Shown: one piece after another, positions 1 to 64,000 of the stretch | How the letters are laid out: each line of letters opens with the position of its first letter | Position numbering within the stretch: position 1 is the first letter of the stretch | Source of the DNA: Candidatus Yanofskybacteria bacterium RIFCSPHIGHO2_01_FULL_41_26 | GTDB lineage: Bacteria > Patescibacteriota > Minisyncoccia > 2-02-FULL-40-12 > GWA2-44-9 | Direction of reading: 5' to 3' | Length of the DNA: 64,000 nt | Assembly (NCBI GenBank): GCA_001794055.1 | Contig: MGJB01000012.1 | Location: 1,124-65,123, forward strand | The notes under the pieces: model-generated | What the model was told of the DNA's origin: nothing | Databases searched by the model: none | The model's input: only the letters and a program-made list of their open reading frames with translations | Position numbers and translations under genes: made by a program

Positions 1-136
1 AAACATAGAATCTCAAACTAATCAATTCGTGATTTTCCACCTTAACACTATGTGTTATAATTAACATAATGATAATGCAAAAACTGCCATACAGAGGTTG
101 AGAATGGCAAGGTAAAATATGAGTTAGAGTTCTGAT

Positions 137-1099
137 CTATTTATCTTCCGCAATCTTATTGAGAATCTTCTGAATTGAAACAATAGAATCCAGATCATGG
201 ATTGAAAAAGCTGATGCATTTTTGTTCAGCTTTTTCAATTTAGCTAATTTCTTTTTTGCTGTTGCTAAATCTACCATGTCGGTTTTACCCAAGAAAAGGT
301 ACTCGTCTTTTTCTAATAATGATTTATTATAAGCGCCGAGTTCTTTTCGGATTGCTTTATAATCTTTAACAAGATCTTCGGATTCAGCCGAAACAATATG
401 GAAAAGCACCCTAGTTCGCTCAATATGGCGAAGGAATTTAACCCCCAGCCCCTTACCTTCCGATGCCCCTTCAATGAGACCTGGGATATCAGCGAGAATA
501 AGGTCATGGTAAGCACCTAAATGAGGCTCCAGTGTTGTGAAATGGTAATTTGCAACTTTACTTTTGGCTTTGGTGAGCTCATTCAACAAGCTTGATTTGC
601 CAACATTAGAAAGTCCGATAATACCAACGTCTGCAATCATTTTTAATTCAAGACGAACATTATATTGTTCTCCTGGCAAACCCTCCTGAAACCTCTTGGG
701 ACTGGTACTGTGCGGTCCGCGAAAAAGAAAATTGCCCTTACCGCCGTGTCCACCTTTAGCGCCCAAAATCTCTTCCCCAACTCTAACAAGTTCCTGATCA
801 ACACCAGTAGTAAGGTTGTGAATAACCGTCCCGACTGGAACCTTAACAACAAGATCTTCTCCGGCCGTGCCATCATTTAATTGATGTCTGCCGTTTTTTC
901 CGTCTTCAGCCTTAAAAACCTTTGCGTTGCGAAGGGCATTCAATGCGCCTAGATCGGAGACGCCAATAAATGAAATATTGCCACCGTTGCCTCCCCTACC
1001 ACCGGTTGGGCCAAGAGAACCTTTGTTTTTGTTAAAAGCAACGATACCACCGCCCCCTTTTCCTGCCTGAATTCTAATTGTTAGGTTGTCTATTATCAT
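137..1099 (-). CDS. obg: GTPase Obg/CgtA
   Basis: 320-aa ORF. N-terminal Obg-fold glycine-rich repeats (GKGGGG, GGRGGNGGN), P-loop GLSNVGKSSL, DIPGLIEGA switch motif. Confidence 0.9.
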   Translation of the reverse strand: MIIDNLTIRIQAGKGGGGIVAFNKNKGSLGPTGGRGGNGGNISFIGVSDLGALNALRNAKVFKAEDGKNGRHQLNDGTAGEDLVVKVPVGTVIHNLTTGVDQELVRVGEEILGAKGGHGGKGNFLFRGPHSTSPKRFQEGLPGEQYNVRLELKMIADVGIIGLSNVGKSSLLNELTKAKSKVANYHFTTLEPHLGAYHDLILADIPGLIEGASEGKGLGVKFLRHIERTRVLFHIVSAESEDLVKDYKAIRKELGAYNKSLLEKDEYLFLGKTDMVDLATAKKKLAKLKKLNKNASAFSIHDLDSIVSIQKILNKIAEDK

Positions 1100-1141
1100 G
1101 CCCGCATATTATAACCCACCTGAATAGCTCACGCAACCTCC

Positions 1142-1165
1142 AAAAAAAAGCCGACATTGGTCGGC
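1142..1165 (-). terminator. Rho-independent terminator of HD-domain gene
   Basis: Hairpin gccgac-attg-gtcggc followed on the minus strand by a T8 run, a few nt after the stop at 1174. Confidence 0.5.
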
Positions 1166-1173
1166 ATAGAACA

Positions 1174-2676
1174 TTAAACAATAAACTTAATTCTTGGGTT
1201 TTGGGAAAGAACAAGATATAAAGCAACGGCAATACAATCGGCAAGAAAACCCCTGCCCACACTTCGATCATGTTTTTCTAACACGGCCTGATAGGCCAAT
1301 TCTATCTTATTTTCAAAGCCTTGAATATCAGCGCCGATCATCACATCATAAGCCAATTGAACAGTTTGGAAACCAGCAACAAACTCGTTGTTATGAGCAA
1401 GACTGGTTGAATTAGACGACTGCTTAAGTTCCAATTGATAATACTCAAATATATTTTTAGCACTCAAATGTTGAGCTACTTGTCTATCCGAATAATGAGA
1501 AAGTTGATTGGCTAATTTTTTCATCTCAATAAGTTGATTCACGTCTTCTCTTGAGGTATTTTTCATGACAGTGCCCGCAAAGTGAAGAATGTCCGAAACT
1601 GAGTATCTTTGAGACATGTCATGCATATATTGAGCTGTTACGATTGACATTAAAAGCTCTATAATTCCTTGATTTATTCTTCCACCTCCACGGTTTCGAA
1701 CACTTTCTCTTTGAGCTCTTAGAGCAATGTCATAGATTAGTTCTTGGTTTGTACACATTCCAGCAAAACGAGGAAAGAATAAAATTCTTTCAGCTAAAGA
1801 CTCAAAAGCATGACCGAGGTTAATCCCACCAACAATGAAATACTCAAGCTTCAAGTGTCGGCTAATATTTCTATCTCTACTAGTGCAGCCCTCTTTGTCC
1901 GAAACTGGCTCAAGGGCTGTAGCTATCATTATTTGCCTTGCGGTTTCTGTTGGTATTCTTAAATTAGTAGAGATGTGCCTCCATCCTTGATTATATAGTC
2001 CGGGCTCAACTTCTTCTTCCATCTTTCGAATAAAAACATCGGCATTATATAAATCCACGACTAATGCTTTTCTATCAAGATTTAATTCAAGCATCTTCTC
2101 CATGATTTCATCGTCACTCAAAGCTCTTTTTTCTCCGAACTTATCATTGACTCGATGAAGCGCATCATAAACATCGGCTAAAGCCAAAATTCTTCCATAT
2201 TCAGGAATGAGCAACTTTGTTCCCTCACTGTAGCCATGAAGAGCTGGTGGTACAACTTTTGGATAACCATTTTTTTGAAATTTATGATGCCAAGTAATTA
2301 CTTCGGCCGAAAAATCAAATCTTCCTCGAACCATATCATAACTGTCCAAAACATGGCCTTCCATCTCTTGAGTATCTCTTTCAGTCCAACCCTCAGTTTT
2401 ACCTAGGGTATCAAGCGCAACCTGACATTTTCCCAAATCATGCATTAGGCCAGCGTAAAAAAGAGCCTTTTGATCCAAGTGCATAAAGGCTGCAATTTTT
2501 CTGGCCAATAAGCCCACTCTTAAGCTGTGGTGATAATGGATTTTAGTTGTTGGATTTTTGTGTTTCAGCGGCGCAAGAAATGCCCATACCGCTTCTTTGT
2601 TTTCCTGTCCTATCTTAAGAACATCAAAAATAGCATTTACCTGAAATTCAAGATCGCCAGCAAGTGAGTCTGTCAT
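1174..2676 (-). CDS. HD-domain metal-dependent phosphohydrolase
   Basis: 500-aa ORF with H..HSLRVG...HDLGK (HD motif) and a later DVYDAL motif. Exact subfamily not resolved. Confidence 0.6.
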   Translation of the reverse strand: MTDSLAGDLEFQVNAIFDVLKIGQENKEAVWAFLAPLKHKNPTTKIHYHHSLRVGLLARKIAAFMHLDQKALFYAGLMHDLGKCQVALDTLGKTEGWTERDTQEMEGHVLDSYDMVRGRFDFSAEVITWHHKFQKNGYPKVVPPALHGYSEGTKLLIPEYGRILALADVYDALHRVNDKFGEKRALSDDEIMEKMLELNLDRKALVVDLYNADVFIRKMEEEVEPGLYNQGWRHISTNLRIPTETARQIMIATALEPVSDKEGCTSRDRNISRHLKLEYFIVGGINLGHAFESLAERILFFPRFAGMCTNQELIYDIALRAQRESVRNRGGGRINQGIIELLMSIVTAQYMHDMSQRYSVSDILHFAGTVMKNTSREDVNQLIEMKKLANQLSHYSDRQVAQHLSAKNIFEYYQLELKQSSNSTSLAHNNEFVAGFQTVQLAYDVMIGADIQGFENKIELAYQAVLEKHDRSVGRGFLADCIAVALYLVLSQNPRIKFIV

Positions 2677-2769
2677 ATTAATCCTTTCAAGGTACAGTAG
2701 ATTACCTAATATTATATCCTGATTTTATTGCATGTCAATCATGCATCGTTGGACAAACTAAACGAATCC

Positions 2770-2798
2770 TTGCATTTTAGTCCAAATTAGTGTATACT
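2770..2798 (+). promoter_or_regulatory. Sigma70-like promoter TTGCAT-17-TATACT upstream of cold-shock gene
   Basis: -35 TTGCAT (2770-2775), 17-nt spacer, -10 TATACT (2793-2798). Leaves a ~65-nt 5'UTR, as is typical for csp genes. Confidence 0.4.
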
Positions 2799-2867
2799 AT
2801 ACAGTAGTTAAAAAGAGACGGAGGTCGGGTTTCTTAAGTAAAGTAAATTAAATTATAAGATACAAAC

Positions 2868-3068
2868 ATGACAGGTACAATAAAGAAGAAGATTGAGGAC
2901 AGAATGTTCGGATTTATCACTCCAGAAGGTGAATCAAAAGATGTTTTCTTCCACCAAGATGCTTTAAATGGCGTGACATTTGAGGAGTTAAAAGAGGGCG
3001 ACGCTGTTTCTTTCGACGTAGTTCAGGGCGAAAAAGGCCCAGCCGCGAAAAACGTACAGCGAGCTTAA
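2868..3068 (+). CDS. Cold-shock protein (CspA family)
   Basis: 66 aa: MFGFITPEG...DVFFHQDAL...GDAVSFDVVQGEKGPAAKNV, the canonical CSD RNP motifs. Confidence 0.9.
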   Translation: MTGTIKKKIEDRMFGFITPEGESKDVFFHQDALNGVTFEELKEGDAVSFDVVQGEKGPAAKNVQRA

Positions 3069-3083
3069 TAGACTCGATTCTGC

Positions 3084-3111
3084 AAAAACCCGCCTCTTCG
3101 GCGGGTTTTTG
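3084..3111. terminator. Bidirectional intrinsic terminator
   Basis: aaaaacccgcc-tcttc-ggcgggttttt: hairpin with an A-run on one side and a T-run on the other. Sits between the convergent csp (+) and histidine-phosphatase (-) genes. Confidence 0.6.
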
Positions 3112-3951
3112 TTAACCCTTAATATGGCGAGGATATTTTTTAACTTCCAATAGAAGATCTTTGTTGGAATAACGGTGACGCTGAATACGGCGCCAACCAA
3201 AATCTTCATGGGTATTAGTCGATGTCAAAAGTGGACACACAGAACGCACAGCAACAAGCTTTGATCCGCACACTTTTCCACTATCAGGGTCGCGTCTGGT
3301 ATACCAAAGAATCTGGCAGTTTCGTATTTTATCGGCCGATTTATCAGAAGAATCGAGTCGTATAAAATCGTCGTGCCCTAAACTTTCAAATTCAAGCTGA
3401 AGCGCCCTTATAACGTGACCATGACAAACAACAATCACCCGTCTATCCGGGCACTCTCTGGCTAGGTGAGCCATAAAATCTGTTTTTAATCGAAGACACA
3501 ACATTGGAATTGATTCCCCTCCTCCGGCGGGTTGAGAAAGAAAAGGATCCAACTCATATTGCGCTTGTTCCCTAGCAAACAAAGTTTTCTTTTCATCATC
3601 AGGAAGATTGTCTATAAGAGCATGATCTCTTTCCCTTAGTTGAAACTCAACTCGCCATTCAGCGTCAGGAAGATCCATGTAGACAGCAGTCTCCTTGGCG
3701 CGCATATAATCTGAAACATAAAAACGATCCAAGGGCATCGTAATATTATTCTTTAGCCATTTACCTGCCGCTTTAGCTTGCTTAATTCCTTTGTCAGTTA
3801 AACGAAAAGATCGACTGTGTTTGTGCCTGAAGTCAGGAGTAAAAAATCTATTATCTCCCTTGCGGCTGGCCTTATTGGCAACATTGCCTTCTGATTCACC
3901 GTGTCGAACAAGAATTATATCAATCGGTAACATAATTAATAAGTATAACAA
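3112..3951 (-). CDS. Histidine phosphatase (phosphoglycerate-mutase-like) family protein
   Basis: ILVRHGESEGN (RHG catalytic motif) near the N-terminus and a second His in VVCHGHVIRAL. Start may be the internal Met (MLPIDIIL). Confidence 0.65.
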   Translation of the reverse strand: MLYLLIMLPIDIILVRHGESEGNVANKASRKGDNRFFTPDFRHKHSRSFRLTDKGIKQAKAAGKWLKNNITMPLDRFYVSDYMRAKETAVYMDLPDAEWRVEFQLRERDHALIDNLPDDEKKTLFAREQAQYELDPFLSQPAGGGESIPMLCLRLKTDFMAHLARECPDRRVIVVCHGHVIRALQLEFESLGHDDFIRLDSSDKSADKIRNCQILWYTRRDPDSGKVCGSKLVAVRSVCPLLTSTNTHEDFGWRRIQRHRYSNKDLLLEVKKYPRHIKG

Positions 3952-3980
3952 AAAATGTTTTAATAAAACATTTTTTGTTA

Positions 3981-5198
3981 TTATTCATACCCCTTTAATT
4001 TTCCGAGTTTGTGGTGCTGGCGGATTTTTTCAAGAGCTTTAGCCTCTATTTGTCTTATGCGTTCCCGCGTGACCGCAAACACCTTGCCAACTTCTTCAAG
4101 AGTGTGCGTCACGCCATCAGCAAGACCGAACCGCATGTCAAGAATTTTTTGCTCTCTCGGGGTCAGATCGGCAATAATCTCATCAATATAAGTTTTGAGA
4201 ATTTTCCTTGCAGCCGACGTTGAGGGTGATATGGAATCGTCATCAGGAATAAAACTTTCCAACGAACTATCCTCGTCTTCATCTCCAACCGGCGCTTCGA
4301 GAGAAATTGTTTCCTGGGAAATTTTTTGGATATGTCTTACTTTTTCCACTTCCATTCCCATTTCTGAAGCAATTTCTTCCGGCATCGGATCGCGCCCCAA
4401 ATCTTGGACCAAACGCCTTACAACCTGCTGATATTTATTTATGGTTTCCACCATATGGACCGGGATACGGATAGTTCTGCCCTGGTCGGCCAAAGCACGG
4501 GTAATAGCCTGTCTTATCCACCAAGTAGCATAAGTTGAGAATTTATATCCTTTTTTATAATCAAATTTTTCAACGGCTTTAAATAAGCCAATGTTCCCCT
4601 CTTGAATCAAGTCAAGTAGGGTTAGGTTGGCAGAACGACCGACATATTTTTTGGCAATGGAAACAACCAAGCGGAGATTTGAAACAGCAAGTTTTTGCCT
4701 TGCCGATTCATCGTTTTTCTCAATTTTTTTTGCCAGCTCAACTTCCTCGTCTCCGGTAAGCAAGGGGTATCGGCCGATTTCTTTCAAATACATTTGAACC
4801 GAATCGGAAGCGACATCGCCGAATTCAGTTTCTATTTTCTTTTTCTCATCATATTCTTTAACCTTTTCTTCCTCAAAAACTCTTCCCGATTCTATGATGT
4901 TTATGTTGGCCGACTCCAATCTCTCATAAAGAGCTTCCAAACCCTTGATATCTTTTTCTATGCTCGGAAAAGCATTGAGAACTTCGGCTTGAGTCACGAA
5001 ACCTCTTGATTTGCCTTTTTCTATCAAAGCCAAAACACCACTTTCTGATATCGGGCTTTTTTTGCCTGCCTGCCGGTAAGTACGGCCGACTACTTGTTTT
5101 CTCTTGGCTTTTTTGGCAATCTTTTTTGCTTTTTTGGCCTTTTTTACTTTCTTTTTTATCGGCTTTTTGACTTTTTTCTTTTTTAGGTTTTTTTTCAT
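3981..5198 (-). CDS. rpoD: RNA polymerase sigma-70 factor RpoD
   Basis: Region 2 ([40 protein letters not shown]) and region 4 ([14 protein letters not shown]...[20 protein letters not shown]). Lys-rich N-terminal tail. Confidence 0.92.
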
Positions 5199-5220
5199 TT
5201 GTTTAGAAATTAGAAATTGG

Positions 5221-6984
5221 TTAATTATCTGACCTATGTATTTCTCCTAATCTGTTTAAAACTTTATTTGCCTCGGAGGCTAGTGCCAATTGATTTGTTT
5301 TGTTGTCGCCAGTCCTCATTTCAAACCCTATTTTTTCCAGCTTGATCCGAAGATGACGTTCCTCAAGTTTATGCATCAAATTAGTAAATTCCGTCTTTAA
5401 TTCTTCGTCCTTGGAGTCTTTCCAGAATTCTTGCGACTTTAGATATGCAAACTCCAATTTGTAGCTATGATTTTTATCCCTGAAATCTTTCAGAAGATCG
5501 GCCACGTTATTCGAATTAATTGATGTTAACGTAACAATTGCTTCAGCAGTTTGATCATCAAGCAGCTCCGGATTTATATTTTTAAGATCATCTTTAAAAA
5601 GTACCGGGTCTTTCATGATTAATGACAGTAGGGTGTCACTAAGCAGATCGGTAGCAATGGTTGGTTGAATTTTATCTTGCGTATTCTTGTTAATTTCGAG
5701 CTCTCCTTTTGACAGTTGTATATCGTTTGAAATAATTTCTTCTTTTGTTCTTAGTTCAATTGCCAGTTGGCCCGTCCAGTAATTCTTTTCCGTGTAAGTC
5801 GCTAATTTTTTAATAAAAGGGGCCAATTCGTTTATAATAGATTTTTTACCTTCTACAGAAAGCCGGTCAAATTTGGATAATGCCTTATTAAAAACAATCT
5901 CTAGAATTTGTTTTTCTTCGGCAGCAGTTTGTACCCAGTTTGAAGGATTTTTTCTTATTAAATCGGCCGGATCTTTGCATTCATTGTCTTGGATTTCTAT
6001 ACCCGTAACTCTAAAATTTTCGCCCAAAGCCAAGAGTATGTCTTTTTTGGTGGCCATATTTCCAGCCTTATCTGAATCAAGACAGAGACACAGATTGGTG
6101 GTATATCTCTTGATAAATTTCAAATGATTTTGTGCCAATGCAGTTCCCGAAGAAGCGACAACATTTTTTACTCCCGCCTGATGAGACATCAGGGTATCCA
6201 TGTTGCCCTCTACTAGTATACACAAATCGGATCTTTTAATCTCCATCCTTGCTTTGTTCAATCCGTAAAGAACCCCCGACTTGTCATAAATTCTGGTTTG
6301 AGGCGTGTTGATATACTTAGCAGTTTCTTTATCTTCTGTTCCAAATATTCTTGCAGAAAATCCAATAACCCGATCGTTGAGATCAAAAACAGGAAACATG
6401 ATTCTTGAACGGAACCTGTCATAAACTCCCGAACCATCATTCCTTTTGACAGCCATGCCAGCATCTATCATTTCCGTTTCGCTGTAACCGCAGTTCTTCA
6501 AAAAAGTTCCCAAAGCATTCCAGTCGTTAGGGGCAAATCCCAAACGAAATTCTAAAATTGTAGAATCAACAACTCCCCTGTTTTTTAGATATTCTAAAGC
6601 GAGTTTTCCTGTGTTCGAATTAAATTGTTTTTCAAAAAACTTTGTGGCTGACTCGCAAACTTCATATAATCTCGCTTTATCATCTTTAACATCAGGATTA
6701 AAAGAGCCGATCTCTACTCCGGCTTTGGTGGCAAGAATTCTTAAAGCTTCAGGAAACTCGACACCTTCTATGTCCTGGACAAAAGTAAACATATCGCCCC
6801 CCTTTGAACACCCGAAACAATGCCAAACTTGGCGTTCCGGAGAGACAACAAATGAGGGCGTTTTCTCATTATGAAAAGGACAGCGGGCCTTAAAATTCAT
6901 GCCCGCTTTTTGCAGTTTTAAATACCCAGAGATAACATCGACAACATCAAGCCGACCCTTAATTTTGGAGACATTATCTTCCAT
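5221..6984 (-). CDS. dnaG: DNA primase DnaG
   Basis: CHC2 zinc finger [11 protein letters not shown]...HCFGC, Toprim domain (LVEGNMD, DSDKAG). Lies immediately upstream of rpoD, the conserved dnaG-rpoD operon order. Confidence 0.92.
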
Positions 6985-7040
6985 GATTTGATAATTTTAC
7001 CACAAAATTATCAAAAATAAAAGCCTCAAAAATTGAGGCC

Positions 7041-8300
7041 TTATTGTTTGATGAATTCTTTATCCCAAGCATTGTATTTTGAGGTCAAAGTATTTTTTAT
7101 ATAAACACTCACTTGATAAGTTCCGGATGGGATAGCAGCAACTTGTTCGGGTTTCACGAGATCAACTACAACAATCATCTCAGAATACTCATCCAAAGAA
7201 CGTTTTTTCATGTCCATCACGACTACGTCTTCTAACACAATCGGCTTACTTCTATTGTGGCCCTCAAAAATTATTCTATATTTGATGGACAGCTCCAGTT
7301 GTTCCCCCCTGGCCATCCAGTCAAAATTTTTCCAAGAAGCCGAGATGGTAAATCTTTCGCCCAAAGAAAGCTCGGCCGGAATAATTGAGTTGCAATTACC
7401 ACAAGAAGCAAGAATATAGTCCGCCCCAGATGTGCCGACAAGTTTTGGCGCCTCGCCGGTTATGCGCGCATTGGATTGTTTGGCTATTTCCGACGCCGGT
7501 TTGGGAGGTTGAAGCGCCTTTCCTTGTAAGCTAGAACTGCCTTGCGAGAAGTTAAAGAGCGCCCAGGCAAAAACATATCCATCTATGACGCCACCTTTGC
7601 CACTTGAATTATAAATATCATAATAAACTCGAGTAAGTTCATCAGGGCAAGCTTGAGCTTGCATACCGCCGGCATAGCCAAAGCTTCGGAAAACAGCAAC
7701 TTCATTGATTGCGCCGCATGAATCCATTCGATAAGAATCCTGTGAAAAGAGACGATACGATCCCGAAAAACTTTTCTGATAGAACAAAAAAGCGTAGAGA
7801 ATACTGCCATTATTAGGATTGCCGTAAATCCAGAGCATCATGGGCACAAATGAATTGCCCTCAAGAGTATCCATGACATCGGGTTCGCCATGAAGCAAAT
7901 AAACTTTGGCCATATCGCCCCGGAATCCGCCGTTTGACCTGAATAAGAGTCCGGTTGTACCATGTGTACTGAAAAATACCTCATCGGCAATATCGTTAAT
8001 TCGTTCATCAATCTCATTTTTATATTCATTTTCCGAAGTTGAAGGATCAGGATCTCGCTCAAGCCAGAACTTGTCAATAAATTCTTGCCTTTCTTCATCA
8101 GTCAGAAGTTTTTTAAATTCTTTATCCTCTTTATCAATAAGAACGTAATACCGATTTAAGAATTGGGATGGGATATCGGCAGGAATACTGTTTGGTTTAT
8201 CGACAAAAATTATCGGCTTTTTGGTTTCGGTTGAAGCGCAGCCAATTATAAGCGGAAATAGAAACATAACGGCAAAAACAAATGACTTATTTCTTTTCAT
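7041..8300 (-). CDS. Lipoprotein with GWxTD-like domain (hypothetical)
   Basis: Lipobox MKRNKSFVFAVMFLFPLIIGCAS. FWLERDPDPST...NEY and GFRGDMAKVYLLHGEPD resemble the GWxTD family. Start chosen at MKRNK (8300) rather than the ORF-track 8348. Confidence 0.45.
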   Translation of the reverse strand: MKRNKSFVFAVMFLFPLIIGCASTETKKPIIFVDKPNSIPADIPSQFLNRYYVLIDKEDKEFKKLLTDEERQEFIDKFWLERDPDPSTSENEYKNEIDERINDIADEVFFSTHGTTGLLFRSNGGFRGDMAKVYLLHGEPDVMDTLEGNSFVPMMLWIYGNPNNGSILYAFLFYQKSFSGSYRLFSQDSYRMDSCGAINEVAVFRSFGYAGGMQAQACPDELTRVYYDIYNSSGKGGVIDGYVFAWALFNFSQGSSSLQGKALQPPKPASEIAKQSNARITGEAPKLVGTSGADYILASCGNCNSIIPAELSLGERFTISASWKNFDWMARGEQLELSIKYRIIFEGHNRSKPIVLEDVVVMDMKKRSLDEYSEMIVVVDLVKPEQVAAIPSGTYQVSVYIKNTLTSKYNAWDKEFIKQ

Positions 8301-8913
8301 TGGTTGCCTCCTTGCTTGTCGCAATGTCATCCTGATCAATCCTGACAATATGAACCTGGCCCGCCAAAGTAAATTTTATCCCGACAATAATTTGTTTCTT
8401 TGAATCGGCTTTAGACGGTTCTGAAAAAGGAGAAGTGCTTAAATCATAGCCATAACTTAAGGCACAATTCCCATTTTGATCCAAAAGCCATGATCGTAAA
8501 AAATCTTCCCTGATATCCTGTCCGGTCCGCGGATCACGGACTGTCCGCCATTGAACATAGGCGAATGCATCGGTTGCTTGTTGGACTCTCCCAAGAACCT
8601 TTGCTTCTTGCTGATTGTGATATTTTAAATTGGAAAAATTCCTATCTAAACCACCCTCTTCCACCGATTTGTTTTCACAAGCTCGTTCAGAAACAATGGC
8701 CACTTGCCGATAATAAACCCTGACAAATTCGTTTGTATCATTTGGATTTTGGTAGTCAACCACTCGGCCCAGAAAACCTGTTTTACAATCATTAACCCTA
8801 AATTCCAATTCTTTGGATAAAACCACGTTGAAATTTTTCACATCGGGAGGAGAATTAACCAAAGGACCACTAGTAACCAATAAAACAAGGGGAACCGCTA
8901 ATGTCAGAAGCAT
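8287..8913 (-). CDS. Secreted hypothetical protein
   Basis: Hydrophobic N-terminus MLLTLAVPLVLLVTSGP (start trimmed from 9000 to the internal Met). No recognisable domain. Co-directional with the lipoprotein gene and overlaps its start by ~14 nt. Confidence 0.4.
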   Translation of the reverse strand: MLLTLAVPLVLLVTSGPLVNSPPDVKNFNVVLSKELEFRVNDCKTGFLGRVVDYQNPNDTNEFVRVYYRQVAIVSERACENKSVEEGGLDRNFSNLKYHNQQEAKVLGRVQQATDAFAYVQWRTVRDPRTGQDIREDFLRSWLLDQNGNCALSYGYDLSTSPFSEPSKADSKKQIIVGIKFTLAGQVHIVRIDQDDIATSKEATNEKK

Positions 8914-9018
8914 GAATTCCTCACTTTTAAGGAACTGGTATCTGCCTAAGACTATATGCCAATCAATAGAAAGCGCAATAGCAATACAAAAACGGCTCAT
9001 CTGTGTGAGCCGTTAAAT

Positions 9019-12000
9019 TTAGAAATTGAAACCGATACGAACATTGAAAGACCATTTGTCCGGAGCAAATTTGGTTTTTGCCCATTCAAAGTTAAGAGGC
9101 AGAAATATGTTAGTCTGCAGTCCAAAACCATATGACCATTCTTTGCGAGTTGGGAACAGATCATCGCTGAACTTGGCCAATGCATAATCAACAAACAGTA
9201 CTCCGCGAACATTAAACGGAATGGCACTTAGTATCGCCACATCAGCAACAGGGAAACGCAGTTCCGCGCTCCCATAGCCGACCTGATTACCGGCAACGCT
9301 GAAGTAAGGATAGTTCCTCAAAGTATTGTTACCGCCCAGAAACATCACAGAATCACCATTGGGACGATTGCTGGTAAGACCGGCGGCACGAACCGCAACC
9401 AATGAACTGCCGGAAAGACGGATGTATCTGCGGGCATCAATCTGCGCCGTCAGATATGAAGCTGAATTTTTATTCAAGCCCAGTCCGTATTCCACTTGAG
9501 CCCGCATGGCGTCGCCATGCAAAGGTAAAGGTCCAAGCGTATTGTTAGAATACAGAACAGTATCATGCACAAATGCCGTGATAAAACCAACGTTGGTCTG
9601 ACCGCTGGAGGCCTTGAAAAATTCATAGAACTGGCGATCTATTTCGGGAAGATAATCCCCTAAATAAGCAACATCCGCATCTGTTAAAGGCAGAAAGTAC
9701 GTCCGTTTCCGCGGTCTAACTCCAAACTCAACACGATTCCACTTATTGAACGGATATTCGGTAAGAAATGTCGCGCTTGTTTCCTCGGCCCAAGTGCTGT
9801 TGAGAACGAACTGTTTGTAATCGCCGTTTGGATATGGATAGCGTGAATACTGACCCTGAAAATTATACAATGGATAGTATAACGGATATTGGGAGTGATT
9901 GAAGTTCACTGTCAACCCCCAACGCCGGGACAGATCCTGATATGTGTAGTCGGTGTATTGAAAGTCGCCATATTTGATATATAGTCCGGCATGCGTCCGA
10001 TTAGCAAACACATCTTGAACTACAAATTGAGAGCTCGCAAATAATCCCCAGTAAGTGCTCGTACCAATACTAACGTTTGACCCATAGAATTTCCAACGGG
10101 CTGGCGGTTTTTGAGGCCTTGCCAATTGATGCTGATCAAGCTGTTCACTGACTGCTTCCTGACTGCGAAATGCCAATTCCATGTTTTCGTTTTTGTTATC
10201 AATGACCGATGTCCGAAGAGATTCTTTCATCCTAAGATCAAATAACTCAAAGTTTGAATATACATAACTTCGGAATTGGTCATCTTCCAAATAGGCTGAA
10301 TATACAACACGATCGTTTTCACCGGAAACAAATTTCGGAGTAAAAACACCTCCATAATATTCGGTCCACTGTTTATTGGTGCGAGTGGCCAAATCTAGAG
10401 TATATAAATTCCAAATCTGGTCTTTTTCGTCGGATGTATAGACAAGCTGACGTCCATCAGACGACCAGCTCGGCGAATTGTCATTCCAACGACCGTAAGT
10501 AAGTTGCTCCTTGTTGCCTGTTGCCAAGTCCAACAAAAACAATTTCTGGAAACCGCCGTCAAACGCCACATACGCCAACTCAGTTCCGCCAGGAGACACC
10601 CGCGGTGCGCTGTTAAACACGCCGCCATTGGTCAAATTTTTCAACTCGTGCGTTTCAAGATTCATTGAATACACATCGCGCTGAATATTTTTGGCTGCCG
10701 AAAAATACAACACCTTGCCATCAGCACTGAAATTGGGCGAGAATGCCTGGTCAAGAGGAAGCTCCACTTCCTGCAGGAATTTGCCGGTGTTCGCATCGAG
10801 AATGAACAAGGCGTGATCTTTATTCTTTCTGGCAAAAAATGAAATCTTGCTGACGCTTGGAACACGCATCAGCTTGGCAAGTTCCTTTTTATCAGCGCCT
10901 TTAACCTTAGCAACCCATTCTGGATCCTGCCACCAATCCAAGTCCGAACCGTTGAACGGCCAGACATTTAGTTCTTGAGCAATTATGTACTCGTAATGTT
11001 TGGGCGGCATAAATTTCGTTAAGATTTTCAGAGGAGGATCTTGAACATTAACCTTACGGCCGAACATCCCCCTTTTTTTTCGATTCGCCTGCGACACATA
11101 TGGAGGATCATCCCGCGGTAGCATGCGCGCCACCGCCAGAACGATGCCATTCTTGGGATTGAAAGTCAGAAAAGCTACGAAGTTATCATCGGGCGAAACT
11201 TCGGGTGAAGTAAGGGGGTACGGGTAGGGCTGTCTAATAATCTGACGACCTTTAATACTGCTGGTTTCCTGGTACGGCTTGGGCCGCTCCAAAGAATCTT
11301 TTGCATATTTATCGGCCCAATAATTGCGGTGAGCCCGGTCAAATGCTTCAGCGTTATAGAATTCTCCCTTCGAAATGTCGGCCAAAAGTTCACTGAATTT
11401 CTGGCCGCGCTGGCTGAAAATTTTCACTATTTGATCAGCTACTGTTTTCTCGCCGTATTTGGCTTCAAGAAACATGAAAAGCATGGCTCCAAGTGAATAA
11501 GGATTGGCCTGACCCTGCGACAACATTTCCAACGTAGGCAATCCCATTTCCGGATTTTTGACATTAGCCGCCGCCAAACGCTGTTCCATTTTACGAATAT
11601 CGTCCCGCGAATAAGGTGCGTACTTATTAGCCAAATAATCTGCGATGGCTTCATACAGCCATGGCTCAATAGATTCACCACCCGCACGACCGATAAAACT
11701 CCAGCCGACCATATCAAACTGAAAAATATGTGCGAGTTCATGGGTATAGATTGTCCGATTCAAGACTGGCAAAAAATCCGGCTTAACCACAAGGATCATA
11801 TCGGTATCCGGCAAAAGACGAGAACCGCGTGGAAATGCATAAGCGCCCACACCCTCGGGCATAAACATTTCGCCGGCCAAATGAAGCGCTTCAAACTGAC
11901 TATGCGTACGTGACACGACTACTATTGGCCTCTTTTTCAACTGATGATTAAGCCTAAAACTCAAATATTCGCAAGAGCCTTCTAGGTGCGCCACCAAGTT

Positions 12001-12186
12001 GGTGAAATGATTCTGGATATCTTTGTCACTAATCTCAAGCGAGAAATAAAAATCAAAATGCTCTGACTGATAAAAATTCCACGTGGTTTTTTCCCAAATC
12101 ACTTGATTTTTTCCAAACTGGGCATAAGCCGTCAATGGCATCAACAAAAACAACAAAGCGAGAAAAACAGTGAGTTTTCTGGTCAT
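9019..12186 (-). CDS. Secreted tripartite protein: HExxH metallopeptidase-like domain, TolB/PD40 beta-propeller, C-terminal Omp85/BamA-like beta-barrel
   Basis: 1055 aa. Signal peptide MTRKLTVFLALLFLLMPLTAYAQ, HELAHIF (HExxH), PD40-like repeats (LAYVAFDGG, SPSWSSDGRQLVYTSD), C-terminal barrel ending ...WSFNVRIGFNF (terminal aromatic). Confidence 0.55.
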   Translation of the reverse strand: MTRKLTVFLALLFLLMPLTAYAQFGKNQVIWEKTTWNFYQSEHFDFYFSLEISDKDIQNHFTNLVAHLEGSCEYLSFRLNHQLKKRPIVVVSRTHSQFEALHLAGEMFMPEGVGAYAFPRGSRLLPDTDMILVVKPDFLPVLNRTIYTHELAHIFQFDMVGWSFIGRAGGESIEPWLYEAIADYLANKYAPYSRDDIRKMEQRLAAANVKNPEMGLPTLEMLSQGQANPYSLGAMLFMFLEAKYGEKTVADQIVKIFSQRGQKFSELLADISKGEFYNAEAFDRAHRNYWADKYAKDSLERPKPYQETSSIKGRQIIRQPYPYPLTSPEVSPDDNFVAFLTFNPKNGIVLAVARMLPRDDPPYVSQANRKKRGMFGRKVNVQDPPLKILTKFMPPKHYEYIIAQELNVWPFNGSDLDWWQDPEWVAKVKGADKKELAKLMRVPSVSKISFFARKNKDHALFILDANTGKFLQEVELPLDQAFSPNFSADGKVLYFSAAKNIQRDVYSMNLETHELKNLTNGGVFNSAPRVSPGGTELAYVAFDGGFQKLFLLDLATGNKEQLTYGRWNDNSPSWSSDGRQLVYTSDEKDQIWNLYTLDLATRTNKQWTEYYGGVFTPKFVSGENDRVVYSAYLEDDQFRSYVYSNFELFDLRMKESLRTSVIDNKNENMELAFRSQEAVSEQLDQHQLARPQKPPARWKFYGSNVSIGTSTYWGLFASSQFVVQDVFANRTHAGLYIKYGDFQYTDYTYQDLSRRWGLTVNFNHSQYPLYYPLYNFQGQYSRYPYPNGDYKQFVLNSTWAEETSATFLTEYPFNKWNRVEFGVRPRKRTYFLPLTDADVAYLGDYLPEIDRQFYEFFKASSGQTNVGFITAFVHDTVLYSNNTLGPLPLHGDAMRAQVEYGLGLNKNSASYLTAQIDARRYIRLSGSSLVAVRAAGLTSNRPNGDSVMFLGGNNTLRNYPYFSVAGNQVGYGSAELRFPVADVAILSAIPFNVRGVLFVDYALAKFSDDLFPTRKEWSYGFGLQTNIFLPLNFEWAKTKFAPDKWSFNVRIGFNF

Positions 12187-12269
12187 TTCTTTTCCTAATT
12201 GACAAAGAACCGAAATCTATCGCAAAGCTACACGTTTTATAAACAAAGGTCAATCGTGTCAAATTACTC

Positions 12270-12638
12270 CTATGGAGAAACTGTAATCGTTCCCGTCATC
12301 GATGGATGGGGGGGACAATGATAATTAAACGTCCCTACAGTATTGAAAGTAAAACTGTATATTTCGTTCTGGCCCAAAAGCGGGCTTGAAAGGCCGCCAT
12401 CTCCCGTCACTGTATGAGAAACGGAGTCCTTATTAGTCCAAACCACCGTGTCACCCTTTCTGATTGTTATTAATGACTGATTAAAAGCAAAGCCTTTAAT
12501 TACAACGGTTATTGGAGTAGGTGTGGGGGTTAGAGTAGGTGTGGGAGTCTGATGGCTTGGGCCACTCTTTTTTGTCATATAAAAAATTCCCGCAACTACC
12601 ACAACGACTAAAACAAAACTAAGAATAATTTTGTTCAT
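12270..12638 (-). CDS. Cupredoxin (plastocyanin/azurin-like blue copper) domain protein, membrane-anchored
   Basis: N-terminal TM segment, TPTPTLTPTPTP linker, and type-1 Cu ligands H...HCPPHPSM (His, Cys, His, Met). Confidence 0.7.
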   Translation of the reverse strand: MNKIILSFVLVVVVVAGIFYMTKKSGPSHQTPTPTLTPTPTPITVVIKGFAFNQSLITIRKGDTVVWTNKDSVSHTVTGDGGLSSPLLGQNEIYSFTFNTVGTFNYHCPPHPSMTGTITVSP

Positions 12639-12785
12639 AATATTTAACTATAAACTTTCTCTCATGACAGAGCAACCCTTTCAATGGGACAATAAGTGTA
12701 GCGCGTCGAAGCCCTGTTAGACGTTCTGGTGAGATGCCGGTATGTTTTTTTATTGTTTTAGATTTTGCCATAGATTGAATAATAT

Positions 12786-13520
12786 TTATTTTTTAATCAT
12801 CAAAACTTGGGTGGCTTCCATTGGTTGTAGTTTTTCTGGTTTGTCTGCCATAAATTCATCGAATGCTGTCCAGACGCCTTTACATTGACCATAGTCGTGA
12901 GACAAGATCCTGCCGCCAGACAACATACGCGGATAAAAGAATTCCAAGGCCTTTTTAGTAACGCTGTAAAGATCTACATCAAGGTGGACGAAGGAAAACC
13001 TCAAATCTTTGATAGCGTCTGCGGTATTGGGAAACAGTCCGGGGTAGATTTTCACAGCTGGATATTTAGAAAGTCTATCTCTAACTTCTTTTTCGCTGGC
13101 AGTGAACATTTCTTTTTTGAATCGTCCGTCGCGATTGCTTACTTGATCAGGCAAACCTTCAAAAGTATCGAAAAGATGTAGAGGAGTATTTCCTTTAATT
13201 TCGGAGATTGCTTTTGCGGACGCACCGCGAAAAACTCCTACTTCAGCATATGCCCCTCCATGATCGACCATGATGCGAGACTGTTCCCAAATATTAAGTA
13301 ACTCGCCCGGGCTAAAAAGAACAGGCTTCCTGCCGGTAAACAAGCTGACAAACACAGGGCCTTCTTCCTCGCTATAAATTTTAGACACTAATTTAAACGC
13401 CTTCTCTTCAAGGGGATTGCGTTTATAATATTTCAACTTGCCAAGTTCAATATGCGACATAATACGCTTTATTAACATTCCCCAACGTGTATTTGAAATT
13501 TGATTGTCGATTCCTGCCAT
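12786..13520 (-). CDS. TylF/MycF-family (macrocin O-methyltransferase-like) class I SAM methyltransferase
   Basis: GAYAEVGVFRGASA (SAM-binding), FDTFEGLP, HLDVDLYSVTKKALEFFYPRMLSGGRILSHDY, the characteristic TylF C-terminal block. Confidence 0.65.
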   Translation of the reverse strand: MAGIDNQISNTRWGMLIKRIMSHIELGKLKYYKRNPLEEKAFKLVSKIYSEEEGPVFVSLFTGRKPVLFSPGELLNIWEQSRIMVDHGGAYAEVGVFRGASAKAISEIKGNTPLHLFDTFEGLPDQVSNRDGRFKKEMFTASEKEVRDRLSKYPAVKIYPGLFPNTADAIKDLRFSFVHLDVDLYSVTKKALEFFYPRMLSGGRILSHDYGQCKGVWTAFDEFMADKPEKLQPMEATQVLMIKK

Positions 13521-13584
13521 AGTTCGAATCCCTTCACCAACTTCGCTAAAGCTACGTCGAGCCGAAGAGGGTTCTTACGTTTTA

Positions 13585-13839
13585 TCACTTTTCGGTTTTG
13601 AAACGTGGCGCAAAATGTTTCTTTATAAACGCTCGACCGGAGCCAGACTTGAGATATTTTTCGAATTCAAAAGCCTTATATTTATCTTCGGTGGCAAAAT
13701 AAAATTCTAATGCCATGGGCAGACGGTTTGCCGTGGCAGGTACATGACCTTTTTGATGTCTATCCAATCTGTCCTGTAAATCGTCAGTGCAACCTACATA
13801 AAATCCATCTTTGCATTTTAAACTATATACGTAATACAT
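13585..13839 (-). CDS. GIY-YIG nuclease-domain small protein
   Basis: 84 aa: YYVYSLKCKDGFYVGCTDDLQDRLDRH, the GIY-YIG motif pattern of stand-alone ~85-aa family members. Confidence 0.7.
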   Translation of the reverse strand: MYYVYSLKCKDGFYVGCTDDLQDRLDRHQKGHVPATANRLPMALEFYFATEDKYKAFEFEKYLKSGSGRAFIKKHFAPRFKTEK

Positions 13840-13920
13840 AAAATTCTTTTGGCGAAGGTCGCCTTCGCAAACCTACTTGCGGACTATGTCACGCCGTAGG
13901 TTCGCTTCGGCGAACCGAAG

Positions 13921-14032
13921 GCGGTGTATTCTTGAAATAGCTCGAACGGAATTCGCTCCTCGTCCCGCTTCGCGCGGCTCGGATGAATCGGGCAGGCAAA
14001 ATGAATTCTGAAGCCGAGAGCATTAACAATTT
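13921..14032. repeat. Left imperfect inverted repeat (~110 bp) of GC-rich cassette
   Basis: ggcggtgtattcttgaaatagctcgaacggaattcgctcctcg...ggcaaaatgaattctgaagccgagagcatt is the reverse complement (~85-90% identity by eye) of 15023-15135. Confidence 0.6.
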
Positions 14033-14140
14033 CAAGTTTTTAATTGAGTTAAGTATAACTCAATTCAGTGAATTTTTCAATTTAAAATTATTGAAAAATT
14101 CACTGGCTTTGGCGGCAAATTCTCGCTCTTTGAATTATTA

Positions 14141-14170
14141 AAAAAACGGTCAGCTTGTGGGCTGACCGAC
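14141..14170 (-). terminator. Intrinsic terminator of cassette gene
   Basis: cggtcagc-ttgtggg-gctgaccg hairpin followed on the minus strand by a T7 run, ~65 nt after the stop at 14235. Confidence 0.5.
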
Positions 14171-14234
14171 CAACCGATAGGTTGGAATTTGTGCCTCGCA
14201 TGTGCGAGGGCTTGAATGCAGTTATGTCGAGAGA

Positions 14235-14795
14235 CTACTCGTCATCGGTCGTATGGACTCGCTCCTCGTTCGGAATTGGCTCCGGACGGAAAGCATGGTC
14301 GTGCAAGATGTGCGGTCCATGTTGTAATGCTCGCTCGAGCTTTTGACGAAGCACACCGGGCCTGCCATCCACATGTCTGTTCTTGCCCCGCCCAGCACGA
14401 CCCTCCAAGTGATCGAGAACATCCAGAAGGACGAAGTCCTTGTATGTTCCCGGTACCCGCCGAAGTTCGATCGTGAGTGTTCCATTGCCCAGGTCTTTGT
14501 CGACCTTGAGCCAAGCATTTGCACACCGAAGATGTTTGTCGCTCGGTGGCAACGAGTGGCCTCTGTCGAATTTCAGGACGACCTTCTTCGGCCCTCGATA
14601 TTCATCGCGGAATTGTCTGACCTCTCGGTCAACCAATGTTGTGACGTCATCGAAAAAGCCGAGTGCAATGACCATGTCGAGCCATGGCCACGAGGGAAAC
14701 TCCTCATCCGGCGTTTCGGGTAAAGCTTGGGTAAACGTCAGTAACCCTTGCTTTTTGTCAAAACCGACTTCTAGACTTGCTTTCAAGGTACTCAT
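14235..14795 (-). CDS. Hypothetical protein encoded in compositionally foreign (GC-rich) cassette
   Basis: 186 aa from the Met preceded by a strong SD (AAAGGAGGAGcgtaATG). The ORF-track start at 14885 lacks an RBS. No recognisable domain and an acidic C-terminus. Overlapping +strand ORFs are judged artefacts of the high GC. Confidence 0.5.
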   Translation of the reverse strand: MSTLKASLEVGFDKKQGLLTFTQALPETPDEEFPSWPWLDMVIALGFFDDVTTLVDREVRQFRDEYRGPKKVVLKFDRGHSLPPSDKHLRCANAWLKVDKDLGNGTLTIELRRVPGTYKDFVLLDVLDHLEGRAGRGKNRHVDGRPGVLRQKLERALQHGPHILHDHAFRPEPIPNEERVHTTDDE

Positions 14796-14873
14796 TACGC
14801 TCCTCCTTTGGTTATTCCGTCCACATTGAGAGGATATCAGGACGGAAGTTGCCAGCACCATGCTGGGCACCTT

Positions 14874-14902
14874 ACTATAAGTCATCGAAAGCAGAATGTC
14901 AA
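14874..14902 (-). promoter_or_regulatory. Consensus sigma70 promoter of cassette gene
   Basis: Minus strand reads TTGACA-17 nt-TATAGT, ~70 nt upstream of the SD/ATG at 14795. Confidence 0.5.
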
Positions 14903-15022
14903 TCGCAATAAAAAAATCAGCATCTCTGCTGTTTCTAATCTAAAACTCTTATGAAAAAATTTCTTTTGCCCTTCCAAAATATGATTCGAGCCGATTTGTT
15001 TTCAGGTTCTTTGGCAGTTTGG

Positions 15023-15135
15023 AATGCTCTCGGCTTCAGAATTCATTTTGCCCGCCCGCCCATTCCGAGCCGCGCTGTGCGCGGCGAGGAGCGAATTCCG
15101 TTCGAGCTAATTTCAGAATACACCGCCAATTGGAA
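15023..15135. repeat. Right imperfect inverted repeat (~110 bp) of GC-rich cassette
   Basis: Reverse complement of 13921-14032. Contains the internal hairpin ccgcgc-tgt-gcgcgg where the left copy has ccgc-ttcg-cgcgg. Confidence 0.6.
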
Positions 15136-15213
15136 AAATGCAAATTTGAAGAGGTTAGCTCGCGGCGCGTTCTGCGCCGCGAGCTGGCTTCCCCAAATTT
15201 GCATTTTCCCAAC

Positions 15214-15303
15214 TGGCGGAGAGGGTGGGATTTGAACCCACGATGCCCTTTCGAGCATGCCGCCTTTCCAAGGCGGTGGAATAAACCACTATCCGACCTC
15301 TCC
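15214..15303 (-). tRNA. tRNA-Ser (anticodon GGA), CCA encoded
   Basis: GGAGAGG acceptor stem pairing with CCUCUCC, anticodon arm CCGCC-UUGGAAA-GGCGG, long variable arm, T-arm GUGGG-UUCAAAU-CCCAC, 3' GCCA. A GC hairpin plus U-tract terminator follows at 15140-15205. Confidence 0.85.
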
Positions 15304-15331
15304 TAATCGAAAAATCATACCATTGGAATGG

Positions 15332-15925
15332 CTATTTTTCCAGAGCCAACATCTTCTTTGAGAGTTGAGAATAAACAAATCTGCGGTGATTTATTTCTTC
15401 ATGTTCTTCGTGAGTTAAATCTTGATAAAGTTTATTAAATTGAGGTATCCAGAAAATAGCACGGAACGGGTATCCTTTCTCACATGGCGCAGTTTGTTTT
15501 TCAACTATGTAACCGTCAATACTTCCCTCGGCATGTAAAATATTTTTTCCATCATAATAAACCCCGACAGTTCTCAAATGAGCGGTTCTTTTGTTTTGCG
15601 GAATATTTTTTAATTTGTATAAGACCAGGTCAATAAGCTCCTGATCAGTGGCCTCATGACCGGGCCAGCGCCGGCTCATTACCCCCGGCTCACCGTTAAG
15701 CGCATCTATCTCCAGTCCCCCATCATCAGATACGGCCGGAATTCCAAATAACTCAAAATAACTTTTGGCTTTTAGCACAGCATTCTCCAGAAAGGTCTTT
15801 TCTGTTTCTTTAACATCGAGAGTGTCCGGAAAGTCTGCAAGAGAAACTTTTTCAAAATTATCGCCAAGATATTTTTCTACCTCCTTTGCTTTAGCTGGAT
15901 TTTTTGTCGCAATAAGTATTTTCAT
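15332..15925 (-). CDS. rdgB: Non-canonical purine NTP pyrophosphatase (RdgB/Ham1 family)
   Basis: MKILIATKNPAKAKE N-terminus, SDDGGLEIDALNGEPGV, overall Ham1 fold length (197 aa). Confidence 0.8.
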   Translation of the reverse strand: MKILIATKNPAKAKEVEKYLGDNFEKVSLADFPDTLDVKETEKTFLENAVLKAKSYFELFGIPAVSDDGGLEIDALNGEPGVMSRRWPGHEATDQELIDLVLYKLKNIPQNKRTAHLRTVGVYYDGKNILHAEGSIDGYIVEKQTAPCEKGYPFRAIFWIPQFNKLYQDLTHEEHEEINHRRFVYSQLSKKMLALEK

Positions 15926-15993
15926 TTTTATATTTTAACAATCATTATGCAAAAATCAAAAGAACGGTGTCATCGCCGTTCTTTTTTTATATT

Positions 15994-17718
<1,725 letters not shown>

Positions 17719-17751
17719 TTAATGCTTCAAGCTTCATGCTTCACGTTTCAA

Positions 17752-18054
17752 TTATTCAATAATCGCCAATATATCTTCTTCTTTGGCGATTAAATATTCT
17801 TTACCGTCTATTTTAATTTCGTTCGGTCCGTATTTTGTAAATAAAACGATATCTCCCTTTTTAACCTCCAAAGACACCCTCTTGCCTTCGCCAGTTGGTG
17901 AATTTAACCTTTTACCCGGCCCGACGGCAATAATTTTGCCTTTTTCCTGCCTTTCCTTTTCGATTGTTTCCGGTAAAATAATGCCTCCTTTTTTCTTGTC
18001 CTCTCTAAGAGGTTCTATCAGAACGTGATCTGATAATGGTGTTATTTTTGTCAT
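17752..18054 (-). CDS. groS: Co-chaperonin GroES
   Basis: KITPLSDHVLIEP...GGIILPE...GKIIAVGPG mobile-loop and roof motifs. Directly upstream of groEL. Start set at the internal Met. Confidence 0.9.
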   Translation of the reverse strand: MTKITPLSDHVLIEPLREDKKKGGIILPETIEKERQEKGKIIAVGPGKRLNSPTGEGKRVSLEVKKGDIVLFTKYGPNEIKIDGKEYLIAKEEDILAIIE

Positions 18055-18131
18055 ACAGTGTATTATAGTCATTAAAAATTAATTGTCAATCCCGCTTTTA
18101 AGTAAAAAATCCCCCTATGGGGATTGGTCAA

Positions 18132-19961
18132 TTAAAAGAGATAGAGTAAAAACCACTTTCTTTTTTTAGGTTCTTTTTTCTCGTTAATGGACATTCCTTT
18201 TGTCTGAACCGTAATATTAAGCACAAAATCAACGTCAATGAAATCGTCTAGAATTGGCGTAAGGGTTAGAACAACTTCTTTGCTGTCTTTTGTCAGAAAA
18301 TGTTTCAATTCATCCTCGCCGATATCAACCCACCCCAATTCCGGATTGGCCGATGTTTGAGAATTGGAATTTTTAGCCTTCGTTTCGGTCTTGGCTTTTG
18401 GCATTACCTGCTGAACATATAAAACATCGGTCTTATAGTTCATGGCCTCATTCAGTTGTTTGATAAAATCCTCAACAGAAGTTCCATTTGTCAAACTTCT
18501 CTTATCTGTAAACCTGCTACCCCCTTGGATCACAACAACAATATTGGGAAAAACTCCCGGACCAATTCTCTCCATAAAATCTTCCGGAACTTTAATCGGA
18601 ACGCTTATTTTTCTAAGGGCGCCGGAAGAAATTTCTTCCAAAATCATATCCGCATATACTGTTTCTCCCGGAGACGCCTTGTTTTCAGATAAAAAGGCTG
18701 CCTTTTTAATCCAAACTTTAAAATTCTTAACAAAATCTACCCGAACCCTTACGTCTCCAATCTTGCGGTTAAGTTTTTTACCCTTAAGACTCTCCAAAAC
18801 AAGATCTACCCTATCGAACAGTTCCTGAAAAGGACTTTTGGGATCTTTCTGATCTTTTTGAATTCTGACTGGTATAATATTTTTCAGGAAAATTTCAGAC
18901 TCATCTTGAATACTTATCCTCACCTGATAAGAAACGGGCAACAAGCTTAAATCGCCAAGCACTTGCTCCGCCCAAATGCCGGGTAATTTGTTTATGAGCA
19001 TTCTAGCCATAGGGCTTGGGATTACTTCTTCTTTTAAAGTCGCCTGCCCATTACCCAGATGAAGTTCTGTAATTAGCGGTGTGCCGGGTGCTGTCATGCC
19101 GATTATTCCTGCCATCTCAAACGCACCGTCAACAAGCATCGCTCCTTCTGTATTCAGATAACAGCCAGGAAGCTTATAAGAGGCAAAGGGGGTTTGAATG
19201 GTATCAGCCACCGCCACGTGAACAAAAGGATAATTTACCATTCCCGTACCAAAAAGAGGGTGGCCAAAAATATAAATTTTATCGTCGTCTCTCCATGTTA
19301 CAGTACCAGAAGCGCCAATGGAAATTAAACCTCTGGCCAGAAGAACCGATACCATTGAACCCGGCTTAAGTTCACTGTCCGCCAACTGGTAACATTTACC
19401 AGGCGAAACGCCTTGGGCCGCCAAATTATTGATTTTGGGAAAGAGCATAAGATTAAAAAATTCCATGCCCCCGATGTTGATCTTATCGGGCATCTGATTA
19501 GAAAGACTTATAGCCGCCTCATACCCGCCAAACCGGGCTCCAAGCATGTATTCGGCAGGAGTCAGGAGACAATTCATGCCCCCTTCAATAAAAGAACCTA
19601 TACGGTAACTCAAAGCGCCAACTAAGATTCCGTTCTTAACACAATCATCCAAATCATTACAACCAACGAATATAGGGCTGCCACTCATACCAGATATGGC
19701 ACCTATTTTTTCCAAGGTCGTATCCATCGGGCCTCCGGAAATTCTCGCTAAAATTAGACTGCTGCCCATATTGTCAATTGTGTTTCCAAGAACAACATCA
19801 AACGGTTCCGGTTCAACACCCTTGAAAACAGAGAAGCCAATTGCTTTTGTTCCAGGATGAAGATCCTTCAGTTGGAGGATCTTCGGTTTGTAAGCCCAAG
19901 CATCAACGGCAAAAAACATTAGCACAACAAAAACAGAGAGTAGCCTCATTAAACCTTTCAT
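18132..19961 (-). CDS. Secreted S55 (SpoIVB-like) serine peptidase family protein
   Basis: Signal peptide MKGLMRLLSVFVVLMFFAVDAWA. GAISGMSGSPIF matches the SpoIVB GMSGSP catalytic-Ser motif. IYIFGHPLFGTG His-containing block. Confidence 0.5.
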   Translation of the reverse strand: MKGLMRLLSVFVVLMFFAVDAWAYKPKILQLKDLHPGTKAIGFSVFKGVEPEPFDVVLGNTIDNMGSSLILARISGGPMDTTLEKIGAISGMSGSPIFVGCNDLDDCVKNGILVGALSYRIGSFIEGGMNCLLTPAEYMLGARFGGYEAAISLSNQMPDKINIGGMEFFNLMLFPKINNLAAQGVSPGKCYQLADSELKPGSMVSVLLARGLISIGASGTVTWRDDDKIYIFGHPLFGTGMVNYPFVHVAVADTIQTPFASYKLPGCYLNTEGAMLVDGAFEMAGIIGMTAPGTPLITELHLGNGQATLKEEVIPSPMARMLINKLPGIWAEQVLGDLSLLPVSYQVRISIQDESEIFLKNIIPVRIQKDQKDPKSPFQELFDRVDLVLESLKGKKLNRKIGDVRVRVDFVKNFKVWIKKAAFLSENKASPGETVYADMILEEISSGALRKISVPIKVPEDFMERIGPGVFPNIVVVIQGGSRFTDKRSLTNGTSVEDFIKQLNEAMNYKTDVLYVQQVMPKAKTETKAKNSNSQTSANPELGWVDIGEDELKHFLTKDSKEVVLTLTPILDDFIDVDFVLNITVQTKGMSINEKKEPKKRKWFLLYLF

Positions 19962-20049
19962 TTCATCCTCTTTTCAAAGAACTGAAATAATCTGTGGCAA
20001 GTATAGGGTAAACGAATAAAACTCGCAATGGGCCAAAGAAACAGATACT

Positions 20050-21033
20050 CTAAACAGTCAGTCCTGAATCTTTTTCTTCGACACGTTGGACGATACCGAG
20101 CTGTTTTAGTTTTTTATTATACTTATTGATAGCAAAAGCTTCGAAAGAACGGGGGTGAAATTCCAATTCATTATCGTTAAAAACAACCCTCCCCCCCGAT
20201 TCATAAGTCGCGGGATTATTTTTTATTCTTTTATGTTGATAAGCCTTAAAACATTTCTCAAGCCAATCCCCTGTTTTAGAATTTAAAATAAATTCTAAAA
20301 ATTTTGTTATGAAATTAATGACGAGGTCCGACCTTGGGACTTCTTTAAGGTCGGACCTCAAAGAATTATAAATATACTTCTCGAGCCAAATGTTTTCGGC
20401 GTAAAAACGGCCAAAAATTCCATCTCTAGCAAAAACAGGCTTGAGATTAGCGTAAGTCTGGGCATTAAATAAACTCTCATGCCTAATATTCATTTTCCCG
20501 TCGGTGATATAGTGATTAAAACAAAATTTATCAGGCGCTATTTTTTCATATCTGGTCCTGCGGACACCAAAAAGAGAGGCAACTAAACTTAAAAACATTC
20601 TACAAGTATAGAGACGACCCGATTTCGCAATTGCAAGAACGTCAAAATCGCTATCTTCGTCGGTATTATTTATGGCCATTGAACCGGAAACTAAAACCGC
20701 TCTCAAAAAAGGCACGGCCTGGAACCATTTTGCTGTTTTCAAAAGTTTCTTCCATTTTTTAACAGCAATCGCTTCTCTTTCGATTCTTAATTTATACAAA
20801 GCATCTCTGTCAGGTAAAAAATAAAAACCATCCTTGAAACCGATATCGCCGGTTGAAGCCAAATCATCCAAGTTCTCCCTAATTTGGGCTTGAATTGCCC
20901 CGAGATCCGACCTCAAAGAACTAAGCCGTTCCGGATTTATCAAATATTTATTAATCTCCGGCACAGTCAATGGAAAATCAAAAATATCGTAGTAGACAAG
21001 AGTAGCAATTATTGAATCTCGCAGGTACCTCAT
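20050..21033 (-). CDS. Nucleotidyltransferase (Pol-beta-like NTase fold) domain protein, function unknown
   Basis: GSMAINNTDEDSDFDVLAI is the GS-x9-DxD NTase signature. Start trimmed to MRYLRD so that the terminator hairpin at 21061-21076 lies upstream of the gene. Confidence 0.45.
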   Translation of the reverse strand: MRYLRDSIIATLVYYDIFDFPLTVPEINKYLINPERLSSLRSDLGAIQAQIRENLDDLASTGDIGFKDGFYFLPDRDALYKLRIEREAIAVKKWKKLLKTAKWFQAVPFLRAVLVSGSMAINNTDEDSDFDVLAIAKSGRLYTCRMFLSLVASLFGVRRTRYEKIAPDKFCFNHYITDGKMNIRHESLFNAQTYANLKPVFARDGIFGRFYAENIWLEKYIYNSLRSDLKEVPRSDLVINFITKFLEFILNSKTGDWLEKCFKAYQHKRIKNNPATYESGGRVVFNDNELEFHPRSFEAFAINKYNKKLKQLGIVQRVEEKDSGLTV

Positions 21034-21083
21034 ATGACAAAGGTACCCAAAAATACAAAAGCTCGCAATCGCGAGCTGGGGAA

Positions 21084-21470
21084 CTAAGTCTTGCAGGGAT
21101 TCGGACAATCGCAGTGATCGGGCTTGCAGTGCACCTTACAGCGCTTTCCTTCCTCGTAATTCTCGCTGGGCTTTCCATTCTCACACTTCCTCATGCAGGT
21201 ACATCCAAGCTTATTGGGGTCGGTCGCGCCGACCTTCGGATTCTTGGGGTTCGGGCGCTCGCAGTGCTTATCGCCTTCGGGCTCCTGCGGTGGTCTTTGT
21301 TCCTGACGAGAAACAGTTGTCGTTGACGTCAGTTTGGCCCCTTTGGCCTTGTTCAGAAAGCAGATCTCGTCTTGAGTTTTGGCTTGAACCTGATCATGAA
21401 CTGAAGAATAAAACTATACCGCCAACAAAAGAACTGCAGAAACTACCACAACAGTAAAAGTTCTGAACAT
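21084..21470 (-). pseudogene. Interrupted small secreted Cys-rich protein gene (single in-frame TAG)
   Basis: Minus strand reads TTGACA-17-TATGTT promoter, AAAAAGGA SD, ATG, MFRTFTVVVVSAVLLLAV, then TAG (plus 21414-21416), then in frame FYSSVHDQ...KLGCTCMRKCENGKPSENYEEGKRCKVHCKPDHCDCPNPCKT*. The hairpin GCUCGCGAUUGCGAGC plus U-tract terminator follows. Confidence 0.4.
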
Positions 21471-21566
21471 TGATCATCCTTTTTAAAAAAGAACCTGGTG
21501 ACAACATATTACAGCTAATTTCGAATGTCAAATGCTCTTAAAAATAAAAGCCCCTTAAAACAGGGC

Positions 21567-22751
21567 TCAAACTCTATTTCTATTGAAATAGCCTGAAACA
21601 GGATGAGACAAAATTCCGATAACCAGAACAACAACGGCGACTACAAGAAAATACTGCCAAAGCTGATTTTCTTTATCGTTGTTGCTTCCAAATTCCGGTA
21701 AAGTGCTTCGGGTAGAGTCTATGACAGACCTCAGGTAGCTTCTTACTGTGGTTGTGGCATTTTCGACTGTCCAGATGTGGCCGGTCGGGTCTGTTCCCGT
21801 TGAACGGGACAGAAAAGATAAATTATTCTTATCCAAACGGGAAATTCCGTTTTTCCATCCCTCATTAATCAGCTCTTCTTCGTTATAATCTTCTCCTTTT
21901 TTGTAGCCTCTCACAAGAGTCCACCAATTCACCCCTCTTTGGGTACCAACTCCGACCGGATATATCTTAATGCCCCGGCGACGGAATTCTCTCAAAGCCG
22001 CATTGAACCTTTTCAAATAATCATCTTTGTATTGAGTAGCGGTGGCCGTGGTTGGTTTGTCATTTTTGAACTGATCTTCACCGTCACTTATAAGAATAAC
22101 GATCCGATTTGTTCTTTTTTGAGGAACATATCTGGAAACTTTTTTAACACCCATATCCTGCCTATCCAACGATTGATAGATGTTCTCAAGCATTGAGGCA
22201 AAATCCGAATCCCAGATAAGTCCGTCACCTTTCAGATCGCCCTGTCTGGGAAAATTGATATTAGCTACTCTTTCGAAAACAGTATCGTGTTTATTGGTAA
22301 GATATATTTTCCGGTGAGATTCTCTTCCGAAAACAAATAAAGCAATTTTGTCGTTATCGTTCAAAAAAGCTTCGATGTTCAAAGCTTCGCGTTTGGCAAT
22401 TTCCAGGCGTGATTCCTTAACATCGTTTCCCCGCATTGATATTGACCGGTCAATAACCATAACTATTTCTACACTTCCTCTGGAAAAACTGACTCTATCT
22501 TTAGCTAAATATGGTTTTGCCAAAGCCAAGATCATTAAAGCCCCGGCCGGAATAACAAATAATCCCCAGATCTTCACTCTTCCTATAAGAGGATACTTCG
22601 AACCATAGGTCGGGAGTGACCTAGTTTTTCTTTTTATGACAACAGCGAGCAACCAAACAACGAATAGTATCGCCAGGGGAATCAGAAGATAAAGAAATAC
22701 CGGCTCCAAAAAATGCAAACTATTCCGTAAATTTGTGAAGGCCTCGATCAT
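21567..22751 (-). CDS. VWA-domain membrane protein (BatA-like)
   Basis: N-terminal TM segment. VMVIDRSISMRG (DxSxS MIDAS motif), von Willebrand A fold. Confidence 0.7.
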   Translation of the reverse strand: MIEAFTNLRNSLHFLEPVFLYLLIPLAILFVVWLLAVVIKRKTRSLPTYGSKYPLIGRVKIWGLFVIPAGALMILALAKPYLAKDRVSFSRGSVEIVMVIDRSISMRGNDVKESRLEIAKREALNIEAFLNDNDKIALFVFGRESHRKIYLTNKHDTVFERVANINFPRQGDLKGDGLIWDSDFASMLENIYQSLDRQDMGVKKVSRYVPQKRTNRIVILISDGEDQFKNDKPTTATATQYKDDYLKRFNAALREFRRRGIKIYPVGVGTQRGVNWWTLVRGYKKGEDYNEEELINEGWKNGISRLDKNNLSFLSRSTGTDPTGHIWTVENATTTVRSYLRSVIDSTRSTLPEFGSNNDKENQLWQYFLVVAVVVLVIGILSHPVSGYFNRNRV

Positions 22752-23467
22752 GGCCTTTTCCTGAGGCTGCCCTGGCCTCCCTCCTCGCCTTCTTTGTCTC
22801 CGCCTTTCTTGTCCTTGTCATTCGGTACAGGCACCGGAGGACCATTCTTGTCTTTAATGGGTCCGAGGATGAATTTCGGCCTTGGTCCCTGTTGAGGATT
22901 CTTAAGGGCTTCCTCAGCATCCTTTTTATTCGTCACCAGATCGTAATTCCAAACCCGGTCAAAACATTTGTTATTGACAACGCCCGAATCAAGACAGTTT
23001 CTCAAAGCCTTCTCGAAATAAGAAGCGATTTCGGGGAGAGCATTAAGGGCACCCTTGATATCGCCGCTCTGATGGCGGGTTTGGGCCTGTCTGAATTTTG
23101 CATTTCCGTAAATATACGCCCTAGGATCATCCAACTTATCTTTCAGGTCGCTCTTTACCAATGCCTCCCAGTCATGAATCAAATAGAAATTGGCAAACTC
23201 GTAGAACGGCGAGTCCCCGAACAAATATTTATCAGCCCAGAATTGAACTTTCCATTTCTTGCTTAGGTCGTAAAAATAATGAAGACGGACGAGTTCCTGG
23301 TTGGTTGCAACCGAGTCGCTCATTTTTATGTTGGAAACAAGGCGTTCCCTCGTATCGCTGTAGTTCGCAAGCGTGAATAAGATCGCGCTTGAAACTGTTC
23401 CGATGCCGGCAATTAATAGGAGAATCGCAAAAAGAAAAAGCCGCTGGCCAAGAGTTCTGCCTCTCAT
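22748..23467 (-). CDS. Membrane-anchored hypothetical protein of Bat-like operon
   Basis: N-terminal TM segment LFLFAILLLIAGIG. Gly/Lys/Asp-rich C-terminal tail. Start overlaps the stop of the neighbouring gene by 4 nt. Confidence 0.4.
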   Translation of the reverse strand: MRGRTLGQRLFLFAILLLIAGIGTVSSAILFTLANYSDTRERLVSNIKMSDSVATNQELVRLHYFYDLSKKWKVQFWADKYLFGDSPFYEFANFYLIHDWEALVKSDLKDKLDDPRAYIYGNAKFRQAQTRHQSGDIKGALNALPEIASYFEKALRNCLDSGVVNNKCFDRVWNYDLVTNKKDAEEALKNPQQGPRPKFILGPIKDKNGPPVPVPNDKDKKGGDKEGEEGGQGSLRKRP

Positions 23468-23567
23468 ATTGCCTTCCTGTTTTTATTAAAATTTAAAGAT
23501 TCTTAAGTATAAATATAAAATTAAAATAATAAATAGTCAAATAAAAACCCCCACATAAAATGGAGGG

Positions 23568-24719
23568 CTACGGGTCTTCGCCCCAACGTTCAACAATCAA
23601 ACCCGTTCCTACAGCCAGAAACAAAATTACAACACTAAGTAGAAGCGGCCTTTGATAAATAAATATCCTCAACAGGTGCCGAGTGATCTTAGTCGGAGAT
23701 TTTTCCAATTTATCGATATCCCGATAAGCCCTGCCCAGACTTTTGGAATCATAGACGCTATAAAATTTAAATCCGTATCTTTCGATCTGCTGTTGAAAAT
23801 TAACAGCACTGAGAAGCTTATTTCCATTACCGGCCCTTTTCTCCCCATCCTCATTGGGCTTAGTGTGCAAAATATAAACATTGATCTTTCTTTTTTTAAG
23901 TTCTTTTAACTGGATTTCGGGATCGGCATCGATGGCCATGTCAGTTTCGATGAACAGAATCCTCTGTTTTATTTTTTTGTCGCTACTGACATCAAAATGT
24001 TTTATGACAGCATTTAAAGCGGCGACAAGATCCGTGCCGCCTCCGTTCATGACCATTTTAATTCTGTCTCTCGGTGCAACAATATGGAGCTGGGCATTGT
24101 TCGGATCGTTTTCCGGAAGCAAAGCATTGCCCGGATCAGTCACCACATAAGGCATGTCCTCGGCCTGCATCATATAAATATCATCGTCGGTAATGAAATC
24201 TTCAACCATAGTCGGCGCTCCAGCAAAATACCAGAGAGAACACCGGTCATTCTGGCCTTTTCTCATTTCAAGAAACTTCATGAAAGATTTATGAGTAATT
24301 TCCGCGACCGATTTATTCGTATTTTCATACGGCCATCCTTTGGATGGAGAAACATCCAGAAGATGTATCCATTCTATCGATTCGATATGCTCATCTATTT
24401 TAGTTTTGGATAAATACGGATTGGCCACAGCTAAGAGGAGGAAGAAGATCGCCCAGGCAAGAAAAATCTTGGGAACTAAACAGATCAATTTAACTGTATT
24501 GCTGCGCCAATATTTTTTAGGAATAGCATGGCCGGAATAAGGACGCCTAAATTTGTTCTTGCCCCAGAGCAACTTGTAAAGCAATGCCACAATAAGAAAA
24601 AGGCCCGCCCCAATGGCGGGGCCTAATGAAAGATACTGGACCTGATTGAAGTCGGTGTCCCGTAAAATTACCAGTCCCGACTTTACTAACTTAATAAGTT
24701 CATTGGCCTTATTAAGCAT
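23568..24719 (-). CDS. VWA-domain membrane protein (BatB-like)
   Basis: TM segments at both ends. IHLLDVSPSKG (DxSxS MIDAS). Confidence 0.55.
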   Translation of the reverse strand: MLNKANELIKLVKSGLVILRDTDFNQVQYLSLGPAIGAGLFLIVALLYKLLWGKNKFRRPYSGHAIPKKYWRSNTVKLICLVPKIFLAWAIFFLLLAVANPYLSKTKIDEHIESIEWIHLLDVSPSKGWPYENTNKSVAEITHKSFMKFLEMRKGQNDRCSLWYFAGAPTMVEDFITDDDIYMMQAEDMPYVVTDPGNALLPENDPNNAQLHIVAPRDRIKMVMNGGGTDLVAALNAVIKHFDVSSDKKIKQRILFIETDMAIDADPEIQLKELKKRKINVYILHTKPNEDGEKRAGNGNKLLSAVNFQQQIERYGFKFYSVYDSKSLGRAYRDIDKLEKSPTKITRHLLRIFIYQRPLLLSVVILFLAVGTGLIVERWGEDP

Positions 24720-25836
24720 GAGAAATCCTTAAAGAATTCAGAAAGGCTTCCCTAAATTTTATCCAAAAACCTGCCCCCTCAACAATATTCAATAATGCCT
24801 GGATCTCCAACCGTGGTTCAGTAAAATGAACTAACCGTCCGGATTCCATATCTTCGTAATAATTCTTGAGCTTTTCGGCCAAAGAAGCAAAAGCCTTATA
24901 CTTCAAGCCCATCGCTTCCTTCTGTTTTTCTCGAAGACCGAGCAAGCGTTTGAACAATTCGGCCGGAGTATCGGATGTTAGAGGCTTGACCGGAGTCCCG
25001 GAAAGCTCAACCAAAACCAATTCCCTCAAAAGAGAAAATACTTTTTTTTCGAGTTCCACTGATGAAACATCGGTGCCCTTGGCTTCCAAAAGCTTTTTCA
25101 GTTCCCGAAGAAATTTTCTTCTGGCCTTCTTGGGTAGAATATCAGGAACAATTTCAACAACAACCTCCGCCGTAATTTCACTGGATTTGTTTTCGCTGGC
25201 CTTTTTATCCTTGCTCTTTCCAAAATACACCCAAGCAATTAAAACAATTAGTAGCGACATCGAGGAAGCGGCGATAATGGCATACCCAGCATTGCGAAGT
25301 GTTCCTCCGCTCCACCTAAAGAGTTGGAAGACTATTTCGTCTCTGATATTCAGAGGGGGTGGCTTAACCGGAGAGTAGACATATCGTACCCCCACTTCAT
25401 CAGTGGGTATCTCCTTGGGCTCACTACTCTCTTTTGCGTTGACCTCGGTCGTACCGGCTTTCTTGATAACCCAAATAAAGTTAAAGGACGGAAGTTTCTT
25501 GTCGCCTTTTTCGGGCTTGATGATCCTGAAAGTGTAAATAAAATCTTTGACGTGAACGATACCAGAATCGGCATTACCCTGATCGGGCAAAACTACCACT
25601 TCAAGCTTGATCACCTCGAATGGATCAGCCTTGATATTTTCCGGCTGCATCTGTTCGTCCAAGATAAGGACTTCATCATAGAATTGTGCCCGATAGGTAA
25701 TCCTGAACGGCTCGCCAGTTCTGACAACGCTCGGTGTCGGCTGACCGGTTTTAACCACGATCGGAGAAAACTCCTGAGCCAAAATTGGTGTAGAAACCAA
25801 AAGAACAAACGCGCATAGAAGAGGTCGGTATTGCAT
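24712..25836 (-). CDS. BatD-like secreted/membrane protein
   Basis: Signal peptide MQYRPLLCAFVLLVSTPILAQ, VRTGEPFRITY block like the BatD N-terminal domain, central TM segment. Shorter than classical BatD. Confidence 0.4.
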   Translation of the reverse strand: MQYRPLLCAFVLLVSTPILAQEFSPIVVKTGQPTPSVVRTGEPFRITYRAQFYDEVLILDEQMQPENIKADPFEVIKLEVVVLPDQGNADSGIVHVKDFIYTFRIIKPEKGDKKLPSFNFIWVIKKAGTTEVNAKESSEPKEIPTDEVGVRYVYSPVKPPPLNIRDEIVFQLFRWSGGTLRNAGYAIIAASSMSLLIVLIAWVYFGKSKDKKASENKSSEITAEVVVEIVPDILPKKARRKFLRELKKLLEAKGTDVSSVELEKKVFSLLRELVLVELSGTPVKPLTSDTPAELFKRLLGLREKQKEAMGLKYKAFASLAEKLKNYYEDMESGRLVHFTEPRLEIQALLNIVEGAGFWIKFREAFLNSLRISHA

Positions 25837-25937
25837 TGATTGTTCCGCTAAATGTAAAAGTTCTTGCCGCTAAACATAATAAAAAAAGACGCATTAGTCA
25901 ATGCATCTTAGCCTAAGGTCATTTTGTCAAATCGACC

Positions 25938-26873
25938 TTATCTGTGCCGGCTTTGAAGTTTATGCCGGGCGGTAAAAAACCTATACAACCTATTGAAGTG
26001 GCGCCCATTGGCTCCATATTCCAAAACCACACAATCGATGCCCATTCTTTGCAGCTGTTTTTTTCGAAGATAGCGGCGCCGTGCTCTCAAATCCCGCTCT
26101 ATTTCCGGAAGGTCTTTCCTGGAAACACTCACCCGCTTACCACTCTCCGGATCGTCAAGAGATACGTATCCGCTTCCTCTAGCCGAAAGGAATTCAAGCG
26201 GATCGTCCAGAAAAATAAAGATCAATTCATGTCTTGAGGCAACATGCCTCAACAACGGAGAATCAACGACTTTTTCAAACCCGACAAAATCAGAGATCAC
26301 TGGAATGAAACAAGGTTTATTGCAACATCTTCTGATAAAATCCAAGGCGGCAAGAAAATCCGTTTTAGCCGGCAGCAATTTTTTCTTGGCTGGATCATTA
26401 CTCTCCAAAAGATCATAAACCGTTTTTAGATAATAGTAAAAATTGCTCCGGCCGGTTTTGTCCGGCATATCAAGAACTACTCTATCGGTAAAACCGATAA
26501 CTCCGACCGGATCCATAAAGCGAACTGCAGTTAATCCGATAAAGCCGACTGCTTCAAGAAGCATTCTTCTTCTATTGTGATCAATGCCCGCATAGATAGA
26601 CTGGCTTAAATCCACAAGAAATTTAACATGCGTTTCGTGAGCCTCGATACACCTCCGGGCATATTCAGTATCTTCATCGCCATCCAAGTCGATCTTCATG
26701 TTAGGCATATCGACATCAGGATCAAATTCTTTGATATCAAAGAAATCGCCCTGACCAAAGAACAAACTCTTGTGTTCTCCCAGACGAATCCGCGACGACA
26801 GTCTTAATGCCGGAATGCCTCCTCTTATATGAGTAAGGGCCGATAAGACATCCTTGAATTCCAAATCTCTCAT
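25938..26873 (-). CDS. DUF58-family protein (MoxR partner)
   Basis: GEHKSLFFGQGDFFDIKEFDPDVDMPNMKIDL matches the DUF58 core (G.H.S...G.G.eF...ReY..GDD.R.IDW). Confidence 0.7.
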   Translation of the reverse strand: MRDLEFKDVLSALTHIRGGIPALRLSSRIRLGEHKSLFFGQGDFFDIKEFDPDVDMPNMKIDLDGDEDTEYARRCIEAHETHVKFLVDLSQSIYAGIDHNRRRMLLEAVGFIGLTAVRFMDPVGVIGFTDRVVLDMPDKTGRSNFYYYLKTVYDLLESNDPAKKKLLPAKTDFLAALDFIRRCCNKPCFIPVISDFVGFEKVVDSPLLRHVASRHELIFIFLDDPLEFLSARGSGYVSLDDPESGKRVSVSRKDLPEIERDLRARRRYLRKKQLQRMGIDCVVLEYGANGRHFNRLYRFFTARHKLQSRHR

Positions 26874-28027
26874 GGCAAAACTGTCTCGGCCACTATCCTT
26901 TGAACAACATCTCCAGAAGAAATATTTTCGTTCATTGCCTTTGGATGAAGACGGATAACATGCTCCATGGTTAATGGAGCTACTGCCTTTACATCATCAA
27001 CCTCAGCAACAACCCTGTCCAAACTTTTGATCTCTTTATCATCCTCGAGGAAAAGACGCATCAGGCGGTGGGTTAAAGCGGCCATTTGCATATGGTAATT
27101 CCTTCTCCGGGAACAACCAGTGATAACATACTCCTCAATGAACTTGACCATATCCGGATTGGTGTGACGTTTTCTCGATTCTTTGAAACGATACATGTCT
27201 CTGGAAGGTGGCCACGAATTCTCGATGTGGCGCATGATGAGTTCATCGGCCTGGGGAGACAACTTGATTCTCTTCACCATTTCCTGAATATCTAGAACTT
27301 GTCCCAAATTCATAACCACTTTCACTTCTTTGTTTACAACGTTCTCAAACCTGATCATCATTTCCTGCTCGCGCGAAGGAGCACCCATCCCGAAAGAATA
27401 TGTAAACCTGTCCATCTGGGCTTCCGAGAGAGGGTAGGTTCCTTCAAATTCAATTCCATTCATCGTTGCAAAAACGATGAAAAACATCCGCTTTTCATCC
27501 GGATCATCAGAAATTGGATAAAGAGGAAACATTGTTGGCATAAGAAAACCATCTTTCTCATGGCTTACGTTCAGAATGACATGAGCTCCCTCCATTGCAC
27601 CAAGCATGGGAGCCTGACTCTTGGGAGGAGTTCTGTCGATTTCATCGGCAAAAAAGATGTTGCTAAAAAGCGGCCCGCGCAAAATGGTCCTGATGCCAGT
27701 AAACTTATCTCTTTCTTCTTTTCCTGTTAGATCAAATGGGAGAGTATCGGGTCTCCCATCAACCCTACCAAGCTTGGCGCTTAAAGAATCTGAAACATAA
27801 TTGAACATCGCTGTTTTTCCGGTTCCAGGGAGATCTTTGACAAGAGTGTGAGCGCAGGACCAGCCCTTTCGCTTCTTGCTGTCTCTTAGGAGAGGCGTAT
27901 AGATTGCCAAATTGGTTCGGAAAATCGCCTGATCTGCTCCAAACAAAACTTTAGCTGGCTGCTCCATCGCTTCTTTTACTAAAGGTCTTGCTTCGTTGGG
28001 ATCAATCAGAGATGTGATTAGAGCCAC
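26870..28027 (-). CDS. MoxR-like AAA+ ATPase
   Basis: Walker A LPGTGKT, Walker B/sensor FADEIDRTPPKSQAPMLGAMEG, typical of MoxR AAA_3. 4-nt overlap with the DUF58 gene. Confidence 0.8.
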   Translation of the reverse strand: MALITSLIDPNEARPLVKEAMEQPAKVLFGADQAIFRTNLAIYTPLLRDSKKRKGWSCAHTLVKDLPGTGKTAMFNYVSDSLSAKLGRVDGRPDTLPFDLTGKEERDKFTGIRTILRGPLFSNIFFADEIDRTPPKSQAPMLGAMEGAHVILNVSHEKDGFLMPTMFPLYPISDDPDEKRMFFIVFATMNGIEFEGTYPLSEAQMDRFTYSFGMGAPSREQEMMIRFENVVNKEVKVVMNLGQVLDIQEMVKRIKLSPQADELIMRHIENSWPPSRDMYRFKESRKRHTNPDMVKFIEEYVITGCSRRRNYHMQMAALTHRLMRLFLEDDKEIKSLDRVVAEVDDVKAVAPLTMEHVIRLHPKAMNENISSGDVVQRIVAETVLP

Positions 28028-28157
28028 TTTTTACTTCTCATTTTCAATGAGCATTTTCGATAGCATAATTAAAAAAACAAACGCTGTCAATCAATTGACA
28101 ATCATCAAATGTCCTTGTAAGGTTACAACCAATCAGGCTCATTAAAAAGAGGTTATT

Positions 28158-29657
28158 GTGCTAAGAAAACTTCTGCTGTTCGCGATGCTCTTCATAATTT
28201 TCGCGGGCAGGAACAGCGGTTCCGATAGAATCCTACAATCTCCGATCCTCGATACAAAAAGTCTCAAGAATTGGTTTGCCCAGGATCTCAAATTCAACAT
28301 AGAACCGGTAACTATGCGCGACCTGCTCAACAGTCCCGGCTCTGATTGGCTTGTTTACCATGGAGACTATAAAGCCAGTCACTATAGTCCTTTGACAAAA
28401 ATAGATCGGGACAATATCAAAACTTTGGTCCCGAAATGGACCTACAAAATAAATGACGGGGCAAATTTGCGTTCCTCCCCTATTATTAGTCATGGGGTAA
28501 TGTTCGTCACAGCCGCCAATGAAGTCCATGCCCTGGATGTTTCAACGGGACAATGGCTATGGAAGTGGCAGGCTTATCTAGAGCGAAGCAAGGGAATAAA
28601 TCGCGGCATTGCGATCTATGAGAACAAAATATTTTTCTCCACTTCCGATTGCCAACTGGTCGCCTTAAACAGAGAGACCGGAAATCTTCTGTGGTCGGTA
28701 AAATATGTCGACAGTCAAAACAGATTTTTCTCAACCATGGCTCCGCTAGTCATCAAAGATAAGATTTTTCTTGGTGTCGCCAACAACAACAGCGGAGAAA
28801 GCGGTTTTGTTGCCGCTTTCTCAACTTCCGACGGAAAAGAGTTATGGCGATTTCAAACCCTACCCGCCCAAACCGAACTTCGGGGAGCGCCAACTTGGCT
28901 GACGGGAAGCTACGATCCGACCACCGATACGATCTATTGGGCCGTCGGAACTCTGCCCGACGATCAGAGAGCCAATCCCAAATCTTACAAGACACCGGGT
29001 GCTTATCACGACAGCATTATTGCTCTCGATGCTAAAAACGGCCGCCTCAAATGGTCAACAAGATTAGCCGAATACATGCCGATAGATTGGGATTCCAACG
29101 AGCCTCTGGTCTTGACGGAGATGAATAATAAAAATCTCCTTCTCCAAGCAAATCGAAACGGACTGTTTTATTCGATGGACAGAATAACCGGCAAAATTAA
29201 TTTTTCGAAGTCCTTTGTCAAAAAAATCGATTGGACAAATAAGAAAAAGATTTGTCCGTCAGTGCGCGGAGCCACGAATTGGATGCCCCCTTCGTTCAGC
29301 CCTTTAACCGGCTTGTTCTATGTAATGACTCTCGAAGGATGCGTTGGCGAAGATAATTCCTTCTACATAACCGCCCTGGATCCAACCGACGCAAACATCA
29401 AATGGACCTATCCGACTAGAGGAACCAACATTGCCGCTCCGGGCCTATTGGCTACCGGCGGAAATATTGTCCTGGGCTCGGAAGGTTCGGGACACATGGT
29501 CGCCCTTGATGCGGTAACCGGAAAAAAATTATGGGATTTCAGTACCGGAAAACCCATGTTCGGGGCTCCGGTAACATATCTGACAAATGGCCGACAATAC
29601 ATAACCATGGTTGCCGGCTCGGATGTATATACTTTTGGACTCTATTCAGCACGATAA
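28158..29657 (+). CDS. Secreted PQQ-like beta-propeller repeat protein (PQQ-dehydrogenase-like)
   Basis: Signal peptide. HGDYKASHYSPLTKIDRDNIKTLVPKWTY resembles the N-terminus of PQQ-dependent dehydrogenases. Repeated W-containing propeller blades. Confidence 0.65.
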   Translation: MLRKLLLFAMLFIIFAGRNSGSDRILQSPILDTKSLKNWFAQDLKFNIEPVTMRDLLNSPGSDWLVYHGDYKASHYSPLTKIDRDNIKTLVPKWTYKINDGANLRSSPIISHGVMFVTAANEVHALDVSTGQWLWKWQAYLERSKGINRGIAIYENKIFFSTSDCQLVALNRETGNLLWSVKYVDSQNRFFSTMAPLVIKDKIFLGVANNNSGESGFVAAFSTSDGKELWRFQTLPAQTELRGAPTWLTGSYDPTTDTIYWAVGTLPDDQRANPKSYKTPGAYHDSIIALDAKNGRLKWSTRLAEYMPIDWDSNEPLVLTEMNNKNLLLQANRNGLFYSMDRITGKINFSKSFVKKIDWTNKKKICPSVRGATNWMPPSFSPLTGLFYVMTLEGCVGEDNSFYITALDPTDANIKWTYPTRGTNIAAPGLLATGGNIVLGSEGSGHMVALDAVTGKKLWDFSTGKPMFGAPVTYLTNGRQYITMVAGSDVYTFGLYSAR

Positions 29658-29699
29658 TTTGTGCTGTTTTTTTTAATAAAAAATTCCCTAACGGGAACT

Positions 29700-30623
29700 T
29701 TATCTTACTGTTCTGGCATATTCATAAAGATCATTGACTGTGTATATAGGCGTTACCAAAATTGTATCTGAAACTATTATTAATGCTTTTTTGCTAATCA
29801 ACTGGTCCCTTTTATCATATTCCAATCTTTCCGGTCTTTCAGCTGTTATAATTCCAAAAGCCTCTTTTTCTCCGTTTTTATTAACTTTTATAACGACTCC
29901 TCCGCTCAATCCACCAAAAGAAAATTTATGATTTCTCTTTGTAATAACCTTTATATATTCGTTAGTCCGAAATTTAAGCTCCTTCTCTGGACTTGATTCA
30001 TTCTCGTCGGTGTTAATATGGACATCAACATCAACCACAACAGCCTCCAAATTATCAAACACGACCTCTCTCTGTCTTGCGGGGTCAGCTTCTCTCAATT
30101 CATAGAATGTTCTAAATATTGGCAAAATTAAATCCTTGAAACCTTCAGTTGCGTTGGACGTTGTAATTTCAGAAGGATGAGGATGAAATCCTTGGATGAA
30201 AACAGCATCGCCTATCCTTAGTTTTGTGGTTGCTATTTTATACGGCGTCAGCAATTCCGCAGAGTTGAAAGGTTCAAATATTTTTAAAATCACAGCATCT
30301 CTCAATGGCGGAACTTGAACGACAACACAAGTATAAACTCGGCCGCTCAAAAATACCTTGCACTGATTGGCCCCCAATTCAATTATGTCGTTCATGAATG
30401 TATCGGTAAAATGCTTAGCACTAAACAATGTTCCATTACCGCCATCAATAAGCCAACCGGAGGCCAAAATCCTCGGCTTGCCCGCCCACTCGTTGGTCAA
30501 AAATGCCACCGGAACATTCAAACCACTCGGAAAACGCCCTTCTTTGCGGTAAATATTATCAGCCGGAGGCGGGCCACAGGCATAAACAACAAACAACAGA
30601 AAAACTAGAAGCATTTTTATCAT
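29700..30623 (-). CDS. Putative trypsin-like serine protease lipoprotein
   Basis: Lipobox LLFVVYAC from the internal Met. ASGWLIDGGNGTLFSAKHF resembles the His-region of S1 peptidases. Weak assignment. Confidence 0.4.
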   Translation of the reverse strand: MIKMLLVFLLFVVYACGPPPADNIYRKEGRFPSGLNVPVAFLTNEWAGKPRILASGWLIDGGNGTLFSAKHFTDTFMNDIIELGANQCKVFLSGRVYTCVVVQVPPLRDAVILKIFEPFNSAELLTPYKIATTKLRIGDAVFIQGFHPHPSEITTSNATEGFKDLILPIFRTFYELREADPARQREVVFDNLEAVVVDVDVHINTDENESSPEKELKFRTNEYIKVITKRNHKFSFGGLSGGVVIKVNKNGEKEAFGIITAERPERLEYDKRDQLISKKALIIVSDTILVTPIYTVNDLYEYARTVR

Positions 30624-30673
30624 GAGAGTCTCACTTTTCAAATAGCTAAAAATATCGTATAATAATAGCCCCA

Positions 30674-32032
30674 ATGAATCAAGCCGTATTAAAAAAACAC
30701 GCATCCACATTTCCCAAAATACCTGGCGTTTATATTTTCAAAAATTCGAATAATAAATTGTTATACATAGGCAAAGCTGCCAGTTTAAAAAGCAGAATTA
30801 GTTCATACCTAAAAACAAATGATTTCAGGATTAAAAAAATGCTTGAATTGGCTCGGTCGCTTGGATTTATTAGTACTCCATCAGAAATTGAAGCCTTAAT
30901 TCTGGAATCTCAATTAATCAAAAAATTCCAACCCGCGTTCAATATAACGCTTCGTGATGACAAACAGTATTTTTATGTGGTTTTCACGAAAGAAAAATTT
31001 CCCAAAATTTTTATTTCACATCAACCGCACATATTTAAATATCTAAATATTGAAGTATCGGATTCTGTTGGCCCATTCACTGACGGAGGTGCCCTAAAAA
31101 CAGCTCTGCGTGTTCTGCGCTCAATATTCCCTTATTGCACCTGCAAACAAACTCATCACAATTTCTGTTTGAATTACCATATTGATAAATGTCTCGGATT
31201 TTGTTGTTTAAAAAAACCAAGCCCGGAGACCCAAGGTCGAACCTTAGATTCATATCTGAAAAACATAGAAGCAATCAAAGACATTTTGAGCGGAAAAAAG
31301 AGTTCGCTTATTAAAAAACTTGAAAAAGAAATGAGGAAATCAGCTCAAAATGGTAATTTAGAAAAAGCCATTGAATTGAGAAAAAAAATATCAAACCTAA
31401 AGAGGATTTTCGAAAACGCTAAAATAATAAAAAGCTTCAAAATCTTAGAAGCTCACCATTCAGACTTAGAATCATTATTAAAAATTCAAAAACCAATAAC
31501 CAGAATTGAAGGTTATGATGTTTCCAATATCCAGGGTGCCCATGCCGTCGGTTCCATGGTGACATTTGTTCATGGCCAACCGGACAAAAATTTCTACCGC
31601 AAATTCAAAATTAAAAAAACCAACAAAAAAGAGGAGGGCGATTTATTTCACGATCGTAGTAAAAACACAACTTACGGCGGAGACACAGGAATGTTAAAAG
31701 AAATACTTGAAAGACGCTTTAAACATGAGGAATGGCCATTCCCTGATTTAGTATTGATAGATGGAGGGAAAGCCCAACTGAACGTTGCGCGTTCAGTAAT
31801 TTCCAATTATTATACCACACTTTTAAAAAAACAAAGGGCACCTTTATTAATTGCATTGGCTAAAAATAAAAAACATGTCGGTGAAAAAATATTTATTTCC
31901 GGAAGAAAAAATCCGCTTCCATTAACCAAACTCTCCTCTTCCGACAGAAATCTCCTCCTCCACATAGATTCCGAAGCCCACCGGTTTGCGATAGGATATT
32001 ACAGAAGACTTCACAGAAAATTGTTTAAGTAG
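30674..32032 (+). CDS. uvrC: UvrC-like excinuclease subunit lacking C-terminal HhH domain
   Basis: GIY-YIG N-terminal (PGVYIFKNSNNKLLYIGKAASLKSRISSY...ILESQLIKKFQPAFNITLRDDK), UVR-like helix, RNase-H-like endonuclease block IEGYDVSNIQGAHAVGSMV and DSEAHRFAIGYYRR. Ends at 452 aa. Confidence 0.75.
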   Translation: MNQAVLKKHASTFPKIPGVYIFKNSNNKLLYIGKAASLKSRISSYLKTNDFRIKKMLELARSLGFISTPSEIEALILESQLIKKFQPAFNITLRDDKQYFYVVFTKEKFPKIFISHQPHIFKYLNIEVSDSVGPFTDGGALKTALRVLRSIFPYCTCKQTHHNFCLNYHIDKCLGFCCLKKPSPETQGRTLDSYLKNIEAIKDILSGKKSSLIKKLEKEMRKSAQNGNLEKAIELRKKISNLKRIFENAKIIKSFKILEAHHSDLESLLKIQKPITRIEGYDVSNIQGAHAVGSMVTFVHGQPDKNFYRKFKIKKTNKKEEGDLFHDRSKNTTYGGDTGMLKEILERRFKHEEWPFPDLVLIDGGKAQLNVARSVISNYYTTLLKKQRAPLLIALAKNKKHVGEKIFISGRKNPLPLTKLSSSDRNLLLHIDSEAHRFAIGYYRRLHRKLFK

Positions 32033-33029
32033 GTTTCGCCTTATCACATTCGCCAATCACAATCTTTCTCAATTTATAAGCATTACCGTGAGACAAAAGA
32101 CCTCGATAAGAATTTATTGTTTCTGGTTTTGAACTTTCTTTAATTCTTTTAAACATTCTTCTTTTGGTAGCCGTCCTCAAAACCCTATGATCCAGAAAAT
32201 GCACCCAACCCAGAAAATCCACTCCCGAAGAAAGAGTTTTGATGAATACTTTGTCGGGATGAATATTGAGCTTCAAATGTTCTGAAAGAAAATCCGCTAT
32301 TTTGGGCAATAATTCCTCAAGCCATAATTTATCCTGTGACATAATCACAAAATCATCAGCATAACGGATATAGTATCTCGCCTTGAGTTTGTGTTTAATA
32401 AATTGATCAAATTTATTCATATAAATATTCACGAACAGTTGAGAAGTTAAATTGCCCAATGGCAGTCCTGTTCCGACTCTTACTGAAAAACTATCTATAA
32501 TAACCCAGAGAAGGAACAAGATTTTTTCATCCGATATATAACTTTTTAAGACTGCTTTCAAAGTATCGTGGTTCACGGATGCAAAGAACTTACGAATATC
32601 ACACTTCAAAACCCAAATCGTCTTTTTGTTATTCTCTGAAATTTTATAAAAAAACTTACGAAATTTATCCATTGCCTTGTAGGTGGCTTTGTCATACCGG
32701 CAGGAATATGAGTCAGAAATAAATGTCCTATCAAAAAATGGGTACAAAAACCTGTATAGTGCCCTGTGAAGAACCCTGTCTCGAACAGAGGCCTTGTGTA
32801 TATTTCTCGGTTTTGGGTCTGATATTTTAAAAGCTTCATAGCCATAATGTCGACATGACATCACAACTAAATCATTATGAAGATTCATAATATTAGCCAT
32901 CAGATCCCGCTCAAATTCCTGGACATCTTTGCGTTTTTTCTTGCCTATGATAAACTCCTTCCACGCCTCAAGCAGATTATCAATACTAACTATATCGTTA
33001 TATTTATGAGTGAATTTAATTCTAGACAT
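32025..33029 (-). CDS. Diversity-generating retroelement reverse transcriptase
   Basis: RT motifs: LGNLTSQLFVNIYM (DGR-type I/LGxxxSQ motif 4 in place of group-II QGxxxSP), YADDFVIM (YxDD), 334 aa. Confidence 0.85.
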   Translation of the reverse strand: MSRIKFTHKYNDIVSIDNLLEAWKEFIIGKKKRKDVQEFERDLMANIMNLHNDLVVMSCRHYGYEAFKISDPKPRNIHKASVRDRVLHRALYRFLYPFFDRTFISDSYSCRYDKATYKAMDKFRKFFYKISENNKKTIWVLKCDIRKFFASVNHDTLKAVLKSYISDEKILFLLWVIIDSFSVRVGTGLPLGNLTSQLFVNIYMNKFDQFIKHKLKARYYIRYADDFVIMSQDKLWLEELLPKIADFLSEHLKLNIHPDKVFIKTLSSGVDFLGWVHFLDHRVLRTATKRRMFKRIKESSKPETINSYRGLLSHGNAYKLRKIVIGECDKAKPT

Positions 33030-33087
33030 AATCCTTTAAGCCCCCCCCCGGCTTTTACCGGTACTTCAAAAAGTTAAAGCCGCTTAT

Positions 33088-33429
33088 TTGATTTGGTTTA
33101 AATTTTATCAGATCATACCGAAAGCCCATAGACACACGCTTGGCCAACAGATAGACACGCTTTGGATAGAATTGATAAAGACATTGGCCACGGCGACATT
33201 TCTTCAAAGGCAGGAAAAACTGCCCTATGTCCGTTTGGCTATCCAGAAAGTTGATACGCTAAAAGTGCTTTTGATGATTCTTTGGGAAGCCGGCTCGCTT
33301 CAAAACGAACAATACATTTCTCTTTCAATACCCATCGAAGAGATCGGTAAAAATCTCGGCGGTTGGAGTGGCCAGCTTGAAAAACAAAACTCCCCCACCT
33401 CGCCAAACGGCAAAGCGGGGAAGAAATAA
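33088..33429 (+). CDS. avd: Avd-like accessory (four-helix-bundle) protein of DGR
   Basis: 113 aa, TTG start. IPKAHRHTLGQQI...LAIQKVDTLKVLLMILWEAG...EEIGKNLGGW...GKAGKK resembles the Avd / TIGR02436 four-helix-bundle family. Divergent from the RT. Confidence 0.65.
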   Translation: MIWFKFYQIIPKAHRHTLGQQIDTLWIELIKTLATATFLQRQEKLPYVRLAIQKVDTLKVLLMILWEAGSLQNEQYISLSIPIEEIGKNLGGWSGQLEKQNSPTSPNGKAGKK

Positions 33430-33554
33430 AGATGGTTGCGAGCACGGCCGAGGGGTTGTTGGCGTTACGATCGTTGTCGAGCCAGTTGTAGTTCCAGTTC
33501 CACGAACCGTCGTTGTTGAAGTAGAGGTAAAGCATGTAACGATTGCCGTTCGGG
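33426..33554 (-). repeat. DGR template repeat (TR)
   Basis: 129 bp aligned to VR1 (33915-34043). All 24 mismatches fall on TR adenines of the minus strand. TR frame is Asn(AAY)-rich: SPNGNRYMLYLYFNNDGSWNWNYNWLDNDRNANNPSAV. Confidence 0.8.
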
Positions 33555-33699
33555 CTGCGCAGTATTGTATAGCATGCCTTCATGGTCATCACTGCCCATC
33601 GAGTACTCTCCGGGCTGTATCGCATTCGGTATCATAATACCATAGCATCCCATACCAAGTATCTTCATTTTTTGAAGTTTCTGCATGCACCACACTATT

Positions 33700-33790
33700 T
33701 CAAACGCATGGTCGAAAATATTCTGGATGCATGGATACTGGCTTCGGTAGCGGAAAACACATGGTCGCCCGCATATTCACCTATCGCCGA
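33700..33790 (-). repeat. Conserved ~85-nt element, copy 1 (between VR1 terminator and TR)
   Basis: Minus strand GGCGATAGGTGAATATGCGGG...TTTTCCGCTACCGAAGCCAGTATCCATGCATCCAGA. A near-copy lies at 40795-40880 downstream of the second target. Confidence 0.45.
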
Positions 33791-33814
33791 AAACATATTA
33801 ACACAACGTATTTA

Positions 33815-33861
33815 AATAAAAAACAAATCCTGTCGGGAGACACAGCGTCTCCCGACAGGAT
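33815..33861 (-). terminator. Perfect 15-bp hairpin plus U-tract downstream of VR1
   Basis: atcctgtcgggagac-acagc-gtctcccgacaggat (33827-33861), followed on the minus strand by UUGUUUUUUAUUU, ~50 nt after the target stop. Confidence 0.55.
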
Positions 33862-33903
33862 AAGGGCTAAGTTACAAAGGGCTAGAGCTAACACCCTAAG
33901 AAC

Positions 33904-34584
33904 TTAGTTCTGACTTGCGAGCACGGCCGAGGGGTCGCCGGCGCTACGACCGCGGCCGAGCCAGTCGCAGCCCCAGCCCCACGAACCGCCGCCGTCGAAG
34001 CAGAGGCAAAGCACGCAACGATCGCCGTCCGGGCTGCGCAGTACGACGCCGTCGAAGAAAATGAACTGGATGTCGCCATTCACTCTCTCCTTGAAGCGCG
34101 CCGGGAGTTGTTCGCGGTTCTCCCAGAACGCCTTGAAGGCGTTCTCATCCAGACGGATGCGGCCGTCGGACTTGAGACGCTTGACACGTACCTCGCCGGT
34201 CATGACTGACTCGCCTCGCTTGAGACAAGTGACGAGTTGGACTTTGTCGAGGCCTAACTCGGCCAGCGCGGCCGAACGGAGGTCTCTCTCCTCCTCGCCC
34301 TCCAGACCGTCACCGCTGGCCGGTCCGCGCCATACGCTCCAACCGGCGCCGATGAATGTGGCGGGGTTGAACAGCTTGGAACGGTCAATCGGGATGACGT
34401 GAGGTTTGGCAGAAACGTCGACAGCGATCGGTTTGACCACCGCTCCGCCCCGAAGAATTGTCAGCAACCCCCTGACCAGAGCATTGTTTTCGGCGAAGTT
34501 GTTCAGCTCCGCCGGAGTTCCACCCTCTGCGTCCCATGTAGCACACACCCTGTCCGCGAGCCCAACGCTAAATTCTGACTTCAT
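33904..34584 (-). CDS. DGR target protein 1 (variable repeat VR1 at C-terminus, 33915-34043)
   Basis: 226 aa, GC-rich. C-terminal VLRSPDGDRCVLCLCFDGGGSWGWGCDWLGRGRSAGDPSAVLASQN is encoded by VR1. Start codon uncertain (SD spacing poor). Confidence 0.75.
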   Translation of the reverse strand: MKSEFSVGLADRVCATWDAEGGTPAELNNFAENNALVRGLLTILRGGAVVKPIAVDVSAKPHVIPIDRSKLFNPATFIGAGWSVWRGPASGDGLEGEEERDLRSAALAELGLDKVQLVTCLKRGESVMTGEVRVKRLKSDGRIRLDENAFKAFWENREQLPARFKERVNGDIQFIFFDGVVLRSPDGDRCVLCLCFDGGGSWGWGCDWLGRGRSAGDPSAVLASQN

Positions 34585-34901
34585 GACTCCTCCTTGCGAC
34601 TATCGGATCAAGGTCCGACCTGGTCGCCCACGCGCTTGACCACCGGAATTGGCAGTCATAGCGAAAAATCGTCTATCCGTTCTTAAATAAACCTTTTTTC
34701 GCTATGACCGCTCTCGCAAATAAGTATTTAAGGTACTTCCTAACTATACCTATAATTATAAGCCTTTTCAGCCACAAAGTCAATACCTCGTAATGGTTCA
34801 ATGGCTTGGAATCACTAAGGGTGTAATAGAGGCTACCTACCAGCAGGCAGGTGTCACCGGTTGAATTTTAATCCTTTTGGTGCTATCGTTATAACTACGC
34901 T

Positions 34902-35249
34902 ATGATTGGTTTTGTAATCAGAATATTGGGCAATTCATTGGCTCTATATGTGGCTTATTGGCTTGTTCCCGGCTTTATCGTAAGCGGAAGCTGGAAAGAG
35001 TATTTATTGGCCGGAGCGTTTCTGGGGTTGCTTAACCTTATCGTCAAACCAATCCTGAAAGCGATATCCATGCCGATAATAATCCTGACTCTCGGACTTT
35101 TCATTTTGGTCATCAACGGGTTGCTTTTATGGACAGTTGATTATATATTTGACTTCGTGTCCATCAAAGACGTAACCGCGCTTTTATACGCCGTCATAGT
35201 GGTTGCGATAGTCAATCTGATTATATCAATGACCGCAAAGGCGGTTTAA
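34902..35249 (+). CDS. Phage-holin-family / DUF360 small membrane protein
   Basis: 115 aa, 4 predicted TM helices. LALYVAYWLVPGF...AGAFLGLLNLIVKPIL resembles the PF04020 putative holin family. Confidence 0.55.
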   Translation: MIGFVIRILGNSLALYVAYWLVPGFIVSGSWKEYLLAGAFLGLLNLIVKPILKAISMPIIILTLGLFILVINGLLLWTVDYIFDFVSIKDVTALLYAVIVVAIVNLIISMTAKAV

Positions 35250-35256
35250 CTAAAAA

Positions 35257-35481
35257 ATGAATACCATACAAATATTAACTTATGCTCAGATTGGATTATC
35301 TTTGTTGCTTATTGCATCTGTTTTGCTGCAACAGCGCGGAACAGGGCTATCTTCAACTTTCGGGGGCGGCTCTTTGGAATACAGTACCAAAAGAGGCGCA
35401 GAGAAAATAATTTTTTGGACTACAATAGTTTTAGCCGTCCTATTTCTGGCTGTATCCGTCGCCAGAGTCTTTTTTGCTTAA
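35257..35481 (+). CDS. secG: Preprotein translocase subunit SecG
   Basis: 74 aa, two TM helices. LLQQRGTGLSSTFGGGS is the SecG signature (Gly-rich loop). Confidence 0.8.
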   Translation: MNTIQILTYAQIGLSLLLIASVLLQQRGTGLSSTFGGGSLEYSTKRGAEKIIFWTTIVLAVLFLAVSVARVFFA

Positions 35482-35657
35482 CTAATAGTTTAGAGCGCAG
35501 CGCGTTTGGACAGATTCGAGGCAAAAGATGAGTATCGGACGAGCCATACTGAAGTATGGTGAGGACGAAACGGAATCTTTTAACGAAGAAGCTGGCTAAA
35601 CCCTTTAGGGCTCGTGCCAACCAAAGCTTTGGTTGGAGAGCGCGCAAGTTATAATAT

Positions 35658-37496
35658 ATGTTCAAAGACAATAATCAACTCGATGATTTCTTCGGTTTAA
35701 AACCGGGCAACCTGCCAGCTGATGGAAAAAACCGATCTGTCGATCGGCGAAAAGAAAGCATTAAAGAAACAATCTTAAACAAAATTAGTATTGCTAAAAT
35801 AAGACTACTGCCAAAGGTTCTTTCTCCAAAAGAAAGATACCTGACCCTGGTTTTTTTGCTTATATTTGTCGGATCTTTAATCTCGCTGCCGCTCACAATT
35901 TTTTACCACTACACCAAAGTTGCGCCCGATTACGGCGGATCTTTCGTTGAGGGAATAGTCGGCGAACCTCATTACATAAACCCCCTCCTCTCTCAAAACA
36001 ATGATGTTGATCGAGATTTAGTGAGCTTAATTTATTCCGGATTAATGAAATACAACGATGAAGGAAAGCTCGTTCCCGACCTTGCTAAGTCTTATGAAAT
36101 ATCCAGCGACGGCTTGAATTACACCATATACCTAAAAGAAAATGCGAAGTGGCAAGACGGCACTTTGGTAACTGCTGACGATGTTGTGTTCACTGTTCAA
36201 ACAGCTCAAAACCCCGATTACGGAAGTTTGCAAAGAATAAATTGGCAGGGTGTAGATGCTGAGGTGGTAGATAATCATACGGTAATACTGAAATTAAAAA
36301 ATAAATACGCCCAATTTCTCAACAATCTAACTCTTAACATTCTGCCGCGGCACATTTGGCAAGATGTTAAACCTGTAAACTTTGCTCTTTCTGATTTTAA
36401 TCTAAAACCAATCGGCTCCGGTCCATATAAATTTAAAAAACTCAAAAAAAATTCTACCAGCAGAATAAAATCATACGAACTTGAATCAAATAAAAGTTTC
36501 TATGACGGCCGGCCATATATCAACAAAATCGAGCTCAAATTTTATGACTCAGAAGACGAAATGTTAAATGAATACAACAAGAATAGCATGGAAAACATGG
36601 CCTTTGTTTCAGCCAACAACCTCAAAAAGGTCAAGTTTAAAAAACGACTCAACATAGAAGAACTTAAACTTCCGAGATATTTCGGAATATTTTTCAATCA
36701 GAATGAGGCCAAAATACTTTCCGATAAAAACATCCGGTTGGCCTTAAGCTATGGCACAGACAAAAAAGATCTGATAAACAAAATACTTGACGGAAAAGGC
36801 GTAGAAACAAACTCACCAATAATAGGGGATGTTTTGGGCATTACCGGTGATATAAAAACATATGATTATAACGTAGATAAGGCCAAGAAATTTCTTGCCG
36901 ACTCTGGTTGGGGCAATCCTGACGACAAAGGAATTTTAAGCAAAACAGAAAAAGCCAAATCCAAAAAAGACACGCCCGCAAGTGAAAAATTGACTCTACA
37001 TTTAACTACCCCCACATGGTCTGAACTTGCAAATGTTGCCAATTTATTAAAGGAACAGTGGGCTAAGATTGGAGTAGAATTGATTGTTGAAACATTACCG
37101 ACACAAAACCTTCAGCGGGCAATAAAAGAAAGGAGCTACCAGATGCTTCTTTTTGGGGAAATTTTGAACATAGATCCCGACCCATTTAGCTTGTGGCACT
37201 CTTCCCAAAAGCGCGACCCAGGGTTGAATTTGGCTCTTTACAACAACAAGTCTGTCGATGACCTCCTGGAAAAAGCCCGACAAACACTGAACCCCCTGGA
37301 ACGAATGAAACAGTATCAAGACTTACAAAAATTAATAATTGAAGATGCTCCGGTTGTGTTTTTATATAATCCTTTGTACCTCTACGCCCAAACTCATAAC
37401 ATTAAAGGATTCAATAACAAGATAATCTCCATGCCTTCGGACAGATTTTCCAATGTAGAGAAGTGGTACATAAATACCAAAAGAATCTTCAGATAA
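35658..37496 (+). CDS. ABC transporter substrate-binding protein, family 5 (oligopeptide/nickel type), membrane-anchored
   Basis: 612 aa. N-terminal TM anchor. LVPDLAKSYEISSDGLNYTIYLKENAKWQDGTLVTADDVVFT is a typical SBP_bac_5 block. Confidence 0.75.
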   Translation: MFKDNNQLDDFFGLKPGNLPADGKNRSVDRRKESIKETILNKISIAKIRLLPKVLSPKERYLTLVFLLIFVGSLISLPLTIFYHYTKVAPDYGGSFVEGIVGEPHYINPLLSQNNDVDRDLVSLIYSGLMKYNDEGKLVPDLAKSYEISSDGLNYTIYLKENAKWQDGTLVTADDVVFTVQTAQNPDYGSLQRINWQGVDAEVVDNHTVILKLKNKYAQFLNNLTLNILPRHIWQDVKPVNFALSDFNLKPIGSGPYKFKKLKKNSTSRIKSYELESNKSFYDGRPYINKIELKFYDSEDEMLNEYNKNSMENMAFVSANNLKKVKFKKRLNIEELKLPRYFGIFFNQNEAKILSDKNIRLALSYGTDKKDLINKILDGKGVETNSPIIGDVLGITGDIKTYDYNVDKAKKFLADSGWGNPDDKGILSKTEKAKSKKDTPASEKLTLHLTTPTWSELANVANLLKEQWAKIGVELIVETLPTQNLQRAIKERSYQMLLFGEILNIDPDPFSLWHSSQKRDPGLNLALYNNKSVDDLLEKARQTLNPLERMKQYQDLQKLIIEDAPVVFLYNPLYLYAQTHNIKGFNNKIISMPSDRFSNVEKWYINTKRIFR

Positions 37497-37504
37497 CCGC
37501 CCCC

Positions 37505-37533
37505 TTGCATTATTTATAAACTTAGTGTATACT
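37505..37533 (+). promoter_or_regulatory. Sigma70-like promoter TTGCAT-17-TATACT upstream of tRNA-Leu
   Basis: Same hexamers and spacing as the cold-shock promoter. tRNA begins ~70 nt downstream. Confidence 0.35.
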
Positions 37534-37605
37534 TATGATAACGTTAAGTTTCTCATGTCTTATTAAAACCTCGATATCAAATAAGTAGTTCTTTTTTGTC
37601 CATTT

Positions 37606-37689
37606 GGGCGAGTGATGAAACTGGCAGACATGTAGCGTTCAGAGCGCTATGAGCGAAAGCTCGTGGGAGTTCAAATCTCCCCTCGCCCA
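37606..37689 (+). tRNA. tRNA-Leu (anticodon CAG)
   Basis: Acceptor GGGCGAG/CUCGCCC, anticodon arm UAGCG-UUCAGAG-CGCUA, long variable arm UGAGCGAAAGCUCG, T-arm GGGAG-UUCAAAU-CUCCC, discriminator A. CCA not encoded. Confidence 0.85.
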
Positions 37690-37784
37690 CAAACTAAACC
37701 TCTTATTAATCACGAAGCATTAGGCGTGAAGCGTAATTAATTTATCTACGATTCAAGTTTTAAGTTTCAGGATTTAAGTCAGTA

Positions 37785-39575
37785 ATGATGAGTCCAAAAA
37801 GTCCTAGACAGCCGTCAGTCAAACGACGCTGGATGAAACCGGTCGTCAGACAGATAAGGGTTTTCAAAAGCGAAAAAGATATTCTGCATAAACCAACCGA
37901 AAACAAAGTCGGCGGTCTTAAAATTATCCATTTCGGCGGATTAGGCGAAGTGGGACGGAACATGTCAGCAGTTCAATATGACAATGAAATAATATTAATT
38001 GATGCCGGTGTAAGATTTCCGAGAGAAGACATGCCGGGAATAGACTTCATAATTCCCAATGCCGGTTACTTGGACGACAAAAAACATATGGTTAAGGCCA
38101 TGTTTTTTACCCATGGCCACATGGACCACATCGGGGCCTTGCCGTTCATAAGAGATAGGATCGGCGATCCTGATATTTATGCCGCCCCATTGACCAAAGC
38201 CATTCTCATCAAAAGACAGGATGATTTTAAATTTCAAAAGCCACTGGAAATCAATGAAATAAAGGCCGGAGACGAAATAAAAATAAGCGATAAACTAACC
38301 GTTAAAGTTCTCCGCATCAACCACTCCATTCCTGACGACCTTGAAATAGTTATTAAAACTCCGATAGGCAGTGTTGTCCACACTTCTGATTTTAAATTTG
38401 ACAACACTCCGGTCAATGATCTGCCCGCCGATATTGATGAAATGAAAAAGCTCGGCGAGGAAGGGGTTTTAGTTTTGATGTCGGATTCTACCGGCGCCGA
38501 GAAAGAAGGCCACTCACTATCGGAACAGCAGGTCACGGCCAGTCTTGAAAAACTTTTCAGCGAGGCAACAGGAATGATTATCCTTGGAACTTTCGCTTCT
38601 CTGATAAACCGCATCCAGCAAATTATCACCATCTCAGAAAAATTCGGCAAAAAAGTCGTCTTCGACGGATATTCAATGAAAACAAATGTCGAAATCTGTA
38701 AAAAACTTGGCTATCTGAAAATTAAAAAGGGTACCCAGATTAGTATGGAAGAAGTTAACAGCTATCCTAAAGAAAAAGTTGTCGCCTGCGTTACTGGAGC
38801 CCAAGGAGAAGGAAATGCCGTTCTGATGAGAATCGCCAACGGCGAACACCGCCACCTAAGAACAACCAAAAACGATACTTATATTTTCTCATCTTCGGTT
38901 ATTCCTGGAAATGAAGTTGATGTTCAATTTTTAAAAGACCAGCTTTATAGGAACGGGGCAAAAGTTTTCAATTATTACATGCTTGATGTCCATACTGGCG
39001 GACATGGACAAAAAGAGGATTTAAGAGAAATGATAAAATTGCTTAAGCCTAAATTCATGTTCCCTATCCATGGCCAATATTCAATGATGGTCAATCACGG
39101 TTTAATGGCCCAAGAGGAAAACATTCCCGAAGCAAACATAATAATTGCCGACAACGGAACGGTAGTTAACATAGAAAAAGAAAAATGGTGGTTTGATAAA
39201 ATGCGTGCTCCTTCTGATTATGTTTTTGTTGACGGACTCGGTATCGGCGATATTGGCAATGTTGTGCTTCGTGATCGTCAGGTTTTATCCGAAGATGGAA
39301 TGTTTGTAATTGTCGTCCTAATTCATTCCAAAACCGGCACCGTACGAGGCAGTCCGGATATTATTTCCCGTGGATTCATCTACCTTAAGGAAAATAAAGA
39401 GCTTTTATCTCAAGTCCGAAAACGGATTAAATTCATCGTTGAGGGCAAAGGCGCTCATCAACAGCCGAATCTGCCATTCCTCAAAGACGCCATCCGAAAT
39501 CAAATCGGCCTCTTTCTCTTTCAAAAAACCGAACGAAGACCAATGATACTACCAGTCTTGATTGAAGTTGATTAA
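37785..39575 (+). CDS. rnj: Ribonuclease J (metallo-beta-lactamase/beta-CASP)
   Basis: IIHFGGLGEVGRNMSAV, FFTHGHMDHIGALP (HxHxDH), beta-CASP region, 596 aa. Confidence 0.88.
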   Translation: MMSPKSPRQPSVKRRWMKPVVRQIRVFKSEKDILHKPTENKVGGLKIIHFGGLGEVGRNMSAVQYDNEIILIDAGVRFPREDMPGIDFIIPNAGYLDDKKHMVKAMFFTHGHMDHIGALPFIRDRIGDPDIYAAPLTKAILIKRQDDFKFQKPLEINEIKAGDEIKISDKLTVKVLRINHSIPDDLEIVIKTPIGSVVHTSDFKFDNTPVNDLPADIDEMKKLGEEGVLVLMSDSTGAEKEGHSLSEQQVTASLEKLFSEATGMIILGTFASLINRIQQIITISEKFGKKVVFDGYSMKTNVEICKKLGYLKIKKGTQISMEEVNSYPKEKVVACVTGAQGEGNAVLMRIANGEHRHLRTTKNDTYIFSSSVIPGNEVDVQFLKDQLYRNGAKVFNYYMLDVHTGGHGQKEDLREMIKLLKPKFMFPIHGQYSMMVNHGLMAQEENIPEANIIIADNGTVVNIEKEKWWFDKMRAPSDYVFVDGLGIGDIGNVVLRDRQVLSEDGMFVIVVLIHSKTGTVRGSPDIISRGFIYLKENKELLSQVRKRIKFIVEGKGAHQQPNLPFLKDAIRNQIGLFLFQKTERRPMILPVLIEVD

Positions 39576-39653
39576 AAAATAGCTCACACAACATCTATGC
39601 ATAAGGATGCAGATCAACTGGAATAGTTATTAAATTTAAGTTAATCTATAACT

Positions 39654-40655
39654 ATGATCAAAGTATTTTCTGGCATACGCCCAAGTGGAAAGTTGCATCT
39701 GGGCAACTACCTCGGGGCAATAAAGAATTGGGTGGAACTGCAAAATGAAGCCGATCAGGTAATTTTTATGATTGCTGATTATCACGCAATCACTACACCT
39801 TACGACCCCAAAACATACCAACAACAAATAATGGATGTTGTTTTGGATTATCTTGCTGCCGGAGTTAATCCCGACAAGGCCTTGCTTATTCGTCAATCCA
39901 AAGTTCCTCAGCACACGGAACTTGCCTGGATTTTCAATACTATTTCTCCAATCGGATGGTTAGACAGATTACCAACATATAAAGAAAAGCAAGACCAAAT
40001 AGAAGAATCTGCCAACCCAAAAGCGGCCAGTTGGAAAAACAATATGGGCATTTTGGACTACCCAGTTTTGATGGCAGCTGACATTTTAATTTACAAATCA
40101 AACTTAATTCCTGTCGGCAATGAGCAACTGAAACACCTGGACGTCACTAACGAAATAGCTAAAAAATTTAACTACCTTTTTGGTGAAATATTTGAGTCAA
40201 CCAAACCGCATCTCACAGAAGGAGCACACATATTATCCCTCCAAGATCCAAAAAGGAAAATGTCCAAAACAGGAGATGAGGGAATTGCTCTTTCGGACTC
40301 GCCAGACGAAATAATAAAAAAAATTAAAAAAGCCGTCACCGATTCCAGTAAAGAAATAATATTCAATACTGACTCAAAACCGGCCGTTTCAAACTTGATC
40401 ACCATCTATCACCTGCTCTCCGGCCAAAAAATCAAAAAAATCGAAGAAATGTATGAGGGCAAATCTTATGTTGAATTCAAATCCGATTTAGCCGAAGTAG
40501 TTGTAGAATTTCTAAAACCTTTCCAGGAAAAATACCAAGAGCTTCAAAAAACCCCCGACTACACAACGTCTGTTTTGACAAAGTCGGAAGAAAAAGCTAA
40601 AGTCTTGGCCAATTCTACGCTAAAAGAAGTCAAAGAAAAGATGGGGTTGGAATGA
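39654..40655 (+). CDS. trpS: Tryptophan--tRNA ligase
   Basis: FSGIRPSGKLHLGNYLGA (HIGH-class motif), KMSKTGDEG (KMSKS), 333 aa. Confidence 0.92.
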   Translation: MIKVFSGIRPSGKLHLGNYLGAIKNWVELQNEADQVIFMIADYHAITTPYDPKTYQQQIMDVVLDYLAAGVNPDKALLIRQSKVPQHTELAWIFNTISPIGWLDRLPTYKEKQDQIEESANPKAASWKNNMGILDYPVLMAADILIYKSNLIPVGNEQLKHLDVTNEIAKKFNYLFGEIFESTKPHLTEGAHILSLQDPKRKMSKTGDEGIALSDSPDEIIKKIKKAVTDSSKEIIFNTDSKPAVSNLITIYHLLSGQKIKKIEEMYEGKSYVEFKSDLAEVVVEFLKPFQEKYQELQKTPDYTTSVLTKSEEKAKVLANSTLKEVKEKMGLE

Positions 40656-40794
40656 TAGATTGGCGAACAGTAAAAAGAAAAAATTTTATTAAAACCTACC
40701 CGTAAACCCGGAGAGACCGTTTTATTTCGATTAGAAGCGCTGTATATACCAAGTTTCTTTTGTTTTTGAGTTTCACATATACCACGCTATCCCA

Positions 40795-40880
40795 AACCGT
40801 AGTCAGAGATACTCTGGGTTATATGGATACTGGGGTTCGGTAGCGGGAAACCTTAATCTCCCACATATTCACCTATAGCC
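40795..40880 (-). repeat. Conserved ~85-nt element, copy 2 (downstream of DGR-target paralogue)
   Basis: Minus strand GGCTATAGGTGAATATGTGGG...TTTCCCGCTACCGAACCCCAGTATCCATATAACCCAGA. Shares two identical blocks of 10-11 and ~13 nt with copy 1, separated by a diverged spacer. Confidence 0.45.
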
Positions 40881-40900
40881 TATTTTATAGTTTATCAGAA

Positions 40901-40925
40901 ATTGAAAAGACCCGCACGATGCGGG
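40901..40925 (-). terminator. Intrinsic terminator downstream of target-2 gene
   Basis: Minus strand GGCCCGCAUCGUGCGGGUCUUUUCAAUUUC: hairpin plus U-tract. Confidence 0.45.
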
Positions 40926-41027
40926 CCTTGAAGATGTACGCACACCTTCGAAGCTTTGCGGCGAAACGCCGCTCCAAGGACCAAGGGTCCAAGGTCAAAT
41001 GCTGACCAAGGAGCCAAGTTCCAAGGA

Positions 41028-41735
41028 CTAACTTGCGAGCACCGCCGCAGGATTGTTGCCGTGGAAGCGGTAGCCCAGCCAGCGGTAGCCCCAGCGCCAC
41101 GCACCGTCGTCCCAGAACAGAAACCGGACACACAGGCTGCCGTTGGAGTTGCGGTAGATGGTCCCCCAAAAGAATACGTACTTGCCTTTCCATTCCTCTG
41201 GGATGAGCTCCGGGTGAGCCAGCAGGTAGTCCAGGACATTGGCGTTGAGCACGGGCTCGGACGCCAGCTCCTTACGGAGCTTGTTACCCTCAATGCACTT
41301 GCTGTCCATCTGGTTTGGCGAGAGGTGGAGCTTGATCTTGGACAGGTCCAGTTTGAACTGGCCACCCTTTTTGTGATTCTCCACTCCTCTCCAGCCCTGC
41401 GGCAGGAAGGGGTCGGCGTCGCAGTCGATCACATGTTGGACCAGTCCAACTCTCGCAGCCCCGCAAAGGGCTTGCCGAACGAGTTGTAGCAAGTCCTTCC
41501 GTCCGGCCAGTGCCCGAATTTGTCCGGGTGTGAAGCCGAGCCGAACGAGGACATCCTCGAGTTCCAGTGCGGCCCACACGCTTGGGTCCGTTTTGTGAAC
41601 CCTGGCTGTGGTTGCCTGGCTCCACGAAGACGCCTTCCTCAAGACCTCGAAGTCGTGAGGGGTCACGCCCAACCGGTCTAAAATCTCAACGGTTGCGTGA
41701 AGTTCCGAATGCGGCATTTTGATCAGATCTCCCAT
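41028..41735 (-). CDS. DGR-target paralogue 2 with VR-like C-terminus (VR2, 41033-41158)
   Basis: 235 aa from MGDLIKM, preceded by AAAGGAGA SD. GC-rich. C-terminal IYRNSNGSLCVRFLFWDDGAWRWGYRWLGYRFHGNNPAAVLAS is homologous to the TR/VR1 fold. Nucleotide similarity to the TR is interrupted by non-adenine differences. Confidence 0.65.
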   Translation of the reverse strand: MGDLIKMPHSELHATVEILDRLGVTPHDFEVLRKASSWSQATTARVHKTDPSVWAALELEDVLVRLGFTPGQIRALAGRKDLLQLVRQALCGAARVGLVQHVIDCDADPFLPQGWRGVENHKKGGQFKLDLSKIKLHLSPNQMDSKCIEGNKLRKELASEPVLNANVLDYLLAHPELIPEEWKGKYVFFWGTIYRNSNGSLCVRFLFWDDGAWRWGYRWLGYRFHGNNPAAVLAS

Positions 41736-41985
41736 GATTGGATCTCCTTTCGTCGTTTTTGCTCCCCCTTGTTCAAGAGGTCGCATACGCCAGCGGGCTT
41801 CCGGGTACTTCCGGATTTGCCATAGCAGACAAAGGCCGAATAAATCAGCCACTCTATGCTAAGGCAAATCTCGCAAATTATATGAATAATCAAAGAACTA
41901 TAATATGTTTTAATTATACTCCTTTCCCATAAAAAGTCAAGTTATAAAAGTGGCTTAATTCAAGGTTTTTGATATACTTTCTCTT

Positions 41986-42951
41986 ATGCTCAAATTAGGC
42001 ATGATCGGGCTTCCGAATGTGGGAAAATCAACCCTCTTCAAAGCCCTGACAAATAAACAGGTGGATATTCAGAATTACCCTTTCACTACCATCGACCCGA
42101 ATGTCGGTGTTGTTGCTGTGCCCGATGAACGCCTAAAACCCTTGGCGGAACTTTCAAATTCAAAGAAAATAATTAACACAACCATTGAATTTTACGACAT
42201 CGCTGGACTGGTTAAAGGCGCCTCACAAGGCGAGGGTCTGGGAAATAAATTTTTAGCCAACATCCGCGAAGTAGATGCCATTGCTCATATGGTTCGTGTT
42301 TTTGAAGATAAAAATATAACCCATGTCCATAATAAAATTGACCCCGTTGGCGACATAGAAATAATCCAAACCGAACTTGAACTTGCGGATTTACAGACAA
42401 AAGAAAAAAGAAATGAGAAAAAAGATAAAGACCTGCCTGCCCTTGATTTATTGAGCAATAAAAAAGTGATTTTTGTGCTCAATGTCTCCGAGTCCCAAAT
42501 ATCTGAAGGATGGAAACCCGGACCCGAATTATTAAAAGCCATGGCCGGCAGAGATTATGTTGTTCTCTCTACTCCACTGGAACTGATCTTATCCGAAGCC
42601 ACAGAAGACGAGAAAAAAGAATACCTCGCGGGTTTTAACATGAAAGAACCAGGCTTGGATCTACTTATCAAACAAAGTTACAAAACTCTTGGCTTGGTAA
42701 CTTTTCTGACCACCGGAGAAGACGAGACCCGCGCCTGGACTGCTCACAAGGGTGACCTGATTCCCAAAGCATCCCGCGCCATCCACACCGATTTTGAAAG
42801 ATTATTTATCCGCGCCGAGGTTATCAATTGGAAAACCCTCCTTGAAGCTGGAGGATTAGTCCCCGCCCGCGCCAAAGGCCTCGTCCGCACCGTTGGCAGA
42901 GACTACATAATTCAAGAAGGTGATGTCGTAGAAATTCTTATTGGCAAATAA
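41986..42951 (+). CDS. ychF: Ribosome-binding ATPase YchF
   Basis: [22 protein letters not shown] (G1), [13 protein letters not shown]-terminal TGS-like [17 protein letters not shown]. Confidence 0.85.
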
Positions 42952-42982
42952 AAAGACCCCGCAAATAGCGGGGTAATTAATC
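42952..42982. terminator. Intrinsic terminator after ychF
   Basis: aaaaagaccccgc-aaata-gcggggtaatt hairpin. Lies between convergent genes. Confidence 0.45.
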
Positions 42983-43216
42983 TTTCAAATACCTAACATA
43001 GAGATAACAACAGGCGATGCTACCTAAATTAGTAAGAACTATATAGAATGTTCTCTCGTAATTTAAGTTTTCGGTATTCCCAAAGGTGCAAAATAAAAAG
43101 TAAGGGATAGACCACACCAACCATATAATCAATATATCTCCAACAATTCTCAACAGGGTTAATATTCGCCCCAACCCCTTCTCCTTTACTTCGGTCTGTT
43201 TAACATAGAGTAACAC
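42977..43216 (-). CDS. Small hypothetical membrane protein
   Basis: 79 aa, two hydrophobic helices. No homology recognised. Could be spurious. Confidence 0.3.
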   Translation of the reverse strand: MLLYVKQTEVKEKGLGRILTLLRIVGDILIIWLVWSIPYFLFCTFGNTENLNYERTFYIVLTNLGSIACCYLYVRYLKD

Positions 43217-43223
43217 AACACAG

Positions 43224-43252
43224 TTGACTTTTCAATGGTTGTTTGCTAATAT
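43224..43252 (+). promoter_or_regulatory. Sigma70 promoter of rpsF-ssb-rpsR operon
   Basis: TTGACT-17 nt-TAATAT. A ~100-nt structured leader (GGAGUCACUCC hairpin) precedes the GTG start of rpsF. Confidence 0.5.
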
Positions 43253-43358
43253 TAAGCGTCATTAATAAATGGTTTTAGGACTTGAGAAATCCGCTAGCTT
43301 GCGGACCCATTAGAGGAGTCACTCCTCTCTATTTCTCAGACTAATTTCATTATCACAA

Positions 43359-43805
43359 GTGAGGCAAACTAACTACGAATTAGCCTTCCACCTAAATCCA
43401 AACCTGGAAGGAGTCAGGGTTCAAGAAATTAAAGAAAAAATAGAAAATATTATAACCTCCAACAAGGGTGTTGTTTCTTATTCCAAAGAACCAGAAAAAA
43501 TAAGGTTATCTTATGAGATTAAACATGTGGGTAACAGTTTTTTCGGCTATATCCAGTTTAATTTGTTCGAATCCCAAGCTTTAGACGAGTTAAACGAACA
43601 GCTTAAATTAAATCCCGAAGCACTAAGATACTTGATAATCAAATTGCCTTCGGATTTACAAAAGAAGCAGTCCATGTTAAAACAGATTAAGATGAGAGAA
43701 AGACAGGAAAAAAGAGCTCAAACTAAGGCTGTCATTCCCACAGAATCCAAGCAAGAGTCCAAAGAATTAGACAAAAAACTCGAGGAAATAATTGAGGGAT
43801 TATAA
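43359..43805 (+). CDS. rpsF: 30S ribosomal protein S6
   Basis: GTG start. MRQTNYELAFHLNP...RLSYEIKH...Y, the S6 pattern (R.YE..F...P). C-terminal acidic/Lys extension. Confidence 0.85.
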   Translation: MRQTNYELAFHLNPNLEGVRVQEIKEKIENIITSNKGVVSYSKEPEKIRLSYEIKHVGNSFFGYIQFNLFESQALDELNEQLKLNPEALRYLIIKLPSDLQKKQSMLKQIKMRERQEKRAQTKAVIPTESKQESKELDKKLEEIIEGL

Positions 43806-43810
43806 AAAAT

Positions 43811-44350
43811 ATGAATTTAAATAAAGTTTATTTAATAGGAAGACTAACCCAAGACCCGGAAACGAGATCTACTACAAGCGGCCAGAGCGTTACGACTTTA
43901 AGAATGGCAACAAACAGGGTCTGGAAAGATCTTTCCGGGGGCAGAAAAGACGCCACCGAATATCACACTGTAATTGCTTGGAGCCGGTTGGGAGAGATTG
44001 CGAGCCAGTATTTGAGAAAGGGCGGTTTGGTCATGATAGAAGGCCGACTTCAGACAAGAAATTGGACCGGAAAAGACAATGTCAAACGATATGTTACCGA
44101 GATAATCGCCGAGAGTTTGCAGTTGGGACCAAAGCCTGGCGGCGGACAGGGCAACTATTCTTCTGAAGTGACTGACATAAAAAATCCTTCGACCTATTCG
44201 ACAAGCTCAGGGCAGGCAGGCTCAGAACGAGGTTCCTCCCTGTCGCCCGTTAAAGATGCCGACATACCGATAATCGACGAAAATGAGCCGATGAACGCCG
44301 GAGTTGAAGAAGATGAAATGAGTATTAAAGAAAAAGATCTGCCATTTTAA
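43811..44350 (+). CDS. ssb: Single-stranded DNA-binding protein
   Basis: MNLNKVYLIGRLTQDPETR...YHTVIAWSRLGE OB-fold. Gly/Gln-rich linker. Acidic C-terminal tip EKDLPF. Confidence 0.9.
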   Translation: MNLNKVYLIGRLTQDPETRSTTSGQSVTTLRMATNRVWKDLSGGRKDATEYHTVIAWSRLGEIASQYLRKGGLVMIEGRLQTRNWTGKDNVKRYVTEIIAESLQLGPKPGGGQGNYSSEVTDIKNPSTYSTSSGQAGSERGSSLSPVKDADIPIIDENEPMNAGVEEDEMSIKEKDLPF

Positions 44351-44352
44351 AT

Positions 44353-44562
44353 ATGGAATGTAAATTTTGTCAGGATAATATATCGAGAGTGGATTATAAG
44401 AACACTCAATTCTTAAGGAAGTACGTCACTTCCCAGTTTAAGATTGCCACAAGCCGCAGGAACCAGCTTTGCAATAAACATCAAAGAAGAGTAGCCGAAG
44501 CGGTCAAACTCGCAAGATTCATGGCTATTATGCCATATACTCGAAACCAAACCGTCAAATAG
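44353..44562 (+). CDS. rpsR: 30S ribosomal protein S18
   Basis: CKFCQDNISRVDYKNTQFLRKYVTSQFKIATSRRNQLCNKHQRRVAEAVKLARFMAIMPYT, the canonical S18 motifs. Confidence 0.9.
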   Translation: MECKFCQDNISRVDYKNTQFLRKYVTSQFKIATSRRNQLCNKHQRRVAEAVKLARFMAIMPYTRNQTVK

Positions 44563-45021
44563 TCGCTCAAACTATATTCCCCCGACTCGACCGATAATAA
44601 AGCACCTCCAGCGGGCGCTTTTTATCTACATGCTCGACATTTCGCAGAACCAAGCCGAAATGCCTCCGCAAGTTCTCCCTGGGAGAGAATATAGCTTTCG
44701 CTTTTAATTAGAATAAAAAGACCCCGCGGACAAGCGAGGTCCCCTTTTTGTATGCCGGAAAGGGTATCCGGCCGACTCCTCGATGGAAGCCGCTTTTGTA
44801 ATTGGTGGGGCTAGTCGTTATCGGCCATCAGTGCGACATGCACTCGATCCGAGGGATTTACGCCCCCTCAGTTAACCTTGCCGTCTCCACCGGGAATCCC
44901 TAGCAGAGAGGTGATGAGTTATTGCCCCTACTTACCTCATCACCGATTTGAAAAAGAAGGTGGGGAAGTCTCCCCGAAATTAATCTCCAAAAAAAGATTT
45001 AGAAACTAATTTCGAGAGGCT

Positions 45022-45355
45022 GGGTTGATAACCCAGCCTACCCGGGACGAACCTACGAAGGCCTCGCTTCCTTGGCCTCCTTCGAGGTCAAGACTTGGCC
45101 ATTCACGATGACGAAGGTCTTTTCCCCGACCCTCACCACCTGCTTCACCGGTACCTGCTTCATTGGATTCTCCCTGGGACCACTGCTTAAGGAGAGTGGC
45201 ATTCCTGACCTTTCGGTCGTGTTATAGAAAGAACTCGCGAAGCGGGAAAGTGAGTAGCAGGATTCTACCTGCACCTCTGGCTCACTACGTGATCCCAATG
45301 GGAGTCCGGGTCTCTTCCAGCACCCTGCATCCGGGCCGCACCCCACCCCCAGCCT
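45022..45355 (-). ncRNA. rnpB: Candidate RNase P RNA (rnpB), low confidence
   Basis: Minus strand GGAAGAGACCCGGACUCCCAUUGGGAUCA resembles P4-5' GGAAAGUCCGGGCUCCAUAGGGCA. A later GUCCCGGGUAGGCUG could be the complementary P4-3' strand. The ends GAGGCUGGG/CCCAGCCUC can pair as P1. Length ~330 nt in a 1.15-kb ORF-free gap. Confidence 0.3.
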
Positions 45356-45609
45356 CGCGAAATTAAATCATATACCATACGACCTAATTTCGCAAGACTA
45401 AGCTTATATAACATATTATACTCTCCTAAAACCAAAATGTCAACCTTTTTTTCTTACCACATCCTCGAAGCCAATCAGCCCCAAGACTACCATTCGAACA
45501 CCCAGCGTGTGTTCTCATTGCCTTTCGTCAGTCGCTCTCCAATAAGAATTGGAACCATGCCCGCTTCCTTCCTCTAAGCGCGCTTTGTGACTGGTTAAAT
45601 TCTCGGTTG

Positions 45610-45716
45610 AGCGAATGCCTTATTCCAAAGAAGAACGTTCGGAGGCTACCCCGGGCCGAGAGAGAGCAAAAACCCAGCAGGGTTTTATGCGGTCTTCGTG
45701 GGATAGGGCATTCGCG
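45610..45716. repeat. Structured intergenic repeat, copy A (just 3' of recA)
   Basis: 77-nt core ccaaagaagaacgttcggaggctaccccgggccgagagagagcaaaaacccagcagggttttatgcggtcttcgtggg enclosed by a 12-bp stem cgaatgccttat/atagggcattcg. Confidence 0.6.
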
Positions 45717-45721
45717 AAAGA

Positions 45722-46756
45722 CTAAGCTTCCAATACTGCTGCTGCCTTAATTTTAGTTACAATTTCTCGCTCCACCTTAGGATTTTCTTTGAGGAATTGG
45801 CGGGAGCCTTCTACCCCTTGGCCAAGCTTTTGTTCACCATAGTTATACCAACTACCAGCTTTAGCAAGAACACCATATTTGACACCTGTATTCACAACAT
45901 CAGAATAACGAGAAATGCCTTCATTGTACAAAATATCAAATTCACAAGTTCTGAAAGGGGGCGCGACCTTGTTCTTAACAATTTTTACCTTGACCCTGTT
46001 TCCTACTATTTTTTCAGCAGCTTGGATTTGAGCGGCCTTTCTGATTTCAATTCTTACAGAAGAATAAAATTTCAACGCCATTCCTCCTGGAGTTGTCTCG
46101 GGATTTCCGAACATAATTCCGATTTTCATTCTCAATTGGTTAATAAAAATTATGGAAGTATTTGATTTGGCGACAATGGCGGTGAGTTTTCTCAAAGCAT
46201 GGGACATCAACCGTGCCTGCAAGCCCATATGCTGCTGATCCATCTCCCCTTCTATTTCTGCCCTCGGCGTTAGTGCCGCCACCGAATCAACAACAATCAC
46301 ATCGATGCCTCCCGACTTAACTAATGATTCAACAATATCCAACGCTTGTTCACCTGTATCAGGCTGAGATATCAAAAGGTTTCCCAAATTAACCCCGATC
46401 TTTTTGGCATATTCGGGATCAAGCGCATGCTCGGCATCAACATAAGCGGCAACTCCGCCCTTCTTCTGGGCTTCGGCCACCACATGTAGACAAAGGGTCG
46501 TTTTGCCGGAACTTTCAGGACCGTATATCTCAATAACTCTGCCCCTGGGTATTCCTCCCACCCCTAAAGCCAAATCCAGCGAAATAGAGCCGGTCGGAAT
46601 GACATCCACATTAACCCTCTTCACATCCCCCAAACGCATAATAGACCCTTCGCCATACTTCTCTTGGATCTCTTTGACGGTCATATCAACGTGTTTGTTG
46701 TTTGTAGTTTCCTCTTGATGCTTCTTCGCCATTTTTGTTGAGAACGCTCCCCTCAA
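45722..46756 (-). CDS. recA: Recombinase RecA
   Basis: [17 protein letters not shown] (Walker A), [22 protein letters not shown]1/L2 loops. 344 aa. Confidence 0.97.
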
Positions 46757-46824
46757 AGCGGTTTTAAATTTATTTAATTATTTTAACAGCATTAATTATT
46801 AAAGCAAATTACTTTTCAACAAAT

Positions 46825-47172
46825 TTAAAACCGCCTTTGAGGCGGTCCAAAGATGTCATCCTGATATGCCTTACATCCGAGTTCAAATTCTGCGCGAGTT
46901 ACATTGTCAGGGTCAGGATATTTTTCGATTTGTCCAATGGTCGCCTTGAGTAGGCGCGGAATCCACATCCAACAAAGATTGTGGCCTTTCTGTTCAGCCA
47001 CTATTTCCAACTCTGTCCGCCAACGTTTTAATGTTTCTTCGGCTTCGCTGGCTCTGGCCGACTGGCGCATGACATCTTTTACTAATTCCTCATTTCTTTT
47101 TTTCAATCTTTCTATTTCATTTTTAAATTCTTCGTGTTCGGTCGGATATTGAGTTGCCACATAATTCTCCAC
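46825..47172 (-). CDS. Hypothetical coiled-coil protein upstream of recA
   Basis: 115 aa with a charged heptad-like N-terminal half (EEFKNEIERLKKRNEELVKD). No domain recognised. Not RecX-like. Confidence 0.45.
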   Translation of the reverse strand: MENYVATQYPTEHEEFKNEIERLKKRNEELVKDVMRQSARASEAEETLKRWRTELEIVAEQKGHNLCWMWIPRLLKATIGQIEKYPDPDNVTRAEFELGCKAYQDDIFGPPQRRF

Positions 47173-47232
47173 AAATCAAAAAGTGCTACCACATAGAGTA
47201 GCACTTTTTAAAAAATATCAAACTAGCTGTTA

Positions 47233-47338
47233 GGGGCGAGGCCTGATCCAAAGAAGAACGTTCGGAGGCTACCCCGGGCCGAGAGAGAGCAAAAATTCAG
47301 CATAATTTTATGCGGTCTTCGTGGGTCAGGTCTCGCCC
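47233..47338. repeat. Structured intergenic repeat, copy B (just 3' of ftsK)
   Basis: Same 77-nt core, in direct orientation to copy A. Differs only in an internal hairpin (AAAAAUUCAGCAUAAUUUU versus AAAAACCCAGCAGGGUUUU, compensatory). Enclosed by a different outer stem gggcgaggcctgatc/gtcaggtctcgccc. Confidence 0.6.
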
Positions 47339-47348
47339 TTAACCAAAA

Positions 47349-49544
47349 CTAAACTTCCTCTGTTTCATCTGCTTCCGCTTCGGGAGTATCGGCATTGATT
47401 CCCGTCTCCCCACCTATGAACTTTACTGGCTCCTGGGCTACCGTACCGTCTGGCCTTATATAAACCTCCCTCGGCTTAGCGCCGTCTCCCGGCCCGATAA
47501 CACCCTTTTCTTCAAGTATATCCAGCAAGCGGGCAGCGCGGGCATAACCGACGCGTAAACGCCTTTGCAACAATGAGGCCGAGGCCTTGCCGGCCAAGAC
47601 AACTGTTTCTTTGGCTTCGCCGTATAGATCATCATCGGTATCATCATTTCCTCCGCCAGTAAATCCTCCGCTGGAATTAATGTTGGCATTGAAATCAACT
47701 TTCAAATCATTTTCTTCACCTATTTCCATGTTCTCGGCTTGCGCCTTGATAAACTTCATAACATCTTTGACTTCTTTTTCGGTTACCATCGCCCCCTGCA
47801 ACCTGCGTGGTTTTGCTACATCACCAGCTAAGAAAAGCATGTCTCCTTTGCCCAGTAATTTCTCAGCTCCGGCCATATCAAGAATGGTTCGAGAATCAAT
47901 TTGGCTAGCTACCTGAAGAGCAACTCGGGAAGTAATGTTAGCCTTGATCAGGCCGGTAATAACCTCAACTGAAGGTCTCTGAGTAGACAAGATAAGATGT
48001 ATTCCAACCGCTCGGGACATTTGAGCCAAACGAACTATAGCTGCCTCCACATCACGCCCGTATGTAGCCATTAAGTCCGCCAACTCATCAATCACAATAA
48101 CAATAACCGGCATGATTGCTTTATCCCTATCCGCCATCTTTGCATTATATGAAAATATGTCTTTTGAACCGCTTTTTGAAAGCGAATCATAACGTCTATC
48201 CATCTCACTCAACGCCCATTTCAAAGCTCCGAGCACTTTTTTATTATCGATAATTACAGGGGTAATCAAGTGGGGAATATCGTTGAACAAAGTAAGCTCC
48301 ACGCGTTTCGGATCTATCAAAATTAATTTCAAAACCTCGGGAGAATGCTTATAAAGCATGGACAAAAGTATAGTATTGATACTGACGGATTTACCAGTGC
48401 CGGTCGCTCCCGCGATCATAAGGTGGGGCATTTTTTCAAGTCCGGCAAAAACTGGATTTCCCGAAACGTCCCTTCCCAAAGCAAGGGGTAGAAAATATTT
48501 AGATTTCTTGAAATCGTCATGGTCAAACATATTTCTCAAGCCGATCAATGCAACTTTTTTGTTCGGAACTTCTATGCCTACCAATGATTTGCCAGGAATA
48601 GGAGCTTCAATTCTGATTGGGTAAGCGGCAAGAGCCAAAGACAAATCAGAATTTAGCGCTGTAATACGAGATAGTTTCATGCCCACCGCCGGCCTCATGG
48701 TGAACTGGGTAACCGTAGGGCCGATAGAGACCTCGCCCATTTCCACATCAATCCCGAAGTTGCCTAAGGTTCTCTTGATGATTGATGCGCTGGCATTGAT
48801 ATCTCCCGTGATCGCTTCTTCTTGATCTTCATGCAAAAGATCTGACGGCGGAAGCACCCATTTGCCTTTTTTAAAATTCTTGATAACGAACTCTTTGTCC
48901 TCAACTTTTATAGGCTTGGCAACCAGAGCCGGTTTTCCGCCAGCTGGCGGATTCCCAACAACTTCGGAGCCTTTCTTGATGACGACATTATCAACCATCC
49001 GCCGGCTGGCAGATTCTTCCTCATCTTTTTTAGATATCAACCCGTAAAGAGGAACATTGAGAGATACAAGCAATGCAATCACAATGAGAGCAAAAAGAAT
49101 TATCAAAGAAGCGCTGAAACCCACGGACGACAAAAGAGGCGCTCCAAGAATAACCCCAAGATATCCGCCCTGAACTAGCCTAGTATCAAAATTCCCGTTT
49201 CCAAATATATAAAAAGTCCCCAAAATAGAACCGACAAAAAGCAAAGTCCCAAACACCGCACCATGATAAATATTCCTTGAAATTGATTTGATGAACGAAA
49301 GCCCCAAAATGACAAACGCCACAGGCACAATAAAAAACCCCCAGCCGAACAGAGAGCGCGCAAAAATATTAAAACCTTCGCCGGCCCAACCGGCTTTGCC
49401 CACAAAACTCAAGATGCTCAAAACTGCCAATATAAAACTGCCTATGCCGTAGATACTATTCTTAGTTTCCTGAGAAATATCAAACTTTGACACCTGCTCT
49501 TCCTTAACTTTTCCCTGCTTTTCCTTCTTTTTATGCCGTGCCAT
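47349..49544 (-). CDS. ftsK: DNA translocase FtsK/SpoIIIE
   Basis: N-terminal 4 TM helices, motor domain GATGTGKSV (Walker A), C-terminal gamma winged-helix (LLQRRLRVGYARAARLLDILEE). Confidence 0.92.
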   Translation of the reverse strand: MARHKKKEKQGKVKEEQVSKFDISQETKNSIYGIGSFILAVLSILSFVGKAGWAGEGFNIFARSLFGWGFFIVPVAFVILGLSFIKSISRNIYHGAVFGTLLFVGSILGTFYIFGNGNFDTRLVQGGYLGVILGAPLLSSVGFSASLIILFALIVIALLVSLNVPLYGLISKKDEEESASRRMVDNVVIKKGSEVVGNPPAGGKPALVAKPIKVEDKEFVIKNFKKGKWVLPPSDLLHEDQEEAITGDINASASIIKRTLGNFGIDVEMGEVSIGPTVTQFTMRPAVGMKLSRITALNSDLSLALAAYPIRIEAPIPGKSLVGIEVPNKKVALIGLRNMFDHDDFKKSKYFLPLALGRDVSGNPVFAGLEKMPHLMIAGATGTGKSVSINTILLSMLYKHSPEVLKLILIDPKRVELTLFNDIPHLITPVIIDNKKVLGALKWALSEMDRRYDSLSKSGSKDIFSYNAKMADRDKAIMPVIVIVIDELADLMATYGRDVEAAIVRLAQMSRAVGIHLILSTQRPSVEVITGLIKANITSRVALQVASQIDSRTILDMAGAEKLLGKGDMLFLAGDVAKPRRLQGAMVTEKEVKDVMKFIKAQAENMEIGEENDLKVDFNANINSSGGFTGGGNDDTDDDLYGEAKETVVLAGKASASLLQRRLRVGYARAARLLDILEEKGVIGPGDGAKPREVYIRPDGTVAQEPVKFIGGETGINADTPEAEADETEEV

Positions 49545-49602
49545 ATAGAATCAATTATAAGACATCGTGCAGATAAATCAAGAAATAAAAAAAAGCCAGC
49601 TA

Positions 49603-50358
49603 TTAGCTGGCACACCATACGAGAGCAGTGGCGTTGTCCTTAAGACCCCTTTTTTCAGCCCATTCCATAAGTTCATCCGCAGTAGCATTTCTTTTGGCAA
49701 ATTCTCTCACCTCTTCTACCAAACGAGGGGTGTCAGAATGTCCGGGATCAAAAAGACCATCAGACGCAACCAGTACCCACACCGGTTCGGCAATAGTATA
49801 AATTTCGGGTTCCCTGGAGAGAATACCATCTAGATGAGCATCGCCAAGAGCTCGGCTTATCTGAAGACCCTGAGCCAAATCGCTTAAATCACTCCAAATA
49901 TATCCACCACTATATATCCCGCCTCGTTCTTCAGCTGCTTTTCTTTCTTCAAGATTTGAACGCACATTATGTTCAGGACTTGTATGCAATCTACCCTGTT
50001 TGTCGTAAATTACCACTGGAGAGTCACCCAAAATTGCAACTGATGCGGTATTCAACTCCTCGGAAATTATTACGCCTGAAAAAGTTGATCCGACTGTGTA
50101 TTGACGAGTGGAACGGTTTAGGTCAGCAACCAATGAATTTAATCTGTGCTCTGGCTTTCCCTCGTTAAGCGCTATCATTCTAAAAATATTTTTTGCACAA
50201 AAACCAGCAACTCCTTCTCCGCCATGTCCATCCATAACAACCAGCAACCGCCATTTTCTGTCCGGAATATAAGTTTCATAATATCTATCCTCTTGATATG
50301 GTCTTGGTCCCTGTTTTACGGCAGATGTGACATTGCCTTTCATGTTTACCCCCTTCAA
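49603..50358 (-). CDS. PP2C-family Ser/Thr protein phosphatase
   Basis: YQEDRY...LLVVMDGHGGEGVAGF, LASDGLFD metal-binding motifs. 251 aa. Confidence 0.85.
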   Translation of the reverse strand: MKGVNMKGNVTSAVKQGPRPYQEDRYYETYIPDRKWRLLVVMDGHGGEGVAGFCAKNIFRMIALNEGKPEHRLNSLVADLNRSTRQYTVGSTFSGVIISEELNTASVAILGDSPVVIYDKQGRLHTSPEHNVRSNLEERKAAEERGGIYSGGYIWSDLSDLAQGLQISRALGDAHLDGILSREPEIYTIAEPVWVLVASDGLFDPGHSDTPRLVEEVREFAKRNATADELMEWAEKRGLKDNATALVWCAS

Positions 50359-50455
50359 ATGTAAGCGAACTCCCCCTAAACTAACCCAAATCAGCCCTCA
50401 AGTCAACCCCACCAACTTCCAAAAACTATTTTTACTCATAGATTTTGGGGTTAGT

Positions 50456-50668
50456 TTATTTCTTCAATCCATTCCAAGCGAGACAGCCGGCAAAAACTAC
50501 ACCAACCAAACTAAACCATATGGGTATCGCCCACCCGTTAAAAACCACCTCCCAGCCACTTATCAGTCGTAGAGCATGCATTACCGCCACGACCGCAAAC
50601 ACAGTCCCCGTCACTTTTCGATAGGTGTTATTGTTCATGTTTAAATTATAGCATTTTTTATTCCCCAC
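50456..50668 (-). CDS. Small hypothetical membrane protein
   Basis: 70 aa, two TM helices (TGTVFAVVAVMHAL..., IPIWFSLVGVVFAGCLAW). Start may be the internal Met. Confidence 0.35.
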   Translation of the reverse strand: MGNKKCYNLNMNNNTYRKVTGTVFAVVAVMHALRLISGWEVVFNGWAIPIWFSLVGVVFAGCLAWNGLKK

Positions 50669-50734
50669 TCCAGACTTCAGCAGTTTAGCGATTCCTTCTC
50701 CTCCAACCCAAATAATTAAAAACCGCCTCGGGTT

Positions 50735-50965
50735 TTATTTTAAAACCGCGCTTGAAAATGGAACAGAAAATGCCCTGCACCATACCCAGACCTCGTTATA
50801 TTCCTCCGGGTTTATACTCTCCGAAACTTCATAGTTCTGTCCGCCAATATTACCCTTCAATGCGCCTATTCTTGCCTCACTTGAATATTTCCCATCTTTG
50901 CCAAAATAGACAAACAAGTCTGGCCCATTGGTTACCTTGAAATTATCTTCAAAAAAACTTTCCAA
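50735..50965 (-). CDS. DM13-domain C-terminal fragment (possible gene remnant)
   Basis: FKVTNGPDLFVYFGKDGKYS...LKGNIGGQNYEVSESINPEEYNEVWVWCRAFSVPFSSAVL matches the C-terminal half of the DM13 electron-transfer domain. ORF begins with TTG right after a stop. The N-terminal half is absent. Confidence 0.35.
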   Translation of the reverse strand: MESFFEDNFKVTNGPDLFVYFGKDGKYSSEARIGALKGNIGGQNYEVSESINPEEYNEVWVWCRAFSVPFSSAVLK

Positions 50966-51048
50966 AAATTAGTTTTAATCATATTCCCATTATACCGACA
51001 AACGCATAAATCCAAAATCGTCTACTGCAACATATGTCGCATTTAAAT

Positions 51049-51879
51049 TTATGGCTGGAACAATTCCTCGGGTATAAAACTTACGCTTTCAACTCCTGGA
51101 AATTGTTTGGCAACTGCTTCTATTTGAAACCACAAAATTTCCACACGGCAAGAACCACCTCCTGTTTTGTTCTGTGGGTCTTTAAATTCTAAAGTTAAAA
51201 TTCCATTTTTCAACGATGCACCAATTAATTCTACGCCCTGAAGAGGAAATTCTGTAGTAATACCCGATGCCAATTCAGAGGCGGTCAAATTTCCCTGCAA
51301 CAAAAGACGAATGGCGTCCTGAATCGGTATTGCTGTATAAGAAATTTGGCGCTCAACAGAAACGAGGCCTTGTCTTGAACACATTATGTTCCCGCTTGAA
51401 TCTTTGTCGTTATCTGGATTGTAATAATAGAGTTTGACGGTCTGTTTTGATGAGGCTTGAAGATTAAAGCTAACTGGAACTTTAATTTGATTGGCATATT
51501 CAGGTAAATCTGATGGATTGTCTTTTTCAAAAACAAGATAACCTTTTCGTGTAGCAGGGGTTGCAAAATTCAATTCAGCTTCAAATTCCACAAAGTCGGT
51601 TACCATCCAGTCGGTTTTTGCTTGTGCTGGAACAACAGCCAGTTCTTTGCCGTTATCGTCAAAAAGTCGGACAGGAAAACTGGCTTCAAAAAACCAAGTC
51701 CCTCTAGCTTTGCCTTTAACAACAAGCGGAGAAGAAACTTCCTCAAAGGCAAACGGGCTCTCAAGCACAATTAAATCCTCATCTAGACAAGCTGTGAATT
51801 CGCAATACAAAATTCCGCTAATCACTATTGCTAATACCACAACAAATATCGTCCAGTATTTATGTCCTATCACACTCAT
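51049..51879 (-). CDS. Membrane-anchored GerMN / Gmad2 (Ig-like) domain protein
   Basis: N-terminal TM segment, Ig-like Gmad2-type block, GerMN-like block (KLYYYNPDNDKD...CSRQGLVSVERQI...IRLLLQG). Confidence 0.55.
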   Translation of the reverse strand: MSVIGHKYWTIFVVVLAIVISGILYCEFTACLDEDLIVLESPFAFEEVSSPLVVKGKARGTWFFEASFPVRLFDDNGKELAVVPAQAKTDWMVTDFVEFEAELNFATPATRKGYLVFEKDNPSDLPEYANQIKVPVSFNLQASSKQTVKLYYYNPDNDKDSSGNIMCSRQGLVSVERQISYTAIPIQDAIRLLLQGNLTASELASGITTEFPLQGVELIGASLKNGILTLEFKDPQNKTGGGSCRVEILWFQIEAVAKQFPGVESVSFIPEELFQP

Positions 51880-52003
51880 AGATCAATCATACCTTCCAAC
51901 AAAACTCGGGACAAGCTTCACCCTCCCAAATCAAATAATCAAAAATCGCCCGTTGAAGTAGCCATAGGCTCTGATGTAATTGAGCCAGACAAGCACAGAA
52001 GTT

Positions 52004-55000
52004 TTATTCGTTCATTTCGCTGCCGAACCCCGTCCCCGCCGGAATCAATCTTCCGATAATGACATTTTCCTTGAGACCTCGAAGGTAATCTTCTTTACCA
52101 AGAATGGCGCTGTCTATGAGGACTCTGGCTGTTTCCTGGAAAGAAGCGGCCGAGAGAAAGCTATCCGTGGTCAAAGACACTTTAGTAATACCAAGCAATA
52201 ATTGCTCAAAAATTGCTTCTGTTTTTTTGTTAGTTTTAGCTTTCTCGTTCTCTATCCAAGCAGTTCTTTTTTCAACTGTGTCCCCGGCCAAAAGATCGGT
52301 GTCTCCAGAATCAAGAACCTTGACTCTTGAAAACATCTGCCTGACAATTAATTCAACGTGTTTATCGTTGATGCTATCTCCAGTCGGCGAATAAATACTC
52401 TGAACTTCTCTGATTATGTACCTCGCCACCAAATCAATATTGTCAGTGGCTTTAAATAATTCTCTCAAATCAACATGACCTTCGCTTAATTGCTGGCCAA
52501 CGTAAATTAAATCTCCGGCTGCCACAGTAATGGTAATATTAGGAGCCACAAGATATTCTCTCTTTTCTCCGGTCTCCACAACTTCAACAGCGAGAGCCTT
52601 CTGTTTGCCCCTGTCTTCAACAGCTAAAACTTTTCCATCGACATCGGCAACTAATGCTTTAAATGTCGGCGGCCTGGCTTCAAAAATTTCTTCAACCCTA
52701 GGCAAACCCATGGTAATATCCGCTCCACCAGCAACGCCTCCGGTATGAAAAGTTCTCATCGTAAGCTGGGTACCTGGTTCACCAATGGCTTGGGCGGTAA
52801 CAATACCGACCGCTTCGCCTATTTCAACTAATTCATTTTTGGAAAGATCGTATCCATAGCACAATCGACAAATTCCCGTATAAGCCTTGCACTTTATAGC
52901 CGATCTGACTTTAATTGTTTTGAGCTCTAATTCTTCAATTTTCTTGGCAGATTCTTTATCGACTATTTTGTTTTTCTTAATGATAATATTGCCATCTTTG
53001 TCTAAAATATCTTCCAATACGGCCCGGCCTTTCACTCTCCGGCCTAGGGTTTCGCCGCTTACCTTGCCATCCTCGGCATACATTATAAATCCTTCTTTGT
53101 CTTTGCAATCTTCCTCGGTAATAACAATATCCTGCGCTACATCAACCAAGCGTCTTGTCAAATATCCCGCAGTGGCAGTTTTCAAGGCAGTATCCACCAA
53201 CCCTTTTCTGGCCCCGTGAGTGGATATAAAATATTCAAGAGAAGTTAGACCCTCTTTAAGAGAATTTCTTACCGGCAACTCGATAAGTTCTCCGGCTGGA
53301 TTGGCAAAAATACCCCTCATGCCCATCATTTGGTCCAAAGTTCCCCAAGTTCCTCTGGACTTCGAATTAACAAGCATAAAAGCAGCATCGTTAGGATCAA
53401 GTTGTTTCTTAACCAACACGGAGAGCTGTGATTTGGTTGTGTTCCAAATTTCTATGGCTTTTGAACGTCTCTCATATTCGGTAAGCAAACCATCTTCATA
53501 TAATGCTTTATTTTCTTCTATTAATTTATCGGCCTCTTCGATAATGCCTTTCTTTTCAATTGGAATTTTCAAATCATTCATACCCCATGAAATGCCGGAC
53601 ATGGTTGCATAGTGAAATCCGAGATCTTTTACTTTGTCCAGAAAAACAACAGTAGCTTCTTTTCCGAATTCATCCCAAATGTCAGAACCAATAAACTTTA
53701 AGTCCGGCTTAGTCAAAGTCCTGTTTGTAAATCCGTGTCCTTTGGGCAAGGCCTTATTGAATATCATGCGGCCCGGAGTCGTTTCTATCATTTTCGGTTC
53801 TTTATTATCTCCGCCAGCTGGCGGATTATAATCAGGATTGGGAACCTTTATCTTGGCTCTTAAGTCAGTAAATTTGTTCTCAAAAGATAGGAGAGCTTCG
53901 TATCGGGAAGAGAATGTTTTGCCTTCGCCCCTTGCGCCGTCCAACATACTGGTCAAATAATAGATACCAAAAGATACGTCGTGACTTGGCGAAGCGACGG
54001 GTTCTCCGGTGGCTGGTTTCAAAATTCCATGACTGGCAAGCATTAATTCTCTTGCTTCTTTTTGGGCTTCATTGGTCAAGGGCAAATGAACAGCCATCTG
54101 ATCTCCATCAAAGTCGGCATTAAAAGCATGGGTAGGCAAGGCCGGGATTTTAATAGCTTTGCCTTCTATCAGCATCGGCTCAAATGCTTGTACGGATAAC
54201 CGATGCAAGGTCGGAGCACGATTAAGCAAAACCAATTTATTTTGCATTGCTTCTTCAAGCGCAGTCCAAACATCAGCAGTTTCCTGTTCTATCAGTCGGC
54301 CGGCTGATTTAATGTTGTGAGCAAGTTCTTTTCTTATTAAAATTCCTATAACAAATGGTTTGAATAATTCCAAAGCCATTTGCTTGGGCAAACCGCATTC
54401 GGCCAAGTTTAATTCCGGACCGATAACGATCACGCTTCTTCCGGAATAATCCACTCTTTTGCCCAGCAAGTTCTGTCTGAACCGGCCCTGTTTTCCTTTG
54501 AGCATATCCGCCAGTGATTTCAAGGCCCTCTTCTGCCCCGTTGAAGCAGCTGTCGTAATTTGTCCCTTTCTCATCGAGTTGTCGAGAAGAGCATCAACGG
54601 CTTCCTGAAGCATTCTTTTTTCATTTTTAGTAATAACTTCTGGAGCTTTCAATTCCAGCAAATGCTTCAAGCGGTTGTTTCTGTTTATTACTCGCCTGTA
54701 CAGATCATTTGAATCCGAGGTGGCATAACGGCCTCCATCTAAGGGAACCATCGGTCTTAATGCCGGCGGAATAACCGGAAGAATGGTAATGATCGCCCAC
54801 TCCGGACGAATTCCGGCTTTTATCATTCCCTTCAAAAACTTCAGTCGTCTTGATATTTTTCTCACCTCTAAAGGATTTGATTCGTTCTTCATCTCTCCTT
54901 CCAATTCAACAAGCATTTCTTCCATGTTTAACTCCTCCAGTAGTTTTCTAACTGCTTCCGCTCCAATGCCTGCTTCGAATACTTCGCCGTATTTAGCGGA

Positions 55001-55585
55001 AAGGTCTCTAAAATCAAGTTCAGAAATTATTTGGTATTTTAACAAATTTCTTAAATTGTTCCTCTCGCGGTCTTTTAATTCTTTCAGGGATTCCTCTTCG
55101 GAAATGTTCTTGGAATTCTTTAGTTTTGATTTAAATTCAGACTCAATCCTCTTCATCGCTTCAGCTTTCAAATCTTCATTAACACTGGTAACGATATAGC
55201 TTGCGAAATAAATCACTCTTTCCAGTTCAGGCAGAGAAACCCCAAGAATGGTAGCAACCTTAGAGGGCACACCTCGCAAGAACCAAATATGGGCAACCGG
55301 AGCGGCAAGTTTAATGTGGCCCATTCTTTCTCGCCTTACAATTGAGCGTGTTACTTCGACTCCGCACCTGTCGCAAATAATTCCCTTATATCGTATTCTC
55401 TTGTATTTGCCGCAATAACATTCCCAATCTTTCGTGGGGCCAAAAATAGATTCCGAAAACAAACCTTCCCTCTCCGGTTTCTGGGTTCGATAATTGATTG
55501 TTTCCGGTTTCGTTACTTCTCCATATGACCAAGACATTATATCGTCCGGAGAAGCAATTTTTAATTTTATTGAAGATAAATCCAT
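52004..55585 (-). CDS. rpoC: DNA-directed RNA polymerase subunit beta'
   Basis: 1193 aa. Zn finger [35 protein letters not shown] catalytic motif, trigger loop, bridge helix. Confidence 0.97.
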
Positions 55586-55601
55586 ATTATAACTTGATTG
55601 A

Positions 55602-58600
55602 TTATCTTTCTATTAATTCTACATTTAAGCCAAGGCCTTTAATTTCTGACAACAGAACCTTGAATGATTCCGGCAAATGCGGTGCTCTTATTTCCTCTCC
55701 GTTAACAATTGATTCATACGTTTTTGCCCGACCTAAAACATCATCAGATTTAATGGTCAGCATTTCTTGGAGTGTGTGAGCGGCGCCATATCCTTCAAGG
55801 GCCCACACTTCCATTTCCCCGAACCTCTGTCCCCCAAACTGAGCCTTACCCCCCAATGGCTGTTGGGTAATCAATGAATAAGGACCGATAGATCTCATGT
55901 GAAGCTTATCTTCAACCATGTGAATCAGTTTCATGAAATAGGTTATCCCAACATGGCATTTTGCGTCATAAGCTATTCCGGTTTTTCCATCATACAATTG
56001 CATTTTGCCATCTACCGGGTATCCGGCCTTTTTTAGCTCTTCTACGATTGACTCCTCTGTCGGTCCGGCCATAGCAGGAGTGGCGGCTTTGTAGCCAAGT
56101 TTCTTGGCGGCAATACCAAGATGAGATTCAAGAACCTGTCCGATATTCATACGCGAAATAATGCCCAACGGACTTAAAATAATATCCACCGGAGTTCCAT
56201 CTTCAAGAAATGGCATATCTTCTTCGGGCAGAATAGTTGAAATAACACCTTTATTGCCGTGTCTTCCGGCCAACTTGTCTCCAACTTGAGCCTTTCTTAA
56301 TTGAGCAACAGAAACTTGAATTTTCTTTATCACTCCGACATCCAGCTTATCTCCTTCTTCTCTTGAGAAAACCTTAACATCTACAACGCGGCCTTGTTTT
56401 CCATAATCCAACCGCAAAGAAGAATCCTTAACATCCCTAGATTTATCTCCAAAAATAGCTCTTAATAGTCTTTCTTCAGCAGTAAGGTCGCTTTCGCCTT
56501 TTGGAGAAATTTTTCCGACAAGAATGTCTTGGGAACGAACCTCGGCTCCAATTCTTACTATTCCATCCGGATCAAGATCATTTAATCTTTCCATGGCAAC
56601 ATTGGGAATGTCGTATGTGGTTAATTCCGGACCAAGTTTAGTCTCCCTGACATCAGTTGAATAGTCCTCAATGTGAATAGAGGAAAAAACATCTTCTTTT
56701 ACAAGTCGCTCAGAAATAACAATGGCATCCTGGAAATTGCATCCTTCATAAGACATGTAAGCCACAACCAAATTTTTGCCCAATGCAATCTCGCCATCTT
56801 GGGTTGATGGTCCATCGGCCAAAGCCTGGCCTTTCTTAACCTTGTCACCTTTAGCAACTAAAACTCTCTGATTCAAACAAGTAAAAGCATTAGAGCGGGC
56901 AAATTTTAAAAGTTTGTATTCGTATTCTTTACCTTTCTCGGTTTCCAAAACAACACGAGAAGCATCCGCTGCCGTAATGGTCCCCGCCTCGTTGGCAATC
57001 ACAACCATTCCCGAATCTCGGGCAACTTTGCCTTCAAGTCCGGTTCCGACATAGGGAGATTCGGGTTGAATAAGAGGAACAGCTTGTCTTTGCATGTTGG
57101 AACCCATCAAAGCGCGGTTTGCATCATCATGCTCTAAGAACGGTATCAAAGAAGTAGAAACCGAGAACATCTGCCTTGGAGAAACATCCACATACTGAAC
57201 ATCTTTCGGTTCGGCGGTTCCTGGTTCGCCATGAACACGGCCGACTATCTTGTCGCCGATCAATTGATTATTCTTGTCCATTTCAGCACCTGCCGAAGCA
57301 ATGATATATCTTTCTTCCTCAACCGCGTCCATGTATGTAAACTCATCGGCAACTTTTCCTTTAATTACTTTTCTGTAAGGAGTAAGAATAAATCCCAGAT
57401 CGGAAATTTTAGAATATAAAGCCAGGTGCCCGACTAAACCAATGTTTGGGCCTTCTGGGGTAGCAATAGGACAAATTCTCCCGTAATGAGAAGGATGGAC
57501 ATCTCTTACTTCAAAACTCGCCCGTTCTCTGGTTAAACCTCCCGGGCCAAGAGCTGATAACCTTCTTTTGTGTTCCAATTCTGATAAAGGATTGTGCTGA
57601 TCCATGAATTGAGACAACTGACCGGAAGCAAAAAATTCTTTCAAGGCCGCAACAAAAGGTCTGGCGTTTATAAGCTGAGAAGGCAGGACGGTTGCAATAT
57701 CGGAAGTGGACATTCTGTCTTTAGTTATTCTTTCCATGCGGGAAAAGGCAATTCTCAATCTGTCTTGTAAAAGCTCCCCAAGAGTTTTAACCCTCCTGTT
57801 TCCAAGATGGTCTATGTTGTCCGGCACCGATGAGGGATTATTATTGAGCTTAATGATCTCTTTTAATATGGAAATTATATCTTCTTTCCGGAGAATCCGG
57901 TTTTCGGTTTTATCCAAAACAAGTTCTTCGTTAAACCTCTTATTCATTCTAAACCTGCCAACTTTAGAAAGGTCATATCGAGAAGAGTTAAAGAATAAAT
58001 TATGAACCATCTGACGGGCATTATCTCCAGTGGCAGGATCTCCGGGTCGAATTCTTTTGTAAAGTTCTATCAATCCTTCCTCTTCGTTTGAAGAAGGGTC
58101 GGCAAGTATCGTAGCCAGAATATATTTAACGTCAGGGTCAGTATCTACATCTTCAAAAAGTTTTTTGATCTCATCATCTTTGGTTATGCCAAAAGCCCTT
58201 AATAAAGCCGTTGCGGGAACTTTTCTTTTTCTATCTATTCTACAGGAAATAACTCCGTTGTATTCGGTTTCAAATTCAAGCCAGGCGCCTCTGGAAGGAA
58301 TAAGTTTTGCCCCAAAAAATCTTTTTAATCTTGACGAGCGGGACATTGAAAAGAAAACACCCGGACTTCGAATAAGCTGAGAAATGACAACCCTCTCCAC
58401 TCCATTAATAATAAAAGTTCCCCTCGGAGTCATCAGGGGGAAGTCTGAAAGAAATAACTCTTGTTCTTTGTATTGATCGGTTCTTTTGTTTCTTAAGCCA
58501 ACCTTAACCTTCAAAGGGGCTTCGTAGGTGATGTTTTTTTCTATTGCCGTTCTTTCTTGGTATTTTGGTTCGTCCAGCTTGTAATCTAAGAAATGCAATT

Positions 58601-58784
58601 CGAGTTCTTTGCCGGTCCAATCTTCAGTCGGAGAAACCTCTTTCAGCAACTCCCTCAAACCGACATCCAAAAACCATTTATATGAATCCAACTGAACCTG
58701 CACCAAGTTAGGAGCTTCAAATTGATCGACTCCAAATTTTGAGAATATTTTTCGCATTTTGGAAGGAATGGGTAAACAAAACAA
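55602..58784 (-). CDS. rpoB: DNA-directed RNA polymerase subunit beta
   Basis: 1060 aa. Rif-region motifs and FGEMEVWALEGYGAAHTLQEMLTIKSDD near the C-terminus. Immediately upstream of rpoC. Confidence 0.97.
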   Translation of the reverse strand: MFCLPIPSKMRKIFSKFGVDQFEAPNLVQVQLDSYKWFLDVGLRELLKEVSPTEDWTGKELELHFLDYKLDEPKYQERTAIEKNITYEAPLKVKVGLRNKRTDQYKEQELFLSDFPLMTPRGTFIINGVERVVISQLIRSPGVFFSMSRSSRLKRFFGAKLIPSRGAWLEFETEYNGVISCRIDRKRKVPATALLRAFGITKDDEIKKLFEDVDTDPDVKYILATILADPSSNEEEGLIELYKRIRPGDPATGDNARQMVHNLFFNSSRYDLSKVGRFRMNKRFNEELVLDKTENRILRKEDIISILKEIIKLNNNPSSVPDNIDHLGNRRVKTLGELLQDRLRIAFSRMERITKDRMSTSDIATVLPSQLINARPFVAALKEFFASGQLSQFMDQHNPLSELEHKRRLSALGPGGLTRERASFEVRDVHPSHYGRICPIATPEGPNIGLVGHLALYSKISDLGFILTPYRKVIKGKVADEFTYMDAVEEERYIIASAGAEMDKNNQLIGDKIVGRVHGEPGTAEPKDVQYVDVSPRQMFSVSTSLIPFLEHDDANRALMGSNMQRQAVPLIQPESPYVGTGLEGKVARDSGMVVIANEAGTITAADASRVVLETEKGKEYEYKLLKFARSNAFTCLNQRVLVAKGDKVKKGQALADGPSTQDGEIALGKNLVVAYMSYEGCNFQDAIVISERLVKEDVFSSIHIEDYSTDVRETKLGPELTTYDIPNVAMERLNDLDPDGIVRIGAEVRSQDILVGKISPKGESDLTAEERLLRAIFGDKSRDVKDSSLRLDYGKQGRVVDVKVFSREEGDKLDVGVIKKIQVSVAQLRKAQVGDKLAGRHGNKGVISTILPEEDMPFLEDGTPVDIILSPLGIISRMNIGQVLESHLGIAAKKLGYKAATPAMAGPTEESIVEELKKAGYPVDGKMQLYDGKTGIAYDAKCHVGITYFMKLIHMVEDKLHMRSIGPYSLITQQPLGGKAQFGGQRFGEMEVWALEGYGAAHTLQEMLTIKSDDVLGRAKTYESIVNGEEIRAPHLPESFKVLLSEIKGLGLNVELIER

Positions 58785-58929
58785 ACACGCTCTCTCCTGT
58801 CGTGCTTGACGGATTTTTTATATTAATTTATTCGATTGATTCTGGACAATTTGTGGTGGTCAGAAATTGTTAGATTCTTAAATAACCACTCCGCCATCCG
58901 CCAACTGGCGGAGACGGACGAATGAGCAT

Positions 58930-59217
58930 TTAAGAACCTGCAATAATGGCTTGTTTGCTTGCTTTTATAGCCTCAATGAAGGTTTGGGCGATTTTGTGGG
59001 CCGAACTTGATTTTTCGACTTTTCCAGTGATCTTAACCATTTTTAAAGACAGTGTTTCTATTTTATTCCTTTTACAAATTTTGTCAACAGCCAATATCAA
59101 CACCGAATCCAAGTTGGCCTCAAACTCAAAAGTCAAGGTGTCTATCAACCTTTTGCCTTCTTGGAGTTTCAGCTCCACCTCTCCCCTCTTTTCTGTAAAA
59201 TTTATGATTAGGTTCAT
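58930..59217 (-). CDS. Hypothetical protein
   Basis: 95 aa, no recognised motif. 4-nt overlap with the upstream MFS gene suggests it is translated. Confidence 0.35.
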   Translation of the reverse strand: MNLIINFTEKRGEVELKLQEGKRLIDTLTFEFEANLDSVLILAVDKICKRNKIETLSLKMVKITGKVEKSSSAHKIAQTFIEAIKASKQAIIAGS

Positions 59218-60455
59218 GCCACCACTTTCTTTATTTCAACTTTTCTAACCAAACAAAAACCCACTGCCACAAATACTGCCATGACCACCATAGCAATGCG
59301 ATAGCGGGTCGCTCCAAAATCAATAAAGATGTAGGTTATTAATCCCCAAAACAACGGCCCAACCAGAGTCGATGTTCTTTCGGCAAGAGTATAAAAACTA
59401 AAACCAAAGTTTAACTTTTCTTTCGGAGTAAGTGCTGTCATCACGGCCCGACTTACGGTCCAGATGGCTCCAAAAAGAAAACCCATCAAAATAGATAAAA
59501 CCATGAATACGGTGAAATTGGTATTTAAACCGAGTATTGGTAGGAATATGACCCAAATACCGATAACAAACAGTATGGATTTTTTAAGGCCGATTTTGTC
59601 AGCGATAAAACCAGAAAACAAAGCCCCAAAGATTGATGTAAATAATGCACCGCCCAAAAGAATTACTTTTAATTTATCAGAAACACCAAAAACATTTTGA
59701 AGATATATGGGAAAATTATTAGAAACAGTTATGACTGCGTCATTAAAAAAGAAAAAAGCGAGGAGAAAGAACTTCATGTTCTTATCCAGAATCAATTCCT
59801 TAAATCGTCCCCACTGGCTCTTATATTCTTCCCTTAAATTAATCTTGTGATCAAAACTTTTTTGCTTAGGTAATTTGAAAAATAAAAGCATCGGCAACGC
59901 AAGCACAAAAAACAAAATTGTTGCTGGTAGAAAAGTCTGAGCCCGACCGGCCTCACCCATGAGATATATTGTCCCGCCTGCGAGCGGCAGGGTAATTAAT
60001 AATCCAACGACTTGCCCAAGATAATTTGCTCCCAGACCGATACCTGATATTCTTCCCCACTTCTCTCTCGGAGCGATAAGGTGTAAAAGAGGATTATAAA
60101 AAACGAATGAAAATTGATATAGATAGTTGGCAAGAAGGAAAAATAGAACAGCCAAAAATACTTTGTGAGAGAAAAATAAAGTTATAAACGAAACACTCAA
60201 AAAACACAAAAAAGATAAGACGGTAATTTTGTTGAAATAATTTTGTTGTCTCCCTGTTTTATCGGCAATACTTCCCAAAATTGGGGCCGTTAGAAGAAGC
60301 AGGGCCGATCCAACCGCAAAAATGATGTTATACCAAAAATCTGCTACGCCCTTATCAACCACCAACCATTGCGAAAAATATAAAAAGAAAACAATTGAAA
60401 CGATCGAATTAGCAAAATCGTATAGAGTCCAGAGGAAAATATTTTTCTTATTCAT
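59214..60455 (-). CDS. MFS transporter, UMF1/Atg22-like family
   Basis: 12 predicted TM helices. N-terminal FLWTLYDFANSIVSIVFFLYFSQW is characteristic of the UMF1 family. Confidence 0.65.
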   Translation of the reverse strand: MNKKNIFLWTLYDFANSIVSIVFFLYFSQWLVVDKGVADFWYNIIFAVGSALLLLTAPILGSIADKTGRQQNYFNKITVLSFLCFLSVSFITLFFSHKVFLAVLFFLLANYLYQFSFVFYNPLLHLIAPREKWGRISGIGLGANYLGQVVGLLITLPLAGGTIYLMGEAGRAQTFLPATILFFVLALPMLLFFKLPKQKSFDHKINLREEYKSQWGRFKELILDKNMKFFLLAFFFFNDAVITVSNNFPIYLQNVFGVSDKLKVILLGGALFTSIFGALFSGFIADKIGLKKSILFVIGIWVIFLPILGLNTNFTVFMVLSILMGFLFGAIWTVSRAVMTALTPKEKLNFGFSFYTLAERTSTLVGPLFWGLITYIFIDFGATRYRIAMVVMAVFVAVGFCLVRKVEIKKVVA

Positions 60456-60491
60456 GTTTTAATAAAATTTATGATCAGGTTGATGATTTTT

Positions 60492-61034
60492 TTAAAATTT
60501 TTCATTTTCCATTATTTCAACGTTTAAATTTTGGGCTTCCTTTATTAAAAATTCTTGATTGATTCTGGCTGCTTTGAATTCCTCTAAATTCTCTTGATTT
60601 TCTTTCCTGTTTTTAAAAAATTGATCTCTGTGTTGCTTTTCACTTGAAGTGATTATTAAAATCAACTTCCCATCATTTTTCAATAGATTCGGATCTAAAA
60701 ATGCTCCTTCCACAACAACCTTGTCACGACCCTGAATTTCTTTATTCACAGCATCAGACAAAGCTCTCCTTACTGCCTTTAATCCCCTAGCCACATTCTC
60801 AGTGTTCAATTTTCCGAACTGGCTAAATGCCTGATTTGTGCCTAAAAATAAAAACGGCGATTCTTCTTTAGTGGTTAGTCTCCTAAGAGGTTCTTTCAAG
60901 GTGTCCGCCTCAAACAAAGGTAGGTTCAAGTCGTTAGCTATTTTTTGACTTAAATAAGTCTTTCCCGAACCGGGGACTCCATAAATAAAAACTTTTTTAT
61001 CGGCGAATTTATCCATGCTCAATTTAACCACCAA
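60492..61034 (-). CDS. P-loop nucleotide/nucleoside kinase-like protein
   Basis: FIYGVPGSGKTYLSQKIA Walker A near the N-terminus. ~180 aa, the size of the adenylate/shikimate-kinase fold. Confidence 0.5.
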   Translation of the reverse strand: MVVKLSMDKFADKKVFIYGVPGSGKTYLSQKIANDLNLPLFEADTLKEPLRRLTTKEESPFLFLGTNQAFSQFGKLNTENVARGLKAVRRALSDAVNKEIQGRDKVVVEGAFLDPNLLKNDGKLILIITSSEKQHRDQFFKNRKENQENLEEFKAARINQEFLIKEAQNLNVEIMENEKF

Positions 61035-61046
61035 AAACTCCCTGTT

Positions 61047-61700
61047 TCATTTTTCTATAACCAATGCCCCTCCTTTAAGTCCTCGTATTGATATCGGAAC
61101 ATCATCAAGATTTATATCCCACCTTAAATCTTCGAACTTTATATTTTCTTCGGTAAGTTTTTGTTTATAGGTTTCTATCGGCAAGGAAAAATAGCCATCG
61201 GCTTGAATTGGGTTTTGAGTAGTTACATCTTCCAAATCAAATACAAATATTCCGAGACCAGGAGAACGCAGAGCATTATAGGCATTTTTAATAACACCCC
61301 ACTGTTTATTTGTTTCGATAAATTTAAGGACTACATGTCCAAAAGTTATATCAAATGGGGCATTCGGAATTGGAGTAGTAATATCATGCTGAACAACATT
61401 TTCTTCCCCTTCAAGATGTTCAATAGAAATATCAAAGGTAATTAATTCAACTGGTTTCTGAAATAATTTTTCAAAGATAAGTTTGTGTCTTTTTACAAAT
61501 CTTTTATCAGCACAGCCGAAAACAGCAACTCTTACATTTTCAAAGCTGGGCTTATAATTAGTTTCAGACAAAATCTTCTTGAGTTCTAACTCTTTAACAA
61601 AAATTCTTCTGTTAGTTTCCTCGTCAGAACGATTGATATGTTTTTTGTGATAATCCGTAATTGCCATATTTTTATTTAACCACCAAAACCTACCCACCAC
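61047..61700 (-). CDS. Hypothetical protein with SAM-methyltransferase-like motifs
   Basis: VAVFGCADKRF (motif I-like) and PFDITFGHVVL. Weak assignment. Confidence 0.35.
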   Translation of the reverse strand: MVGRFWWLNKNMAITDYHKKHINRSDEETNRRIFVKELELKKILSETNYKPSFENVRVAVFGCADKRFVKRHKLIFEKLFQKPVELITFDISIEHLEGEENVVQHDITTPIPNAPFDITFGHVVLKFIETNKQWGVIKNAYNALRSPGLGIFVFDLEDVTTQNPIQADGYFSLPIETYKQKLTEENIKFEDLRWDINLDDVPISIRGLKGGALVIEK

Positions 61701-61816
61701 AAGCGTGAAACTCTAATCCATTGGAGGGACTTACGGAGCTCGACGGAGCGAGTACGAGGCAAAATTCCAGCAGGAATTTATGCCGTGCCCGAGAATGGGT
61801 TAGGGTTTCACGCTCC

Positions 61817-62920
61817 TCACCCATACCTTTTAATACTCTGCAAAATCCCCAATCCGCTCATGATGGAAATAAGATAACTGCCACCATAGCTCAAGAACGG
61901 GAACGGAATTCCTGTCACCGGCATCAGTCCAATATTTACAGAGGCACTAATAATAGCGTGGTTAAATATGAATATGGTGATTCCCACAGAAAATATCTTC
62001 CCAAAATTGGAAATAACTCCCCTGCCTATGGCCAGTATCCTATATATGATAAATAAAATTGCGGACATCACCAGACCAACTCCGACAAAACCAAATTGCT
62101 CGGCCGTAGCGGCAAAAACAAAATCATTGTGAGATTCCGGCAAAAATCCAAGAGTTGATTGAGAACCCTTGCCCAAACCATTCCCAAACCAGTAGCCAGA
62201 ACCAATGGCAATTTTGGACTGAATCAGATTATATCCGCTCCCCCTCGGATCATTACCGGGATTTACAAAAGTCAGAAGTCGGTCTTTCTGATAGGGCCTT
62301 AAGACAAACATCCAAGAACCGTAAGAAATCATTACGGCCAAAACAGCTAAAAGAAAAAGGTGTTTTTTGTTAATTCCGACCGCGACCAAAATGCTTATCC
62401 ATATCAGAGAAAAAATTATAGCCGAACCCAGGTCGGGTTGAACTAAAATTATCAAAACAGGAATACCGAAATAAATTCCAGAGATTAATATGTGCTTGAG
62501 TTGATTGACATGAACATGCCTCTGGGAAAAATATTTAGCCATCAGAACGATAAGCATAAGTTTCGCCAATTCAGCCGGCTCAAAAGTAAATTGCCCAAGA
62601 ACTATCCAAGCATTTACCCCTCTGACCGAGCGAGAATAAAACGTCAGAAGCAAAAGAAACACCGAAATAAAGTAAAGTAATAAAACTGGAAAAGAATAAT
62701 TTTTCAGATAACGGTAATTAAAAAAGGACAACAATACCATTACCCCCAACCCTACGGTTACAAAAATTACCTGTTTCGTAAAAAACGATCCAAACCCTTC
62801 AATGCCATACATATTAAGAATACTAAACAAAGAAATAGCCGCTATCGCGGCAAACAAAGGAAGATCGATTTCCTTAAAATAATTACTAATAGAATTTTTG
62901 AAACTTTTCCTGGGTGCCAT
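61817..62920 (-). CDS. SEDS-family peptidoglycan glycosyltransferase (RodA/FtsW)
   Basis: 10 TM helices. LPESHNDFVFAATAEQFGFVG and SYGGSYLIS conserved blocks. Confidence 0.85.
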   Translation of the reverse strand: MAPRKSFKNSISNYFKEIDLPLFAAIAAISLFSILNMYGIEGFGSFFTKQVIFVTVGLGVMVLLSFFNYRYLKNYSFPVLLLYFISVFLLLLTFYSRSVRGVNAWIVLGQFTFEPAELAKLMLIVLMAKYFSQRHVHVNQLKHILISGIYFGIPVLIILVQPDLGSAIIFSLIWISILVAVGINKKHLFLLAVLAVMISYGSWMFVLRPYQKDRLLTFVNPGNDPRGSGYNLIQSKIAIGSGYWFGNGLGKGSQSTLGFLPESHNDFVFAATAEQFGFVGVGLVMSAILFIIYRILAIGRGVISNFGKIFSVGITIFIFNHAIISASVNIGLMPVTGIPFPFLSYGGSYLISIMSGLGILQSIKRYG

Positions 62921-63698
62921 AGCTTTTTATATAGTTTGAATTTTCAAACAAGTTAGTTGACACTTCTATGTCCTGCCTCGCAACATTTCCCGACAGAGCA
63001 AACGGCCAAACCACACTAAATCCTCTTTCTGATTTGGAAACAAAGGTCCGAATATCTGTCTTATTTACTCCTATAATATTACCTGCATCATCGAATAATA
63101 TAACCGCTATATCTATTTTGTCAAAATCAAAATTGGAATCATTATACAGAACTGCGTTTAATTCCGTACCTGTCTCGCCGGCAGGCAGGCCCTTTTGGAT
63201 GGGATGGTAGTCCTTCCTTCTTAAAACAAAATTTACTGTATTAGCTGGCATATCCAGCTTTTCCCATTGGGCATTTTTAATAACAAGTTGAACATCCTCA
63301 ACTCCATTAGGAATTTTTAGAGCGGTAAGAACTATCCATTTTGTCTGGCCTGGCAATATAAAGGTAGAACCACGGTAGTTAAAAGCATCTATGAAGTACT
63401 CTATCCTTGAAGCTCCGAAAGAAGTGTTGGGGTTATAAAGTTGGGCCACAAAATCATAGTCCCCTTGGCCAACATTGAATAGCCGGCTTGAAATTATATT
63501 TATCGGCATTATCGCTAGCGCACATGCTATACCGCAAGCCAATATTCCACAATCAAGACCTTCTTCCTGGCCATTCTGAATTCCGTCGATACATGAAATT
63601 TCGGGCACCAAACTTGAATAGATACCATAACCAATCCAGCCTAAGATCAAAAGAAAAACCAATCCGATAACGAGTTGTTTTTGAACCCTGCCGTTCAT
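62886..63698 (-). CDS. Membrane-anchored hypothetical protein
   Basis: N-terminal TM segment LVIGLVFLLILGWIGYGIY. No domain recognised. Overlaps the SEDS gene start by 35 nt. Confidence 0.4.
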   Translation of the reverse strand: MNGRVQKQLVIGLVFLLILGWIGYGIYSSLVPEISCIDGIQNGQEEGLDCGILACGIACALAIMPINIISSRLFNVGQGDYDFVAQLYNPNTSFGASRIEYFIDAFNYRGSTFILPGQTKWIVLTALKIPNGVEDVQLVIKNAQWEKLDMPANTVNFVLRRKDYHPIQKGLPAGETGTELNAVLYNDSNFDFDKIDIAVILFDDAGNIIGVNKTDIRTFVSKSERGFSVVWPFALSGNVARQDIEVSTNLFENSNYIKSYGTQEKFQKFY

Positions 63699-64000
63699 AT
63701 TGCTTAATTATAGGTTTTTTATTAAAAACAAAAAAGGGCTTAACGCCCCTTCGGTCTCGGTGGTGGAATTATAGAGTAAGAATATCCCGAATAAAACAAC
63801 TCTGCAGACATGAATGCTAAAAGTTGAAAAGTTAGCAATACGACTAAAAACACCGCGAGGCCTCCATCTTCAATTACCAAAAGAACTATAACAAAAAGGG
63901 TGGGTCTGTCAATCAAAAAGCGGTCGCCTTAGGCGACCGCCACCACCGACACTTTTTAAAAACGCCCCGCTTTGTAAATCTATATCCGTAGTATCAAATT

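Follow-up and report, generated by a model that had tools for sequence, protein, structure and literature searches.

Among the systems closest to the one considered here are the ssrA islands of Dehalococcoides (DsiB, a CcrB-type large serine recombinase, LSR), in which the LSR gene lies on the reverse strand and adjoins attL (McMurdie et al. 2011, PMC3146451). These islands occur in tandem, and their integrase-less members have been read as cis-mobilizable elements; they insert at the T-loop of the tmRNA gene, where the direct repeat measures 20 bp, extend over many kilobases and carry a six-gene integration module (PMC3146451). The same paper cites CIMEs and the accretion of integrative elements (Streptococcus ICESt-type) and mentions SCCmec (PMC3146451). 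According to a survey of 2014, serine integrases targeting tRNA genes were not known (PMC4383910). In the literature that we searched, the coverage of which was incomplete, no earlier description of serine recombinases at the tRNA genes of Patescibacteria was found.

CIMEs are derived from tyrosine-integrase ICEs, are larger than the units described below and can in principle be mobilised once an autonomous relative has integrated next to them. SCCmec, with ccrAB, targets a protein gene (orfX/rlmH); its elements are large and two recombinases are needed. Integrons use the tyrosine integrase IntI and attC hairpin sites, and their usually promoterless cassettes are driven by Pc. We know of no characterised serine integrase that targets the terminal bases of tRNA genes. 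The ultra-small Patescibacteria (Candidate Phyla Radiation) account for a large part of bacterial diversity; their genomes measure ~1 Mb, and mobile elements are thought to be scarce in them.

The locus reported here lies at positions 13920-15219 of a 64-kb stretch of DNA (the window), directly 3' of an intact tRNA-Ser(GGA) gene. It probably represents an integrated, non-autonomous derivative of a family of LSR-mobilised Patescibacteria elements that occupy the extreme 3' ends of tRNA genes, mostly tRNA-Ser. This family of small mobile elements at tRNA ends is widespread in the Patescibacteria and apparently undescribed.

Anatomy of the islet behind tRNA-Ser(GGA)

The tRNA-Ser(GGA) gene, the proposed integration target, occupies 15214-15303 on the minus strand (ARAGORN; Rfam tRNA, 55.6 bits), and its terminal bases CCGCCA (15214-15219, minus strand) are the proposed shared core. 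In an Rfam scan of the region the tRNA alone scored above threshold, and a structured RNA family was therefore rejected; matches of the miRNA type result from a long hairpin at the tRNA end. The proximal arm of this hairpin is block T (15174-15219, minus strand), the conserved trailer directly 3' of the tRNA and the proposed attL arm. The other arm, block T' (15123-15168, plus strand), is an inverted second copy of T. The two arms of 46 nt are 85% identical, are separated by a loop of 5 nt and take in the final 6 nt of the tRNA gene. With a folding energy of −74.5 kcal/mol (z = −13.7), the hairpin is far stronger than the longer inverted repeat reported in a first-pass annotation of this DNA, from which it was absent.

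That longer repeat, given there as ~110 bp at ~85-90% identity, was recovered with arms of 105 nt at 13920-14024 and 15023-15127, 87% complementary and 998 nt apart. The left arm is block C, the distal copy and proposed attR arm (minus strand, delimited by the limits of conservation), and the right arm is block C', the inverted proximal and attP-like copy (plus strand, from the inverted repeat and a block scan). A 23-mer taken from the arms occurs at two sites only in the 64 kb, where shuffles expect 0, and blastn found no third copy of the arms within the window. In other genomes copies are always linked to a cassette of this system; the repeat is widespread, and its constant tie to cassettes speaks against an unrelated REP-type repeat, which the annotation had named as the finding that would overturn its reading. 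On the plus strand block C' reads ...GAATACACCGCC and then T, the same junction as is seen between tandem units elsewhere. At the distal block C, family-wide conservation stops at ACACCG (13922), followed by CC and then by host DNA. The copy of the tRNA 3' end at this boundary consists of CCG(CC) only (13920-13924) and is too short to be significant alone.

Individually, the repeat arms did not fold better than shuffled sequences (z between −1.4 and +1.0). The central hairpin of block C covaries among 23 family copies, with 95.7% of the cells paired and 22 cells changed on both sides, a level reached by 0 of 500 shuffles. In the left arm of the window the two main variants are combined into a chimera (CCGCGC-GAA-GCGGGA) with two broken pairs, and the two arms of the window are therefore not compensatory relative to each other. 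The compensatory hairpin differences claimed earlier thus apply to the family and not to this pair of arms.

The remaining blocks border the cargo. Block D1 (14985-15017, minus strand) was delimited by the block scan, by DNA alignment with LSR genes and by LSR translations. It is followed by block D2 (GGGCAAAAGAAATTTTTTCATAA; 14949-14971, minus strand), the conserved left border of the cargo, right after which the strain-variable segment begins. On the other side block A (TTCAAAGAGCGAGAATTTGCCGCC; 14111-14134, minus strand) forms the right border of the cargo and is followed by block B (AAAAACTTGAAATTGTTAAT; 14022-14041, minus strand). Two optional hairpins, H1 at 14066-14105 and H2 at 14042-14065 (inverted-repeat search, no strand assigned), lie between A and B; they are present in some loci and absent in others, with compensatory changes across loci.

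The cargo gene and its exchange between strains

The strain-variable segment (14145-14950, minus strand), delimited by comparison with the allele of the same-species locus L011, comprises promoter, leader, open reading frame and terminator, all on the minus strand. The promoter is of the sigma-70 type (TTGACA-17-TATAGT, 14874-14902, 11/12 matches) and is kept in the orthologous cassettes of loci L001 and L007. The 5' leader (14796-14873), defined by alignment with the orthologous cassettes, holds two hairpins and a Shine-Dalgarno site, AAAGGAGGAG, 6 nt ahead of the ATG of the cargo. The reading frame of 186 aa extends over 14235-14795 (stop 14235-14237) and is followed by an intrinsic terminator, a hairpin then T7, at 14147-14168. 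These expression signals agree with the near-consensus promoter, strong Shine-Dalgarno site and own terminator that had been ascribed to the gene from the sequence. Its GC-richness was likewise borne out: the reading frame has 53.4% GC (GC3 57%) against 41.8% for the window and a GC3 of 33-46% in neighbouring genes, and in the windowed GC profile proposed as a check 2.2% of 558-nt windows are equally GC-rich. This foreign composition is family-wide, since over 38 loci the cargos average 53% GC and their loci 45%. Every cargo in the family has its own terminator, a GC hairpin followed by a T-run.

In line with the lack of a recognisable domain noted earlier, the cargo protein had no match in Pfam, PADLOC, PHROGs or NCBIfam. 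The structure prediction suggested at that stage gave an AlphaFold2 model with pLDDT 78 and pTM 0.72, for which no family, fold or PDB match was obtained. The protein, a soluble alpha/beta ORFan, falls into just 4 clusters among 1.84 billion representative proteins; its reading frame has 19 homologues at 58-100% identity. One might guess, by analogy with other strain-variable island cargo, that it is an accessory factor for defence or host interaction. The gene is under purifying selection: against the orthologous cassettes dN/dS is 0.10-0.12, with dS of 1.3-1.5, at which synonymous sites are saturated. Despite this saturation the 5' leader is ~90% identical to the leaders of the orthologous cassettes, while its fold is not exceptional (z = −0.5). 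At 73% amino-acid identity, the cargo family is found downstream of three different tRNAs in three genomes, namely Ser-GGA in the window, Leu-CAA in L001 and Ser-GCT in L007.

The cargo is exchanged between strains. L011 is 99.9% identical to the window down to 14951 and again from 14144, and in place of 14145-14950 it carries a 623-nt segment with a different GC-rich ORF of 150 aa. With the allele boundary at 14951/14950, the swap lies exactly between D2 and A. The contigs of L013 and L063 break off at the same allele boundaries (14954 and 14144), as judged from the break positions alone, and exact-protein look-ups revealed two cargo alleles only in the species of the window. No match to the junction pattern predicted for a same-species empty site was present in metagenome contigs. 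In the synteny comparison, relatives with 60-81% identical Ham1 keep the order Ham1 and then tRNA-Ser(GGA), Ham1 being the gene for dITP/XTP pyrophosphatase that lies upstream of the tRNA. In L066 (Ham1 80% identical) a different cassette follows within the same blocks, and in L069 (73% identical) the same tRNA 3' end is unoccupied and passes directly into AT-rich host DNA.

A block family at tRNA genes and its recombinase genes

The 21-mer of block A has exact matches in 35 genome stretches, of which 32 bear labels of CPR/Patescibacteria lineages; it was absent from viral contigs, and a viral origin was rejected on that ground. In these stretches blocks T, D1, D2, A, B and C recur around ~30 unrelated single-gene cargos, in the kept order (T)-(D1)-D2-cargo-A-(H)-B-C and usually 0.5-2 kb downstream of a co-oriented tRNA-Ser. 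The sequence extends at least 1.5 kb upstream in 28 copies, of which 20 have a co-oriented tRNA-Ser (19) or tRNA-Leu (1) within 2.6 kb upstream, and an oppositely oriented tRNA-Ser or tRNA-Leu lies beside none of them. The GIY-YIG gene of the window is found beside no other family copy and was therefore treated as a host neighbour. Several loci adjoin comF and pil genes, an observation of gene order only.

The flanking blocks are 90-100% conserved in spite of the saturated synonymous sites of orthologous cargos, which argues that they are kept by selection or gene conversion and do not merely reflect recent transfer. They may serve as recombination site, as terminator or in promoter insulation. 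Genes might in principle turn over by transformation and homologous recombination in host regulatory or terminator DNA behind tRNA-Ser, with no site-specific mobility at all. Such a process would predict the swap boundaries inside conserved blocks and blocks more conserved than cargo, and the nearby comF and pil genes would suit it. We give it almost no weight, however, because the blocks follow tRNA-Ser genes of four anticodons, tRNA-Leu and tRNA-Ile, because exact 21-35-mers are common to distant classes with different tRNA genes and neighbouring genes, because related genomes lack the blocks at the same tRNA, and because the blocks are fragments of a recombinase gene which is found whole at the same position elsewhere.

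Block T begins right after the tRNA CCGCCA, and in other genomes, too, the T trailer stands behind tRNA-Ser genes, with several different anticodons. Block C always ends in ...GAATACACCG; further out, sequences are unrelated between loci or, in tandem arrays, continue with T. Its outer end CCG(CC) corresponds to bases of the tRNA 3' end, consistently across 23 copies. In L051, where the target is tRNA-Ile, the core reads GCAC(CA) and C ends in GAATAGA followed by GCAC, both having changed along with the tRNA. The junction C.CCGCCA.T was seen in L031 (four times), L032 and L024; it occurs solely where tandem units meet and in the inverted copy inside the element, and no circular junction appeared apart from those in tandem arrays.

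These features bear on the suggestion of the first-pass annotation that the locus is a non-autonomous mobile cassette, MITE-like with cargo, or an islet at a tRNA gene. The mobile cassette and the tRNA-gene islet are upheld by the ~30 cargos in shared blocks, the tRNA linkage, the allele swap and the unoccupied site of L069. A MITE-like transposon, whose ~105-nt terminal inverted repeats would be moved together with a passenger gene by a transposase acting in trans, is largely refuted and by now highly improbable. It would account for a long inverted repeat around a single gene with no transposase inside, a layout which recurs in a second genome (L024). Yet the strain-variable unit lies inside the repeats, most family members have a single block C at the distal end and no proximal inverted copy, and units stand in direct tandem arrays (C-core-T-D-cargo-A-B-C). 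The outer flanks, ...CGAACCGAA bordering GGCGG and CCGCC bordering AATTGG..., show no target-site duplication, and the outer end of C matches tRNA terminal bases and varies with the tRNA type. Moreover, the sole recombinase linked to the blocks is of the serine type and not a DDE or Y1 transposase; a weak Y1_Tnp match near L007 and an IS in L001 are single occurrences. An IS200/IS605 (palindrome-associated) origin, considered on the strength of that Y1_Tnp match, was dropped since the match did not recur at other loci.

Tandem arrays of single-gene units with conserved spacers (A-D1-D2 or A-B-C-T-D) are present in L025, L027, L031 and L038. Together with the ~30 unrelated ORFan cargos and the exchange of one cassette within a fixed frame, they resemble an integron-like array, in which single-gene cassettes would be captured successively at a fixed tRNA platform with conserved recombination sites between them. 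Membership of the integrons is refuted by the lack of any IntI linked to the blocks and by cassettes with promoters of their own. Even in its looser form the comparison seems very doubtful to us: around the 38 loci there is no enrichment of an IntI-type tyrosine integrase, promoter and terminator come with every cassette, the spacers consist of rearranged pieces of the LSR gene and not of attC-type sites, and the arrays are short, with at most four units.

Genes for an LSR with Resolvase, Recombinase and Zn_ribbon_recom domains were detected in L020, L044 and L051-L055, where they converge on the tRNA 3' end and overlap the tRNA; in L001 a related LSR gene converges on tRNA-Arg and ends about 100 nt short of it. 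In these relatives the LSR lies antisense between tRNA and cargo. L020 has the simple autonomous layout, and L051, L052 and L053 have a double-repeat layout with the LSR between T and T'. Their T/T' pairs measure 58-100 nt, are 1.4 kb apart and are 77-100% identical (94-100% in L051 and L053), and their C'/C pairs measure 98-145 nt at 99-100% identity. The double-repeat layout also occurs in the window and in L024, there without the LSR. In agreement with the earlier statement that neither integrase nor transposase is present, tblastn revealed no recombinase of the LSR family in the 64-kb window.

Judged by DNA alignment and translation, several blocks are fragments of the LSR gene or of its flanks. 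Over 35-41 nt blocks A-B are identical to LSR codons about 27-43, block A matching codons about 27-34 and block B codons about 35-43, and L020 has an inverted, perfect 20-nt copy of its own LSR segment corresponding to block A. In D1 the first 20 nt, which together with the flanking CCAAA read CCAAACTGCCAAAGAACCTG, correspond to LSR codons about 47-53, with perfect inverted copies of 20 nt in L053 and L051, and the remainder of D1 encodes the C-terminal LSR motif KxIGSNHIL. The antisense translation of block T matches the C-terminal tail of the L020 LSR ORF in 12 loci, with amino-acid identities of 38-70% (54-70% for ten of the 12). Beyond blocks A-B, similarity to LSR DNA was not above that of shuffles (z = 0 to 2.9), and an SSV-like attP inside the LSR ORF, with C and T continuing the coding sequence, was rejected on this basis.

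All five LSR copies examined carry a premature stop or frameshifts, and among the 2199 homologues at E < 1e-10 the best 120 are 176-345 aa long, so that no demonstrably intact enzyme emerged from these copies and best homologues. The in-frame stops are TAA, TAG and TGA at different positions and thus reflect independent nonsense mutations; recoded stops or an alternative genetic code were rejected since type and position vary.

Database sources annotate this LSR family as 'DNA invertase Pin-like', which fits another possible origin of the double repeats: a phase-variable segment in which a serine invertase flips the cargo (between C' and C) and the recombinase (between T and T'), the window then containing a frozen switch. 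The repeat pairs of LSR-bearing relatives are locus-specific, with identities of 77-100% that mostly reach 94-100%; upstream of the gene, LSR codons recur as perfect inverted copies of 20 nt, which co-vary between loci, a pattern that fits ongoing recombination or gene conversion between the arms; many assemblies also break at the repeats. We nevertheless consider such a switch unlikely. The cargo has the orientation of the tRNA and diverges from the LSR in all loci examined, and at the contig level no flipped copy was found in about 20 same-species contigs or in any relative. The contig breaks are accounted for by the repeats together with the two cargo alleles, the domain set is that of a large serine integrase and not of a small invertase, and inversion would not switch expression because the promoter of the cargo lies inside the segment.

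Proposed origin and comparison with known systems

For the family of LSR-mobilised elements, our preferred reading, the simple form would run from tRNA.core through T, the antisense LSR, the cargo with its own promoter and terminator, and A-(H1, H2)-B-C.core into the host. The proposed sites would be attL = tRNA.CCGCCA.T and attR = C.CCG(CC).host, and an excised circle or tandem junction would carry C.CCGCCA.T, the putative attP. In this scheme the LSR presumably catalyses integration at the CCG(CC) core. As the shared core measures just 3-6 nt, the att assignment rests on conservation limits and not on a long direct repeat. The second architecture has an extra inverted T'.core'.C'-D1-D2 between LSR and cargo, by which the LSR becomes bracketed by T/T' and the cargo by C'/C. 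The textbook scheme of LSR integration does not provide for this inverted, attP-like copy inside the element.

Copies without an LSR are probably deletion derivatives. In the window the LSR would have been deleted, so that T and T' now abut as a hairpin, and the C'/C pair would have drifted to 87%; the window repeats stand at 85-87% against the higher identities of the relatives. With its LSR deleted and its repeats drifted, the copy would no longer be able to move by itself. It is a decayed remnant, to which an LSR element might at most lend mobility in trans or in cis, as in the case of a cis-mobilizable element. Cargo would be swapped, most likely, by homologous recombination in D1/D2 and A/B/C with incoming DNA that bears another family cassette.

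A bolder reading, possible but less likely than not, is that of a phylum-wide, previously undescribed gene-capture system of the Patescibacteria, in which LSRs act on tRNA terminal bases, cassettes of ~1 kb are swapped, and A-B and the internal copy are working sites. The elements would have been reduced to single-gene cassettes with standard promoter, leader and terminator, which would pile up in tandem and change between strains, recombinase and cargo modules would be exchanged or rearranged independently, and blocks A-B would be LSR 5' coding sequence conserved even at synonymous sites. If true, the integron would have a counterpart based on serine recombinases, in organisms for which very few mobile elements are assumed.

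If the element family is read correctly, much of the strain-level gene flux in Patescibacteria passes through one recognisable tRNA-Ser platform, which derives from a family of serine recombinases numbering thousands of copies. Blocks A, B, C, D and T would provide a simple signature for accessory genes and integration sites in uncultured organisms. Some 30 or more families of ORFan cargo would become accessible, and their strong and conserved expression signals suggest that they matter to the cell. Candidate pairs of integrase and att site, as well as promoter, leader and terminator modules, would become available for emerging genetic tools. The target range of serine integrases would also be extended to tRNA genes, which the 2014 survey did not know as such targets (PMC4383910).

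The islet shares features with several described elements. Like MITEs and passenger transposons, it has inverted repeats around a short segment without transposase; it differs in having no target-site duplication, in repeats that are not mobile ends and in the link to site-specific integration at a tRNA gene. With integron cassettes the family has in common a fixed platform, exchangeable single-gene units, mostly ORFans, and short arrays, whereas IntI, attC sites and promoterless cassettes are all missing. SCCmec likewise involves LSR-driven insertion of cassettes at the 3' end of a conserved gene, with composite, tandem and integrase-less relatives; recombinase-gene fragments, which flank the present family, do not serve as flanks in SCCmec.

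In the tRNA and tmRNA islands of tyrosine integrases (Islander, PMC4383910), too, the 3' part of the tRNA is restored by element DNA, and foreign composition, cargo genes and occasional tandem arrays are found. The recombinase belongs to another family there, and the displaced tRNA fragment comprises tens of bases instead of CCG(CC). CIMEs resemble the window islet in being integrase-less, in their att-type bounds, in a tRNA-type target and in tandem arrays, while in our family the enzyme is of the serine type, the units hold a single gene and the att sites are putative. The Dehalococcoides ssrA islands share with the family a reverse-strand LSR beside attL at the 3' end of a stable RNA gene, tandem copies, members without the integration module and strain-specific cargo. 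The family in turn is distinguished by its target, the terminal 3-6 nt of genes for Ser, Leu and Ile tRNAs, by its Patescibacteria host and by a T/T' plus C'/C double inverted-repeat layout without counterpart in those islands; its units measure about 1 kb, hold one gene and are flanked by fragments of the recombinase gene itself.

Anatomy and strain variation of the cassette

The inverted repeat noticed in the first-pass annotation was recovered with 105-nt arms at 13920-14024 and 15023-15127 (87% complementary, spacing 998 nt). A 23-mer from the arms occurred at only these two sites in the 64 kb, where none is expected by chance, and blastn of the arms against the window agreed. The neighbouring tRNA-Ser(GGA) at 15214-15303 (minus strand) was likewise confirmed, as was the 186-aa ORF at 14238-14795 (minus strand) with its promoter TTGACA-17-TATAGT (14902-14874), Shine-Dalgarno site AAAGGAGGAG and terminator (hairpin and T7, 14168-14147). 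This ORF, the cargo of the cassette, is indeed GC-rich, with 53.4% GC (GC3 57%) compared to 41.8% GC for the window; in a GC profile just 2.2% of ORF-sized windows reached its value, and neighbouring genes have a GC3 of 33-46%. The objection that it might be spurious fails, as 19 homologues with 58-100% identity were found and dN/dS values of 0.10-0.12 against two orthologues, with synonymous sites saturated, mark it as a real gene. NCBI contig MGKG01000022.1 (GCA_001794675.1) is 100% identical to the window across 3 kb.

A second inverted repeat, previously overlooked, directly follows the tRNA (15123-15168 / 15174-15219). It has 46-nt arms and a 5-nt loop, is far more stable than the first (−74.5 kcal/mol, z = −13.7) and takes in the last six bases of tRNA-Ser(GGA). 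At the opposite border, three GC-rich hairpins at 13841-13919 (GCGAAGGtcgCCTTCGC, CCTAC...GTAGG and GGTTCGCttcgGCGAACC) occupy the 80 nt separating the first repeat from the AT-rich GIY-YIG gene (13585-13839, minus strand), a gene with no linkage to the cassette family at other loci.

Exact-protein look-up of the genes on either side, Ham1 (dITP/XTP pyrophosphatase) and GIY-YIG, yielded about 20 same-species contigs, most of them the same as the window. In the contig L011, 99.9% identity extended down to 14951 and resumed at 14144, and a different segment of 623 nt replaced the window's cargo, with a GC-rich ORF of 150 aa whose N-terminus is hydrophobic and which likewise has a promoter, a Shine-Dalgarno site and a terminator of its own. 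Since L011 is identical outside these boundaries and different inside, the exchangeable unit is 14145-14950, and not the repeat-bracketed segment proposed before; the repeats are part of the stable frame. In two further contigs, L013 and L063, the match to the window stops at these boundaries as well (14954 and 14144), a comparison that covered the boundary positions; many assemblies end in or beside the repeats, or where the alleles begin to differ. Inversion of the segment between the repeats would be an obvious alternative role for them, which we regard as improbable: a flipped copy was seen nowhere among the loci examined, and the cargo promoter lies within the segment. The cargo has been swapped between strains inside a conserved frame; because the flanks of both alleles are identical, homologous recombination with an incoming cassette in the flanking conserved blocks (D and A-C, see below) would be the simplest route.

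The AlphaFold2 model of the cargo (pLDDT 78, pTM 0.72) showed two beta-meanders packed on helices. No match to this fold was obtained in the PDB or in BFVD, a library of predicted viral protein structures, and no sequence relatives past four clusters were found among 1.84 billion representative proteins. From the strain variability and strong expression signals, a role in accessory defence or host interaction is only a guess. The 5′ leader (14796-14873, minus strand) contains two hairpins, CCAGCAtggTGCTGG and TTCCGTCC...GGACGGAA, and is about 90% identical across orthologous cassettes (5915-6000 in locus L001 and 5925-6000 in L007, from other genomes) despite a dS of 1.3-1.5. Because this identity persists though synonymous sites are saturated, the sequence suggests a conserved regulatory leader.

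Elsewhere, the window carries a diversity-generating retroelement (32028-34584 and 41028-41852). It comprises a reverse transcriptase (RVT_1; 32028-33029, minus strand), the accessory protein bAvd (33088-33426, plus strand), an Asn-rich template-like copy (about 33239-33400, minus strand) and two target genes on the minus strand (33904-34584 and about 41028-41780). The targets are very GC-rich (59-63%), have C-termini that depart from the template at Asn positions, and share a TTGACT-17-TATAAT promoter and a common downstream element of about 130 nt.

A block family at tRNA genes

Cargo orthologues in unrelated contexts (loci L001-L007) share just 74-76% DNA identity in the ORF, and 91-94% in the 35 nt right after the terminator; in general, the flanks keep an identity of 90-100% even though synonymous sites in the orthologous cargos have reached saturation. 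The 21-mer AAAGAGCGAGAATTTGCCGCC from the post-terminator stretch had exact matches in 35 stretches from a collection of species-representative genomes, where 32 carry the label Parcubacteria, Yanofsky-, Zambryski-, Doudna-, Sung- or Liptonbacteria, 'Saccharibacteria' or Patescibacteria, and was not found in viral contigs. Alignment and a block scan revealed, in the orientation of tRNA and cargo, the order tRNA, T, (D1) D2, promoter-leader-ORF-terminator, A (optional hairpins H1 H2) B C, then unrelated DNA. Upstream of block A lie some 30 ORFans, unrelated to one another and 51-289 aa long, nearly all without a Pfam domain and with a mean GC of 53% regardless of host GC. Where enough upstream sequence was available, 20 of 28 copies had a co-oriented tRNA-Ser or tRNA-Leu within 2.6 kb, the serine anticodons being GGA, GCT, TGA and CGA. 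Block T starts immediately after the tRNA CCGCCA. Block C, which is the first repeat, ends in ...GAATACACCG in 23/23 copies, followed by complete divergence or by another block T, giving tandem arrays (four times in L031, and in L032). The central hairpin of block C covaries family-wide. In the window the left arm is chimeric, combining both main variants, so that the two arms do not show the compensatory difference from each other that was first reported.

Several smaller insertions were seen around these copies. The A/B junction (GCCGCC^AAAG; 14042-14105 in the window, and many loci) is a hot spot for them. Among these are H1 and H2, in which loci differ by compensatory changes, and at other loci 'CCTTCGATAAACTCAGGACAAGC'-type GC-rich hairpin repeats, common in these genomes. 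In L001 an insertion sequence (4741-5846) takes the place of block D2, precisely at the orthologous cassette's 5′ border; its terminal inverted repeats are 33 bp long, and it contains a transposase-like ORF of 185 aa. ORFs of LAGLIDADG-type homing endonucleases adjoin or overlap the cassette-preceding tRNA in L032 (2540-3454), L035 (6033-6710) and L037 (4316-5326). In L018, L020, L037, L038, L044 and others the cassette-bearing tRNA-Ser adjoins comF and pilM-pilN-pilO-pilB (competence, type IV pilus), which probably reflects just conserved gene order.

Metagenome relatives (Ham1 60-81% identical) keep the order of Ham1 then tRNA-Ser(GGA). In L069 (Ham1 73%) the identical tRNA 3′ end leads directly into AT-rich host DNA; L066 (Ham1 80%) holds a different cargo framed by D2...A-B-C, with, farther downstream, the host gene that sits near the tRNA in L067 and L098. 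In L067, L073, L075 and L098 the 3′ part of tRNA-Ser is partly present a second time, which we interpret as the trace of earlier events. Some 100-200 nt of inserted sequence, in places apparently highly structured, lie right after tRNA-Ser and before a second tRNA 3′ part, so that the 3′ end is duplicated (L017, about 6170-6460; L026, about 2320-2560; L043; L067, 5100-5200; L073; L075; L098, 5786-5900); these insertions resemble traces left by earlier integration or replacement, or else a small element in its own right.

Recombinase genes as the source of the blocks

Clustering of ORFs around the loci placed genes for a large serine recombinase (LSR; Resolvase, Recombinase and Zn_ribbon_recom domains) beside the tRNA in L020 and L044, and a more distant relative beside tRNA-Arg in L001. 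Blocks A-B equal codons about 27-43 of the LSR genes, identical across 35-41 nt, and in three of four genes the conservation extends to synonymous sites. Next comes a 17-nt hairpin showing compensatory changes, and then the first 20 nt of D1, which match codons about 47-53; the remainder of D1 encodes the LSR C-terminal motif KxIGSNHIL. Block T is the counterpart of the LSR ORF's tail, which runs into the tRNA, and antisense translations of T match that tail in 12 loci with 38-70% identity (54-70% in 10). LSR homologues numbered 2199 at E < 1e-10, the best 120 of which were only 176-345 aa long. In all five of L051-L055, gene and tRNA are convergent and overlap at the 3′ end of the tRNA (Ser-GGA, Ile-TAT and one odd tRNA). 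Every copy read (L020, 1728-3233; L051, 5001-6530; L052, 5001-6500; L053, 5001-6470; L054, 273-1745) has one in-frame stop or frameshifts and is otherwise full-length (about 490 aa), with TAA or TAG stops at differing codon positions, which suggests independent, pervasive recent inactivation or a systematic gene-calling or assembly problem.

Two architectures were distinguished. The simple form (L020) reads tRNA-Ser, T, antisense LSR, about 130 nt, cargo, A-H1-H2-B-C, host. The second form (L051, L052, L053) reads tRNA, T, antisense LSR, T′.core′.C′, D1-D2, cargo, A-(H)-B-C, host, where primes denote inverted copies and the core is the terminal bases of the tRNA. Its T/T′ repeats bracket the LSR (58-100 nt, 77-100% identity; 94-100% in L051 and L053) and its C′/C repeats the cargo (98-145 nt, 99-100%). 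The internal T′.core′.C′ is the exact reverse complement of the tandem-unit junction C.core.T, and such an inverted copy of an attP-like junction is present in many elements. Core and C end both change with tRNA type: GCAC(CA) and ...GAATAGA|GCAC at the tRNA-Ile of L051, CCGCC(A) and ...GAATACA|CCGCC at tRNA-Ser. The window and L024, from another genome, show the second form without LSR. In the window T and T′ abut as the hairpin with 46-bp arms, C′/C being the first repeat, and the pairs have drifted (T/T′ 85%, C′/C 87%); tblastn of the window revealed no recombinase of this family.

Proposed mechanism and described islands

We consider it probable that the family consists of integrative elements of an LSR acting on tRNA gene ends, the window holding a recombinase-less derivative. 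The LSR would act on C.core.T, the site on the element, and on the terminal bases of the tRNA gene, giving attL as tRNA.core.T and attR as C.core.host, and repeated integration would lead to tandem arrays. Elements that lost their recombinase gene by deletion would remain as single-gene units of about 1 kb, movable only by a helper in the manner of cis-mobilizable elements; the window probably holds such a unit, already decaying. The predicted excised-circle junction is ...GAATACACCGCCA-GTTGGGAAAATGC..., and the predicted empty site is tRNA-Ser ...CTCTCCGCC joined to TTCGGTTCGCCGAAGCGAACC; this exact junction was not found for the window's species in metagenome contigs. The window copy is a degenerate member of the family.

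Classic tRNA islands use tyrosine integrases. According to the Islander paper (PMC4383910), no tRNA-targeting serine integrase was known, and in literature of incomplete coverage we found no prior description of this LSR family in Patescibacteria. The closest described system is that of the Dehalococcoides ssrA islands, which carry a CcrB-type serine recombinase on the reverse strand beside attL, occur in tandem, and include integrase-less islands interpreted as cis-mobilizable elements (PMC3146451).

Follow-up and report, generated by a model that had tools for sequence, protein, structure and literature searches.

Gene content of the locus

The analysed window, a stretch of 64,000 nucleotides, originates from a Candidatus Yanofskybacteria genome of the Rifle aquifer. 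It harbours, in the order target–TR–avd–RT, a target gene whose end carries a variable repeat (VR), a template repeat (TR), an inverted avd accessory gene and a reverse transcriptase (RT) gene. The components which define a diversity-generating retroelement (DGR) are all found and all intact, in agreement with the initial annotation, which had proposed a complete DGR, and this layout is repeated in related loci. The neighbouring genes are uvrC, secG and RNase J, with a tRNA-Leu about 3 kb away; the setting of the element, in a Patescibacteria host, is cellular, not viral. The difference in GC content described before was also found: the TR (0.54) and the target (0.62) exceed the RT gene (0.35) and the whole window (0.42).

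The RT gene (32025–33029, minus strand), which at its 3′ end shares 8 bp with the convergent uvrC, encodes a protein of 334 aa matching Pfam RVT_1 (E = 2e-23). Its top relative in a solved-structure search is 8ub7_A, a reverse transcriptase of 328 aa (E = 2.9e-37, 132 bits), which we take to be the RT of the Bordetella phage DGR (bRT). Both motifs reported for this gene initially align to their counterparts in 8ub7_A, LGNLTSQ to IGSLTSQ and YADD to YMDD, and the assignment to the DGR class is based on this best solved relative and the motif alignment. An affinity to group II intron or retron RTs had been named as an observation that would speak against a DGR. Such an origin, or one from a defence RT system, may be argued from NCBIfam, where the best match is the group II intron RT/maturase model (TIGR04416, 133.6 bits) and no DGR RT model is among the matches. 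However, this score is far under the model cut-off of 300, as is that of the retron model (58 against 235), and 8ub7_A ranks before the solved group II intron (4e-20, 76 bits) and retron (1e-4, 25 bits) enzymes. Moreover, the protein has no maturase or endonuclease domain, Rfam gives no match to group II intron or retron RNA at the locus, and a TR/VR pair is present; we consider a non-DGR origin of this RT hardly conceivable. The RT has at least 8000 homologues, and the named ones among the best 120 of these belong to Patescibacteria; the identity of the relatives is 58–86%. The 80 nearest relatives, all from Patescibacteria loci, served as our comparison set.

The Avd-like gene of 113 aa annotated beside the RT is indeed present (33088–33429). 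A correction concerns its strand: it is encoded by the plus strand, the RT, TR and target being on the minus strand, and it is divergent from the RT. The protein matches the DGR models Pfam bAvd (E = 8e-10; 39.5 bits, just under the cut-off of 40) and NCBIfam DivGenRetAVD (E = 2e-13; 50.5 bits, under the cut-off of 80), and a search against PDB sequences gave no match. The strand opposite to the RT is used in all 72 of the 80 related loci in which avd is detectable.

The target gene (33904–34584, minus strand; GC 0.62, GC3 0.73) encodes 226 aa with no Pfam or NCBIfam family. The structure prediction suggested in the initial annotation yielded an N-terminal part of three helices and, carrying the VR, a compact C-terminal domain. 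The expected resemblance to the C-type lectin is weak: the fold bearing the VR is possibly C-type-lectin-like, and neither Foldseek against PDB nor the family profile against PDB sequences returned anything significant. The 226-aa family of the target is uncharacterised; the known proteins with which it is best compared are the C-type-lectin-fold DGR variable proteins (Mtd, TvpA, the Legionella Lcl/DUF1566 type and the FGE type). Its 90% cluster consists of two members on 13 contigs, and the second member (P0181) is a read-derived variant which added no information. A promoter-like site precedes the gene (34755–34783, minus strand; TTGACT, 17-nt spacer, TATAAT), identified by consensus match only at 11 of 12 positions. 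The GC-richness of the target is not explained by biased erosion of adenines, since its coding strand is poor in A and T to an equal degree (0.21 and 0.19).

The TR/VR pair and its adenine-specific differences

The TR (33436–33564) and VR (33915–34043) form an ungapped direct repeat of 129 bp, both copies being on the minus strand and 479 bp apart. The VR was located correctly at the outset, while the TR had been placed at 33426–33554, which is wrong by 10 nt. As annotated, the VR belongs to the 3′ end of the target, representing its C-terminal 43 codons (codons 181–224), and the translations quoted for both repeats are correct. Re-alignment reproduced the 24 mismatches counted previously (23 A>G and 1 A>C), and their tabulation by base assigned all of them to the 34 TR adenines, 10 of which are unchanged in the VR, while the non-A positions are identical in 95 cases out of 95. 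With 24 mismatches placed at random, the probability of hitting A every time is about 1e-14. Of the 34 adenines, 32 occupy the first or second position of a codon, a stop codon is reachable from none of the 20 variable codons, and the target homologues are hypervariable precisely where the TR has AAY codons. Both repeats end with a conserved CGCAA (its G at 33439 in the TR), beyond which the VR continues with GT and the TR with CC, forming an IMH-like conserved 3′ end; in a comparison of 47 loci, the limit of TR-to-VR transfer was mapped to the interval from −6 to +1, counted from this G. No further VR of this TR was found within the window: a partial match at 41072–41111 was discarded as a second VR, being located inside a paralogue (41028–41852) and differing at 25 non-A and 18 A positions.

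Adenine-specific TR/VR pairs with the same layout were detected in 57 of the 80 related loci, where 942 substitutions occur at A versus 51 at non-A positions. These data bear on the possibility that the 3′ end of the target was simply duplicated and then subjected to strand-specific G>A hypermutation, the RT being unrelated. Taken alone, the 23 one-strand G/A differences may be read in either direction; however, the adenines occupy positions 1–2 of AAY codons, the pattern recurs beside the same RT and avd in the 57 loci, including those with unrelated target families, and the TR forms part of an RNA that covaries. We give this scenario practically no credence.

The initial annotation tentatively attributed the A>G excess to selection or to few homing events. 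In our comparison, it is a clade-wide bias, since A>G makes up 62% of the 942 adenine substitutions, with A>T and A>C also occurring throughout the clade, and this bias fits the preference of the Bordetella RT: when this enzyme works in E. coli, C is placed opposite A in 59% of its errors (PMC12875486). The 23 of 24 observed in the window go beyond the clade rate (P ~2e-4), and therefore either selection or a small number of homing events may contribute as well. The same excess may be invoked in favour of a mechanism specific to the locus, such as A-to-I editing acting on the TR RNA, in place of RT misincorporation. Against this, A>T and A>C are seen not only clade-wide but also in strain L006, whose RT protein is identical to that of the window, the Bordetella enzyme has the C preference given above, and no deaminase gene adjoins the element; we regard editing as very improbable.

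The comparison with L006 showed that, from one strain to another, the TR and VR change together. The L006 TR differs from that of the window at four non-A positions, and the L006 VR has the same four changes together with a different set of adenine substitutions (14 A>G, 5 A>T and 1 A>C), while the target gene outside the VR is 16% diverged. One can also suggest a fossil or dormant DGR, in which the parts look intact, diversification of the target has ceased in the population sampled, and the VR persists as a frozen allele. This would agree with the consensus VR being identical in six assemblies of the locus from different samples (L001–L005 and L007), with the small target cluster described above and with the 23 A>G changes, which could represent a single selected allele. 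However, the assemblies are consensus sequences which hide minority VR variants, and every part remains intact, from the RT, avd and TR to the RNA helices and the IMH-like end. The full TR/VR identity at non-A positions, set against the divergence of the rest of the target from L006, and the L006 VR, changed in concert with its own TR, also argue against dormancy, which we regard as unlikely.

Structure of the template RNA

All features of this section are on the minus strand. The TR is followed by a 12-nt linker, CCATCTTTATTT (33424–33435), and, 13 nt after the TR, by a hairpin (15 pairs, 4-nt loop; 33423–33390) and the U-tract TTTTGTTTTT (33389–33380), both revealed by a terminator scan. The hairpin occurs in nearly all related loci with compensatory changes in 6 of 7 consensus pairs, and with the U-tract, it is likely the end of the TR RNA. 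The last ~13 codons of avd are the antisense of this terminator-like structure; the avd ORF spans the U-tract in 45 of 45 loci and has a conserved tail (KQNSP...GEK). The TR RNA might also read through the U-tract into antisense avd.

On the other side of the TR, a structured leader (33565–33673) forms a three-way junction, in which P1 (11 bp) closes on the TR 5′ edge, P2 and P3 are hairpins, and the single-stranded stretches ACUUGGU, GAAUAnGAUACA and GGUG are conserved. Its helices are paired in 96.8% of cells, versus 78% in shuffled and 27–50% in slid controls, and compensatory changes are present in 20 of 23 pairs. The leader covariance model identifies 33560–33673 in the window (102.8 bits, E = 1e-20); in 70 of the 80 relatives, each locus has a single full-length match, with none elsewhere. 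A further upstream domain of the same RNA (33674–33738) consists of two nested helices, for which RNAalifold on 47 loci predicted 16 pairs, compensatory changes being present in 15. In all, the covarying structured RNA directly 5′ of the TR comprises about 165 nt. The last 10 nt of the linker are complementary to the leader segment AAATGAAGAT (33670–33661), and we propose that they form a long-range helix, P0, which is paired in 94.3% of cells versus 46–58% with the partner slid and has compensatory changes in 3 of 9 pairs.

Rfam gave no match for the structured region, including RT-associated motifs such as RT-10: a large conserved folded domain of the template RNA is new to this database. 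The portions of the published CPR-DGR survey texts available to us (PMC5758913, PMC8144416) mention neither the 5′ domain nor the avd/terminator overlap. Promoter scoring upstream of the TR showed no enrichment relative to a control region inside the RT gene, and a candidate −10 box at 33631–33636 was dropped as a promoter because it lies within the covarying P2 hairpin.

Proposed mechanism and relation to known elements

We suppose that the template is a stand-alone non-coding minus-strand RNA, which would start within 33740–33826, end at the hairpin and U-tract (33423–33380) and comprise the ~165-nt structured 5′ domain, the 129-nt TR, the 12-nt linker and the hairpin. RT and Avd would copy the TR into cDNA with misincorporation opposite template adenines, mostly of C (A>G in the gene), and the cDNA would take the place of the VR in the 3′-terminal part of the target. 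As a result, up to 20 codons could be recoded, giving about 1e18 possible peptides with a stop codon unreachable. The cDNA synthesis, the role of Avd and the homing are inferred from the Bordetella phage system. That the window carries a complete chromosomal DGR of the Patescibacteria (CPR) type operating in this way is, in our opinion, highly probable.

The prototype is the DGR of the Bordetella phage BPP-1, with the order mtd-avd-TR-brt. The window element resembles it in having a homologous RT with the IGxxxSQ and YxDD motifs, Avd, a C-terminal VR, AAY-rich TR codons, adenine-specific changes and a GC-rich conserved repeat end. In the phage, a stem-loop that closely follows the TR and a duplex joining segments up- and downstream of the TR are described (bioRxiv 10.1101/2023.10.23.563531); correspondingly, the post-TR hairpin of the window sits where the Avd-binding stem-loop of the phage sits, and P0 would pair sequence upstream of the TR with sequence downstream. 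Unlike in BPP-1, the avd of the window is inverted and convergent on the TR, and the element resides in the chromosome and has a target other than a phage tail fibre. The RNAs also differ: that of the window has its large domain 5′ of the TR and appears to stop ~55 nt after it, whereas the phage has a 140-nt spacer 3′ of the TR, to which the Rfam RT-10 motif maps.

In our own reading, the 5′ domain with the P0 helix may act as the counterpart of the phage 3′ spacer RNA. Priming may come from pairing between the invariant UUGG in the leader and the CGCAA that ends the TR; this site stays a conjecture, because the bases involved are invariant and hence cannot covary. Taken jointly, these features tentatively suggest, with less than even probability, that in this clade the template RNA is a circularly permuted form of the Bordetella phage RNA. 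It may be a stand-alone molecule of ~300–360 nt with the protein-binding and priming domain 5′ and not 3′ of the TR; this domain, of ~165 nt with five covarying helices and absent from Rfam, may be clamped to the TR 3′ end by the long-range helix. Reverse transcription may be primed from the UUGG leader on the TR-end CGCAA, the RNA may end at the terminator-like hairpin antisense to the last avd codons, and the GC-rich target and RNA module may be swapped as a unit between strains.

The DGR interpretation of the initial annotation is thereby supported, and the element belongs to a known kind, which is ordinary, since DGRs of this type are common in Patescibacteria. A survey of Patescibacteria (CPR) DGRs was reportedly made by Paul et al. 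in 2017. The window shares with these elements the host phylum, the groundwater source, the cellular and not phage-borne location, the inverted-avd layout and a target likewise devoid of a recognisable domain or membrane segment. There is no essential difference from the “B3 architecture” of CPR DGRs, as presented in the accessible text of Wu et al. 2018 (PMC5758913), or from the “DGR clade 2” of Patescibacteria of Roux et al. 2021 (PMC8144416). Considered simply as a DGR, the locus contributes little, given the abundance of such elements in Patescibacteria (the RT homologues counted above) and the coverage of groundwater CPR genomes of this kind by large surveys. It is useful as a clean reference: the TR/VR pair is strictly adenine-specific, a sister strain shows the TR and VR changing in concert, and a confident structural model is available for the uncharacterised target family. 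The RNA is the part possibly of specialist interest: its covarying 5′ domain, upstream:downstream helix and TR-end boundary give testable predictions which bear on template recognition by RT and Avd and on priming where the phage-type 3′ spacer is missing. The parts of the literature that we consulted contained no biochemical study of any member of this clade.

One more likeness to BPP-1 concerns the hairpin after the VR, which occupies the same place in both elements. In the window, it is a GC-rich target terminator of 16 pairs with a T-run (33827–33861, minus strand), starting 53 nt after the VR; comparable hairpins occur in 55 of 58 loci at a median distance of 47 nt, and that of L006 differs from the window by one compensatory change. 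Between the target stop codon and the hairpin, degenerate CTTAG/CTTGG-type repeats are found (33862–33903, minus strand), and across the 58 loci, the density of CTT[AG]G after the VR is 1.48 per 60 nt against a background of 0.11.

The retroelement and its relatives

The only strong direct repeat of the region is an ungapped 129-bp pair (33436-33564 and 33915-34043) with its copies 479 bp apart. Alignment and base-by-base tabulation on the minus strand gave 24 mismatches (23 A>G and one A>C), all with A in the RT-proximal copy, the template repeat (TR), which reproduces the count and the adenine-only pattern of the initial annotation; its translations of the TR and the variable repeat (VR) are also correct, while its TR coordinates (33426-33554) were 10 nt off the true position, 33436-33564. 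The 95 non-A positions are all identical, 10 of the 34 TR adenines are unchanged in the VR, and 24 random mismatches would all land on adenines with a probability of about 1e-14. First or second codon positions hold 32 of the 34 adenines. The 20 variable codons comprise 11 AAY and 9 other A-containing codons; none can reach a stop by mutation, and about 1e18 peptides are reachable. The first reading of the locus as a diversity-generating retroelement (DGR) was correct, and the element is real.

The RT ORF encodes a 334-aa RVT_1 protein, whose closest relative among solved structures is PDB entry 8ub7, a 328-aa reverse transcriptase (E 2.9e-37), which we take to be the RT of the Bordetella phage DGR; group II intron RTs (E 4e-20) and retron RTs (E ~1e-4) score lower. 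In the alignment with this entry, LGNLTSQLFVNIY is placed against IGSLTSQLFANVY and YADD against YMDD, so that both the SQ motif and the YADD noticed earlier have counterparts there. The NCBIfam matches of the RT did not include a DGR RT model, and the group II model of the same collection reached 134 bits against a cut-off of 300. Avd was recognised by Pfam bAvd (E 8e-10) and NCBIfam DivGenRetAVD (E 2e-13), with scores slightly to clearly under the curated cut-offs of both models. The avd gene does lie beside the RT, as annotated, but its ORF (33088-33429) runs on the plus strand, whereas the RT, TR and target are on the minus strand, and all 72 related loci with a detectable avd likewise have it inverted relative to the RT. 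On its other side the RT (minus strand) converges with uvrC (plus strand, 30674-32032), the two overlapping by 8 bp at 32025-32032; uvrC is called 55 aa shorter in some assemblies.

Among the 22 contigs that carry the identical RT protein are two NCBI genome bins from the Rifle aquifer, both Candidatus Yanofskybacteria. The DGR is surrounded by uvrC, secG, a gene for an SBP_bac_5 protein and RNase J, with a tRNA-Leu about 3 kb away, and these housekeeping neighbours indicate that the element is chromosomal. At E <1e-20 the RT family runs to at least 8000 homologues; of the 120 best, those with a name come from Patescibacteria. We compared the window with 80 related genome loci (RT identity 58-84%), in 57 of which a TR/VR pair is placed and oriented as in the window, with 942 pooled substitutions at adenines and 51 at other bases. 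The target-TR-avd-RT order with an inverted avd fits the B3 architecture of Wu et al. 2018 (PMC5758913). Clade 2 of Roux et al. 2021 is restricted to Patescibacteria and cellular, with targets typically lacking recognisable domains (PMC8144416), and the host of the window fits this description. The clade of this DGR is well described and very abundant, so the kind of element is not new, and groundwater CPR genomes of this kind are already covered by large surveys. The part of the locus likely to be of specialist interest is limited to four clade-wide features, none of which we found described in the DGR literature searched: a structured 5' RNA domain, the overlap of avd with the terminator, a GC-rich exchangeable target-plus-RNA module and the post-VR repeats.

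The structured template RNA

Immediately 5' of the TR, the minus strand encodes a three-way-junction leader of 109 nt (33673-33565), in which an 11-bp helix (P1) closes on the 5' edge of the TR and P2 and P3 are hairpins. Its pairing holds in 96.8% of alignment cells, as compared to 78% in column shuffles and 27-50% with a slid partner, and 20 of 23 pairs have compensatory changes. A covariance model trained on 37 leader sequences matches the window with 102.8 bits (E 1e-20). In 70 of the 80 related loci, as in the window, it gave exactly one full-length match, which lies on the strand of the RT and at an unvarying distance, and there was no further match in the 669 kb searched. Upstream of the leader lies a 65-nt RNA domain of two nested helices (33738-33674, minus strand), where compensatory changes are seen in 15 of the 16 pairs that RNAalifold predicts.

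The other side of the TR carries, 13 nt past its end, a hairpin of 15 pairs plus TTTTGTTTTT (33423-33380, minus strand), which is found in nearly all relatives and has compensatory changes in six of seven consensus pairs. This hairpin falls within the final codons of avd, which runs convergently: the avd ORF spans the U-tract in 45 of 45 loci, and read in antisense the U-tract and both hairpin arms encode the conserved Avd tail KQNSP...GEK. The template RNA as a whole is predicted to be a discrete minus-strand transcript with its start in 33740-33826 and its end near 33380. The two sides would be joined by a long-range helix (P0), proposed from the complementarity of leader AAAUGAAGAU (33670-33661) with post-TR linker AUCUUUAUUU (33433-33424) on the minus strand. 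P0 pairs in 94.3% of cells versus 46-58% when slid; compensatory changes occur in three of nine pairs, a modest support by covariation since both strands are conserved. Just upstream of the leader, a CTTCA (33671-33677, minus strand) is complementary to TGAAG of the P0 5' strand (33661-33668); judging from complementarity, the two could form a local hairpin with an A-rich loop which would compete with P0 as a possible alternative conformation.

In the RNA of the Bordetella phage, Handa et al. described a stem-loop that binds Avd and follows shortly after the TR, and a duplex between TR-upstream and TR-downstream sequences, and predicted both in 207 other DGRs (bioRxiv 10.1101/2023.10.23.563531). 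By analogy, our post-TR hairpin would fit the stem-loop and the long-range helix the duplex. However, the remaining structured RNA of the phage, a 140-nt spacer, lies on the 3' side of the TR, whereas the structured domain of the window is 5' of the TR and lacks an Rfam match; the Rfam search of 31500-35000 on both strands gave no match at E up to 1.

Evidence for transfer from TR to VR

Six assemblies of the window's locus from different samples have an identical VR, so these consensus data show no turnover in the window's population. A seventh contig, L006, encodes an identical RT protein, and its TR differs from that of the window at four non-A positions, exactly the four at which its VR differs as well, while the adenine substitutions of this VR form a distinct set (14 A>G, 5 A>T and 1 A>C). 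Changes common to TR and VR within each lineage mean that information passed between the repeats after the lineages split, and the asymmetry at adenines shows that it passed from TR to VR.

Only 17 differences separate L006 from the window in 7.65 kb, all of them within 33415-33653, the TR RNA region; from 33414 onward avd, RT and about 7 kb of flank are identical, while upstream of 33674 identity falls to 84% for the target gene and spacer (33415-34584 versus L006 1-1060). Since variation is limited to the target and TR-RNA side, this module was exchanged or diverged as a unit with avd, RT and flank unchanged; it seems to have been swapped between strains, with one junction in the post-TR hairpin. 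L006 also has an insertion of about 50 nt, CCCTTTGACAGGCTCAGGGTGTCCTGAGTTTATCGAATGGAC (L006 ~745-796, at window 33674), where the upstream RNA domain meets the three-way-junction leader, so the two are separable.

The A>G bias was initially suggested to reflect selection or few homing events. Its direction is a known enzyme property, since 62% of the substitutions at adenines across the clade are A>G (A>T 20%, A>C 18%) and in a 2026 study the Bordetella RT in E. coli misincorporated mainly C opposite A (59%; PMC12875486). The window's 23 of 24 exceeds the expectation from the 62% rate (P ~2e-4), and to this excess selection or few homing events may contribute.

Across 47 loci, the final AA of the TR-end CGCAA differs from the VR in about 10% of cases versus about 55% further upstream, and the most 3' variable adenine is 6 nt before the G of CGCAA; where the TR reads CGAAA, the VR has CGCAA in 10 of 10. 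This drop-off and the CGAAA/CGCAA pattern place the transfer boundary at the CGCAA motif (G at 33439). We conjecture that the invariant leader UUGG, beside the long-range helix, would pair with CAA of CGCAA and serve as primer; as these bases never vary, such pairing is beyond the reach of covariation. The predicted priming nucleotide is leader G 33656/33655 next to UUG, with template G 33439; cDNA synthesis is predicted to stop at the P1 helix (33565) and to make mostly A>G errors.

A strong hairpin follows the VR (median 47 nt after it) in 55 of 58 loci, 34 of these 55 with a T-rich tail; in the window it occupies 33861-33827 (minus strand). Between the stop codon and this hairpin CTT[AG]G pentamers are 13-fold enriched (1.48 versus 0.11 per 60 nt). 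Degenerate CTTAG/CTTGG/CCCTT repeats with a period of about 8 nt occupy 33862-33903 (minus strand) and likewise the 60 nt after the VR in loci L006-L086, and the invariant leader motif ACUUGGU has the same core as the CTT[AG]G repeats.

The target gene and its composition

The 226-aa target (33904-34584, minus strand) had no match in Pfam, NCBIfam or PDB sequences. In the alignment of its 60 homologues the scaffold is conserved and the hypervariable columns coincide exactly with the AAY codons of the TR, being occupied by D, G, C, Y, S, F, H, R, L, V, I and N, and the AlphaFold2 model predicted from this alignment is confident (mean pLDDT 87.5; ~95 for residues 60-226). In one homologue, P0037, the TR sequence is unmutated and continues into post-TR sequence (…NWLDNDRNADNPSAVLATIFISSPLC…); it is probably an assembly with the VR collapsed onto the TR.

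The GC contrast pointed out in the initial annotation is real: GC is 0.54 in the TR and 0.62 in the target versus 0.35 in the RT and 0.42 in the window, with avd at 0.44. Target GC3 is 0.73, and A and T are depleted equally; given this symmetry in the base-by-base count, adenine erosion is not the cause in the window's target. Among the relatives (L010-L086), the non-VR parts of targets are likewise GC-richer than the RTs (median 0.50 versus 0.35), by more than 0.10 in 46 of 57 loci; a mobile module keeping its composition or GC-biased gene conversion are possible causes.

A second GC-rich gene (41028-41852, minus strand; 274 aa, GC 0.58, GC3 0.70) has a C-terminal 117 aa that is 31% identical to the DGR target and ends in the same terminal motif, ...GTGCTCGCAAGT. 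With 25 non-A differences from the window's TR it is ruled out as a target of that TR; it may be a target that has decayed, or one that belongs to a DGR at another site in the genome. Six repeats of the CTTGG/CCTTGG type follow it.

Follow-up and report, generated by a model that had tools for sequence, protein, structure and literature searches.

The mechanism of DGRs, their action on remote targets and the frequent occurrence of truncated or inactivated DGRs are established (PMC5758913, PMC8144416, PMC8867640). In the CPR, 90% of DGRs have been assigned to the 'B3' architecture subtype (Wu et al. 2018, PMC5758913), in which the target gene is followed by a template repeat (TR), an avd gene on the opposite strand and the RT (PMC5758913). 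Remote DGR targets have been described in Treponema denticola, Legionella and Trichodesmium (PMC5758913, PMC8867640). Of the candidate DGRs in GenBank, more than half were set aside because they were truncated, inactivated or for other reasons not usable (PMC5758913). Structured RNA motifs adjoining RT genes have also been reported, and RT-7 is one of the RT-1 to RT-19 motifs that were suggested to act perhaps in DGRs (Weinberg et al. 2017, PMC5737381).

The window analyzed here is the whole stretch of 64,000 nucleotides (64 kb), a CPR (Patescibacteria) chromosome of about 42% GC that carries the housekeeping genes uvrC, RNase J, trpS, ychF, rpsF, ssb, recA, ftsK, and groEL. It holds an intact DGR, termed type A, and a second target gene with its own variable region (VR), termed VR2 (Table 1). 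The cassettes compared in this study have the 'B3' order in common. They resemble described DGRs in having VR/TR pairs that differ only at TR adenines, a C-terminal VR followed by a GC-rich, IMH-like end and hairpins, an Avd-like gene, an RT with LGNLTSQ and YADD motifs, a chromosomal location, and a Patescibacteria host. The VR2 locus differs from 'B3' cassettes because it is devoid of TR, avd, and RT, and its template type was found only in other genomes.

Table 1. Features of the type-A DGR and of the VR2 locus (positions in the window; paired coordinates are given in reading direction)
Feature	Position	Strand	Remarks
Promoter-like site TTGACT-16-TATAAT	41940..41913	−	11/12 match; left edge of the homology to intact type-B cassettes
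SD AAAGGAGA	41750..41743	−	8 nt 5' of ATG 41735
VR2 target gene	41735..41028	−	Intact ORF, 235 aa; C-terminal end ...WDDGAWRWGYRWLGYRFHGNNPAAVLAS, then stop
VR2	41155..41033	−	123 nt, at the C-terminal end of the gene; homologous to TR (33564..33436) and VR1 by repeat search and alignment
GC-rich VR2 3' end CCTGCGGCGGTGCTCGCAA	41051..41033	−	IMH-like; identical in type-B VRs and TRs
GC hairpin GCGGCG-TTT-CGCCGC	40972..40958	−	About 60 nt past VR2; kept in type-B cassettes
Intrinsic-terminator-like hairpin and T-run	40929..40907	−	Closes the VR2 target gene; same element in L009
Retained 5' part of spacer, helices 1-5	40882..40745	−	38/38 base pairs intact
Truncation breakpoint	40744..40745		Homology to intact cassettes ends after ...AAACTTGGTATA
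Intact local type-A DGR	34584..32025	−	Not the source of VR2
Type-A target gene	34584..33904	−	Carries VR1, 34043..33915
Type-A structured spacer	33790..33565	−	
Type-A TR	33564..33436	−	
Hairpin and T-run after type-A TR	33423..33390	−	
Type-A avd (bAvd-like)	33088..33429	+	
Type-A RT	33029..32025	−	RVT_1 match, 2.3e-23; LGNLTSQ and YADD motifs

The genome with VR2 thus contains a DGR-type RT and an Avd, both of which come from the type-A cassette. VR1 mismatched the local TR at 24 positions, and all of these (24/24) were TR adenines. Twenty-three of the 24 TR-to-VR1 substitutions were A>G and one was A>C, whereas only about 55-65% were A>G in type-B VRs. The VR1 consensus was identical in six assemblies from different samples (L001-L004, L006, and L007), and this intact DGR therefore appeared without visible turnover. 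VR2 was identical in 8/8 loci of independent assemblies, but these loci had been retrieved by an exact match to the VR2 protein, and VR1 was identical in the 6/6 of them that cover it, so that the comparison does not discriminate a static region from a variable one.

The initial annotation had described the last ~125 nt of the gene as homologous to TR and VR1, with divergence at non-adenine positions and an indel. Repeat families and alignment confirmed this description, as VR2 showed 17-18 mismatches to the local TR at adenines, 25-28 at non-adenine positions, and a 3-nt indel. An active remote target of the type-A DGR would differ from the local TR only at adenines; VR2 does not, and it is therefore not such a target. 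It resembles known remote targets as a VR-bearing paralogue located kilobases from a DGR of the same genome. However, what defines a remote target is that it differs from the TR of the DGR at adenines alone, and VR2 fails this definition for the sole TR in the window.

The template that fits VR2 was found in another genome. The type-B TR of locus L031 aligned with VR2 over 123 nt without gaps, and the differences were located at TR adenines in 16/16 cases (the TR has 33 adenines), with 0/90 non-adenine positions changed (hypergeometric P=2.5e-11). The substitutions comprised 9 A>G, 4 A>C, and 3 A>T. VR2 and this TR therefore show the adenine-only relationship of a DGR variable region to its template repeat. 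The TRs of L009 and L048 had 2 and 3 non-adenine mismatches to VR2, respectively. Example segments of VR2 with positions derived from non-adenines are ACCGCAACTCCAACGGCARCCTGTRTGTCCGGTWTCTGTWCTGGRACGACGGTGCGTGG...CCTGCGGCGGTGCTCGCAAC. Immediately after the common end CCTGCGGCGGTGCTCGCAA, VRs continue with GT and TRs with CY, and metagenome contigs were scanned for type-B TRs as exact matches to this end followed by a base other than G. The scan returned 23 loci, of which 4 were real type-B TRs, and two of these four (L046 and L049) were identical copies of the L009 type. VR2 is matched exactly by a type-B TR at non-adenine positions; therefore, this comparison identifies it as a genuine variable region that a DGR wrote from a second, type-B template type and not as a drifted local copy. 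The possibility that the target was diversified from a different TR, which the initial annotation had put forward, was thus supported, whereas the decay from the local TR that it implied was not supported, because VR2 never belonged to that TR and is undecayed relative to its true template type.

Intact type-B cassettes consist of a promoter, the target gene with a C-terminal VR, a terminator, a ~370-nt structured spacer, the TR, avd on the opposite strand, and the RT, in this order. In the window, such a cassette is represented by no more than its front ~1.2 kb, at 41940..40745 between ychF and trpS, with the promoter, the target gene and VR2, the terminator, and the first two domains of the VR–TR spacer. 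This piece was 84.5% identical to L009 9799-11001 (blastn) and also aligned to L031, L048, L057, and L058. The breakpoint is located ~84 nt short of the expected TR start, and the trpS stop codon follows 90 nt further (40655). The locus lacks spacer helices 6-8, TR, avd, and RT. Beyond the breakpoint, 5/27 pairs of helices 6-8 could be formed, which is the chance level, and the 90 nt past the breakpoint showed no similarity above shuffled controls to any cassette part, including the post-TR and post-RT sequences. The retained spacer was 91-94% identical to intact cassettes, which is no worse than the intact cassettes among themselves, and the coding sequence just upstream of the VR was 77-88% identical, below the retained spacer. 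The proposal of a former target that escaped from mutagenesis agreed with this truncation ~84 nt upstream of the TR start and with a window that holds no type-B TR.

The cognate TR was sought in the sequences available. Using the target proteins, RT, and Avd as tblastn queries, no RT, avd, or TR beyond the type-A set was found in the 64-kb window, and a search with the repeat 3'-end pattern (<=3 mismatches) together with a repeat search on 28-56 kb returned only VR1, TR, and VR2. The sole TR in the window is thus the type-A one. In sample Ga0209541, which holds a 49-kb contig of the VR2 population, the exact-match scan for the type-B TR 3' end gave a single match, and this came from another related genome (L009). 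A scan for the VR/TR 3' end in a collection of genomes from species other than that of the window gave chance matches and one family member from Saccharibacteria. The search for RT homologues returned thousands of CPR RTs, none of which could be attributed to the MAG of the window, and the closest protein relatives, P0002 and P0004, were not from the samples of the window. The absence of the cognate TR accordingly covers 64 kb of the genome and one exact-match scan of assembled metagenomes.

The idea that L009 represents the absent second DGR of the window genome was rejected, as L009 has its own GroEL (79% nucleotide identity), orthologous flanks, and a TR with two non-adenine mismatches to VR2. 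It carries orthologues of the window genes at 16-29 kb. Its type-B cassette (9587-12850) corresponds to a clean 3.2-kb insertion or deletion relative to window 20013-20037, between the orthologues of 20050..21108 and 18132..19961. Protein P0008, which is 80% identical to the VR2 protein, is encoded within a complete cassette of target, TR, reversed avd, and RT in L009-L012.

The VR2 target gene is intact and retains its expression signals. The equivalent of its promoter-like site in L009 is TTGACT-17-TATAGT at 9799. The public annotation (OGM98605.1 and OGN21469.1) places the start at GTG 41852 and predicts 274 aa. However, all homologues have MGDLI as their N-terminus and begin at the position of ATG 41735, which is preceded by a good SD. 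Therefore, ATG 41735 is taken as the true start, and the annotated N-terminal 39 residues (41736-41852) are probably not translated. The exact protein is present in NCBI MAGs named Candidatus Yanofskybacteria. Downstream of VR2, a run of CCTTGG repeats lies between VR2 and the GC hairpin, within the part that aligned to type-B cassettes, and the 3' arm of this hairpin is also able to pair with the VR 3' end (DNA fold z=-5.2). The stop-codon context that had been considered the same in both target genes was partly similar; VR2 ends with LAS-TAG and the VR1 gene is two codons longer (LASQN-TAA), and the 'tga' noted on the + strand at VR1 does not form a stop codon when the coding strand is read.

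A GC-rich gene with a good SD and a terminator had also been annotated, and all three properties held, with a GC content of 0.59 vs 0.42 for the window. Target genes have a GC content of 0.59-0.62 and a third-position GC of 0.73, whereas other genes of the genome range from 0.35 to 0.43, and the RT of the same cassette has 0.35, unlike the GC-rich target gene. At third positions of the two target genes of the window, A and T are both depleted. The bias was also found in the homologues of L009 (overall GC) and of L013 and L015 (third-position GC), and it is therefore not simply a sign of recent transfer. Elsewhere in the window, an 84-nt direct repeat (92% identical) occurs at 45624-45707 and 47247-47330, immediately following recA and ftsK, two genes of the − strand. 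The repeat holds a terminator-like hairpin (CCCTGCTGGG followed by a T-run, − strand) and had no Rfam match at the gathering threshold.

The VR2 protein belongs to a family of about 2000 proteins, nearly all of which are from Patescibacteria. In the family alignment, the first ~190 aa are conserved and the C-terminal ~45 residues are hypervariable at fixed positions, which is the pattern of a DGR target with a conserved scaffold. The non-VR part of the gene showed a pN/pS of about 0.1-0.25, and the VR part showed about 21 non-synonymous vs 0-3 synonymous differences; judged from these substitutions, the scaffold of the protein is under purifying selection. Alignment of the two target proteins of the window, which the initial annotation had suggested, gave 31% identity over 117 aa (E=2e-11). 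An AlphaFold2 model of the VR2 protein, built on a 50-sequence alignment, reached a pLDDT of 93.7; in it, a helical domain at the N-terminus (residues ~9-90) is followed by a mixed alpha/beta domain at the C-terminus, the last strands of which carry the VR. The VR domain had no Pfam match and no significant structural match, which would place the protein provisionally among the 'unknown VR' classes of CPR DGRs and not in a named CLec or Ig class. The gene product would be a ligand-binding protein. For the N-terminal helical domain (residues ~20-95, 41450-41675, − strand), a family profile searched against PDB matched BurrH (4cj9), a TALE-like repeat protein, with a summed E=1.5e-11, although no single stretch was significant and a single-sequence query did not reproduce the match. 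This weak lead may be a sign of short helical repeats (…LGVTPHDF… / …LGFTPGQI…).

The spacer preceding the TR is itself a conserved structured element. The ~225 nt 5' of the TR had a mean identity of 87% across six cassettes (the type-A cassette of the window, L009, L031, L048, L057, and L058), the RTs of which were identical down to about 66%. Outside the window, the copies are located at L009 10864-11085, L031 588-809, L048 228-449 (−), L057 3253-3471, and L058 3261-3479; the type-A copy and the partial copy of the VR2 locus are given in Table 1. Among type-B cassettes, the spacer was 91-96% identical, vs 77-88% for the adjacent coding sequence. RNAalifold analysis of the six spacers gave 65 pairs in 8 helices, with 10 pairs changed on both sides and 97.4% of cells paired, in a structure that was derived from the same alignment of only six sequences. 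None of 500 shuffles (0/500) reached the observed values, and slid controls yielded only 0-3 such pairs. The strongest helix (columns 138-149 with 215-226), which contains four covarying pairs, directly adjoins the TR on the 5' side, and a hairpin followed by a T-run lies directly 3' of the TR. A sigma-70-like 'TR promoter' (TTGGTA-16-TATGAT, 33658..33631) was not relied on because its -35 falls inside helix 6, which is supported by covariation.

The spacer resembles RT-7 as a structured non-coding element adjoining RT genes, and the spacer at VR2 has the first hairpin (CCAGAGU...CAAGG...AGxGUG) in common with it in sequence and shape, although the similarity is weak. The Rfam model RT-7 (RF03028) scored 22.4 bits (E=0.055) at window 40672-40818 and 23.5 bits (E=0.003) in L009. 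In contrast, the gathering score of this model is 116.8 and only the 5' hairpin, ~45/191 model positions, aligns, so the spacer is not a member by the Rfam criterion. The pre-TR region probably belongs to the DGR template RNA or takes part in the recognition of this RNA, and it may represent an undescribed DGR RNA element.

Related genomes showed how the family gene and the cassettes are distributed. A gene of this family is located directly beside ychF in four related genomes, at L013 10001-10708, L053 3924-4622, L060 6001-6705, and window 41028-41735. An adjacent TR or RT was absent in 3/3 of those with known downstream sequence (window, L013, and L060). The VRs of the window and L053 differed at 19/33 TR-adenine positions and at 2/90 others, and their VR part had 0 synonymous differences vs a pS of 0.45 in the rest of the gene. 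As these differences are adenine-biased and without synonymous VR changes, the comparison indicates that type-B homing into the ychF locus went on well after the split of the two lineages. L015 contains two same-strand copies (8313-8900 and 10001-10717) that are ~1.1 kb apart. Their VRs are identical over 123 nt and their downstream sequences are identical up to the terminator, each spacer is truncated differently and at points other than that of the window, and no RT occurs within 20 kb. By its sequence, L015 is another decayed cassette, which was duplicated after freezing. Complete DGR cassettes occur at different sites, namely near groEL (L009), at uvrC-secG (window), at rpoC-ftsK (L058), and at rnc-rpsP (L057).

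Together, these data make it probable that VR2 is an orphaned, frozen DGR target whose gene is still intact and expressible. In an intact type-B cassette, an error-prone RT would copy the TR RNA, adenines would be randomized, and the cDNA would overwrite the VR. At the VR2 locus, the final third of the spacer together with the TR, avd, and the RT would have been lost, with the first ~1.2 kb of the cassette left behind. VR2 would then keep the last variant, which its adenine-only differences show to have been written by a type-B TR. Rewriting should no longer be possible, since a matching TR is unavailable and the local one differs too much for homing into this site. The gene probably still makes a binding protein, now of fixed specificity, because the promoter, SD, ORF, and terminator are kept. 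The truncated locus originated either by in-situ deletion of the TR-avd-RT half or by the arrival of the gene plus half-spacer by recombination from a full cassette. Two findings speak against an orphaned state: VR2 and the half-spacer are undecayed, without any change at non-adenine positions, which fits recent loss or continued use, and the homing at the ychF locus after the lineage split also fits a remote TR.

Other explanations of VR2 differ widely in probability. The reading that VR2 is a present or past target of the local type-A TR, which has since drifted by ordinary mutation, is practically untenable. A distance of 7 kb separates VR2 from the local DGR, the two repeats agree in their final 10 nt (GTGCTCGCAA), and the protein fold and family are shared with the VR1 gene. 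Nevertheless, the non-adenine mismatches and the indel rule out the local TR as the template, the type-B TR has no such mismatch, and an exact match to another template cannot arise by drift. A live remote target, written in trans by a type-B TR that lies in the genome outside the window and uses either an avd and RT of its own or the local RT and Avd, is unlikely but is the main rival. DGRs can act on non-adjacent targets (PMC5758913), and the fit of VR2 to a type-B TR is perfect, with no sign of decay. The ychF-adjacent gene has no adjacent TR in the window, L013, or L060, yet the syntenic VRs of the window and L053 differ in the adenine-only style, and the retained half-spacer is as conserved as in intact cassettes. 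On the other side, the locus keeps a truncated stretch of the spacer of its cassette, which speaks for the loss of an adjacent TR and not for a designed remote target, and the exact-match scan of the 3' end gave no further type-B TR in the metagenome that contains the VR2 population. One form of this reading, in which a stand-alone type-B TR is served in trans by the single type-A RT/Avd and the half-spacer is a cis element marking the homing site, would be a long shot. If it were true, one RT would run two orthogonal template/target pairs, and the VR–TR spacer would be a target-site element and not only a part of the template RNA.

It is also improbable that VR2 never had a TR in this genome and that the 3' part of the gene with the half-spacer was imported by recombination, with the variant made in the donor. 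Consistent with import, the fragment is close to L009 (84.5%) and to L054/L055 (83-85% over the 300 nt before the VR), vs 65-79% for housekeeping genes, and it is closer to those cassettes than to the syntenic ychF-adjacent copies of L013/L060 (73-74%). The third-position GC of the gene (0.73 vs 0.35-0.43 in the host) and the presence of type-A and type-B cassettes at differing sites of related genomes, as clean insertions or deletions, point in the same direction. However, a family gene at the ychF site in four genomes argues for long residence, the high third-position GC is family-wide and not particular to the VR2 copy, and no recombination breakpoint was identified inside the gene. Import would give the same present-day state, an orphan VR, as the loss of the cassette half that is favored here.

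As a probable orphaned target, VR2 is comparable with inactivated or truncated DGRs, in which essential parts are lost and a VR is left without a usable TR. It differs from them in that its target gene is complete and keeps the expression signals, its lost template can be rebuilt exactly with the help of relatives, and the truncation was mapped within a few nucleotides inside a conserved structured spacer. The VR2 locus is a well-resolved further example of an inactivated cassette with an intact frozen target, beside an intact DGR of a non-interchangeable type, and not a new kind of system. It provides a clean natural example of what remains after the loss of a DGR. An orphan VR can readily be mistaken for a diverged target of the closest DGR or for a decayed, pseudogene-like copy; a search for a TR at another site that agrees with the VR at every non-adenine position tells these cases apart. 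The pre-TR element with its covariation support and the odd composition of the target genes are the parts most deserving of re-inspection by specialists. The pre-TR structure is a candidate for a functional component of the DGR RNA in 'B3' cassettes of the CPR and is of perhaps wider use. Genomes of the Patescibacteria group to which VR2 belongs have hosted at least two non-interchangeable DGR template types; the cassettes come and go at varied chromosomal sites, and the target-family gene persists beside ychF.

Follow-up and report, generated by a model that had tools for sequence, protein, structure and literature searches.

What kind of element occurs twice, almost unchanged, next to recA and ftsK in a genome of Candidatus Yanofskybacteria (CPR), which belong to the ultra-small bacteria of groundwater? 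In the stretch of 64,000 nt analysed here (the window), the initial annotation had described two direct copies whose core is conserved and whose helices vary yet stay paired, and had considered either a structured RNA or an element that inserts into pre-existing hairpin loops. Both copies (c1 and c2, Table 1) were found where they had been placed, in direct orientation, with identical cores; where they differ, in the tip of one hairpin and in the outer closing stem, the changes are compensatory. A third, divergent copy (c3) was detected with a covariance model. All three belong to a previously undescribed family of non-coding imperfect-palindrome elements of ~110-170 nt.

Copies in the window and their common fold

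The alignment of c1 with c2 (45624-45707 versus 47247-47330) is gapless, with 92% identity over 84 nt, and the two share an identical direct repeat of 49 nt. A 35-nt core string is found exactly twice in the window, with 0 expected from shuffles. There are 0 substitutions over 69 core positions beside a saturated divergence of P1 and of the P4 tip, which suggests that each copy is under purifying selection at its own site, and such selection is no less compatible with a host function than with a mobile repeat. The annotated hairpin tip, AAAACCC/GGGTTTT versus AAAATTC/TAATTTT, is indeed compensated at two of three pairs, but the loop-closing pair is lost. The outer stems have the sequences quoted for them and extend to 17-22 bp, but they had been taken as different and are in fact related: as both read 5' GCGA..GCC / GG(C/T)..TCGC 3', they look like diverged homologues. 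Both copies are located just past the stops of recA and ftsK as annotated (distances in Table 1), and recA does lie between them, but so do a 115-aa ORF and a terminator hairpin. The idea that the direct repeats rearrange the recA region is tenable insofar as the 49-nt identity could incidentally promote deletion of the recA segment; no such event was seen in 10 strain contigs, except that in L010 a foreign 5' arm is attached to copy 1. The third copy, c3, scores 28.6 bits (E 1e-4) and has the same architecture as the type A elements, with P1, P2 and P3 diverged.

Table 1. Elements, helices of c1 and neighbouring features, in window positions
Feature	Position	Strand	Remark
c1, type A element	45609-45717	+	5 nt downstream of recA stop; folded strand antisense to recA
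c1 P1, 5' arm	45611-45627	+	pairs with 45699-45715 (17 bp, 2 G-U)
c1 P2, 5' strand GAAGA	45630-45634	+	pairs with 45693-45697 (TCTTC)
c1 P3 hairpin, preferred model UUC-GGA-GGCU-ACCCCG-GGCC-GA-GAG	45638-45662	+	GGA/GA internal loop conserved
c1 P4 hairpin GCAAAAACCC-AGCA-GGGUUUUAUGC	45666-45690	+	variable, covarying tip
recA	45722-46732	-	context
115-aa ORF, function unassigned, between c2 and recA	46825-47172	-	context
Bidirectional intrinsic-terminator hairpin (AAAAAGTGCTAC...GTAGCACTTTTT)	47178-47209	.	context outside element; conserved in L023, L028
c2, type A element	47230-47342	+	between ftsK stop (10 nt off) and conserved terminator
ftsK	47349-49544	-	context
c3, type B element	61702-61814	+	3 nt past stop of FtsW/RodA-family gene
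FtsW/RodA-family gene, upstream of c3	61817-62920	-	context

All family members adopt one fold on one strand, in which a long closing helix P1 is followed by helix P2 and a three-way junction with the hairpins P3 and P4; all type A copies and c3 converge on this single architecture. In the model-based alignment, 92.4% of cells pair and both sides have changed in 14 of 33 pairs, a level that 0 of 500 shuffles matched, and slid controls stayed at or below 58%. The structural constraint claimed for the core and its helices is thus supported by further copies as well as by covariation. P2 covaries (TCAGA/TCTGA in L019, GGG/CCC in c3), P3 covaries between types with conserved loops (UAC-GGA-GCUC-GACG-GAGC-GA-GUA in c3, ACUC/GAGU in L028), and the A/U-rich P4 stem ends in tips such as ACCC/GGGT, ATCC/GGAT, ATTC/GAAT and TTCC/GGAA. 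Within type A, P2, P3 and the proximal P4 are nearly invariant. Expansion segments are found in hairpin loops, namely of P4 in L017 and of P3 in L022, L023 and L028. The outermost stem (GAGCGACACC/GGTRGAGCGA) is conserved like the core in L013, L014, L015 and L019, and it is the middle of P1 that varies. In c1, P1 is continued outwards by a tandem G.A (45609-10/45716-17) and then by two further pairs, and c2 can form an alternative small hairpin (GCAUA/UAUGC).

Some other readings of these segments were discarded. The RNAfold optimum for P3 (‘model A’, GUUCGG-A-GG-CUA-CC-CCGGGC) was rejected because its G39-C50 pair is broken in three independent ways (L016, L014, L009), and type B fits the alternative with the conserved GGA/GA loop. 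The direct repeat GAGCGA that flanks L013, L015 and L019 was rejected as a target duplication in favour of tandem G.A pairing, as c1 and L014 have Watson-Crick pairs in its place. A short ORF from a conserved ATG was dismissed, since both a ribosome-binding site and conservation are lacking, and inspection by eye did not bear out a K-turn.

The fold is strand-specific. All 12 elements fold better on one strand (for c1, -53.6 kcal/mol with z -6.6 on the + strand versus -44.2 on the - strand; c3 reaches -59.6 with z -7.1). The G-U count is 49 versus 27 in the strand comparison, U-G, U-A and C-G interchange at single positions, and G-U pairs and tandem G.A motifs are confined to one strand. The complementary strand still folds with -35 to -50 kcal/mol. 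One alternative is a cellular structured non-coding RNA with paralogous copies, whose + strand transcript would be functional, e.g. by binding a protein or by catalysis. Function would then constrain the junctions and internal loops, and covariation would be tolerated in P1 and the P4 tip. Invariant junctions, compensatory helices and loop expansion segments are typical of functional RNAs, and the one-sided G-U and tandem G.A motifs, the identical cores of c1 and c2 beside a saturated P1, and a type B core that is nearly identical in this genome and in L028 despite an unalignable neutral spacer point in the same direction. However, G-T wobbles and tandem G.A pairs are stable in single-stranded DNA too, and the genomic context speaks against a cellular RNA, as described below.

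Genomic context and database searches

Ten of the 12 elements lie at most 45 nt from a stop codon, and in 9 of these 10 stop-proximal copies the strand that folds is the antisense one relative to the upstream gene. A metagenome scan yielded 6 further distinct loci; contexts vary, with further loci behind SOD-like, dnaK and other genes, and the L019 element is positioned between divergent gene starts. No sigma-70 promoter was detected upstream of c1 or c2 (a 12/12 consensus promoter 170 nt away serves another RNA), a scan identified no intrinsic terminator at either copy, and no T-run follows P1 on either strand. Moreover, c2 resides directly behind a terminator on its own strand. The features of an independent sRNA gene, i.e. 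own promoter, own terminator and conserved synteny, are thus missing in c1 and c2, and the family elements are probably not independently transcribed sRNA genes. The annotated structured RNA, understood as a gene of its own, therefore finds no support: flanking promoters and terminators are absent, the strand is mostly the antisense one, and the occupancy of sites turns over. The same context, together with the lack of conservation of the sites between relatives, also weighs against paralogous cellular RNAs in general, which we consider possible though doubtful.

Could the elements serve the genes in front of them? A cis-acting 3'-end element (terminator, mRNA-stabilizing hairpin or RNase III site) would operate via the long P1 in either orientation, and the core would be incidental. 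The proximity to stop codons and the stability of the complementary strand would suit such a role, and canonical terminators fill the same spacers in relatives, which suggests functional interchangeability. On the other hand, there is no U-tract behind P1 on either strand, c2 comes on top of a bona fide conserved terminator, the fold is optimized on the strand that is absent from the mRNA, the L019 element is placed between divergent gene starts, and the conserved junction would be left unexplained. We rate such a 3'-end function as highly unlikely.

Database searches did not assign the family to anything described before. With Rfam 15 at the gathering threshold, the only match in the whole window was a tRNA, and permissive searches (E up to 10 and 5) gave only chance miRNA-precursor hairpins of 14-26 bits, compared to gathering scores of 45-142; known ribozyme models matched no element at E up to 10. 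A blastn search with c1 in 5,426 complete E. coli genomes (E up to 0.01) and BLAST searches against plasmids and phages gave no match. No tRNA or tmRNA was found beside c1, and in the literature on CPR non-coding repeats or structured RNAs we found no earlier description. The initial annotation had named a restriction to two copies without additional covariation, together with a match to a known REP/BIME-type repeat, as grounds against its view; there are more than two copies, and none matches a known repeat. The checks it had proposed gave more copies and covariation in case of the covariance model, and no family in case of Rfam. A scan of genome contigs with a structure-tolerant pattern returned only two chance matches in Alcanivorax coding sequence, and three scans of viral contigs only a chance 18-mer in high-GC coding DNA that the model does not match; these were rejected.

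Turnover at orthologous sites and the question of hairpin-loop insertion

The 3' sites of ftsK, recA and ftsW were compared with their orthologs in L021-L024, L028-L032 and L034, i.e. in relatives with RecA 86-96% identical or FtsW 89% identical. At the ftsK site, the type A element of this genome has as its counterparts a type B element in L028, a 78-nt hairpin repeat that is unrelated (type H) in L021 and L030, and the terminator alone in L022, L023 and L024. At the recA site, type A of this genome is replaced by type H in L021 and L029, by larger variants in L022 and L023, and by the terminator alone in L024 and L028; at the ftsW site, type B here corresponds to type H in L034. Presence and absence at orthologous sites, as known from MITEs, thus occurs among relatives. 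Near-identical strains show no insertion polymorphism, as all of L001-L010 and L025-L027 carry the copies. Judged against the empty L023 site, a direct repeat of 6 nt, TAGTTT, lies on either side of c2. A corresponding candidate at c3, CCTNACCCA, was rejected as it surrounds a different element in L034, and the 6-mer at c2 may therefore be due to chance; at c1 no target duplication is evident.

Do the elements insert into pre-existing hairpin loops, as the initial annotation had considered? There is one good case. Type H is near-identical and high-copy in a relative (5 copies in ~27 kb), with a 29-nt AT-rich loop in L021, L029, L030 and L034, and in L017 a type A core is located within a type H stem plus ~35 nt of type H flanks. 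The core (TTATYCCA...TGGGATRA, minimally AAGAAG...CTTCGTG) could thus be a module that moves on its own and homes into the loops of REP-like or terminator hairpins already in place, in which case the outer stems would be host-derived. An analogue would be the ssr9 module, which is moved into REP sequences by the IS110-family ISPpu9 transposase (PMC12288879). Such homing would be in line with the finding that closing stems of two or more unrelated families (A1, and A2 in L016 and L010) enclose the same core, and with the A1 copies, in which the conserved unit is delimited by 8-bp inverted ends of its own and borders on CC|...|GG. The inner 8-bp pair TTATYCCA/TGGGATRA is shared only within subtype A1, and the outer P1 differs among c1, c2, c3, L016 and L017.

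However, this does not amount to a general rule. In L022, L023 and L024, where the ftsK site is empty, no hairpin occupies the position of c2 and the adjacent terminator is intact, and the closing stems of c2, L028 type B and type H at this same site are unrelated. As no remnant of the type H loop flanks the L017 core, this case represents a replacement and not a plain insertion. In the four loci mentioned above, the outer stem matches the core in its conservation, and P1 stays continuous where tandem G.A and Watson-Crick pairs are exchanged for each other, which is expected if P1 is part of the unit. No source of the closing-stem arms was detected in nearby sequence within the window. We consider homing of the core into pre-existing hairpins decidedly unlikely.

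Comparison with known repeats and the favored explanation

REPs are imperfect palindromes of 20-40 nt with a GTAG-like 5' tetranucleotide head, REPINs are inverted REP doublets, and the associated RAYTs resemble Y1 HUH transposases; REP, BIME and REPIN sequences reach tens to hundreds of copies per genome. The family described here shares with REP/BIME and RAYT-linked REPIN sequences that its members are short, non-coding and imperfectly palindromic, lie in intergenic spacers close to the 3' ends of genes, and are multi-copy, lineage-specific and able to form single-strand hairpins, and type H looks especially REP/REPIN-like. In contrast to REPs and REPINs, there is no GTAG-type conserved head in c1, c2, c3 or other copies, the unit is one 110-170-nt hairpin with a three-way junction instead of two REPs, a conserved centre is combined with a variable closing stem whereas REPINs have conserved stems, and no RAYT gene was seen in the available DNA. 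ERIC sequences are comparable in being imperfect palindromes of ~127 bp with a sequence that is highly conserved across species at differing chromosomal positions; they have variants with internal insertions at fixed points, and orientation-dependent effects have been reported. The family has no sequence similarity to ERIC, and fold and host phylum differ. Like MITEs (Correia/NEMIS, RUP, BOX), the elements are small, non-autonomous and present or absent between relatives, possibly with a 6-bp target duplication at c2, but the copies differ in their terminal inverted repeats, target duplication is unproven and in case of c3 refuted, and no parent insertion sequence is known.

More distant systems share single aspects. 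Small self-cleaving ribozymes (hammerhead, twister, twister-sister, pistol, hatchet) are likewise multi-copy, 60-110 nt long, intergenic, present in both orientations and conserved around junctions with covarying stems, but no Rfam model matches, P2, P3 and the proximal P4 are near-invariant within type A, and no cleavage site can be deduced. Integron attC sites also conserve structure over sequence just past stop codons, with the folded strand antisense to the upstream ORF. The RYYYAAC...GTTRRRY stem-base boxes are absent on direct reading of c1, c2 and c3; c2 alone has GTTAGGG...CCCTTAAC, in reverse order relative to attC boxes. Unlike in integrons, the elements are flanked not by cassettes but by core genes whose synteny is conserved. 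Finally, ssr9 of ISPpu9 from Pseudomonas putida is also a small non-coding module that lands in palindromic repeats, which would yield a conserved core between host-derived inverted repeats, comparable to L017. It can move without its transposase gene and inserts in REP sequences (PMC12288879). In contrast to ssr9, no IS110 transposase or bridge-RNA-like partner was seen, and the closing stems of most copies behave as part of the unit.

With their covarying, strand-specific fold, their absence from known libraries, their location in short spacers a few nucleotides past stop codons and their rapid turnover between close relatives, the elements are closer in appearance to small mobile repeats, conserved in their single-strand fold, than to ordinary RNA genes. 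We favor, with about even confidence, a new REP/MITE/ERIC-like non-coding repeat family that is kept foldable by selection on its single-stranded form. Mechanistically, the elements would behave like selfish intergenic repeats of the REP/REPIN, ERIC or MITE type. The whole hairpin may be copied, or exchanged by recombination among family members, into permissive spacers behind genes, and the movement could involve a single-stranded form (ssDNA or RNA) as intermediate, with a putative trans-acting enzyme that recognizes its fold. The junction sequence would be conserved for this reason, and P1 and the P4 tip would only need to pair.

Several observations sit less well with a mobile repeat. Differing closing stems on an identical core, unlike ordinary MITE terminal repeats, are hard to obtain by simple copy-and-paste. 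With 3 copies per 64 kb, the copy number seems low, and relaxed searches for decayed copies found none. No mobilizing gene was seen and no RAYT is annotated within the 68.6-kb contig and the 10-kb flanks inspected, and the near-identical strains all carry the copies. A wider reading, which we rate as rather unlikely, would be a new class of functional single-stranded fold, either an RNA dispersed among CPR genomes that acts as a new small ribozyme or recruits proteins, or the recognition fold of a hairpin-homing mobilization system that swaps a three-way-junction ‘cargo’ in REP-like hairpins. Such a cargo swap would explain the occurrence of one core with unrelated, perfectly paired closing stems, and also the different cargo at the same three sites in sister species.

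What does the family mean for its hosts? Genomes of CPR/Patescibacteria are tiny and gene-dense, and a family that is located beside recA, ftsK and ftsW and shows turnover among members of one genus offers a handle on the persistence of selfish or regulatory elements in streamlined genomes as well as on the mobilizing enzymes that these bacteria use. It is also relevant to strain typing and, as one contig breaks inside a copy, to assembly errors. If the fold is that of an active RNA, it would represent a new motif class that is specific to an uncultured phylum.

Fold and covariation of the hairpin elements

The window contains three members of a new family of intergenic hairpin elements whose structure is strand-specific. 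Two of them, the type A copies c1 behind recA and c2 behind ftsK, are present much as the initial annotation had described them, as a conserved core with variable stems: positions 45624-45707 and 47247-47330 form an ungapped 84-nt alignment of 92% identity, and a 35-nt core string occurs exactly 2 times in the window, with 0 occurrences expected in shuffles. The copies end 5 nt (c1) and 10 nt (c2) past the respective stop codon. Apart from differing outer stems, they are distinguished by five substitutions within one internal hairpin, and the compensatory change proposed there (ACCC/GGGT versus ATTC/TAAT) holds for two pairs, but the loop-closing pair is lost. In the host, a Candidatus Yanofskybacteria MAG from the Rifle aquifer, both copies are present in strain contigs of 10/10 samples, with three point differences in one contig (L009).

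On the plus strand, c1 and c2 fold into a 17-22-bp closing helix (P1), a 2x1 internal loop, a short helix P2 (GAAGA/UCUUC) and a three-way junction with hairpins P3 and P4, with MFEs of -53.6 and -59.6 kcal/mol and z-scores of -6.6 and -6.9. On the complementary strands, folding is less favourable by 9-14 kcal/mol. Such a strand asymmetry was seen in 12/12 family members examined (G-U pairs 49 vs 27), and seven of nine loci have the fold on their C-rich strand.

A covariance model made from eight copies recovered the third element, the type B copy c3, at 28.6 bits, 3 nt past the stop of an FtsW/RodA-family gene. Its architecture is kept with other sequences: P1 has 21 bp, P2 is GGG/CCC, P3 is UAC-GGA-GCUC-GACG-GAGC-GA-GUA, and P4 is GCAAAAUUCC-AGCA-GGAAUUUAUGC. 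By its sequence, c3 supports a type A P3 of the form UUC-GGA-GGCU-ACCCCG-GGCC-GA-GAG. This form leaves G39 and C50, the uncompensated variable positions among type A copies, without partners and has a conserved GGA/GA loop; the loop reads as a tandem sheared G.A plus bulge. A near-identical type B copy in the related contig L028 has ACUC/GAGU for GCUC/GAGC in P3, a 51-nt insertion in P3, and an outer P1 that is wholly different, yet perfectly paired. Larger relatives occur in L022/L032 and L023. A metagenome scan yielded eight loci (six distinct) in groundwater samples from Rifle, Hainich and elsewhere, all with the same core and with several versions of the closing stem. P4 tips vary among them (ATCC/GGAT, ATTC/GAAT, AAT/ATT, ACCC/GGGT), P2 is compensated in L019 (TCAGA/TCTGA) and contains a G-U pair in L013, and L017, L018 and L020 carry a 52-nt P4 insertion.

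When nine sequences are aligned by the model, pairing holds in 92.4% of cells, and 14 of 33 pairs differ on both sides; being fitted to the model, this alignment makes the numbers lean towards structure. No shuffle out of 500 attains these figures, slid partners pair only at 32-58%, and independent per-sequence folds and a segment table agree. Within P1, tandem G.A and Watson-Crick pairs interchange: 5' GCGA/GAGC 3' (L013, L015, L019) corresponds to GCGA/TCGC (c1, c2) and to TAGC/GCTA (L014).

The elements match no Rfam 15 family at gathering or permissive thresholds and resemble nothing in E. coli genomes, plasmids or phages. Scanned viral contigs gave nothing, a pattern scan of species-representative genomes gave chance matches only, and the literature searched held no account of such elements in CPR bacteria.

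Orthologous sites and closing stems

Orthologous loci were obtained via RecA and FtsW homologues. Between the ftsK stop and a conserved terminator, where this genome has c2, L028 (RecA 95%) has type B, L021 and L030 (95%) have type H, and L022, L023 and L024 have nothing. Behind recA, where this genome has c1, type H is found in L021, L029 and L030, large variants in L022/L032 and L023, and only a canonical terminator in L024 and L028. Behind ftsW, this genome has type B (c3) and L034 (FtsW 89%) has type H. Type H is an unrelated-looking 78-nt hairpin repeat, CAACC-GGC-GGAGGGAGACGCC-[29-nt AT-rich loop]-GGCGTCTCCCTCC-GTATGCATAGA-GGTTG, which is absent from the window. In a sister species it is high-copy and nearly identical among copies (five in about 27 kb), lying behind ftsK, recA, ftsW, an ABC gene and rpoC, the last a site that is empty in the window. 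In some copies the inner hairpin is flipped against the outer CAACC...GGTTG part, which suggests inversion across the 12-13-bp arms.

The initial annotation had also considered insertion of the core into pre-existing hairpin loops. L017 is the one good case: there the type A core is enclosed by a type H stem together with about 35 nt of its flanks. A known analogue is the ssr9 module, which is moved into REP sequences by the ISPpu9 transposase (PMC12288879). As a general rule this does not hold: the empty ftsK site has no hairpin at the c2 position, closing stems are unrelated among elements of one site, no H-loop remnant lies beside the core in L017, and the outer stem is conserved equally with the core in four loci. 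The closing stems of c1, c2, L013-L019, L017 and type H have the pattern G(C/A)GA-N2-3-CC / GG-N2-3-TC(G/T)C in common, and therefore may all be homologous. Recombination among family members could explain the mosaics. In L010, c1 meets a foreign 5' flank precisely at its core boundary (AAGAAGAACG), and an arm of that flank (AAAGCTTGGGACT) matches the closing-stem family of L016. This hybrid arose either by recombination or through chimeric assembly involving another copy in the population, and shows that the copies confuse assembly or recombine. As to the suggested recA rearrangement, identical direct repeats of 49 nt and 20 nt at a distance of 1.6 kb could allow the recA segment to be deleted, but the strain contigs contain no such variant.

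Neighbouring features

Features in the window and on contigs of strains, metagenomes or relatives (L numbers)
Feature	Position	Strand
c1, type A	45609-45717	plus
c2, type A	47230-47342	plus
c3, type B	61702-61814	plus
recA	45722-46732	minus
115-aa ORF	46825-47172	minus
ftsK	47349-49544	minus
Apparent large RNA gene (~690 nt), between rpsR and recA	44717-45443	minus
Its perfect TTGACA-17-TATAAT promoter	45443-45415	minus
Its terminator hairpin	44717-44755	minus
15-nt direct repeat CG(C/A)AAGACTAAGCTT	45391-45405; 45715-45729	
Inverted repeat directly upstream of recA	46751-46842	
Inverted repeat abutting tRNA gene	15123-15219	
tRNA gene, 87 nt	15217-15303	minus
Type H	L021 1879-1956, 4194-4272; L034 2794-2872, 4559-4636, ~12110-12190; also L030, L029	
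TTCTCGGTCCGGATTTTGTCAAG...TTGACAAACCATGCAATCCGGATTCGAAAG block	L016 6200-6365; L022 11258-11371; also L032	
c1 hybrid	L010 11106-11283	
Two LAGLIDADG ORFs	L025 14-2027	
Reverse-transcriptase gene (RVT_1, 283 aa)	L023 3914-4765	

The apparent non-coding RNA has a strong predicted fold (-301 kcal/mol, z -6.1), and sequence blocks of it are kept in L021, L022, L029 and L032. It has no match to Rfam, tRNA or tmRNA; despite the similarity of a few strings to RNase P RNA (CCCGGGUAGGCUG), none of the RNase P models gives a hit. The 15-nt repeat lies over the last recA codons and stop, right after c1, and again at the predicted 5' end of this RNA, bracketing c1, spacer and promoter. Upstream of recA, a 21-23-bp inverted repeat encloses an AT-rich loop of ~40-50 nt with promoter-like hexamers in recA direction, similar in style to type H. 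The TTCTCGGTCCGGATTTTGTCAAG...TTGACAAACCATGCAATCCGGATTCGAAAG block, conserved and structured inside a long hairpin, stands behind dnaK in one genome and recA in another, and may represent yet another repeat or RNA family. The window's sole tRNA gene has a long variable arm; the adjoining inverted repeat has 46-nt arms (85% complementary) and a 5-nt loop. Homing endonucleases in rRNA-gene introns are common in CPR bacteria, and the LAGLIDADG ORFs just beyond the window end (~64.7-66.7 kb) probably lie inside such introns. The reverse-transcriptase gene is about 5 kb upstream of recA on a contig that also carries a type B-like element behind recA.

Transcription signals and possible mechanism

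A stop codon lies within 45 nt for 10/12 elements, and in nine of these ten the folded strand is antisense to that gene, a bias that is suggestive rather than proven, as the copies represent only about seven independent sites. A promoter and terminator scan found no sigma-70-like promoter upstream and no terminator downstream of c1 and c2; a perfect promoter 170 nt from c1 serves another RNA, and a bidirectional terminator immediately precedes c2 on the strand of c2. An independent plus-strand sRNA gene, one form of the structured RNA first envisaged, is therefore unsupported. A cellular structured-RNA function in general is a doubtful but serious alternative: between c1 and c2, compensated changes saturate P1 and the P4 tip but leave 69 core positions untouched, which looks like purifying selection on each resident copy. 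This keeps the alternative alive and is the main counter-argument to a selfish repeat; the antisense orientation and the lack of promoters speak against that alternative. A purely cis-acting role at the 3' end of the neighbouring gene is improbable, since it is the wrong strand that has the optimised fold, and c2 adjoins a real terminator.

We favour, with about even confidence, a selfish repeat similar to REP/REPIN, ERIC or MITE elements, the mechanism being deduced. The single-strand fold would be preserved as the target that is recognised by a mobilising or recombining machinery. The orthologous loci show the same permissive spacers to be repeatedly occupied by lineage-specific hairpin repeats.
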